Shown: one piece after another, positions 1 through 23,409 of the stretch | Layout: each line of letters opens with the position of its first letter | How positions within the stretch are numbered: the first letter of the stretch is position 1 | Source: Gemmatimonadota bacterium | GTDB taxonomy: Bacteria > Gemmatimonadota > Gemmatimonadetes > Palauibacterales > Palauibacteraceae | Assembly: GCA_039588275.1 (NCBI GenBank) | Contig: JBDHAC010000063.1 | Location: 1-23,409 of the forward strand | Direction of reading: 5' to 3' | Length of the DNA: 23,409 bases | Position numbers and translations under genes: made by a program | The notes under the pieces: generated by a model | Databases searched by the model: none | Seen by the model: only the letters and a program-made list of their open reading frames with translations | Told to the model about the DNA's origin: nothing

Positions 1-1443
1 CACAACGAGTACGGCGCCTGGGGCCTGACGGTGTTCCAGACCGACGGCGAGGACCTGTACGTATACGAGACCGACGCGGCCGACCCGGACCGCTACCGGT
101 ACGGTGACGGCTGGGAGCGGATGGCCGTGATCCGGGACACGATCAGGGTGAAAGGGCAGGCGCCCCACGTCGCCGAGCTCAAGTACACGAGACACGGTCC
201 GGTGGTTTACGAGGACCCGGAGCACCGGGTGGCGTACGCGGTACGCGCGGCGTGGATGGAAATCGGCGGCGCGCCCTACCTGGCCAGCCTTCGCATGGAC
301 CAGGCCCGGACGTGGGAGGAGTTCCGGGACGCGTGCAACTACAGCCACATCCCCGGCGAGAACATGGTGTGGGCCGACCGTGATGGGAACATCGGGTGGC
401 AGGCTGTGGGAATCGCGCCGATCCGGAGGAGCTGGAGCGGCCTGGTACCCATTCCGGGCGACGGTCGCTACGAGTGGGACGGGTACCTCCCGATTGTGGA
501 CAAGCCGCACGTCCACAACCCGCCCGAGGGGTACTTCGCGACGGCCAACAACGACCTGATCCCGCGCGATTATCCGCATATGGACGCGATCGGCTTCAGC
601 TGGTCGGCGCCGTATCGCTGGTCGCGGATCAACGAGGTTCTGGGGAGCGGGCGGAAGCACTCGCTGGTGGACATGATGCGGCTCCAGACCGATGAGCTCT
701 CGCTTCCGGCCCGGCGACTGGTGCCACTACTGCGTGACATCGAGCTGTCGGGTGCCGCGCCCCCCGGAGTCGGGGAGGCGCGCACGCTGTTGCTCGAGTG
801 GGACTACGCCCTCGATCGCCGATCCGTGGCCGCCGGAATCTACGTGGCGTGGGAGGCACGGCTCAGGAGCGCCATCCGTGAGCGGATGATCCCCGAGGAA
901 GCGCGTCGTTACCTGCGGGGCGTGTCAATGACGCGCGTGATCGAGTGGATCGCGGTTCCGCCCGCGGAGTTCGGGCCCGATCCCGTCGCGGTCCGGGATG
1001 CGATTCTGCTGACCGCTCTCGAAGGAGCAGTCGCTGACCTCACGGAGAAGCTCGGCCCCGACATGACCGGCTGGCAGTACGGCCAGGACGCATACAAGCA
1101 TGCGCTGCTCCGGCACCCGCTGGGCCGGGCCGTGGACGAGGCCATGCGCCGTCGCCTGGACGTAGGCCCCGCGCCCAGGGGCGGGTACGGGTTCACGGTG
1201 AACAACACCGGGAACGGGGACAACCAGACGAGCGGCGCCTCCTTCCGGATCATCGTCGACACGCAGGACTGGGATCGGGCGGTAGGGATGAACGCTCCGG
1301 GGCAGGCGGGAGACCCGGAGAGCCCCCATTACCGCGACCTGTTCGCTCAGTGGGCCCGGAACGAGTTCCACCCGGTCGTCTACTCGCAGGATCGGGTGAA
1401 AGCCGCGGCGGATCAGACGCTCCGTCTGGTACCGGGGCGGTAG
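1..1443 (+). CDS. Penicillin acylase family (Ntn-hydrolase) protein, 5'-truncated by window edge
   Basis: Frame 1 is open from base 1 (HNEYGAWGLTVFQTD...). Beta-subunit motifs include TRHGPV, NMVWADRDGNIG, NPPEGYFATANN, GASFRIIVD and PGQAGDPESPHYRD. The catalytic N-terminal Ser lies outside the window. Confidence 0.9.
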   Translation, partial: HNEYGAWGLTVFQTDGEDLYVYETDAADPDRYRYGDGWERMAVIRDTIRVKGQAPHVAELKYTRHGPVVYEDPEHRVAYAVRAAWMEIGGAPYLASLRMDQARTWEEFRDACNYSHIPGENMVWADRDGNIGWQAVGIAPIRRSWSGLVPIPGDGRYEWDGYLPIVDKPHVHNPPEGYFATANNDLIPRDYPHMDAIGFSWSAPYRWSRINEVLGSGRKHSLVDMMRLQTDELSLPARRLVPLLRDIELSGAAPPGVGEARTLLLEWDYALDRRSVAAGIYVAWEARLRSAIRERMIPEEARRYLRGVSMTRVIEWIAVPPAEFGPDPVAVRDAILLTALEGAVADLTEKLGPDMTGWQYGQDAYKHALLRHPLGRAVDEAMRRRLDVGPAPRGGYGFTVNNTGNGDNQTSGASFRIIVDTQDWDRAVGMNAPGQAGDPESPHYRDLFAQWARNEFHPVVYSQDRVKAAADQTLRLVPGR

Positions 1444-1540
1444 CCGTCGGGGGCCGGGGCCCGAGTACCCTGGCCCGCTCCGATCAGCCGTCGCACCTTC
1501 TGTGGATCGCACGTCCCCCCAGCCACAGGAGGGAAGCCCC

Positions 1541-4500
1541 ATGTCTGGTCGTCGTCGCATCACCGTCACGCTGGCATCCGGATTCGCGCTGACGCTGGCC
1601 GTCGCACCGTCGGTCGCGCAGCAGATCTCGCCCGAGCAATACGAGCACCTCCCGTTCCGTCACATCGGACCGGTGGGGAACCGCGCCGCCTCGATCGCCG
1701 GGGTTCCTGGCGATCGCATGGTCTACTACGCGGGCGCCGCCAGCGGTGGCGTCTGGAAGACCGAGGACGCCGGGCTCCACTGGAGACCCGTGTTCGACGA
1801 CCAGCCCGTCCACTCCATCGGGGCGCTGGCCGTGTCTCCTTCGGATCCCGCGATCGTGTGGGCCGGCACAGGTGAGACCTCGATCCGCTCGAACGTCTCG
1901 ATCGGGAACGGGATCTGGAAGTCGACGGATGCGGGTGAGACGTGGCGGCACATGGGGTTGGTGGGCTCCGGTCGCATCGGCCGCATCGTCGTCCACCCAC
2001 TGAACGCGGACATCGTATACGCGGCGGCGCTCGGGCACGCGTACGCCTCGCAGCAGGAGCGAGGCGTCTACCGAACCACCGATGGTGGCGAAACGTGGGA
2101 GCGGGTGCTGTTCGTGGACGAGAACACGGGCGCGTACGAGATCGCCATGGACCCGCACAACCCGCGCAAGCTGTTCGCGACGATGTGGCAGATCGATCTC
2201 AAGACGTGGGGGCGGGAGAGCGGTGGACCCGGGAGCGGAATCTTCGTCACGAACGATGCCGGAGACAGCTGGACACGTCTCGAGGGCCACGGGCTTCCGA
2301 CGAAGCCGGTGGGGAAGATCGCGGTGTGCATGTCGGCGGACGACTCACGCCGGGTCTACGCGCTCATCGAGACGGGAGACGGCGTGCCGATCCACGGCGA
2401 AGAGACGGACACCGGCGAGCTGTGGAGATCCGAGGACCGGGGCGTTAGCTGGCAGCTCGTCTCGTACCACCACGATCTGGCGACCCGGCAGGCGTACTAC
2501 ACGCGGTGTGCGGTCTCACCCGACGACCGGGACGAGATCTACTTCGCCTCCTCCAGCTTCTCCTGGAGCCTGAACGGGGGCGAGACGCACACGACGACGA
2601 ACTTCCTGCGCGACAAGTCATCGCCGGGGTGGGACTTCCACGACATCTGGATCGACCCGACGAACGGCGACCGGATCGTGATCGCCTTTGACGGGGGCGT
2701 CACCCTGACCGAGAACCGGGGCGAGTCCTGGTTCCGCATGCAGCTCCCGATCGCGCAGATGTACCACGTAACCGCGGACAACGCGGTGCCGTACAACGTG
2801 CTCGGAAACCGGCAGGACGGCCCCTCGTTCAGGGGGCCCTCTAACACGCGATACGGTGGCCTGTGGGGGCGCGGCATCATCCCACGCGGCGACTGGCGTG
2901 CCGTGGGCGGGGGCGAGAGCGGCTTCGCGACCGCTGACCCCACGGACCCGAACATCGTGTGGTCGAGCGCGTCGGGCTCGGGCGCGGGCGGCGGGATCGT
3001 GGTCCGCCACGACGTAGCGGCGGGCCAGTTCCGCAACGTCGAGGTGTGGCCGATGTCTACCCGCGGGTGGCCCGCAGAGGGTCTTCGCTACCGATTCCAG
3101 TGGACCTTCCCGCTCCTCATCTCGCCACACGACCGCAACACCATCTACGTGACGAGCCAGCACGTGCACCGGACCACGAACGGGGGGCAGAGCTGGGAGG
3201 TGGTCAGCCCCGATCTGACCACGAACGACAAGTCGAAGCAGGGGATCTCGGGCGGGCTCACCCCGGATAACATCGGTGTGGAGTACTGCTGCGTGATCTA
3301 CGCGTTCGACGAATCGCCGGTCGAGCAGGGCGTCCTGTGGGCCGGCTCGAACGACGGGCTGGTGCACGTGAGCCGTGACGGGGGAGAGAGCTGGGGGAAC
3401 GTCACCATGAACATCCCGAACCTGCCTCCCGACGGCGTGGTGCGGAGCATCGACGCATCGAGGTGGGACGCGGGGAAGGCGTACATCACCATCGAGCACC
3501 ACCAGGTGGGCGACTTCGCCCCCCGCGCCTACGTGACCGAGAACTTCGGCGAGACCTGGACGGAGATCACGAACGGCGTCGGCGACGGACCGCTCTCGTA
3601 TACCCGGTACCTCCTCGAGGACCCGGTCAGACCGGGGCTCCTCTACCTGGGGACAGAGGCCTCGCTGTACATGACCTGGTCGTCGGAACGTACGGGCGCG
3701 GGTATTGGATCCTCGACGATCTGAGCCCGATCCAGCAGCTGACAGACGAGGTCGTGGCATCCTCCGCCCACCTGTTCCAGCCGAGGGACGCCTACCGATT
3801 CCATTCCACGACCGAGCCGATGATCACGTTCGAGGACTGGACGCACGGCGAGAACCCGCCCAACGGGGCCTCGCTCAACTACTGGCTCGGATCGAGTCCC
3901 GAGGGCGACGTGAAGATCCGGATCGACAACGCGGCCGGCGAGACGGTGCGCGCGCTCGATGGGACGAAGCACGCAGGGATCAACCGCCTGTGGTGGAACT
4001 TCCGCGGCGAAGGGGGGACGCAGATCAAGCTGCGGACGAAACCGCTGTACGCGGACTGGTATCCGATGCCGGATGAGGGATGGCGCTCCGGCGGAGGAGG
4101 CGGCTTCTTCGGCGGCGGGACGTCGGTGCTCCAGCCGCCCGGCACGTACACGGTGACCCTCACGGTCGATGGGACCGAGGTGGGAAGCCAGTCGCTCACC
4201 GTGCTCAAGGACCCCAACTCGGAGGGCAGCCTGGCCGACATCCAGGCGCAAACCGCCTTGGTGGAGGAGATCGTGGGCGACCTCGACGACGCCGCCGAGC
4301 TGGTCAATCGCATCGAGCTCATCCGACGGCAGCTATACGACTTGAAACCGGTGCTGGCGGAAGGCGACGAGACCGAAGACCTGATCACGGCCGCCGATGC
4401 GCTGGATGAGAAGCTGATCGATGTCGAAGAGGAGCTGATCCAGCTCAAGAACACCGGGCCCGATGGGGTGCGGTGGCCCGCGATGGTGGTGGGGCGGCTG

Positions 4501-4689
4501 CGCTACCTGATAGGAAACGTGGCGACGGCCGATTTTCCGCCGACCGACCAACACCGCGAGGTGCACGGGATCCTGAAGGAGCAGCTGCGTACCGCCAGCC
4601 AACAGCTGGACGCGCTGCTCCAGACCGATGTGGCCGCCTTCAACAGCCTGCTGCGGGAGCGCGGGGTGGCACCCGTCATCACGACCTGA
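1541..4689 (+). pseudogene. VPS10/sortilin-like BNR (Asp-box) repeat beta-propeller protein ('glycosyl hydrolase'), split by a frameshift/deletion at ~3670; pseudogene or assembly error
   Basis: ATG at 1541 follows AGGAGGGA and is followed by a signal peptide (...APSVAQ). There are about 10 Asp-box repeats (TEDAGLHW, STDAGETW, TTDGGETW, SRDGGESW...). Homology-like sequence stops at LYLGTEASLY (~3670) and resumes in the -1 frame as HDLVVGTYGRGYWILDD, continuing to the helical C-terminus and stop at 4689. Confidence 0.85.
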
Positions 4690-4760
4690 GGGCTACGACC
4701 TGAGGATCACGACCTGAAGATCACGACCTGAAGTTGACGACCCGACGATCACGACCCGAG
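4677..4760 (+). repeat. Tandem repeat, 6 x 14 bp, consensus GATCACGACCYGAR
   Basis: Units read directly: catcacgacctgag, ggctacgacctgag, gatcacgacctgaa, gatcacgacctgaa, gttgacgacccgac, gatcacgacccgag. A partial unit gatcacg lies at 4768-4774. Confidence 0.9.
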
Positions 4761-4774
4761 CCAGCGAGATCACG

Positions 4775-5377
4775 ATGAGTCCGAGACGCCTCACCAGGCG
4801 CGAGTTTGTCGAACAGGCCGCCCGTCGCACCGCCGGTGTGGGCCTGGCGGGCACGGTGCTTCCGATCCTGTCGTGCCTACCCGCGGACGACGAAGCCGCG
4901 CTTCCGTCACTGCCGCTGGATGAGGGGGCGCTGACGGCCGCGATGGACGAGATCATCCCGGCGGGGGAGGGCATGCCCTCGGCCAGCGAGGCGGGCGTGC
5001 TGCGATACTTTCGGCGGCTCGCGGCGGGAGGCGTGGAGCAGGTCGCCCCGCCGCTGCCCGATCTTGCCGAGACGCTTTCCGGGGCGCTCGAGGCGATGGA
5101 GGCGGGGAGCAACGAGCGCTTCGGCCGCCCGTTCCTCGATCTCTCGGCGCCGGAGCGCGTCGAGGTACTGGAGAGGCTGGAAGCGTCAGACCCCGGAGTC
5201 TTCTTCGGGTTTTCGACCCTGGTGTACGAGGCGTACTACGTCCAACCCGCCGTGTGGGAGCTTCTCGGCTACGAGCCGTATCCCACCGGCGAGGCGGGCC
5301 CGACGCTGGACCCCTTCGATGAGAGCGCGCTGGCGCGCGTCCGGAGCGCGCCGCCCATGTATCGGGAGGCGCTCTGA
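4775..5377 (+). CDS. Gluconate 2-dehydrogenase subunit 3 family (Tat-exported 'hitchhiker' small subunit)
   Basis: Twin-arginine motif LTRREFV, and family-like motifs DEIIP, PSASEAGV, FGRPFLDLS..ER..VL and YY.QP.VW.LLGY. The stop overlaps the next ATG (TGATG). Confidence 0.85.
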   Translation: MSPRRLTRREFVEQAARRTAGVGLAGTVLPILSCLPADDEAALPSLPLDEGALTAAMDEIIPAGEGMPSASEAGVLRYFRRLAAGGVEQVAPPLPDLAETLSGALEAMEAGSNERFGRPFLDLSAPERVEVLERLEASDPGVFFGFSTLVYEAYYVQPAVWELLGYEPYPTGEAGPTLDPFDESALARVRSAPPMYREAL

Positions 5378-6966
5378 TGGCTCAGGAGCGAGCGGACGTA
5401 CTCATCATCGGGTCGGGGGCGGCGGGCGGCGCGCTGGGCTGGCGTCTCACGGAGCTGGGTGCGCGGGTGGTGTGCCTCGAGCAGGGCGATTGGATCGCGC
5501 CCGAGAGCATGGCCTCCACCCGGCCGACGTACGAGACGCACCTGCTGCGTGGCGATTGGAACTTCGACCCCAACGTGCGCAAGCGGCCCGAGGACTATCC
5601 AGTCGTCACGGCGGGGGAGCACCCTCCCCAGATCTTCATGTTCAACGCGGTCGGCGGCACGACGATCCACTGGCAGGCCCACTTTCCGCGGTTTCACCCT
5701 TCGGACTTCCGGGTGCGGTCGCTCGACGGCGTGGCGGCGGATTGGCCGGTCGGGTACGGGGATCTGGCCTCCTACTACGATCTCAACGACGGCATGATGG
5801 GCGTCTCCGGCCTGGCCGGAGACCCGGCCAACCCGCCGCGGACTCCCAGGCCCACGCCGCCGCTGCCAATCGGCGATCTGGGGCGAGCGCTGGTCAGCGG
5901 GTTCGAGTCGCTGGGCTGGCATTGGTGGGTTTCCGACCAGGCGATCGTGTCGCGGGCGTACGAGGGGCGTGCGCCCTGCCTCCTGCACGGGAAGTGCATG
6001 TTCGGCTGCCCGGTCGGCGCGAAGGCATCGACCGATCGCGTGTACTGGCGACCGGCGGTAGCGAAGGGCGCCGTTCTCAGGACGCGGGCTCGGGTGCGGG
6101 AGATCACGGTCGATGCCGACGGGCGCGCCCGCGGCGCTTTGTACTACGACACGGACGGGAATCTACAGGAGGCGCTCGCCCGCGTGGTCGTCGTGTGCTG
6201 CAACGGAGTCGGCACGCCGCGGCTGCTCCTCAACTCGACCTCGAGCATGTTCCCCGACGGTCTGGCCAACTCCTCGGGTATGGTCGGGAGGAACTTCATG
6301 ATCCACCCGGCCAGGTGGGTTTCGGGGATCTTCGAGGAGGAGATGGATGGGCATATCGGTCCGATGGGCCAGCCCCTGTACTCGCAGGAGTTCTACGAGA
6401 CCGACCCCGGCCGCGGATTCGTGCGCGGCTACACCCTGAACGGCGAGCGTACCTTCGGGCCGCTGGCGCACGCCTTGGCGGTTCCGTGGGGGGAGGCTCA
6501 CCACCGCACCATGAGGCAGCGCTTCCCGCACACCGTGGGGATGAGCGTGTTGTGTGACGATCTCCCCGAGGAGCACAACCGCGTGGAGCTCGATCCGGAG
6601 CTGACCGACTCGCACGGGATTCCGGCCGCGCGCGCGACCTACGCCCTCAGCGACAACACACAGCGGATGTTGGCGCACGGCCTGGAGCGAGTCCGCCAGG
6701 TGCTCGAAGCCGCGGGGGCGGTCGAGATCTTGGAGGCGGCTTGGCCTCAGAACATGGGTCACCTGATGGGGACGGCCCGAATGGGTGACGATCCCCGAAC
6801 GTCCGTCGTCGACGCCTGGAACCGGGCGCACGATGTCCCCAACCTGTTCATCGTGGACGGGAGCTCGTTCACGACCGGCGCGGGCGTGAATCCCACCTCT
6901 ACCATCGGGGCCCTGGCCCTGAGAGCGGCGGACGGGATCTGGGAGCGTCGCGGCGACTGGGTGTGA
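5377..6966 (+). CDS. GMC family FAD-dependent oxidoreductase (large subunit)
   Basis: FAD-binding DVLIIGSGAAGG, VGGTTIHW, Cys cluster CLLHGKCMFGC, GTPRLLLNS, catalytic HLMGTARMG and NPT motif. Confidence 0.93.
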   Translation: MAQERADVLIIGSGAAGGALGWRLTELGARVVCLEQGDWIAPESMASTRPTYETHLLRGDWNFDPNVRKRPEDYPVVTAGEHPPQIFMFNAVGGTTIHWQAHFPRFHPSDFRVRSLDGVAADWPVGYGDLASYYDLNDGMMGVSGLAGDPANPPRTPRPTPPLPIGDLGRALVSGFESLGWHWWVSDQAIVSRAYEGRAPCLLHGKCMFGCPVGAKASTDRVYWRPAVAKGAVLRTRARVREITVDADGRARGALYYDTDGNLQEALARVVVVCCNGVGTPRLLLNSTSSMFPDGLANSSGMVGRNFMIHPARWVSGIFEEEMDGHIGPMGQPLYSQEFYETDPGRGFVRGYTLNGERTFGPLAHALAVPWGEAHHRTMRQRFPHTVGMSVLCDDLPEEHNRVELDPELTDSHGIPAARATYALSDNTQRMLAHGLERVRQVLEAAGAVEILEAAWPQNMGHLMGTARMGDDPRTSVVDAWNRAHDVPNLFIVDGSSFTTGAGVNPTSTIGALALRAADGIWERRGDWV

Positions 6967-7150
6967 GCCCCGGGTCCGACATCGCGCAGTAAACCGCAAT
7001 AATCGGTGGCGCCCTGCGGTGCTCGACGCGTTCGACAGCGAGCGTGCCGAGGACGTTTCACCTCCGTCCCCGCTGCCGGATGTACGCTGAATGCCGCGTC
7101 ATCGCAGCAGAATCCCCGAACGATCCATCTTGCCGGACACGGCGAAGTCG

Positions 7151-7166
7151 TGGCTCGGGATATGCT
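7151..7166 (+). promoter_or_regulatory. Candidate sigma54 -24/-12 promoter upstream of the GGDEF-EAL gene
   Basis: TGGCTCGGGATATGCT versus consensus TGGCACGNNNNTTGCW: two mismatches with exact GG-N10-GC spacing, in an intergenic position. Confidence 0.5.
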
Positions 7167-7247
7167 TTCTGGAGGTGCCTAGGCTCTGGACTGTCCGGCC
7201 GCGGACAGAGACGCGGCGCGAGACGGCAGACATCAGCGGGAGGCTGT

Positions 7248-9050
7248 TTGCCCTCGACATCAGTATGGCTCACAAGTCTCAGCGTCGCGTTTCCGGTGCT
7301 GGTCGTGCTCGCGTGGTTCCGCCGCCGGCTCGTGCTCGCCGGATATGAATCGTTGTTCGCCGAGCACACGGACGCTGTAGCGACCCTCGACCGTAAAGGA
7401 CGAATCCGGCGCATCAACCGTGCGTTCACGAGCCTCACGGGTCTGGACGAGTCTCGAGTGCGCCGGATCGCGTTCTCCGATGCCGTCCGGGAAGAGGATC
7501 GAGCACAGGCGATGTCCGCCTTGCGCGCTGCGCGTCGCGGTGAGCCCCGCACGGTCGAGGCAGGCCTGCGCGATGAAGAGGGCGAGCGAGTGGACGTGGA
7601 GCTCACCTCTGTCCCGATCGTGGTGTTGGGGCGGGTGGTGGGGACTCACCAGATCGCGCGCGACATACGCGACCGCAAAGAGGCGGACCGAAAGCTCCAC
7701 GCGAGAGCCCTGCACGATCCCCTGACCGGTTTGTCGAATCGCACGCTCTTCCAGGACCGGCTCCGCCACGCGTTGGACCGCGGCCGCCGAACCGGGCAGA
7801 TGGTTGGGCTTCTCTACATGGATCTGGACCATTTCAAGAACGTGAACGACACGGCCGGTCACGAAGCGGGGGATCTCCTGCTCAAGACTGTCGCGTCGCG
7901 GCTCGAGAGCGTCCTTCGGGAGGGAGACACGGTGGCGCGGCTGGGTGGGGACGAGTTCGCCATCCTGCTGGAAGACATGGAGGGCGAGGAGGAGGCGGTC
8001 GTTGCGGCCAGGCGCGTGGCCGATCTGTTGAGCAAGCCCGTGCGCCTCGAGAGCGGTGACTGGAATGCCGGCGGGAGCGTGGGCGTGGCGATCAGCTCCA
8101 CCCTCACCGAGTCACCCGAGGAGTTGGTACGGCGGGCGGATCTCGCCATGTACGAGGCGAAACGGAGGGGCGGATGCCGCTACCAGCCGTACACTCCGGC
8201 TCTCGACGACCAGCAGCGTGACGTGAACCTGCACCTGGAGAGCGATCTGCGCCACGCGATTCAGGAGAATGGGCTGAATGTCCACTATCAGGCGATCGTG
8301 GACCTCGCGGGAACCCGTATCGTGGGAGTCGAAGCGCTGGTCCGCTGGCAACACCAGAGACTCGGCTCCCTGACACCTTCGATCTTCCTCCCGATCGCCG
8401 AGCGCTCGAACCTGATCGGCGCCCTCGACCGATGGGTCCTGAGGCGCGCCTGCCGTGACGTCAAGACACTGCTCGAGGATTCGGCGTCGATCGCCCCCGA
8501 TTTCTTCCTCAGCGTGAACTGCTCGAAGCGTGGTCTCGCGGAAGCTGACTCGGCGGCGACGATCATCGACATCCTCGAGGCGGAGGCGTTCGACCCTCGG
8601 CGGCTCCAGGTAGAGCTCACGGAGAGTGTCGGAGGCGGGAGCCTGGAAACGCTGGAGCGACTGAGGGCGGCAGGAATCAAGCTAGCGATCGACGACTTCG
8701 GGACCGGCTACTCCTCGCTCGGCTATCTGGGGCGACTGCAGGTCGACGTGCTGAAGATCGATCGTTCCCTGATTCGCGCGCTCGGGGCTGACACCACCTC
8801 GGGCGCTATCGTCCGCACCATCCTCACGCTCGCTCAGGTTATCGGGCTCGGCGTGATCGTAGAAGGAGTCGAGAACGTTGGGCAGCTGAGGCAGCTCCAG
8901 GAGCTGGGCGGGCGATACGTGCAGGGCTTCTACTTCGGTCAGCCGACCGACTTCGAAACGATCGCCAACCTGATACGTCGCGGCCTGCCACCGGATTGGG
9001 CCTTCCGCGGTGCGAGCCCCTCCCGTCAGGTCGCCGCTACGTCGGGATAG
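7248..9050 (+). CDS. TM-PAS-GGDEF-EAL diguanylate cyclase/phosphodiesterase
   Basis: N-terminal hydrophobic helix and PAS/PAC (INRAF...ARDI). GGDEF domain has HDPLTGLSNR, DLDHFKNVND, I-site REGD five residues before GGDEF. EAL domain has EALVRW, SVN, ELTE, DDFGTGYSS, KID, EGVE, QG. Start placed at TTG 7248 after GGGAGG; the ORF-track start at 7044 looks over-extended. Confidence 0.93.
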   Translation: MPSTSVWLTSLSVAFPVLVVLAWFRRRLVLAGYESLFAEHTDAVATLDRKGRIRRINRAFTSLTGLDESRVRRIAFSDAVREEDRAQAMSALRAARRGEPRTVEAGLRDEEGERVDVELTSVPIVVLGRVVGTHQIARDIRDRKEADRKLHARALHDPLTGLSNRTLFQDRLRHALDRGRRTGQMVGLLYMDLDHFKNVNDTAGHEAGDLLLKTVASRLESVLREGDTVARLGGDEFAILLEDMEGEEEAVVAARRVADLLSKPVRLESGDWNAGGSVGVAISSTLTESPEELVRRADLAMYEAKRRGGCRYQPYTPALDDQQRDVNLHLESDLRHAIQENGLNVHYQAIVDLAGTRIVGVEALVRWQHQRLGSLTPSIFLPIAERSNLIGALDRWVLRRACRDVKTLLEDSASIAPDFFLSVNCSKRGLAEADSAATIIDILEAEAFDPRRLQVELTESVGGGSLETLERLRAAGIKLAIDDFGTGYSSLGYLGRLQVDVLKIDRSLIRALGADTTSGAIVRTILTLAQVIGLGVIVEGVENVGQLRQLQELGGRYVQGFYFGQPTDFETIANLIRRGLPPDWAFRGASPSRQVAATSG

Positions 9051-10144
9051 GCCTCCCCGAGCGGATAGTCGCTGCCGGCCAACTCGGCGGCGGACCAGCC
9101 CAGGATCCGTCGGCGGACCTCGTCGGGCACGTCCTTGTGGCGGTCGGCCGTCCCCTTCACGAACAGCTCCGCGTCCGTCGCCAGGATGTGCGGCGGGTGC
9201 ATCTCGAACGCTTCCTTGTGCCGTTGCATGTACTGGAAGCCGCACTTGTGGACGACGTTATCGAGCTCCTCGTCGGTGAGCGCCCGCATCCCCAGGAAGC
9301 TCGTCACCTGGCGCACGATATCGGGCAGATCGCGCTTCATGTCCTCGAAGTGGACGAACAGCACGTTGTCGTTGGCCTGCGAGAGCTCCCACCAGCCCAC
9401 AACGTGCGCCGGCCAGGTGCCCCACCACATCAGCCCATCCGAGCAGAACCACTCCTCGATCACGCCGAGATCGGGTGCGAGCGCGCCCACGTTGGTGGCG
9501 ATGAAGTCGGCGCAGCTCGCGAAGCACGAGACGGGGTGACGGGCGACGTACACGTAACGCGCCTCGGGGCTGAACGGACACAGGGACGCGGGGAAGTGCG
9601 TCTTGATCACGCGGGACGGCCGCTCGGCTCCGAGGAGCGGCGCCTCGTCGATCGGGACGCTCTTGAGCGCCTCCAGCCACGGCGATACGGCGTACAGCGC
9701 GGTGCCGCTATCGACCAGATCCCCGGCTCCGCGGTGGAGGATCTCGTACACCACATGCTGCATCCAGGTCGTCCCGCACTTCATTTGCGTCACGACGAAG
9801 ACGTCTTTCTGTCGGGCCTCGTATTCATCTCCACGCTGGAAGCTCTCGAGGCTGCACGTCCCTTTGGGACCCGAGATGCCGCGGTGCTGAAAGCTGGCCT
9901 TTTGAAACGTGAAGCTCGAGAACCTGCCCGTCAGACGGAGAATCGGGTACAGGAGCCGCGCATGGCGCCGCAGGGCCCGCTTGAAGGCGGCTCGCCCCTC
10001 CGGGGGGAGACCGTAGTACTCGAGGTCACGGGTCTTCTGGTCCTCCCACGAGAGAATGACGCCCAGGTAGATCATCTGCGCGAGGAGGAAGAGGACGAGC
10101 ACGCCCGCGAGCACCGCGACCCACGTCAGTGCGCTCAAGCCCAT
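9026..10144 (-). CDS. PAPS-dependent sulfotransferase (Sulfotransfer_1-like) with N-terminal membrane anchor
   Basis: 5'-PSB loop DVFVVTQMKCGTTW, catalytic KTH, 3'-PB YVARHPVSCFAS, and LFVHFEDMKRD. The first ~30 aa are hydrophobic. It overlaps the convergent GGDEF-EAL gene by 25 bp. Confidence 0.9.
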   Translation of the reverse strand: MGLSALTWVAVLAGVLVLFLLAQMIYLGVILSWEDQKTRDLEYYGLPPEGRAAFKRALRRHARLLYPILRLTGRFSSFTFQKASFQHRGISGPKGTCSLESFQRGDEYEARQKDVFVVTQMKCGTTWMQHVVYEILHRGAGDLVDSGTALYAVSPWLEALKSVPIDEAPLLGAERPSRVIKTHFPASLCPFSPEARYVYVARHPVSCFASCADFIATNVGALAPDLGVIEEWFCSDGLMWWGTWPAHVVGWWELSQANDNVLFVHFEDMKRDLPDIVRQVTSFLGMRALTDEELDNVVHKCGFQYMQRHKEAFEMHPPHILATDAELFVKGTADRHKDVPDEVRRRILGWSAAELAGSDYPLGEAYPDVAAT

Positions 10145-10387
10145 CCGTTATCTGGCTCCGATCCACATTGCGCCACCCCTGCGGCTTTGGTGCGTCGAAC
10201 GGCCCCATTCCCCCGCGTCCGAGCGTGCGGGAATGTGCTCACATCTGCATGCACCCGTCCAGTTACTCGATGGACCGACCCGCGAAGGGTCCCCGGCGAC
10301 GCCCGACCCATCGTCACCGCCGCGCCGCGGCGGTATTATTTTGGACTGTCCGGCCCTCCTTTCTCCACTTCTACGAAGGAGGCCCTA

Positions 10388-11239
10388 ATGACGGCCATAG
10401 ACGACGCAGTACCTACATCCTTCCGACGATCTTTGAAGCGCAGCGCCACGCTTCGTGTCATTCAGGCCGCGACGGTGTCGATGCTCGTCACGATCCCATT
10501 CACCGCGTGCGATGAGGACACGATCATCGGACTCGACGGCGACGCGGTGATCAGCGTCCCCTTCCAAGTCGTCGAAGACGCGACGGGTCGGACCGGGTTC
10601 ACCCTCATCGGGGTCAACGGCGGGATCACCATCACCGGTCTGTCGCAGGGTGAGACGTTCACGGTGAGCGGATTCCGACGGGTGCAGAACTGCAGCCAGG
10701 CCCAGGCGGAAGTCCTGATCGAGGATCTGCAGGTCCAGGTGTCCGCAACGGCGACCGAGGTCATCGTGCAGACGATCCAGCCCGGTAACACGGACCCGTG
10801 CACGCTGGTGGTCGACTACGAGCTCACGGTACCCGAGCGCCTGTTTGGCCAGATCATCAACGTGAACGGTGAAATCTCGATCGAGGGCCTCGACGAGGGC
10901 CTCTCGGTCGTGAACACGAACGGTCTCGTGACGCTCGACGATGTGGAGGACGACGTCACGGTTCGCCTCACGAACGGCGACATCGTAGCCGACGCGCGGA
11001 TCAGCGGCGACGAAGAGATCGACCTGCAGACGGTGAACGGGAACGTGGGACTCACGATCCCGGTGACGACCGATGCGCTCCTGTCGATCGCCCTCGCCAA
11101 TGGAACGATCAACGTGTCGGACCTGACGATCACCAACGAGACGAGCACGTCGACGACGCTGACCGGCACGCTGGGAACCGGCGAAGGCACAATCATCCTC
11201 CGCACGACGAACGGGAATATCACGCTCACCGGGGTTTGA
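10388..11239 (+). CDS. DUF4097 / putative-adhesin beta-strand repeat lipoprotein
   Basis: AAGGAGG precedes ATG 10388. Lipobox-like FTAC. Repeated x-NG-x-I/V units (GVNGGI, NVNGEI, NTNGLV, LTNGDI, TVNGNV, LANGTI, TTNGNI). Confidence 0.85.
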   Translation: MTAIDDAVPTSFRRSLKRSATLRVIQAATVSMLVTIPFTACDEDTIIGLDGDAVISVPFQVVEDATGRTGFTLIGVNGGITITGLSQGETFTVSGFRRVQNCSQAQAEVLIEDLQVQVSATATEVIVQTIQPGNTDPCTLVVDYELTVPERLFGQIINVNGEISIEGLDEGLSVVNTNGLVTLDDVEDDVTVRLTNGDIVADARISGDEEIDLQTVNGNVGLTIPVTTDALLSIALANGTINVSDLTITNETSTSTTLTGTLGTGEGTIILRTTNGNITLTGV

Positions 11240-11326
11240 TCAGGCGCCACCCCCATGGGTGTGCGACGTTCGAGGACCTAGGCGGCCAGCCAGTCCCGCT
11301 GGTCGCCGCCTCCCATAGCCCGGCGC

Positions 11327-11944
11327 TCAACGCACCGGGGATGTGAGGGGGGCCTCCGCATCTTCGACGACCTTATCGATGTAGGCGTCGAACTCCACGC
11401 TGCTGATCCTCCCATCGGCATCGATATCGAACTCGCGGAAATGTTGACCGACGACCTCCTTCCGGATCACGGGTGCCTCGAGGAAGAGACGGAAGGTGAC
11501 GAGCGCGAGTATCATGAAGGTCCCGTGCTCCCACAGCTCCTGACGATCGCCGAACAGGATGTCGCCCACGGAGAACATGAGGAACACGATCATGCTCAGC
11601 TTGAAGGTGAGCCTCTGAACGAAGCCCGGGACGGTGCGCCGGGCCATCAGGACGAAGAAGGCGATCCCGATCGCGACCTCGACCACGGCGATCCCGTAGA
11701 GAAGCCCCAGGGCGAGCTCCTCCGGGAGCCCGAGCCGCGAGAAGTAGTGCACCGTCTTCTCGTCCCGATTCACCCCGAACCACCCCATCGGAACCGTGCC
11801 GTAGGGCGTCTCGGTCGGAACGCCGTTGAAGAACTTGTCGAGGCCGTTCAGGAACCAGAAGAAGCCCCAGAAGGCGTACAGGATGTTCTCCAGCCGGAGC
11901 CAGTGCTCGGAGACGATGAACAACCGCAGCAGGGACGCCCTCAT
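11327..11944 (-). CDS. DoxX-like multi-pass membrane protein with a C-terminal EF-hand motif
   Basis: GAGGAGG lies upstream of the ATG. About 4 hydrophobic segments, with DoxX-like FLNGLDKF and VEVAIG motifs. C-terminal DIDADGRISSVEF fits the EF-hand loop. Confidence 0.7.
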   Translation of the reverse strand: MRASLLRLFIVSEHWLRLENILYAFWGFFWFLNGLDKFFNGVPTETPYGTVPMGWFGVNRDEKTVHYFSRLGLPEELALGLLYGIAVVEVAIGIAFFVLMARRTVPGFVQRLTFKLSMIVFLMFSVGDILFGDRQELWEHGTFMILALVTFRLFLEAPVIRKEVVGQHFREFDIDADGRISSVEFDAYIDKVVEDAEAPLTSPVR

Positions 11945-12051
11945 GAGCCGACCTCCTCGGGATTCGGGGTAGATCGGGGAAGCTAGGCGAGTCGGCGCGA
12001 GCGCTACAGGGCCGGCAGGTGAGAGTCATAGCGGGCGCTCACCCTCGTGAG

Positions 12052-12125
12052 TGCGCCCGGGAGGACTCGAACCCCCAGCCTTCGGATCCGAAGTCCGACG
12101 CTCTATCCAGTTGAGCTACGGGCGC
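12052..12125 (-). tRNA. tRNA-Arg (anticodon UCG), CCA not encoded
   Basis: Reverse complement is GCGCCCG TA GCTCAACTGGATAGAGC G TCGGA CTTCGGA TCCGA AGGCT GGGGG TTCGAGT CCTCC CGGGCGC A. It forms a full cloverleaf with the A20 Arg identity element, anticodon TCG and G37. Confidence 0.95.
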
Positions 12126-12185
12126 GGGATGGCGAAGAACGGTAGACCGCCCACGAGAGGTTCGCAACCGGCCCACGGGGCAGAT

Positions 12186-12201
12186 CGGCCCCCGTCTTGC
12201 G
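12186..12201 (+). promoter_or_regulatory. Weak candidate sigma54 -24/-12 promoter upstream of the pseudopilin/HD-GYP unit
   Basis: CGGCCCCCGTCTTGCG has GG-N10-GC with TTGC and resembles the site at 18833-18848. Confidence 0.3.
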
Positions 12202-12346
12202 AAACCTTCCCGTTCCTGGGGCTCCGGCCTTCCGGGTTGCTAGAACCGGGAGCCAGTTTGACCCATCCCGCAGGTGAGAGACAGCCCGGGAGCGGTTTCT
12301 TCCTGGCTCAGCCGGGGCCGGCCTGGTCGACAGTGAGGGACGAGGC

Positions 12347-12847
12347 GTGGGCGTACGAAGACCGGCAGCAACGAGCTGCGCGCATTCGAGCGACGGGCGC
12401 CGTAAATCCAACGGGTTTACGGTGTTGGAGCTGGTCTCCGTCCTGGTGATCATCGCCATCGGGACGATGATGGCGCTCAAGGTATCCGAACGGGCCTCCG
12501 ACTCCGCACAAATCAAGCAGGCGATCGCGGAAATCCTCCAGCTTCAGACCCGCATCGACGAGTTCTCCATGACGTGGGACCGCCTACCCAACTCTCTCGG
12601 CGAGCTGGGTGGGGGCGTTCCGCAAGATCCGTGGGGAAACGCCTACGAGTACTTCCCGTTTCTGGATGGGGTAAATATGTCGATGGCCAGGAGAGATCGA
12701 TTCCTGGTCCCAATCAACACCCTGTATGACCTATGCAGCAGGGGGCGCGACGGCCTCACCACCAACAATCTCACATCGCCCGACGCCCAGGACGACGTCA
12801 TTCGAGCGAACGACGGCGCCTATATAGGGCTGGCCGTCGGTTACTGA
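12347..12847 (+). CDS. GspG-like prepilin-type (class III signal) pseudopilin
   Basis: Basic leader, then G|FTVLE plus hydrophobic helix. GspG-type LPNSLGEL...DPWGNAYEY and YDLCSRGRDG...DDV motifs. The GTG start is uncertain. Confidence 0.88.
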   Translation: MGVRRPAATSCAHSSDGRRKSNGFTVLELVSVLVIIAIGTMMALKVSERASDSAQIKQAIAEILQLQTRIDEFSMTWDRLPNSLGELGGGVPQDPWGNAYEYFPFLDGVNMSMARRDRFLVPINTLYDLCSRGRDGLTTNNLTSPDAQDDVIRANDGAYIGLAVGY

Positions 12848-12859
12848 TCTAGGCGAAAC

Positions 12860-14986
12860 GTGCGATTAGAGGGAACGTTCTTCCGATCTCGCCTCGGTCG
12901 CCGAATCCTGGGCCTGTTCGTCCTCTGCGCGCTCATCCCGACTGGCGCCGCGCTCACATTCATGTACGTACAGGCCGATCGGCGGCTGGCCGACGAGCGC
13001 AGGGAGCGCGTCCGGGAACAAAGCAAGCTGGGCGCGGAACAGGTGCTCCAGAGGATACGGATCATCGAGCGAGAGTTCGCCCGCACGATCCACCGAATCG
13101 AAACCACGGAACCGGAAGAGTGGACCACGGTCGCGGACTCGTCGACCGCTCAGTTAGTCGGACTCGCCGCAGAGGCCGGGTTGGGGGACATCGTGACGAT
13201 CTTCGGCGATCCACCGAGCCCTCCACCGCTGACCGAGCTGGTTCGCGAACGTCTCTCGGAGGGACGGAGCGCGTTGGCCACCGTCCCGGAGCCAAACGGA
13301 CGATCGCGAGTGATTCTCGTTCACCAGGCACAGCTCGAGGACGGTCCGATCCTCATGTGGGGAGAGCTGGACAGGGAGCGGCTCGCCGCCGAGACAGCCT
13401 CGTTCTCGGCAGCCATCGATCTGTGCATGGTGGATCACCGGAAGGTCCCGATCTTCTGTGACATCGATGTACCGAAGGACCTCCTGCCCAACGTCGGTGA
13501 TCAACGTAGCACCGCCCAGGATGCCTACCTCGAATGGCAGGACGGCGAGATCACGCGGATAGGCGCATACGCGCTGGTCTTCGTGTCATACGACTACGCG
13601 GCGCCTCCCTGGATGATCATGGCGGGGGAACGCACGAGGTCCGTGCTCTCGGAGCTGTCCGAGTTCCGGATCACGCTCGTGCTCGCGGGGGCCATGGGGC
13701 TGGTACTCGTCGTCCTCCTTGGGAGTGTCCAGATCAGGCGTAGCCTTGAGCCGTTGCACCGGCTCAAGGAAGGCACCAACCGCGTGGCGGAGGGGAACTT
13801 CGCGGCCCGAGTCGAGATCACCTCGGGGGACGAATTCACCGATTTGGCCGACTCGTTCAACGAGATGACGCGACAGCTGGATCAGCAGTTCGAGACCTTG
13901 CGCACGCTGCGGGCCATCGACCAGGCGGTGCTGGAAACCCCGAGCTTCGACGAGATCGCGTCGGCGTCGCTCTCGCAGGCGACACAGCTCACGGCGTGCG
14001 ATATCGCTTGCCTCATCGTCAAGGAGGATCCGGAGAGATCGGACGGTGCTCTGGGCTTCGTCTACCTCGCAGGGGAAGAGCCTCGCAGGATCGACGATCT
14101 CGAGCTCGGGAAGCACGATGACGAGATCTTGCAGAGTCAAGGGCTGGCTCTGGTGACCTCTGACGCGTCGCTGCCTTGCCTCGGCATTGACCCTATCGCC
14201 GGTCGCTCGGAGGAGTTCCTCGTCGTCGGGATCCGGGAGCACGGCAATCTCCACGGCGTGCTCGCCCTCGGCTTCCCACCCGAGTCGGGCCAGTGGGAGA
14301 ACGTCGTTAGCGAGGCTCTGCAACTCGCGGATCAGCTCGCCGTCGCGCTCGCCAATGTGCGTCTCGTGGGCACCCTGGACGATCTGAGTGGTGGGGCCCT
14401 GCAGGCGCTGGCACGGACGGTGGACGCCAAGTCTGCCTGGACGGCGGGTCACTCCGAGCGTGTCACCCGTCTCGCCCAGGCACTCGCTTCCGAGCTGGGG
14501 TTGTCTGCCGCGGACCAGGACCGCCTCTACCGCGGCGGTCTGCTGCACGACATCGGGAAGCTGGGAGTGAGCGAGGAGACCTTGGACTGGCCAGGGAAGC
14601 TCAGCGATGAGCAGTGGGAGGAGATCAGGCGACACCCCGGCATCGGGGTCGAGATCCTGGAGCCGATCCCGGTGTTCCACGACATCCTCCCCATCGTCCA
14701 CTACCACCACGAGCGGTGGGACGGGGCGGGTTATCCGGCGGGGCTCGCCGGGGAGGCCATCCCGTTACTGGCCCGCGTGGTCGCCGTGGCGGACGTGTAC
14801 GACGCGCTCACCTCCGATCGACCCTACCGCGCCGGGATGCCCCGGGAAAAGGCCATTCAGATCATCGAAGAGGGATCGGGCACGCAGTTCGATGCCGCGA
14901 TCGTGCCGGTACTGCGCCGAGCTCTGGGAAGACTGGAAGAGGCAAGACAGGAAGAGCCGGTGCAACTGATTGCCGTCGGCGAGTGA
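12860..14986 (+). CDS. Membrane HD-GYP phosphodiesterase 1 (TM - extracytoplasmic sensor - TM - HAMP - GAF - HD-GYP)
   Basis: Two TM helices flank a ~235-aa region. HAMP (PLHRL...GDEF.DLA.SFN.M), GAF-like segment ending LADQLAVALANVRL, and HD-GYP motifs GHSERV, LHDIGK, HHERWDGAGYP, ADVYDAL, RPYR, QFD. Confidence 0.93.
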   Translation: MRLEGTFFRSRLGRRILGLFVLCALIPTGAALTFMYVQADRRLADERRERVREQSKLGAEQVLQRIRIIEREFARTIHRIETTEPEEWTTVADSSTAQLVGLAAEAGLGDIVTIFGDPPSPPPLTELVRERLSEGRSALATVPEPNGRSRVILVHQAQLEDGPILMWGELDRERLAAETASFSAAIDLCMVDHRKVPIFCDIDVPKDLLPNVGDQRSTAQDAYLEWQDGEITRIGAYALVFVSYDYAAPPWMIMAGERTRSVLSELSEFRITLVLAGAMGLVLVVLLGSVQIRRSLEPLHRLKEGTNRVAEGNFAARVEITSGDEFTDLADSFNEMTRQLDQQFETLRTLRAIDQAVLETPSFDEIASASLSQATQLTACDIACLIVKEDPERSDGALGFVYLAGEEPRRIDDLELGKHDDEILQSQGLALVTSDASLPCLGIDPIAGRSEEFLVVGIREHGNLHGVLALGFPPESGQWENVVSEALQLADQLAVALANVRLVGTLDDLSGGALQALARTVDAKSAWTAGHSERVTRLAQALASELGLSAADQDRLYRGGLLHDIGKLGVSEETLDWPGKLSDEQWEEIRRHPGIGVEILEPIPVFHDILPIVHYHHERWDGAGYPAGLAGEAIPLLARVVAVADVYDALTSDRPYRAGMPREKAIQIIEEGSGTQFDAAIVPVLRRALGRLEEARQEEPVQLIAVGE

Positions 14987-14996
14987 GGATACGGAG

Positions 14997-15458
14997 ATGA
15001 GTACGAAGCGACGATCCAAGCGGAACCACGAGGGGGCGCGAGCGACGCAGCGATCTACGAAACGGACGCCAGCGACCCGGGCCGCGATGGTGGTTTGCGC
15101 AGCGCTCTTCGCGCTGGCGGCGGTGCTCCTCCTGAGAGGGTCTCGATCGGAGGAGCTTCCCCCCGAGCTGCTCGGTCATTGGACGACCACCAACTCGCGG
15201 TACGAGGGACGCGCGTTCACGCTCACCGAGGCGACCCTGGAGATCCATACCAGCCCCTCCAGTTCGACGGTGCATCAGGTTCACAAAGTGGAGAGGGACG
15301 AGAGCGAAGGCCTGGTTTATACGATCCGCTACGAGGACGGTGGCACCCTTGTGCCGTTCGCGATCGCATACGGGGCCCGCGCGCCGAGTGGGGCACCTCA
15401 GTGGGTCCATTTTCCGCGTCAGCCAGAGATCGAATGGCGGAAGACGATCGAGCGATGA
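14997..15458 (+). CDS. Hypothetical single-pass membrane protein with small beta-rich exported domain
   Basis: ATG follows GGAG, 10 bp after the HD-GYP stop. Basic N-terminus, one TM helix, then LPPELLGHW and alternating beta-strand patterns. Confidence 0.65.
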   Translation: MSTKRRSKRNHEGARATQRSTKRTPATRAAMVVCAALFALAAVLLLRGSRSEELPPELLGHWTTTNSRYEGRAFTLTEATLEIHTSPSSSTVHQVHKVERDESEGLVYTIRYEDGGTLVPFAIAYGARAPSGAPQWVHFPRQPEIEWRKTIER

Positions 15459-15731
15459 CCGAACGGACGTGCGGCGGCTTTGCAGAGCGCTAGAAGGTCT
15501 TGCAATTGCCCCCGCAGAAAGTGGCGAGCGCGAGCCACGAACTTTCTTTACTGTCCACTTTGCGGTCATGTAACGCGCTATGTGACATGGGCTTACGTCG
15601 TGGACGCCCCTAGGTGTGCCATGAGCCCTAGGCGTGCTCCAGATACGCGCGCGTCGGTGGGAGGTGGAGTCTCCCACTGTCGAGACCGCCTCGGGGGCGG
15701 AGTCGATCGGATGCGCCAGAGAGTTGCGACG

Positions 15732-16232
15732 ATGTCGTACGAGACACGGACAGGGACGGGCGGATTCACGCTCCACGAGCTGATCATCGCCATCGCGCTA
15801 GTCGTGGCGGCGATGGCCATCGTCGGCCCACCGACCGTGAGAACCATGCATCGATCGACGCTTCGAGCCGCCGCGAACGAAGTCCAATCGATGCACGCCA
15901 CCGCGCGCAGCCTCGCGATGCAGTCGGGACGGCCGGCGGTGTTGGAGTTCCTGCCGGCCCAGGGTCAGTTGCCGAACACCATCTCTTTGCAGGCGGACAC
16001 CTCCGCCAGCGGGTTGACGGAGATCCGGCGCTCTGCCCTCACGCGTGCGGACTTCGTTTCGGACCGCACGATCTTGTGCTTCGATGCGCGCGGACTTCCG
16101 ACGACCAAGACGATCCGGGAGCCAAACGGGAAGATCAAACAGTGCGAAGCGGCCGACGCCACGATCATCGTGCGCACCGGAGCGCTGGCGGACACGCTTC
16201 GCTACTCACCGCTCGGGGAGCTCATCCCATGA
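15732..16232 (+). CDS. FimT/GspH-like minor pilin
   Basis: G|FTLHE plus hydrophobic helix. AANEV..ARSLAM..GR and FDARG motifs are typical of FimT/GspH. Alternative ATG at 15711. Confidence 0.85.
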   Translation: MSYETRTGTGGFTLHELIIAIALVVAAMAIVGPPTVRTMHRSTLRAAANEVQSMHATARSLAMQSGRPAVLEFLPAQGQLPNTISLQADTSASGLTEIRRSALTRADFVSDRTILCFDARGLPTTKTIREPNGKIKQCEAADATIIVRTGALADTLRYSPLGELIP

Positions 16233-16612
16233 AGCGACCTACGCCTCGTTCCCGACCCAAGGTGGGTGATCAGCGAGGAGCCTCGGCGCTCGAGGTCATG
16301 CTCGCGATCGTTCTCCTGTCTACCGCGATCCTGGGTGCGGCGGCGGCACAGGCCGGAAGCTGGCGCGTCCTGGCCGGCGGCCGCCGGGACGTCGGGGCGT
16401 GGGCGGCACTGCACTATCAGGTGGAAGAGCTGATTTCGGGAGGATACGACCGGGCGGTGTCAGGCTCACGGGTCTTGAACGGCTACCCGATCCAATGGGA
16501 TGTCGCCGGGACCGACCCCAAGGTGGTGATGATCGTCGCGCGCTACCCGAACGGCTGGACGATGGGGGCCGACACGGTGCGCGTCGTGCTCAGGCCCCCT
16601 CCGGCCCCATGA
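16229..16612 (+). CDS. PilV-like minor pilin
   Basis: ATGA overlap with the previous gene. QRG|ASALEVMLAIVLL class III signal (Glu5 present, Ala at +1). Short, second in the cluster. Confidence 0.75.
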   Translation: MKRPTPRSRPKVGDQRGASALEVMLAIVLLSTAILGAAAAQAGSWRVLAGGRRDVGAWAALHYQVEELISGGYDRAVSGSRVLNGYPIQWDVAGTDPKVVMIVARYPNGWTMGADTVRVVLRPPPAP

Positions 16613-16628
16613 TGGCGGCCTGAGCTCC

Positions 16629-17471
16629 ATGTCTCACACCGGGGGCGGCATGAGGGGAGCCCAAGCTGGGCGCTCGGCGGGATTCACCCTGTTCGAGGCG
16701 CTCGTGTATCTGGTCTTCGGCGGCATGGTAGTCGCCGCCATCCACTCGGTCGTGTTCAAGAGTCAGCGCGACTTCCACGAACAGCGGGCGCTCGCCGAGG
16801 GGCAGGGCGTGCTGCGAAACGCGATGACGCTGCTCGTCGGCGAGCTCCGATCGCTGTCCGCCACCGGGGGCGACATTCTGCAGACCGACCCGAGCCTCAT
16901 CCGGATGCGCGCGACCCGGGGGGAGAGCGTCATCTGCGGCACCGTCGCGAACCAGACCGACCCGACATATGAAATGGCGCTCGTAGGAGGCACGCATGCG
17001 GCCGAGCCGGCCGATAGCGCGCTGCTCCTCGCGATCAACGGTGCCGGCCGGGACGACGACGCGTGGCAGGTCGTGAAGGTCACGCAGGTGAGCGTGGCCG
17101 GAAACGACGACAACTGCGACTGGGCAGGCGCCGCCGATCCGGAGCTGATCGTGAGCGTGAGAGGTGACACCGCCGGGGTGAAGATCGGCTCGCTGGTTCG
17201 TCCGTTTCGGCAGATCGAGTACGGGTTGTTGGAGTGGAACGGGGAGTGGTGGCTCGGCCGCCGCCTGCGCGGGCAGGCGTGGGAGCCGATGACCGGACCG
17301 TTGCTCGCGCCGGCTGATTCGGGACTCCTGTTTACCTACCTGGCCGAGGACGGCAGCGTCACCGCAACCGCGGCGGATGTCGCCGCGGTCGACATTCTCC
17401 TGAGAGCACGTCGACCCGGCGAGACCGCCCGCGTCGACTCGCTCCGCACCAAGGTTGCGGTGAGGGGGTGA
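16629..17471 (+). CDS. PilW-like minor pilin
   Basis: AG|FTLFEALVYLVFGG signal, LR.AM.LL..ELR helix, one Cys pair, and C-terminal LLFTY...G...VAAVDILL motif. Alternative ATG at 16650. Confidence 0.8.
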   Translation: MSHTGGGMRGAQAGRSAGFTLFEALVYLVFGGMVVAAIHSVVFKSQRDFHEQRALAEGQGVLRNAMTLLVGELRSLSATGGDILQTDPSLIRMRATRGESVICGTVANQTDPTYEMALVGGTHAAEPADSALLLAINGAGRDDDAWQVVKVTQVSVAGNDDNCDWAGAADPELIVSVRGDTAGVKIGSLVRPFRQIEYGLLEWNGEWWLGRRLRGQAWEPMTGPLLAPADSGLLFTYLAEDGSVTATAADVAAVDILLRARRPGETARVDSLRTKVAVRG

Positions 17472-18769
17472 GGATCATGACCGAGCGCCCGGACGTGCAA
17501 CCCCCGCTGAAGCGTCGAAACCATTGGCCGAACGAAGGCGGCTACGTGCTCATCTGGGCCTTGTTCGCGTTCGTCCTGTTGGGCGGGCTCGCCGCGGCCG
17601 CGCTCAAATCGACGGGCTCGGAGCGCCGGCTGGCCAAGGCTTCCTCGGATTGGAACGTCAGCTTCTACGCCGCCGAGGTCGGACTCCAGCAGACGTTCGG
17701 GATCGCGACCGACACGCTGGTCGGGGCTCTCCAGCCCGGTGACTCGATCGATCTGGGGTGGCAGCCGATCGATGGGTCGACGGACTATCGCGCCGTCGTC
17801 TACCGAATCGACAACGGCCCACACATGCTCTATCAGATCCGGAGCACGGGGCGCTACGACAGGCTGTTCGCGGGCCAGACCACGATCACCCAGACCATGA
17901 CCCTGGCGTCGGACAAGCCGGACGGGATCCTGATCGACGACCCGCTCCGCATTGACGGGGCCGCGACCGTGTCCGGCGAATGTCGCATCCACGCACGGAA
18001 TCAGCTGACCGTGCCCGGCCTCCTGTCGACCGATGGCCCGGTGAGCTCGGAGGGACTGGTCGACGGGAACATCGTCCACCCGGACGGCTTACCTCCCGAA
18101 TCCTACGCCGACCCCATCCCTCCAGAGCCCCTGGAGCTCGACGCCTACTGTGCCGCGGCCGACTACCGGATCTCGGACGGGTGGCTGGTGACGACCGCCA
18201 CCGGTGACAGCGCGCAGCTCGGCGCCGCGGGGGCCGCTAACTGGAGCGCGATCGTCAACGACGAAGGGTACCCCGAATACGTGTTTGACGCGGACGAGGG
18301 CACCTGGAATCCGATGGACCCCAACGTGAAGATGAGTGGCAGCTTTTGCGCGGACGAAAGCGTCACGCTGATCGGGAGCCCTGGCCAGCCGGCGAGCCCA
18401 GCTTCCATTTCGCTGTTCACGAGGGGCTTCGTCGAGGTGATCGGTAGTCCATTTGTGGAGGCGGCGCACGGAGACGGGACCCTGTTCGCCACCTACGGGG
18501 ACATCGTGCTCGACGGAGCGATGGACGCCTTCACGCCGAACTACAGAGGCCACGTGCGCGCGCGTAGCGAATGTAATGCCAACAACGCACTGTGGATCGA
18601 CGGATCGATCGCTTGCGGCGGGACGACCTACCAGGATCCGCCCGGGGTGCGAACGATCGCGATCGATAACATCATCGTCGGCGACCTGAAGCTCACCACC
18701 ACCTGTAACATCAACAGTATCGTCGCACCTCGTCCGATCACGCTCCGCTCCTGGCGACACGACTTCTGA
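17468..18769 (+). CDS. PilX-like minor pilin with extended C-terminal beta-rich domain
   Basis: GTGA overlap. EGG|YVLIWAL signal lacks Glu5, as in PilX/GspK. SFYAAEVGL and YQIRSTGR motifs, ending LRSWRHDF. Confidence 0.82.
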   Translation: MRIMTERPDVQPPLKRRNHWPNEGGYVLIWALFAFVLLGGLAAAALKSTGSERRLAKASSDWNVSFYAAEVGLQQTFGIATDTLVGALQPGDSIDLGWQPIDGSTDYRAVVYRIDNGPHMLYQIRSTGRYDRLFAGQTTITQTMTLASDKPDGILIDDPLRIDGAATVSGECRIHARNQLTVPGLLSTDGPVSSEGLVDGNIVHPDGLPPESYADPIPPEPLELDAYCAAADYRISDGWLVTTATGDSAQLGAAGAANWSAIVNDEGYPEYVFDADEGTWNPMDPNVKMSGSFCADESVTLIGSPGQPASPASISLFTRGFVEVIGSPFVEAAHGDGTLFATYGDIVLDGAMDAFTPNYRGHVRARSECNANNALWIDGSIACGGTTYQDPPGVRTIAIDNIIVGDLKLTTTCNINSIVAPRPITLRSWRHDF

Positions 18770-18832
18770 GGTAGCGCTTTCTGACGGACGGGTAGCGCTC
18801 GACATCTCCTTCTTTCGCGGATTCCCCGAGAG

Positions 18833-18848
18833 GGGCACCGCTCTTGCG
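18833..18848 (+). promoter_or_regulatory. Candidate sigma54 -24/-12 promoter upstream of HD-GYP 2
   Basis: GGGCACCGCTCTTGCG equals GGCAC-N5-TTGC with exact spacing, in the intergenic gap. Confidence 0.55.
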
Positions 18849-18957
18849 CTTACCGGCTCGGCTCTGCTCGCACGAAGCGTCCGGGTCCGTGCCCTCGGTC
18901 GCCGGAATCGTCCTGCCGAGCGGGGAAACACACGCTCGCCTGGGGCGGATACAGCGT

Positions 18958-21213
18958 ATGCTGCGGATATCGACAAATCGGGGCGGCCGAACAGCGGGGG
19001 AAAGACGAGCGCGCTCGCGCGTGGCGCGTCGCATGGTTCTCCTGTTTATCGCCTGCGCCCTCGTACCGGTCTCCGCCCTCGCGCTGTTCGCCTACCGTCA
19101 GGTATCCCGACAGCTGGAGGCGCAGGGCCGGGCCAGTCTGCGCGAGGCCGGAAAGCTCGCGGGGATGCCCCTGCTGGAACGGCTGGACTTCCTGAACGAC
19201 AAGCTCCGGGCGATGTCACCGGCATCCACTGGCGATCCGATGAGAACGTTTGCTGTGGAACCCGAGCCCGCCGACTCGCCCGACACTTCGCGAGAACACT
19301 TCCTCTCGGTCGTTCTCCGGGTGCAGGGCGAAAGGGTTTCGACCCTCGCCGGCGACGATCATGTCCTCGATCCGAGCGCGACCTTGACGGTCGTGGCCGA
19401 TGCCCACTTGGCGACCGGGCGCTCGCTGCTGCATGTCCTCCGGGACGGCACCGGCCCCAGGGTCTTCCTGATCCAACGACTCGATCCCACGGATCCCGCG
19501 CGCGGCGAGCTGTGGGCAGAGCTCGAGCCGGAGTACCTGTTCACTGGAGGGTTGGGAAAGGACGGCGTCCCCACGGGCATGGAGCTCTGCCTTCTCGACG
19601 GTGAGGCACACCCGCTCTACTGCCCGAATCCGCCCGGCAGGAAGCAGCTGGACGCGCTGGCCGAGGCGATCGCCTCCCGCTCCGTCGATGCGGTCGGGTG
19701 GGAGGGGGTCAAGGGCGAGTACCTGGCCGGGTTCTGGACCGCGTTCCTCGGCTACTCCTACGGATCGGATGACTGGACGGTGATGTTGAGCGAGCCGCGG
19801 AGCCTCGCGCTCGCACCCGTGGCCGAATTCCGTCAGGTCTTCCTGCTCATCGCGATTCTCGTCGTCGTACTGGCCTTCCTGTTCAGCAATATCCAGATCC
19901 GGCACAACCTGGAACCGCTCGATAGGCTCAAGGCGGGCACCGAGCGAATCGCTCGTCGGGACTTCGGAACACCCGTCGAGGTTCGTAGCGGCGACGAGTT
20001 CGAGATCCTCGCGGGAGCGATCAACGCGATGGGGCGAAGCCTGGCCTCTCAGTTCGCCGCCATGGCCGCCCTGGGCGAGATCGATCGCGCCGTCCTGTCG
20101 GCCCTCCGCACCGAAGCGGTCATCGAGATCGTGCTGGCGCGCGCGAGCGATGTCACGGCGTGCGACGCCGTCGCGGTCGGCATCATCGGGGATGAGAGCG
20201 AGCTCTGCCTGTCGGGATCGGGCACCCATCAGCTGACGTCGGCCGTCGTCGTGCACCGCCCGGATGACACCGAGCTGTCGCCGCTTCGACGAGGAGACGT
20301 GCTTCGCTTCGGACCGGACCTCGAGTGCCCTGCGTATCTGAGCCGCGCGCTGGCGATCGAGGGTCCTCACGCACAGGTGCTGGTATTCCCACTGCGGACT
20401 AGCGAAGCCCTGCTGGGGCTCCTCGCTCTCGGGTACCTTGGCGAAGCGCCCGAAGACGACGATGCGCTGAACCGCGACCGCAAGCTCGCGGATCAGATCA
20501 CGGTGGCGCTGGAAAACGCGGCGCTGGTCGAGCGTCTGGATCGACTGACCGTCGGGACGCTCGACGCGTTAGCTCGCACCGTCGACTCCAAGTCTCCGTG
20601 GACGGCGGGTCATTCGAAACGCGTGGCAGAACTGGCCGTCCGGCTCGGACAGGTCGTCGAACTGCCCGAGCCCCACCTCGAGGTGCTCTACCGAGGCGCT
20701 CTGCTCCACGACATCGGTAAGATCGGCGTTCCGGCCGCCATACTGAACAAACCGGCGCGGCTCACCGACGACGAGATGGAGAGGATCCGCGAGCATCCGG
20801 AGATCGGTTTCCGCATTCTCTCCCCGATCGAGAGCCTCGCGGACATCCTCCCGATCGTCCGAAACCATCACGAGCGATACGCCGGCGGCGGATACCCGGA
20901 TGGCACACCCGCGCGCGAGCTGTCGGACCTGGTACGGCTCGTCACCGTCGTGGATACGTACGACACACTCGTGAACGACCGACCCTACAGAGACGGCCTG
21001 GAGCCCGAGGGTGCACTCCAACTGCTCGTAGAGGGGAGCGGGTCGCAGTTCGATCCGGAGTTCGTGGCCGCGCTCGTGACCCTCGTCCGAGATCACGGCG
21101 ATGGGCAGGGTGCGTGCGCCGCCGGAGCGAGTCCGGAGACGGCGAGCGCGCAGGCTGAAGTCGCCGAAGGCACGTCGGTTGAGACGTCGCCCCTGAAGGA
21201 TGCCGTCGCCTGA
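18958..21213 (+). CDS. Membrane HD-GYP phosphodiesterase 2 (paralog; TM - sensor - TM - HAMP - GAF - HD-GYP)
   Basis: Same architecture as 12860-14986 (RSRVARRMVLLFIACALVP, EPLDRLKAGT, SGDEF, IDRAVL), with GHSKRV, LHDIGK, HHERYAGGGYP, DTYD, RPYR. Start placed at ATG 18958 by alignment to the paralog. Confidence 0.92.
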   Translation: MLRISTNRGGRTAGERRARSRVARRMVLLFIACALVPVSALALFAYRQVSRQLEAQGRASLREAGKLAGMPLLERLDFLNDKLRAMSPASTGDPMRTFAVEPEPADSPDTSREHFLSVVLRVQGERVSTLAGDDHVLDPSATLTVVADAHLATGRSLLHVLRDGTGPRVFLIQRLDPTDPARGELWAELEPEYLFTGGLGKDGVPTGMELCLLDGEAHPLYCPNPPGRKQLDALAEAIASRSVDAVGWEGVKGEYLAGFWTAFLGYSYGSDDWTVMLSEPRSLALAPVAEFRQVFLLIAILVVVLAFLFSNIQIRHNLEPLDRLKAGTERIARRDFGTPVEVRSGDEFEILAGAINAMGRSLASQFAAMAALGEIDRAVLSALRTEAVIEIVLARASDVTACDAVAVGIIGDESELCLSGSGTHQLTSAVVVHRPDDTELSPLRRGDVLRFGPDLECPAYLSRALAIEGPHAQVLVFPLRTSEALLGLLALGYLGEAPEDDDALNRDRKLADQITVALENAALVERLDRLTVGTLDALARTVDSKSPWTAGHSKRVAELAVRLGQVVELPEPHLEVLYRGALLHDIGKIGVPAAILNKPARLTDDEMERIREHPEIGFRILSPIESLADILPIVRNHHERYAGGGYPDGTPARELSDLVRLVTVVDTYDTLVNDRPYRDGLEPEGALQLLVEGSGSQFDPEFVAALVTLVRDHGDGQGACAAGASPETASAQAEVAEGTSVETSPLKDAVA

Positions 21214-21409
21214 TCAGCCCTCATCGGGTTTCGTCCCTCCATAACCTCCCCTACGCCGAAACCTCACCGCCCGACCCCTCGTCATGATGCCAGCCGCGAG
21301 CCTCGGCCCCGGTGGCGACACGAGAGAGAGTGCATTGGCGGATGAACGCTGCCTCTGGGTGCGAGGTCCGCTCGCGGCGATCTACCGAGATTCCTTATGG
21401 GAGACGTCT

Positions 21410-23134
21410 ATGAAGCCGAGCGCGTTGAAACAGATCGCCCACCTTGGACGCGCGGCGTTGATCGCCGCCCTCGTCTTGGCCGGGATTCCCGTCAGCGCTC
21501 TCGGTCAAACCCTGAACGCTGAGGCTTACCTGGAGGTGAAGGAGCGAGCCGAGGCCGCCTATCGCGAAGGCCGCTACGGTGAGGCGGCCGAGGCGTTCCG
21601 TACGCTCCTCGATCACAACCCGGGCGATGGAGACCTGTGGATTCGGCTCGGACGTGCACACGAGCGCGCTGAAGAACGGCAGCAAGCGATCGAGGCTTTC
21701 CAACGCGCACGGGCCCTCGGCTACGCGACGGGCTACACGATCGATGTCTGGATCGCCGCATTGTACGCGGATATGGATGACCAGGAGGGCGCCTACGAGT
21801 GGTTGGAGCGCGCGCTCGCCGACGGGCTCGAGGGCCGCAATCGGATCAGCCAGCACCGCGCCTTCAAGCGCTACGAGGACGACGACCGGTACCGTCGCCT
21901 CGCGGGTCTTCTGCCGCAGCGCGAGTTCACGCGGGACGAGGGATGGCGGTACGACCTCGATTACCTCGTCGAGGAGATCCGCCGCCTGCACGCCGCCTTC
22001 GAGCGTCCCGCGTTCTCACCCGAGTTCGAAACGGCGATGGCCGACATCCATGAGCGCATCCCGCGCTTGACCGATGATCAGATCGCGAACGAGCTCAAGC
22101 GGCTGGTTGTGAGGCTGGGGGATGGCCACAGCGCCATCTGGTCCGTGCCAACGGACGATGTGAGCTTCGCGGGGCTGCCGATCGACGTGTATCTGTTCAG
22201 CGATGGACCTTTCATCGTCGGAGCCGGGGGCGCGGACGCCCAGGAGCTGATCGGGAGTCGCCTGCTTCAGGTCGGCGGCCGCCCAGTCGAGGAGCTGATC
22301 CCCGGCGTCGAGCCCTACCTCGCGGTCGACAACCCGATGGGCGTGCGCTCGGGGACGGCCGCTCTGATCACGCGGCTCGATCTGCTCGAGGCGTTGGGGG
22401 CGACGCGCGAGGGGGATGCCATGTCCGTGACCGTGGCCGGCCCCACCGATGGTACCCGGACCGCGACGCTCACAGCCGGACCGCCACGTCGTACGTGGCG
22501 CTTGATGGGACCGCCGGCCGACGCTTCTGCCCCCACACCGCTCTACCTCAGCAACCCGACCAAGAACATCTGGCTGGAGGAGCTCCCCGACCACCAGGCG
22601 CTTTACGTCCAGTACAACTCGGTCTCGAACGAGCGCGGGAACACGGTCGCCGACTTCGCCGACACTTTGCTCGCGGCGGCTGAGCGCACCGGGTCGTCCA
22701 CCGTGATTGTCGACGTCCGCCGCAACGGCGGCGGCAACAACTTCCTCAACTGGCCGCTGGTTCGGGCACTGATCCGGTTCGAGCACGAGGAGCCGGACCG
22801 CCGGATCTTCGTGCTCGCCGGGCGCCATACGTTCTCGGCGGCGCAGAACTTCGTGAACTGGGTCGAGCGGCTGACCGACGCCGTCTTCGTGGGCGAGCCG
22901 ACGGGCTCGCGCCCCAACTTCACCGGGGAGACCACCCCGGTGACGCTTCCGTACAGCGGTCTCCAGGGGAGCATCTCGTCGCGCTACTGGCAGGATTCGC
23001 ACGCGAACGACGACCGCATATGGATCGCGCCCGACATCCCGGTCGGGCTCTCGTCGGAGGACTACTTCTCCAACCGAGATCCCGTCCTCGAGGCGGTCCT
23101 GCGCTTGATAGAAAGCGGGCGAACCATCTCCTGA
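21410..23134 (+). CDS. Secreted TPR-domain + S41 (tail-specific protease)-like peptidase
   Basis: GGGAG precedes ATG 21410. Signal peptide, then TPR-like helices (Y.EAAEAF...NP.D...W..LG.A). LGDGH, degenerate PDZ-like segment, VDVRRNGGG, TFSAA (candidate catalytic Ser) and VGEPTG. Confidence 0.85.
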   Translation: MKPSALKQIAHLGRAALIAALVLAGIPVSALGQTLNAEAYLEVKERAEAAYREGRYGEAAEAFRTLLDHNPGDGDLWIRLGRAHERAEERQQAIEAFQRARALGYATGYTIDVWIAALYADMDDQEGAYEWLERALADGLEGRNRISQHRAFKRYEDDDRYRRLAGLLPQREFTRDEGWRYDLDYLVEEIRRLHAAFERPAFSPEFETAMADIHERIPRLTDDQIANELKRLVVRLGDGHSAIWSVPTDDVSFAGLPIDVYLFSDGPFIVGAGGADAQELIGSRLLQVGGRPVEELIPGVEPYLAVDNPMGVRSGTAALITRLDLLEALGATREGDAMSVTVAGPTDGTRTATLTAGPPRRTWRLMGPPADASAPTPLYLSNPTKNIWLEELPDHQALYVQYNSVSNERGNTVADFADTLLAAAERTGSSTVIVDVRRNGGGNNFLNWPLVRALIRFEHEEPDRRIFVLAGRHTFSAAQNFVNWVERLTDAVFVGEPTGSRPNFTGETTPVTLPYSGLQGSISSRYWQDSHANDDRIWIAPDIPVGLSSEDYFSNRDPVLEAVLRLIESGRTIS

Positions 23135-23193
23135 TCGGACTTTGATGCTGCCTGGCGGAATCCGTCTTGTCGCCCCGACCTCGACCTACGGGG

Positions 23194-23409
23194 TCACAGA
23201 GTGGCCTCGGCGCCCCGGAGCCGGTTGTGCCGCGCGAGCGCGGTCGCGGGACGACCCTGAAGCCGTGGCGGCGGCGGTCTGCCCCGCCCCGCCATGTGGA
23301 CGGATCCCCGCGGATCGCGAAACGCCGGGTGTGCTGTCCCCCACCATTCGATGCGCCAGCCTTCCTCGTGCACGAGCCGGTGATGGTAGCGGCACAGGAG
23401 CAGCGTGTT
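23194..23409 (-). CDS. 3' end of an HNH endonuclease-signature protein (DUF222/REP13E12-like), 5' part outside window
   Basis: My translation of the minus strand from 23409 gives NTLLLCRYHHRLVHEEGWRIEWWG...RGAEATL*. This matches the N-x-x-L-L-C-x-x-H-H-x-x-V-H-E-x-G-W end of HNH domains. Confidence 0.8.
   Translation of the reverse strand, partial: NTLLLCRYHHRLVHEEGWRIEWWGTAHPAFRDPRGSVHMAGRGRPPPPRLQGRPATALARHNRLRGAEATL

Follow-up and report, generated by a model that had tools for sequence, protein, structure and literature searches.

A pilin-like protein derived from GspG (P), a membrane receptor (R) and a small membrane protein (S) form the conserved unit of a locus in Gemmatimonadota DNA, analysed here as a window of 23,409 nucleotides. 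The unit is smaller than the eight genes that a first-pass annotation had joined into one pilin-coupled cyclic-dinucleotide signalling locus, and P tracks the sensor of the receptor, its input module, not the HD-GYP output. We lean towards P, R1 and S being a conserved three-gene sensory module in which P binds the dCache sensor and thereby sets the output, and we infer that the signalling from pilin to receptor is direct.

Organisation of the locus

Eight co-oriented open reading frames were called on the + strand between 12347 and 21213, in the order previously given, with gaps of 12, 10, 273, -4, 16, -4 and 188 bp. The features are:

12347-12847, + strand: P, GspG-derived pilin-like protein of 166 aa, with N_methyl and T2SSG matches
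12860-14986, + strand: R1 (HD-GYP1), receptor of 708 aa, from domain profiles, TM calls and motifs
14997-15458, + strand: S, single-TM protein of 153 aa and no known family, third module member
15521-15538, + strand: weak hairpin resembling a terminator, between S and fimT (273 bp gap)
15732-16232, + strand: FimT/GspH-like prepilin of the minor-pilin cassette, a lineage-specific neighbour
16229-16612, + strand: PilV-like prepilin
16629-17471, + strand: PilW-like prepilin, with four paralogs elsewhere in the genome
17468-18769, + strand: PilX-like protein, without E5
18833-18847, + strand: sigma54-type -24/-12 site upstream of R2, all 15 letters identical in L001
18958-21213, + strand: R2 (HD-GYP2), receptor of 751 aa from ATG 18958

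The eight-gene layout is wholly kept in one other locus, L001, with 79% DNA identity over 10.4 kb. As the annotation had noted, no assembly ATPase, platform protein, secretin or prepilin peptidase was found among the 13 window ORFs scanned with Pfam-type profiles; these genes are located elsewhere in the same genome. A scan of 12000-21400 for sigma70 promoters found none, and the sole match upstream of P was a loose sigma54-like one (12186-12200), which is not kept in L001 and is not claimed as a promoter. The hairpin is not evidence on its own, since one was found and 3.2 were expected by chance. A divergent tRNA-Arg lies 220 bp upstream of P, here and in L001. A tRNA island as a general feature was rejected, tRNAs occurring in 9 of 80 loci with mixed types and distances.

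Each HD-GYP gene had been described as directly following a prepilin gene. This is true of R1, 12 bp after P, but R2 follows pilX by position only, because the 188 bp between them hold the sigma54-type site at 18833-18847, one of 62 strict sites in the 4.1 Mb genome. As the listed TTG start of R2 (18844) falls within this site, translation more likely begins at ATG 18958. R2 likely has its own promoter.

The minor-pilin cassette

The pilV-, pilW- and pilX-like genes had no Pfam or NCBIfam match over cut-off. They are named after the motif at their N-terminus, their order and their resemblance to the paralogous cassettes of the same genome, which has five in all. The cassette does not belong to the conserved unit: it was found near P in 9 of 32 Gemmatimonadota loci and in none of 48 others, a count biased towards Gemmatimonadota because the PilW profile was built from the source genome. 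Within this phylum cassettes adjoin P in at least four arrangements, and the order P-R-fimT-pilV-pilW was found in G280. We propose that the cassette is an ordinary T4aP tip set that became a neighbour of P in Gemmatimonadota.

The original proposal was a single co-transcribed machine of all eight genes, with R1 responding to P and R2 to FimT-PilVWX, the pilins encoded upstream of each. It could draw on the full conservation in L001 and the gene order of G280, but is highly improbable nonetheless. Among the loci examined, L001 is the only other one in which R2 comes after pilX; gaps of 273 and 188 bp separate the genes, and a sigma54-type site lies in the latter; the four other cassettes of the genome have no R-family receptor nearby; and R2 retains the proximal-Cache residues typical of P-linked receptors.

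Linkage of P and receptor across genomes

The linkage of receptor and prepilin is strong and crosses phyla, although it concerns one specific pilin family, P, and not prepilins in general. In the best 80 of 462 GTDB relatives, from 13 named phyla plus unassigned, a receptor sensor lies at most 610 bp from P in 78 loci. The sensor likewise adjoins P in 68 of 74 metagenome loci, which were unused in building the receptor and S profiles (6 of 80 with less than 250 bp downstream were dropped). Reciprocal tests were made in genome samples that each include their centre genome. P and receptor were found in the same 12 of 201 Acidobacteriota genomes, adjacent at 13/13 receptor places and 13/15 P places; in Desulfobacterota, the phylum of G301 (221 genomes), adjacency was seen at 13/16 P places and 13/15 receptor places, and 5 of 6 P loci were linked in Gammaproteobacteria (351 genomes sampled).

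The receptors of the best 80 of 462 loci comprised 52 with HD-GYP, 15 with kinase, 2 with GGDEF-EAL and 2 with class III cyclase output, 10 being cut or unassigned, and at least 13 output changes were counted on a sensor tree of 111 rows. Since the linkage holds with all four outputs, the locus is not specifically a cyclic-dinucleotide one, as had been supposed. Co-encoding with one sensor family, whatever the output, suggests that P is likely the dedicated partner of the receptor and not an ordinary pilus subunit.

The pilin-like protein P

P carries a class III signal with G|F cleavage after 12415 and a retained E5, and exceeds the cut-offs of the prepilin signal profiles N_methyl and TIGR02532 besides matching T2SSG. 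G-1 is kept in 194 of 215 P sequences and E5 in 95% (alignment A1). Databases name these proteins 'general secretion pathway protein G'. On the evidence of its sequence, P is not the T2SS pilin GspG despite the retained prepilin signal. With the GspG profile TIGR01710, P scored 32.3 bits and its best relative 65.8 (4 proteins tried), below the cut-off of 88.85. Compared with GspG (10 module pilins against 5 GspG, 5 parsed of 10 fetched), the P family lacks the alpha-beta loop of about 23 aa and has an insert of about 17 aa and a C-terminal extension, RANDGxYIGLA. A family loop, RKDRFLVP[IL]N, reads RRDRFLVPIN in the window (12689-12718). Acidic residues aligning with the C-terminal, Ca-binding loop of GspG are invariant in the module pilins of this comparison. 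The P model resembles the GspG heads 3g20, 5o2y and 4lw9 weakly, with probability 0.98-0.99 but E of about 0.03-0.05. Conservation was 0.79 for the head motif, a value inflated by searches that favour this motif, and 0.58 for the assembly helix.

A T2SS gene setting was not seen for P: machinery flanked only 2 of the best 80 of 462 relatives, both times of the pilMQ type. Canonical GspG is absent from 29 of 46 module genomes, among them G000 (85.8% complete), and separately present in the other 17. A PilD-type peptidase is encoded in the genome. PilB-like ATPases occur in 45 of 46 module genomes, which, with no baseline for comparison, is not proof that P enters pili. In eight predicted proteins a 2TM-HAMP domain (HAMP-like by reading, with only weak family matches) is fused in frame to P. 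This adaptor also occurs unfused, as a neighbouring gene, in 13 of 80 GTDB and 18 of 74 metagenome loci.

The receptors R1 and R2

R1 is ordered TM1, dCache-fold sensor, TM2, HAMP, GAF-like and HD-GYP. Of the HAMP-GAF-HD-GYP architecture previously assigned, HAMP and HD_5 are over the Pfam cut-off in both receptors, each with two TM helices, but GAF is represented only by a GAF_2 match below it. The receptors are indeed paralogous, with 35% identity over 686 aa and 24% in the sensor part; a recent tandem duplication was rejected, as they are non-sisters on the sensor tree, a quick tree with many open forks and flagged long branches. The HD-GYP metal residues of R1 are H531, H563-D564, H592, H616-H617-E618, GYP and D645, and those of R2 are the same except for A in place of D/N in the HHE motif. 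All four HD-GYP patterns fit 44 of 52 HD-GYP relatives, several of the misses being cut ORFs. The RxY[K/R] motif of c-di-GMP enzymes, as opposed to RxxQ/N for cGAMP, is RPYR in R1 and R2, with R/K in 49 of 52 relatives and the other 3 cut. The HD-GYP domain of R1 is thus predicted from its motifs to hydrolyse c-di-GMP.

The sensor model (pLDDT 90.6) shows a long helix and two tandem PAS-like modules between the two TM helices. Its top Foldseek matches were McpB, Tlp3, Mlp24, PctA and KinD (E down to 4e-8), with Mlp37 also among the matches. The family nevertheless stands outside Pfam dCache_1, matched by 1 of 60 members (E 0.0014). The amino-acid-binding motif of dCache_1AA domains, YxxxxRxWY, was found in 0 of 60 members. 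Ligands usually bind the distal Cache module, which is here the least conserved part of the sensor (0.33).

Uncoupled cases

P and R are not obligately coupled. Of the 62 receptor places in Gemmatimonadota only 30 adjoin P (manual count, split hits merged), and 17 of 20 receptors fetched from the 32 unlinked ones are GGDEF-EAL proteins of one clade. Neither P nor S was found in five genomes with GGDEF-EAL receptors (95-99% completeness), and five genomes (95-98%) have P and S without any receptor of the R family. In the profile-found set, the hydrophobic residue and Pro of the loop are kept in 30/30 Gemmatimonadota P directly 5' of a receptor versus 0/17 others, and all of these 17 have S directly downstream. 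The P-free receptor clade loses C184, W221 and F236 (profile numbering). The TM1 motif (R, F, C, P) is equally kept in 17 P-free receptors; its conservation is therefore not pilin-specific, which speaks against a PleC-like TM1 contact.

The association of loop loss with receptor loss was not significant in an independent-pairs test (4 pairs, median p 0.5; L204 and L073, with no leader parsed, left out) and rests on about three to four lineages. Intact loops without an adjacent receptor occur in L013, L144 and L186, and diverged loops in the receptor-linked Desulfobacterota P genes of L234, L237 and L238. Inter-protein covariation in 150 of 183 P-R pairs (Neff 132) gave no signal at this depth, the best z being 7.7 against 6.5-8.1 in shuffled pairs. 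The P-R distance correlation (r 0.48) is unremarkable because shared descent predicts it.

The small membrane protein S

S contains a conserved domain of about 95 aa with the pattern P..L.G.W.T...Y ... NQ..W and has no match in Pfam, NCBIfam or PDB. A lipobox-like motif is present in 20 of 112 S proteins, and S is either a TM-anchored or a lipoprotein domain; among named Atlas clusters the closest are lipocalin-like (score 0.80), which is no more than a lead. S is present in 55 of the best 80 of 462 loci and missing from 25, some of them cut short.

P and S might be a fixed, membrane-anchored accessory complex out of the pilus pathway, binding an outside ligand or sensing envelope state and signalling to R like a periplasmic binding protein. 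S directly 3' of all 17 receptor-unlinked Gemmatimonadota P, the missing alpha-beta loop, a 2TM-HAMP fusion that would tether P if uncleaved, and the anchoring and lipocalin-like lead of S are all consistent with such a complex. Retention of the cleavage motif and E5 is, however, hard to explain without PilD and assembly contacts, 25 of the 80 loci, some of them truncated, lack S, and T4aP cassettes repeatedly neighbour P in Gemmatimonadota; this explanation is unlikely.

Sigma54-type sites and possible co-regulation

Strict sigma54-type sites were found 5' of 28 of 154 first-in-module P genes, against 0 on the reverse strand and 0.8 in mononucleotide shuffles. Such sites also stand 5' of 14 of 20 stand-alone receptors and, in the source genome, of the pilA-position gene, the C41 pilin, the C41 fimT, pilC and many non-pilus genes. 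RpoN, a PilR-like activator and PilD are all encoded in this genome, whose own pilS/pilR-like pair is on C27, apart from the module.

The shared sites fit simple co-regulation as well as they fit P being a partner of the receptor. P could be a specialised minor pilin built into T4P, a target and not the input, with the receptor sensing a small molecule via its dCache pocket and controlling piliation through c-di-GMP or phosphorylation; the genes would then lie together for sigma54 co-expression, with no contact between the products. The sites themselves, the RpoN, PilR-like and PilD genes, the kept E5, the cassettes adjoining P and the occurrence of R without P and of P with S without R all agree with this. 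Yet shared regulation gives no reason for P to remain within about 20 bp of one sensor family while the output changed at least 13 times across phyla, P is in a pilus gene cluster in just the two loci given above, the distal Cache is poorly conserved and devoid of the amino-acid-binding motif, and the sites precede many non-pilus genes too. We regard a minor-pilin role as rather unlikely.

Proposed mechanism

Judged from sequences and models, it is slightly better than an even bet that P acts in the membrane as a partner controlling the activity of the receptor and probably signals the state of the pilus. A partner role for P is supported by the linkage, the reciprocal tests, P following the input module, the correlated loss, the fusions and the PilA-PleC precedent. 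P would be cleaved by PilD and then held in the inner membrane by its N-terminal helix, where its RKDRFLVP[IL]N loop may touch the membrane-proximal Cache module (C189, W226 and F241 of R1). As P is drawn into or released from pili, its membrane pool would report pilus extension or retraction, a role suggested by the conserved G-1, F1 and E5 and the T4aP motors of the hosts. HAMP would pass the signal to the enzyme, and R2 would be a separately transcribed paralog, probably sharing the one P.

A broader picture is offered tentatively: a family of dedicated 'signalling pilins' from GspG might ride the T4P machinery only to report its state. Such a pilin would use the FLVP loop to dock on its cognate dCache receptor, whose output (HD-GYP, GGDEF-EAL, adenylate cyclase or kinase) differs between phyla, and in some lineages it would be made as a polyprotein with the 2TM-HAMP adaptor and cut free by prepilin peptidase.

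It is still an open question how surface contact is relayed from pili to second messengers. In the known cases (PilS, PleC and the contested PilJ) the pilin involved is always the major one, and its signalling function is difficult to tell apart from its structural one. A portable cassette of two to four genes, with its own pilin and a swappable enzyme, offers a well-delimited pair of proteins, specific residues for mutagenesis and an output that can be read directly as c-di-GMP, cAMP or phosphorylation. Three families are brought out: P, mislabelled GspG, a dCache family outside Pfam and the unnamed membrane family S. If the partner role is true, the R sensor would be an example of a dCache domain whose ligand or co-receptor is a protein.

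Comparison with known systems

No paper on a P-R-S module was found in a full-text literature search, whose scope was largely non-subscription journals without supplements. P shares with GspG/PulG/EpsG the prepilin signal, the long N-terminal helix and the DPWG and YDL.S.G.DG..DD segments, and differs in the alpha-beta loop, insert and C-terminal extension and in standing outside T2SS operons. The cassette resembles T4aP FimU/FimT-PilV-PilW-PilX sets in gene order, overlapping stops and starts and prepilin motifs; it has no PilE or PilY1 and is otherwise nothing special. R1 shares its architecture class, HD, HHE..GYP, the N-terminal acidic residue and RxY[K/R] with the dCache_1-GAF-HD-GYP phosphodiesterases described by Galperin and Chou (bioRxiv 10.1101/2021.11.05.467447), unlike which its sensor is outside Pfam dCache_1; the main text of that paper does not contain the word pilin.

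In Pseudomonas aeruginosa PilA-PilS/PilR, a system attributed to Kilmury and Burrows (2016) in later papers, a membrane signalling protein likewise has a pilin as its ligand, E5 and P22 are important and promoters are of the sigma54 type; the sensor domain of PilS differs from that of R, and PilS reads the major pilin to control pilA. The PilJ precedent, also invoked in the first-pass annotation, is contested: the two-hybrid interaction of PilA with PilJ was confirmed but does not track cAMP signalling, according to bioRxiv 10.1101/2022.05.13.491915.

PilA-PleC/PleD of Caulobacter crescentus (PMC7196804) is similar in that a two-TM receptor with a chemoreceptor-like periplasmic domain senses a membrane pilin pool and feeds c-di-GMP. 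In that study PilA binds PleC at TM1, and Mlp37 served as the template for modelling the periplasmic domain of PleC. The fold matches of the R sensor include the domains of Mlp37 and Mlp24. There the N-terminal peptide of the major Tad pilin acts on TM1, and the sections consulted describe no gene cassette; the module reported here has instead a dedicated GspG-derived paralog with a head loop, co-encoded with the sensor, together with S and four kinds of output.

Organisation of the locus

The eight-gene layout described in the first-pass annotation was confirmed, and by spacing the genes fall into three blocks (P-R1-S, the cassette and R2):

12347-12847 (+), P, a GspG-derived pilin-like protein
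12860-14986 (+), R1, a dCache-HAMP-HD-GYP receptor
14997-15458 (+), S, a small single-TM membrane protein
15732-18769 (+), fimT-pilV-pilW-pilX, a minor-pilin cassette
18958-21213 (+), R2, a second receptor of the same family

The gaps within P-R1-S are 12 and 10 bp, the cassette begins 273 bp past S, and R2 lies 188 bp past pilX. The window corresponds to contig C63 in a source genome of 4.1 Mb (85.8% complete), and the nearest named relative, the Gemmatimonadota MAG locus L001, has an identical layout, with 92% identity in P and 79% DNA identity over 10.4 kb. On the left this similarity ends at a tRNA-Arg(TCG) gene (12051-12125, -), divergent from P and present in L001 too, and on the right it runs on into a TPR and S41 peptidase gene (21284-23134, +) 70 bp past R2. 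The left flank also encodes a DoxX-like protein with an EF-hand-like tail (11327-11944, -), a sulfotransferase with an N-terminal TM segment (9026-10144, -) and, 3.3 kb 5′ of the module, a PAS-GGDEF-EAL protein (7044-9050, +) with no DNA match in the L001 flank. One P with two receptors around it, as in the window, was also seen at L042, L136 and L138, the L042 pair being one HD-GYP and one kinase, divergent.

R1 and R2 share the architecture TM-sensor-TM-HAMP-GAF-HD-GYP at 35% mutual identity. Modelled with AlphaFold2 (pLDDT 90.6), the R1 sensor matches dCache domains including those of Tlp3, Mlp24, PctA and KinD; Pfam dCache_1 detects 1 of 60 members of this sensor family, and that barely. 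Both HD-GYP domains retain the metal ligands, GYP and RPYR, and, judged by position only, an Asp at the expected place of the third-metal acidic residue; WPG replaces the KPG motif in R1, and Ala the D/N of the HHE motif in R2. An RPYR-type motif is linked to c-di-GMP specificity in HD-GYP domains by Galperin and Chou (bioRxiv 10.1101/2021.11.05.467447).

P as a separate pilin family

Relatives of P comprised 79 close proteins, 880 representatives at E <1e-30 and 462 genome stretches, with the consensus RKDRFLVPINSxYDLYSMGxDGxxxxPLTAxxSxDDIIRANDGxYIGLA. Compared with true GspG from module-bearing genomes, P lacks the alpha-beta loop and has two additions, an insert whose end is RKDRFLVP[IL]N and a C-terminal extension. 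It does not satisfy the GspG family model, and its nearest folds are GspG heads at weak E-values; P is a family of its own. Bulky additions are tolerated before the RKDRFLVP loop, since some members (L119:9506-10108, P0033, P0114, P0147) carry long Gly/Ser-rich inserts immediately before it. Divergent Desulfobacterota P genes (L239:4947-5396, L240:658-1113) are followed by unrelated proteins in place of receptor and S, the one at L240 being Cys-rich and zinc-ribbon-like.

Linkage of P and the receptor

When only the window proteins served as queries, the sensor region adjoined P in nearly all of the best 80 of the 462 relatives. Profiles around P at these loci found the receptor at 78, S at 55, other prepilins at 10 and pilus machinery at 2, the commonest gene orders being P-R-S (33) and P-R (22). 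The receptor was likewise found at 68/74 metagenome loci, after 6 with <250 bp downstream were left out. Both sets were ranked by similarity to the query, and whole genomes were therefore sampled in both directions, every sample containing its centre genome and non-independent kin. In Acidobacteriota, P and receptor occurred in the same 12 of 201 genomes and 13/13 receptor places adjoined P. Among 221 genomes of the G301 phylum (Desulfobacterota), P occurred in 15 and the receptor in 14, with 13 adjacent pairs, one having its receptor cut by a contig end. The receptor was present at 5/6 P loci in 351 gammaproteobacterial genomes. In 301 Gemmatimonadota genomes P was found in 40 and the receptor in 54, paired at 30/47 P places and 30/62 receptor places. 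Adjacency this frequent for genes found in 2-18% of genomes is not by chance. In the ranked sets and reciprocal samples alike, the receptor is linked across phyla to prepilin genes of one specific family, P.

P without receptor and receptor without P

In Gemmatimonadota, each of the 17 P genes that do not immediately precede a receptor has S next downstream, and the receptor family was not found in five near-complete Gemmatimonadota genomes with P-S. The loop of these 17 is decayed (FGVQ, FGVA, FGVE, FSVP, FNVP); it is intact in 30/30 receptor-paired Gemmatimonadota P. On a tree built without the motif columns the decay traces to about three or four lineages, and with so few lineages a test of loop loss against receptor loss was non-significant. 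Such two-gene units (L101-L115, L225) encode S proteins with longer N-terminal cytoplasmic parts, and in one genus (L103, L107) lie directly 3′ of an rpsA-like gene. That P and S form a fixed accessory complex is considered unlikely. Intact P without a neighbouring receptor also occurs in a few cases (L013, L144, L186).

Inversely, P and S are missing near the 17 GGDEF-EAL receptors of one clade, and both were absent from all five of its genomes checked. The clade keeps the TM1 motif but has lost three residues of the membrane-proximal Cache module, C184, W221 and F236, all of them kept in R1 and R2. Six of these receptors (L084, L085, L095, L097, L099, L100), each with a sigma54-type site, lie inside a conserved cluster, which from translations we take to be methanofuran/methanopterin-related biosynthesis and short-chain dehydrogenase genes. 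These exceptions in both directions show that P-S and the receptor can each persist alone. The reciprocal losses point to a contact between loop and proximal Cache module, without proving it. That the adjacent P and receptor are co-regulated without contact is considered unlikely, if slightly less so than the fixed complex.

Output domains and the 2TM-HAMP adaptor

The same sensor is followed by HD-GYP in 52 cases, by a kinase or hybrid kinase in 15, and by GGDEF-EAL and a class III cyclase in 2 each; a further 10 outputs are cut or unassigned. At least 13 output changes are required on the sensor tree, built without metagenome loci and L201-L224, against a mean of 33 for shuffled labels. Since the output is interchangeable, it is the input module to which P is tied. 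A 2TM-HAMP-like protein without output domain forms a fourth part; it occurs at 13/80 genome and 18/74 metagenome loci and is absent from the source genome. Eight predicted proteins have it joined in frame to P, just ahead of the prepilin motif, which would make a whole membrane protein the prepilin 'leader'; prepilin peptidase could split them.

Predicted adaptor-P fusions (2TM-HAMP-coiled-coil into prepilin motif)
P0114, P0126, P0136, P0137, P0143, P0148, P0170, P0221

Minor-pilin cassette and host machinery

A PilW-type cassette flanked P at 9/32 Gemmatimonadota loci and 0/48 others, with a PilW profile biased toward Gemmatimonadota, and lay downstream, upstream, divergent or convergent; from the density of five cassettes in 4 Mb, we estimate the chance expectation at about 2-3%. 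The cassette neighbourhood supports a functional tie to type IV pili in Gemmatimonadota and gives no support to the eight genes as one fixed machine. A PilB-like ATPase was found in 45/46 module genomes, 33 above cut-off, a figure without a baseline for these phyla. The source genome holds five PilW-type cassettes and only one P, one S and two receptors (R1, R2); no canonical GspG was found in its 85.8% complete assembly.

Host machinery in the source genome (several names assigned by reading translations)
C27: PilB, PilT, PilC, a PilS/PilR-like pair, a pilin
C41: PilM-PilQ
C50: PilD
C3: RpoN
C4: Tad system

Sigma54-type sites

A strict GGCA-N6-TTGC site lay ≤400 bp upstream of 28/154 module-heading P genes, against 0 on the reverse strand and a mean of 0.8 in shuffles, and upstream of 0/41 P genes with another module or prepilin gene upstream. 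It also preceded 14/20 stand-alone receptors and R2, which is probably a separate transcript because of this site of its own. Among the 62 strict sites of the source genome are those preceding pilC, fimT and the pilin genes on C27 and C41, and many others precede non-pilus genes, for example a dnaK-like gene. From this distribution the module is tied to sigma54, not specifically to PilR. The sigma54 regulon of this genome is broad, with 13 activators.

Strict sigma54-type sites before pilin, pilC, fimT, pilX-like, another HD-GYP and dnaK-like genes (names read from translations)
C27:233, C27:10294, C41:27436, C41:26209, C72:13687, C12:54446, C50:22073

Interpretation and precedents

The most economical reading, to which we incline with some reserve, is that P is a dedicated pilin partner modulating the dCache receptor. 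Reporting of pilus state by P would be a likely step, the least supported of the mechanism. Full-text literature searches listed no paper describing the P-R-S module. Pilin sensing by PilS is cited in later papers (PMC7196804; bioRxiv 10.1101/2022.05.13.491915), the second of which disputes that by PilJ. The closest precedent is Caulobacter PilA-PleC (PMC7196804), and the module would belong, as a variant, with known pilin sensing by membrane receptors.

Follow-up and report, generated by a model that had tools for sequence, protein, structure and literature searches.

A GspG-like pilin family encoded beside membrane sensors with a dCache-like domain: a candidate receptor subunit

Pilins are known as fibre subunits, and in a few model organisms the membrane pool of pilin feeds back on a sensor. 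The locus described here raises the question of what a GspG-like prepilin gene does 12 nt upstream of the gene for a membrane-bound signalling protein. The window, i.e. the whole stretch of DNA analyzed, comprises 23,409 nucleotides of a Gemmatimonadota genome. A sequence-only reading of it had proposed an orphan pseudopilin repurposed as a dedicated partner of the sensor's extracytoplasmic domain.

The pilin-like gene and its neighbours

The pilin-like gene (G-like, 12347..12847, forward strand) was assigned as a GspG-like prepilin from its ORF, motifs, Pfam matches and an AF2 model. As read from the sequence, it begins with GTG, the sole in-frame start upstream of the cleavage site, and encodes 166 amino acids. 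The prepilin site RRKSNG|FTVLE places the predicted cut after G23 (nt 12413-12415), between G23 and F24, yielding a predicted leader of 23 aa and a mature protein of 143 aa in which E28 becomes E5; the leader Gly, the F-T-x-x-E motif and the hydrophobic helix are all present (RRKSNG|FTVLELVSVLVIIAIG). Both the G|FTVLE signal and the DPWG motif (residues 94-97) are intact, as the sequence-only reading had stated, and the insert and tail that it had called distinctive were located at residues 113-128 (ARRDRFLVPINTLYDL, containing RRDRFLVPINT) and 149-163 (DDVIRANDGAYIGLA, containing DDVIRANDG). The protein matched Pfam N_methyl (23.6 bits, cut-off 21.2), TIGR02532 (18.7 bits, cut-off 16.3) and, marginally, T2SSG (25.2 bits, cut-off 21, which none of the individual stretches reached alone); the GspG equivalog model TIGR01710 scored 32.3 bits, below its cut-off of 88.85. 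The solved folds closest to the AF2 model (pLDDT 88.8) included EpsG 4lw9 (Z 8.6, rmsd 2.8, 91 aligned), with PulG 5wda also near (Z 7.7). Foldseek comparison with EpsG/GspG/PulG gave TM values of 0.60-0.64 at a probability of 1.0, but with E ~1e-2, and a profile comparison with PulG gave E 7e-12. Judging from the model, the globular head has a GspG-type fold.

The stop codon TGA (12845-12847) is followed by a gap of 12 nt and the GTG start of sensor 1 (HD-GYP1, 12860..14986, forward strand, 708 aa), the gene that had been named as the next one, 12 bp away. Its assignment relies on Pfam, AF2 and Foldseek. The protein consists of TM1 (16-37), a periplasmic region (~38-270) and TM2 (271-290), followed by HAMP, GAF and HD-GYP domains; Pfam HAMP scored 53.8 bits and HD_5 128.2 bits (HD_5 cut-off 27.2), GAF_2 remained below its cut-off at 20.0 bits, and the HD and GYP motifs are intact (HDIGK...HHERWDGAGYP). 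Between its two TM helices, the AF2 model of residues 1-335 (pLDDT 89.5) has a long N-terminal helix and a pair of PAS-like alpha/beta modules. Foldseek aligned it with the dCache ligand-binding domains of Tlp3, PctA, Mlp24 and TlpA, with E-values between 1e-7 and 1e-5, a target-normalised TM of up to 0.64 and 10-15% identity. Pfam Cache models gave no match at E <= 0.01 in sensor 1 or in sensor 2, the second such protein of the window, and none at the thresholds used in 77 ORFs downstream of related pilin genes. According to the model, the periplasmic domain of the sensors is a divergent dCache fold that Pfam does not detect.

Sensor 2 (HD-GYP2, 18958..21213, forward strand, 751 aa from ATG 18958, in an ORF that opens with TTG 18844) has a similar architecture, with the same periplasmic domain, HAMP (39.2 bits) and HD-GYP (HD_5 120.7 bits, same cut-off), and intact HD and GYP motifs (HDIGK...HHERYAGGGYP). 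The sensor-family profile matched it at 363 bits. In tblastn searches of 80 loci with related pilin genes, its N-terminal 330 aa found 72 and the periplasmic domain of sensor 1 found 30; by sequence similarity, sensor 2 is nearer to the family consensus. Both sensors are predicted HD-GYP c-di-GMP phosphodiesterases. The genome contains one pilin-family member and two sensors, all of them within the window. A six-frame search of the genome for T2SSG gave no match and also missed the window's own gene at the genome-wide E-value.

The end of the sensor 1 gene is overlapped by orf162 ('O', 14970..15458, forward strand, start at TTG 14970 or ATG 14997), whose product spans the membrane once and exposes a domain of ~115 aa to the periplasm. 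No Pfam or NCBIfam family matched it above cut-off, and its Atlas neighbours are unnamed hypothetical proteins; Trp_oprn_chp (17.6 bits, cut-off 29.6) and lipocalin/DUF5640 (an Atlas lead with a score of 0.80) were rejected as too weak. Between orf162 and the following gene, a terminator-like hairpin (15521..15538, forward strand) is a weak consensus match only; the scan yielded 1 such site compared to a mean of 3.2 in shuffled sequences, giving no evidence of function. Promoter-like sites were absent from the scan, which is uninformative for a high-GC host. No RNA run was found for positions 12300-15500, the sole sequencing run listed being a DNA run from a marine sediment metagenome.

Four further genes on the pilin's strand (15732-18769) match the minor pseudopilins H-I-J-K in order and sizes, and three of the four have a prepilin-type N-terminus. 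The H-like gene (15732..16232, 166 aa, GFTLHE) is similar to GspH (E 0.0086) and TIGR02596 (E 5e-6), both below cut-off, and its stop is overlapped by 4 nt by the start of the I-like gene (16229..16612, 127 aa, ASALE), which was assigned from its N-terminal motif, size and gene order. The J-like gene (16629..17471, 280 aa, GFTLFE) was assigned from order, size and the prepilin-type N-terminus; its sole match among solved structures by sequence at E <= 1 was BamC (E 0.37), i.e. no solved relative. The K-like gene (17468..18769, 433 aa), which overlaps the J-like stop by 4 nt and has no solved match by sequence at E <= 1, was assigned from position and size only; its N-terminal segment GGYVLIWALFAFVLL is hydrophobic and lacks the Glu that pilins carry as E5. 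The I-like, J-like and K-like proteins had no Pfam or NCBIfam family match. Considering these genes and the second HD-GYP sensor, the description of the pilin as an orphan does not hold. The related statement that no other type II secretion (T2SS) gene is adjacent is correct for the machinery, with no ATPase, platform protein, secretin or prepilin peptidase on the 23.4-kb contig, which is the whole window, and incorrect for the minor-pseudopilin-like genes.

Recurrence of the pilin-sensor pair and its outputs

Clustering at 50% identity divides the family defined by insert and tail into at least 780 clusters (representatives scoring E <= 1e-30), and 555 genomic stretches encoding a pilin relative were found in species-representative genomes of many phyla. 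We fetched 80 of these loci, on which all locus counts rest; many come from metagenome bins, and the phylum labels of short contigs may be wrong. The pilin motifs are invariant or nearly so in 27 aligned and 59 genomic homologues, indicating that they are not due to chance. The alignment of the 59 genomic homologues has 144 columns, 15 invariant and 15 nearly invariant, and on this sequence comparison the insert and tail are hallmarks of the family. The features of polymerising pilins are also kept, with G-1 in most of the 59 sequences, E5 in 59/59 and Pro22 in most members. Pro22, which is important for pilin assembly, is absent from the window's own clade. Conservation is much stronger in the pilin head than in the periplasmic domain of the sensor (mean pairwise identity 0.515 and 0.248, respectively). 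No residue of the latter is invariant across 59 homologues, a pattern more in keeping with a protein partner, or with ligands that vary, than with a single fixed small ligand.

The pilin gene adjoins a match to the sensor profile in 75/80 loci, with the sensor directly downstream on the same strand in 74 and divergent in 1; the gaps are tight, 12 nt in the window and short in most loci. Homologues of orf162 on the same strand occur in 54/80 loci. Among 77 downstream ORFs, 48 have an HD-GYP output (HD_5), 12 a histidine kinase (HisKA+HATPase_c), 4 GGDEF-EAL and 2 a nucleotide cyclase (Guanylate_cyc), and a quick tree of the pilin requires at least 10 changes of output type. Output domains have been swapped on a constant pilin and dCache input. 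As the sequence-only reading had suggested, similar proteins lie beside signalling genes in other bacteria, and the same sensor domain does recur with different outputs.

Homologues are not located in gsp operons, as a pilus or secretion machinery gene lies within up to 10 kb in only 4/80 loci. Additional prepilin-motif genes near the G-like gene were found in 8/80 loci, all labelled Gemmatimonadota. L001, L003 and L004 carry the same G...H-I-J-K-like set as the window. Outside Gemmatimonadota, the module of pilin and sensor stands alone. It also occurs in a cultured organism that is not a pathogen, Thiorhodococcus drewsii AZ1 (L058), in the GGDEF-EAL form.

We sampled 301 Gemmatimonadota genomes and found the pilin in 40 and the sensor domain in 51 of them. 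In genomes with both, the genes are adjacent in 28/28 cases as read from coordinates. A related sensor domain without the pilin occurs in 23/301 genomes, mostly in proteins of ~1000 aa, and 12 of the 40 pilin-bearing genomes lack a sensor match; 11 of these have the pilin and orf162 only, while in the remaining one (L091) a divergent sensor lies beside the pilin genes. The pairing is therefore not obligatory in either direction. Mirror-tree comparison of pilin and sensor gave a positive correlation (r = 0.49; partial r = 0.41 given HAMP; Mantel 0/999 as high), a crude signal confounded by shared ancestry. In the titles and abstract openings that our literature search returned, we found no description of a pseudopilin or pilin-like protein paired with such a sensor.

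A candidate receptor subunit and competing explanations

Considering that the pairing recurs in many phyla with different outputs, the pilin likely serves the sensor as an integral partner instead of belonging to a secretion machine. We give an about even chance to the reading in which it is a partner, co-receptor or ligand, of the dCache domain in a module conserved across phyla. The pilin gene, sensor 1 and orf162 would then form one cross-phylum gene module. The prepilin would be cut by the cell's prepilin peptidase, and such processing is feasible given that Peptidase_A24 genes are present elsewhere in the genome (contigs C50 and C4). The cleaved protein would act as a membrane-anchored periplasmic co-receptor or ligand of the dCache domain, with its head contacting that domain and/or orf162 through the conserved insert and tail; direct binding between pilin and sensor is inferred. 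HAMP and GAF may then relay the signal to the HD-GYP domain, and the pilin partner would in this way determine how fast c-di-GMP is hydrolysed. A precedent for a pilin that acts on c-di-GMP by way of a sensor is Caulobacter PilA with PleC/PleD (PMC7196804). We regard the H-I-J-K-like genes and sensor 2 as an add-on of this lineage. Together with the H-I-J-K-like proteins, the pilin-like protein could also polymerise, and a fibre role is possible given that the hallmarks of polymerising pilins are kept and that H-K-like genes are present in the window. The combination of a conserved head with a fast-evolving dCache domain is unlike the expectation for a large co-evolving interface.

A more far-reaching version, which we put forward tentatively and at slightly less than an even chance, is that the pilin fold was domesticated as a non-secretory receptor subunit. 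The G-like protein, orf162 and the cryptic dCache domain would constitute a portable three-part periplasmic input device, mounted on HD-GYP, histidine-kinase, GGDEF-EAL and nucleotide-cyclase outputs in at least 10 phylum-level labels, and the invariant insert and tail would be the signal-perceiving or docking surface. The proposal of a repurposed pseudopilin thus gains from the genomic comparisons, while its exclusive dedication to the sensor does not stand, given the presence of orf162 and the unpaired genomes.

Three other explanations have to be weighed against a receptor subunit. It is possible, albeit unlikely, that the G-like protein is a genuine pseudopilin that polymerises, with the H-I-J-K-like proteins as primers and the cell's type IVa pilus motor as the assembly machine, and that the sensor reads its unassembled inner-membrane pool as PilS or PleC do with PilA, thereby turning extension and retraction of the fibre into a change of c-di-GMP. 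The retained G-1, E5 and hydrophobic alpha-1 helix are in line with this, as is the gene order, since gsp genes follow the order G-H-I-J-K, with translational overlaps here between H and I and between J and K, and the same set is found in L001, L003 and L004. The genome itself has PilB/PilT/PilC (C27) and a secretin (C41) in addition to the peptidase on C50, and T2SSE-type ATPases and a Peptidase_A24 gene are present in 5/5 other genomes checked. Precedents exist as well: PilA-PilS, reportedly from Kilmury and Burrows in 2016, and Caulobacter, where, according to PMC7196804, PilA signals through PleC/PleD to c-di-GMP and sensing acts through the PilA transmembrane helix. However, the further prepilin genes are confined to the 8 Gemmatimonadota loci, machinery is nearby in only 4/80, the head is unusually conserved across phyla (mean 51.5% identity), and the window's own clade lacks Pro22. 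In addition, PilS and PleC read the transmembrane helix of the pilin, whereas the family-specific features here lie in the periplasmic head.

Co-expression without contact seems improbable. Here the pilin, together with orf162, would be an output or cargo such as an adhesive or periplasmic structure. The signalling protein encoded next to it would control how the pilin is made or used, and the ligand of the dCache domain would be some small molecule unconnected with the pilin. Chemoreceptor dCache domains do bind small ligands, as the titles of the matched structure entries indicate, related sensors occur without the pilin in 23/301 genomes, and the 11 sensor-less genomes that retain pilin and orf162 imply that this pair can function without the sensor. 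Yet HD-GYP proteins, hybrid kinases, GGDEF-EAL proteins and cyclases can hardly all be regulators of one small protein, with the input side remaining constant, and the dCache domain, having no invariant residue, gives no sign of one common small ligand. The tight gaps and the adjacency in 28/28 genomes point to a stoichiometric partnership. An ordinary, diverged GspG of a T2SS, the remaining genes of which are on unassembled or other contigs, with a coincidental HD-GYP neighbour, is highly improbable. Its GspG-like fold and DPWG motif would suit that explanation, and so would the 85.8% completeness of the genome bin, but the TIGR01710 score is far below cut-off, the same sensor family adjoins the pilin in 75/80 loci and machinery is found in 4/80. 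Furthermore, in three complete chromosomes (L024, L073, L078) no ATPase was found inside the locus fetched around the pilin gene, the ATPases being located outside it. We rejected the idea of a scattered T2SS, which the synteny counts contradict.

What the comparison delineates is a distinct, strongly conserved pilin family that gene order ties to a single family of membrane sensors, the latter governing c-di-GMP, phosphorelay or cyclic-nucleotide outputs. If the pilin is indeed a receptor subunit, this would be a widespread, unstudied route of sensing the envelope or the surroundings, and would provide a function for many proteins annotated as 'general secretion pathway protein G' far from secretion systems. 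The system would be compact and testable, with T. drewsii AZ1 as a cultured host.

Comparison with known systems

The pilin-like protein shares with GspG/PulG/EpsG (PF08334, TIGR01710) the prepilin leader G|FTxxE, the long alpha-1 helix, DPWG and the xDLxSxGxDG...DD segment, which forms the calcium loop of PulG/EpsG. It differs from GspG in that ~17 additional residues (..RRDRFLVPINT) separate DPWG from the DL-S-G-DG segment, and in its longer tail, RANDGxFIGLAxxY, at the end of the protein. Moreover, GspC-F, L or M are not nearby, no gspE-, gspF- or gspD-type gene lies on its contig, and a sensor gene is found instead in 75/80 loci.

In systems that sense a pilin pool (P. aeruginosa PilA-PilS, Caulobacter PilA-PleC/PleD, minor pilins-FimS), a pilin-type protein likewise serves as the input of a membrane sensor (PMC7196804, PMC5979040, PMC6058289). 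The pilins of those systems are working subunits of a known pilus, whereas the present case, known from genomic association only, involves a dedicated family of GspG-like proteins, whose conserved features lie in the head and whose genes directly adjoin those of sensors with one periplasmic domain family and four output types, with no pilus genes nearby in most phyla.

In LuxPQ, an accessory periplasmic partner supplies or modulates the signal of the sensor. LuxP-LuxQ and solute-binding-protein-dependent receptors resemble the present locus in that an extracytoplasmic partner is encoded beside a membrane sensor with tandem PAS/Cache-like modules. The likeness is one of working principle only, as the partner here is a membrane-anchored protein with a pilin fold in place of a solute-binding-protein fold, and a third single-pass protein, orf162, is usually present. 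Accessory-protein-dependent receptors are the subject of a review (PMC8050422).

The sensors share with the chemoreceptor dCache domains of PctA, Tlp3, Mlp24 and TlpA a long stalk helix and two PAS-like modules between two TMs, but are coupled to HAMP-GAF and enzymatic outputs. RpfG is an HD-GYP c-di-GMP phosphodiesterase with a receiver domain as its input; in the sensors described here, the input is a dCache-like domain in the periplasm, and the neighbouring gene encodes a pilin-like protein.

Gene layout and the two proteins

Behind a tRNA-Arg gene on the − strand (12051-12125), a set of genes on the + strand begins with the GspG-like prepilin gene (12347-12847, 166 aa), followed after a gap of 12 nt by sensor 1 (HD-GYP1; 12860-14986, 708 aa) and by orf162, which encodes a small membrane protein (start at 14970 or 14997, end at 15458). 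Next on this strand are four genes matching minor pseudopilins in size and order: H-like (15732-16232), I-like (16229-16612) and J-like (16629-17471), each with an N-terminus of prepilin type, and K-like (17468-18769), with a hydrophobic N-terminus that lacks Glu at the E5 position. Sensor 2 (HD-GYP2; 18958-21213, +) has the architecture of sensor 1, and directly 3' of it lies a TPR/peptidase S41 gene (21284-23134, +), tail-specific protease-like, which recurs in just one of 80 homologous loci by tblastn. A gene for a PAS-GGDEF-EAL protein (7044-9050, +; GGDEF 158.9 bits, EAL 223.2 bits) is located about 3 kb upstream of the set, bringing the c-di-GMP turnover genes on the 23-kb contig to three.

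The pilin motifs quoted in the sequence-only reading were all found in the window sequence at the positions given. Its statement that no other T2SS gene is adjacent holds for the ATPase, platform protein, secretin and peptidase, which are on other contigs, but not for the H-K-like genes, which lie nearby. The window is a complete contig (C63) of its genome bin. The bin, metagenome-assembled and 85.8% complete, carries a type IVa pilus set (contig C27), a Tad-like set (C4), a secretin (C41) and a prepilin peptidase (C50); a prepilin peptidase was also present in all five other carrier genomes examined. The nearest public relative is the Gemmatimonadota bin L001, with 90% identity in the tblastn match and 92% in the alignment of 59 pilin homologues.

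The pilin-like protein passed the prepilin N-terminal models, with cleavage site and E5 intact, and passed Pfam T2SSG marginally, and it failed the GspG equivalog model (32.3 vs 88.85 bits). Its AF2 model (pLDDT 88.8) has the T2SS major pseudopilins as nearest solved folds (EpsG, Z 8.6; PulG, Z 7.7; Foldseek TM 0.60-0.64), and the family profile matches PulG at E 7e-12. Set beside PulG, and judging from the sequences, the family carries about 17 inserted residues, the last of them RRDRFLVPINT, that separate DPWGxxYxY from the xDLYSxGxDG segment, and its C-terminus (DDVIRANDGxFIGLAxxY) is longer as well. These two features are hallmarks of the family. Among 144 alignment columns, 15 are invariant and 15 nearly invariant across the 59 genomic homologues, and most of the 80 loci encode a mature protein of near-constant length (143-146 residues). 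The alpha-1 proline (mature position 22) is replaced by K, S or R in the window's pilin (12413-12490) and its four closest homologues (P0001-P0005) and is kept in the other 22 sequences of the 27-homologue alignment; the clade without this proline is the one bearing the H-K-like genes.

The AF2 model of sensor 1 residues 1-335 (pLDDT 89.5) runs from TM1 through a long stalk helix and two PAS-like modules to TM2 and HAMP. Pfam detected no Cache domain in the sensor; Foldseek placed the region among the dCache ligand-binding domains of chemoreceptors (Tlp3, PctA, Mlp24, TlpA; E 1e-7 to 1e-5), at 10-15% identity. Sensor 1 is a dCache-HAMP-GAF-HD-GYP membrane protein, and its catalytic motifs are intact. 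In the sensor alignment, TM1 contains an invariant proline (P27) in mid-helix and a near-invariant arginine (R15) at the cytoplasmic edge, and the invariant pilin E5 would sit at the same membrane face as R15. A charge pair between pilin and sensor is known from PilA-PilS; by analogy, a similar pair of E5 with the sensor TM1 is conceivable, as pure speculation.

A recurrent module with exchanged outputs

A profile of the N-terminal region found the same sensor domain adjoining the pilin gene in 75 of the 80 loci, immediately downstream in the same orientation in 74 and divergent in one, with no match in L004, L013, L020, L039 and L055. The recurrence of one sensor domain with differing outputs, raised by the sequence-only reading, was tested with Pfam on the 77 ORFs next downstream of the pilin gene, and HD-GYP, kinase, GGDEF-EAL and nucleotide cyclase types were all found there. 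HD_5 (HD-GYP) was present in 48 ORFs, HisKA with HATPase_c in 12 (several with a receiver domain), GGDEF with EAL in four and Guanylate_cyc in two; two ORFs had HAMP only (split or cut), one was a second pilin and eight gave nothing, five of them being cut by the contig end. A quick pilin tree implies at least 10 changes of output type, of which well-supported branches force at least two. The input side is constant, and the outputs are exchanged.

The third member of the module is orf162, for which an iterated profile gave a same-strand match in 54 of the 80 loci. With G for pilin, S for sensor and O for orf162, the gene orders were GSO (32), GS (24), OGS (11) and GO (4), the remainder being rarer; where orf162 was absent despite wide flanks, the output was mostly kinase or GGDEF-EAL. 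In L055 (10438-11298) the orf162 homologue is duplicated in tandem: it has two membrane segments, and the conserved domain follows each of them. In the sensor-less loci L082, L085 and L092 the orf162 N-terminal region is longer (about 100 aa, presumably cytoplasmic) and shares an S/GxADGNL motif.

Homologues of the pilin are not mostly found in gsp operons: genes for pilus or secretion machinery occur in just four of the 80 loci. Because extra prepilin-motif genes near the pilin are restricted to eight of 80 loci, all labelled Gemmatimonadota, the H-K set, common to the window, L001, L003 and L004, is a lineage-specific addition.

Spread and limits of the pairing

A word-indexed search gave 60 pilin family clusters at 90% identity, and a profile search gave at least 780 representatives at 50% identity with E ≤ 1e-30; at E ≤ 1e-3, by comparison, generic pilin matches numbered 137,220. 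Relatives are encoded in 555 stretches of species-representative genomes, from which the 80 loci underlying the locus statistics were fetched. Their record titles, possibly wrong for short metagenome contigs, name Gemmatimonadota, Acidobacteriota, Desulfobacterota/Deltaproteobacteria, Methylomirabilota/Rokubacteria, Nitrospirota, Gammaproteobacteria, Krumholzibacteria, Latescibacterota, Myxococcota and others; among the carriers is an isolate, the cultured and non-pathogenic Thiorhodococcus drewsii AZ1. Some loci hold two G-like pilin genes (L034, L076, L091 and, in tandem, L013, 2230-3540); in the non-tandem form, the pilins flank the sensor in the order G-S-G-O. Six long representatives (P0083, P0091, P0095, P0114, P0145, P0191; 347-375 aa) are putative fusions, with the pilin module C-terminal in one continuous ORF and an N-terminal region of about 200 aa that has a pair of hydrophobic segments and a stretch resembling HAMP (Pfam HAMP only 16.9 bits, in one of the six). 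A cytoplasmic signalling segment ahead of the prepilin leader would be consistent with the topology, and it is a hint that the protein takes part in signalling.

Across 301 Gemmatimonadota genomes, including the window's own, the pilin was found in 40, the periplasmic sensor domain in 51 and both in 28, and in all 28 the two are adjacent by match coordinates. The module is patchy, being present in only one of 23 other genomes of the window's own family. Twelve genomes have the pilin with no sensor match: 11 carry a bare pilin-orf162 pair and one has pilin-orf162-pilin with a divergent sensor. L055 and L039 are likewise pilin-orf162 pairs, flanked by housekeeping genes. Conversely, a related sensor domain occurs without the pilin in 23 of the 301 genomes (G024, G036, G062, G123, G130, G150, G180, G196, G203, G207 and others); most of the proteins bearing it are about 1000 aa long, and in many the match is restricted to profile positions 53-239. 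These pilin-only and sensor-only genomes go against exclusive pairing.

Conservation is much higher in the pilin head (mean pairwise identity 0.515) than in the periplasmic sensor domain (0.248). For co-evolution of the two proteins, a check proposed by the sequence-only reading, a crude measure was positive: their pairwise identities correlate (r = 0.49; partial r given HAMP 0.41; pilin vs sensor HAMP only 0.30; Mantel test, 0 of 999 permutations as high). This correlation fits co-evolution, but common ancestry could yield the same.

Predicted signalling and known systems

With moderate confidence, we predict that the pilin-like protein is a co-receptor of the sensor. The processed protein would remain anchored to the inner membrane, its head facing the periplasm, where the head would dock on, or be read by, the dCache domain, probably with orf162 taking part in the contact; HAMP and GAF would then pass the state to the HD-GYP domain and thereby change c-di-GMP. 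The main rival, which we hold only tentatively, keeps the pilin-sensor contact but has the protein pass back and forth between fibre and membrane pool. Its precedent is PilA-PleC/PleD of Caulobacter (PMC7196804), and it is most plausible in the window's lineage because of the H-K-like genes there. Looser co-regulation of pilin and sensor, which would fit the genomes that carry one partner alone, is unlikely, and that the protein is an ordinary GspG is very improbable: its fold is GspG-like, but it failed on equivalog score as well as on operon context, and for this reason we assign it to a GspG-like subfamily of its own.

The pilin-sensor module is real and recurrent. A full-text literature search, with most subscription journals outside its reach, turned up no account of a pairing between a pseudopilin and an HD-GYP or Cache sensor, so that the pairing is undescribed as far as searched. 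LuxP-LuxQ is a sensor system that depends on an accessory protein. The module resembles such systems, and pilin-pool sensing, in working principle and is a member of neither group; with its predicted pilin-sensor contact, it would represent a variant of pilin-to-sensor or co-receptor signalling.
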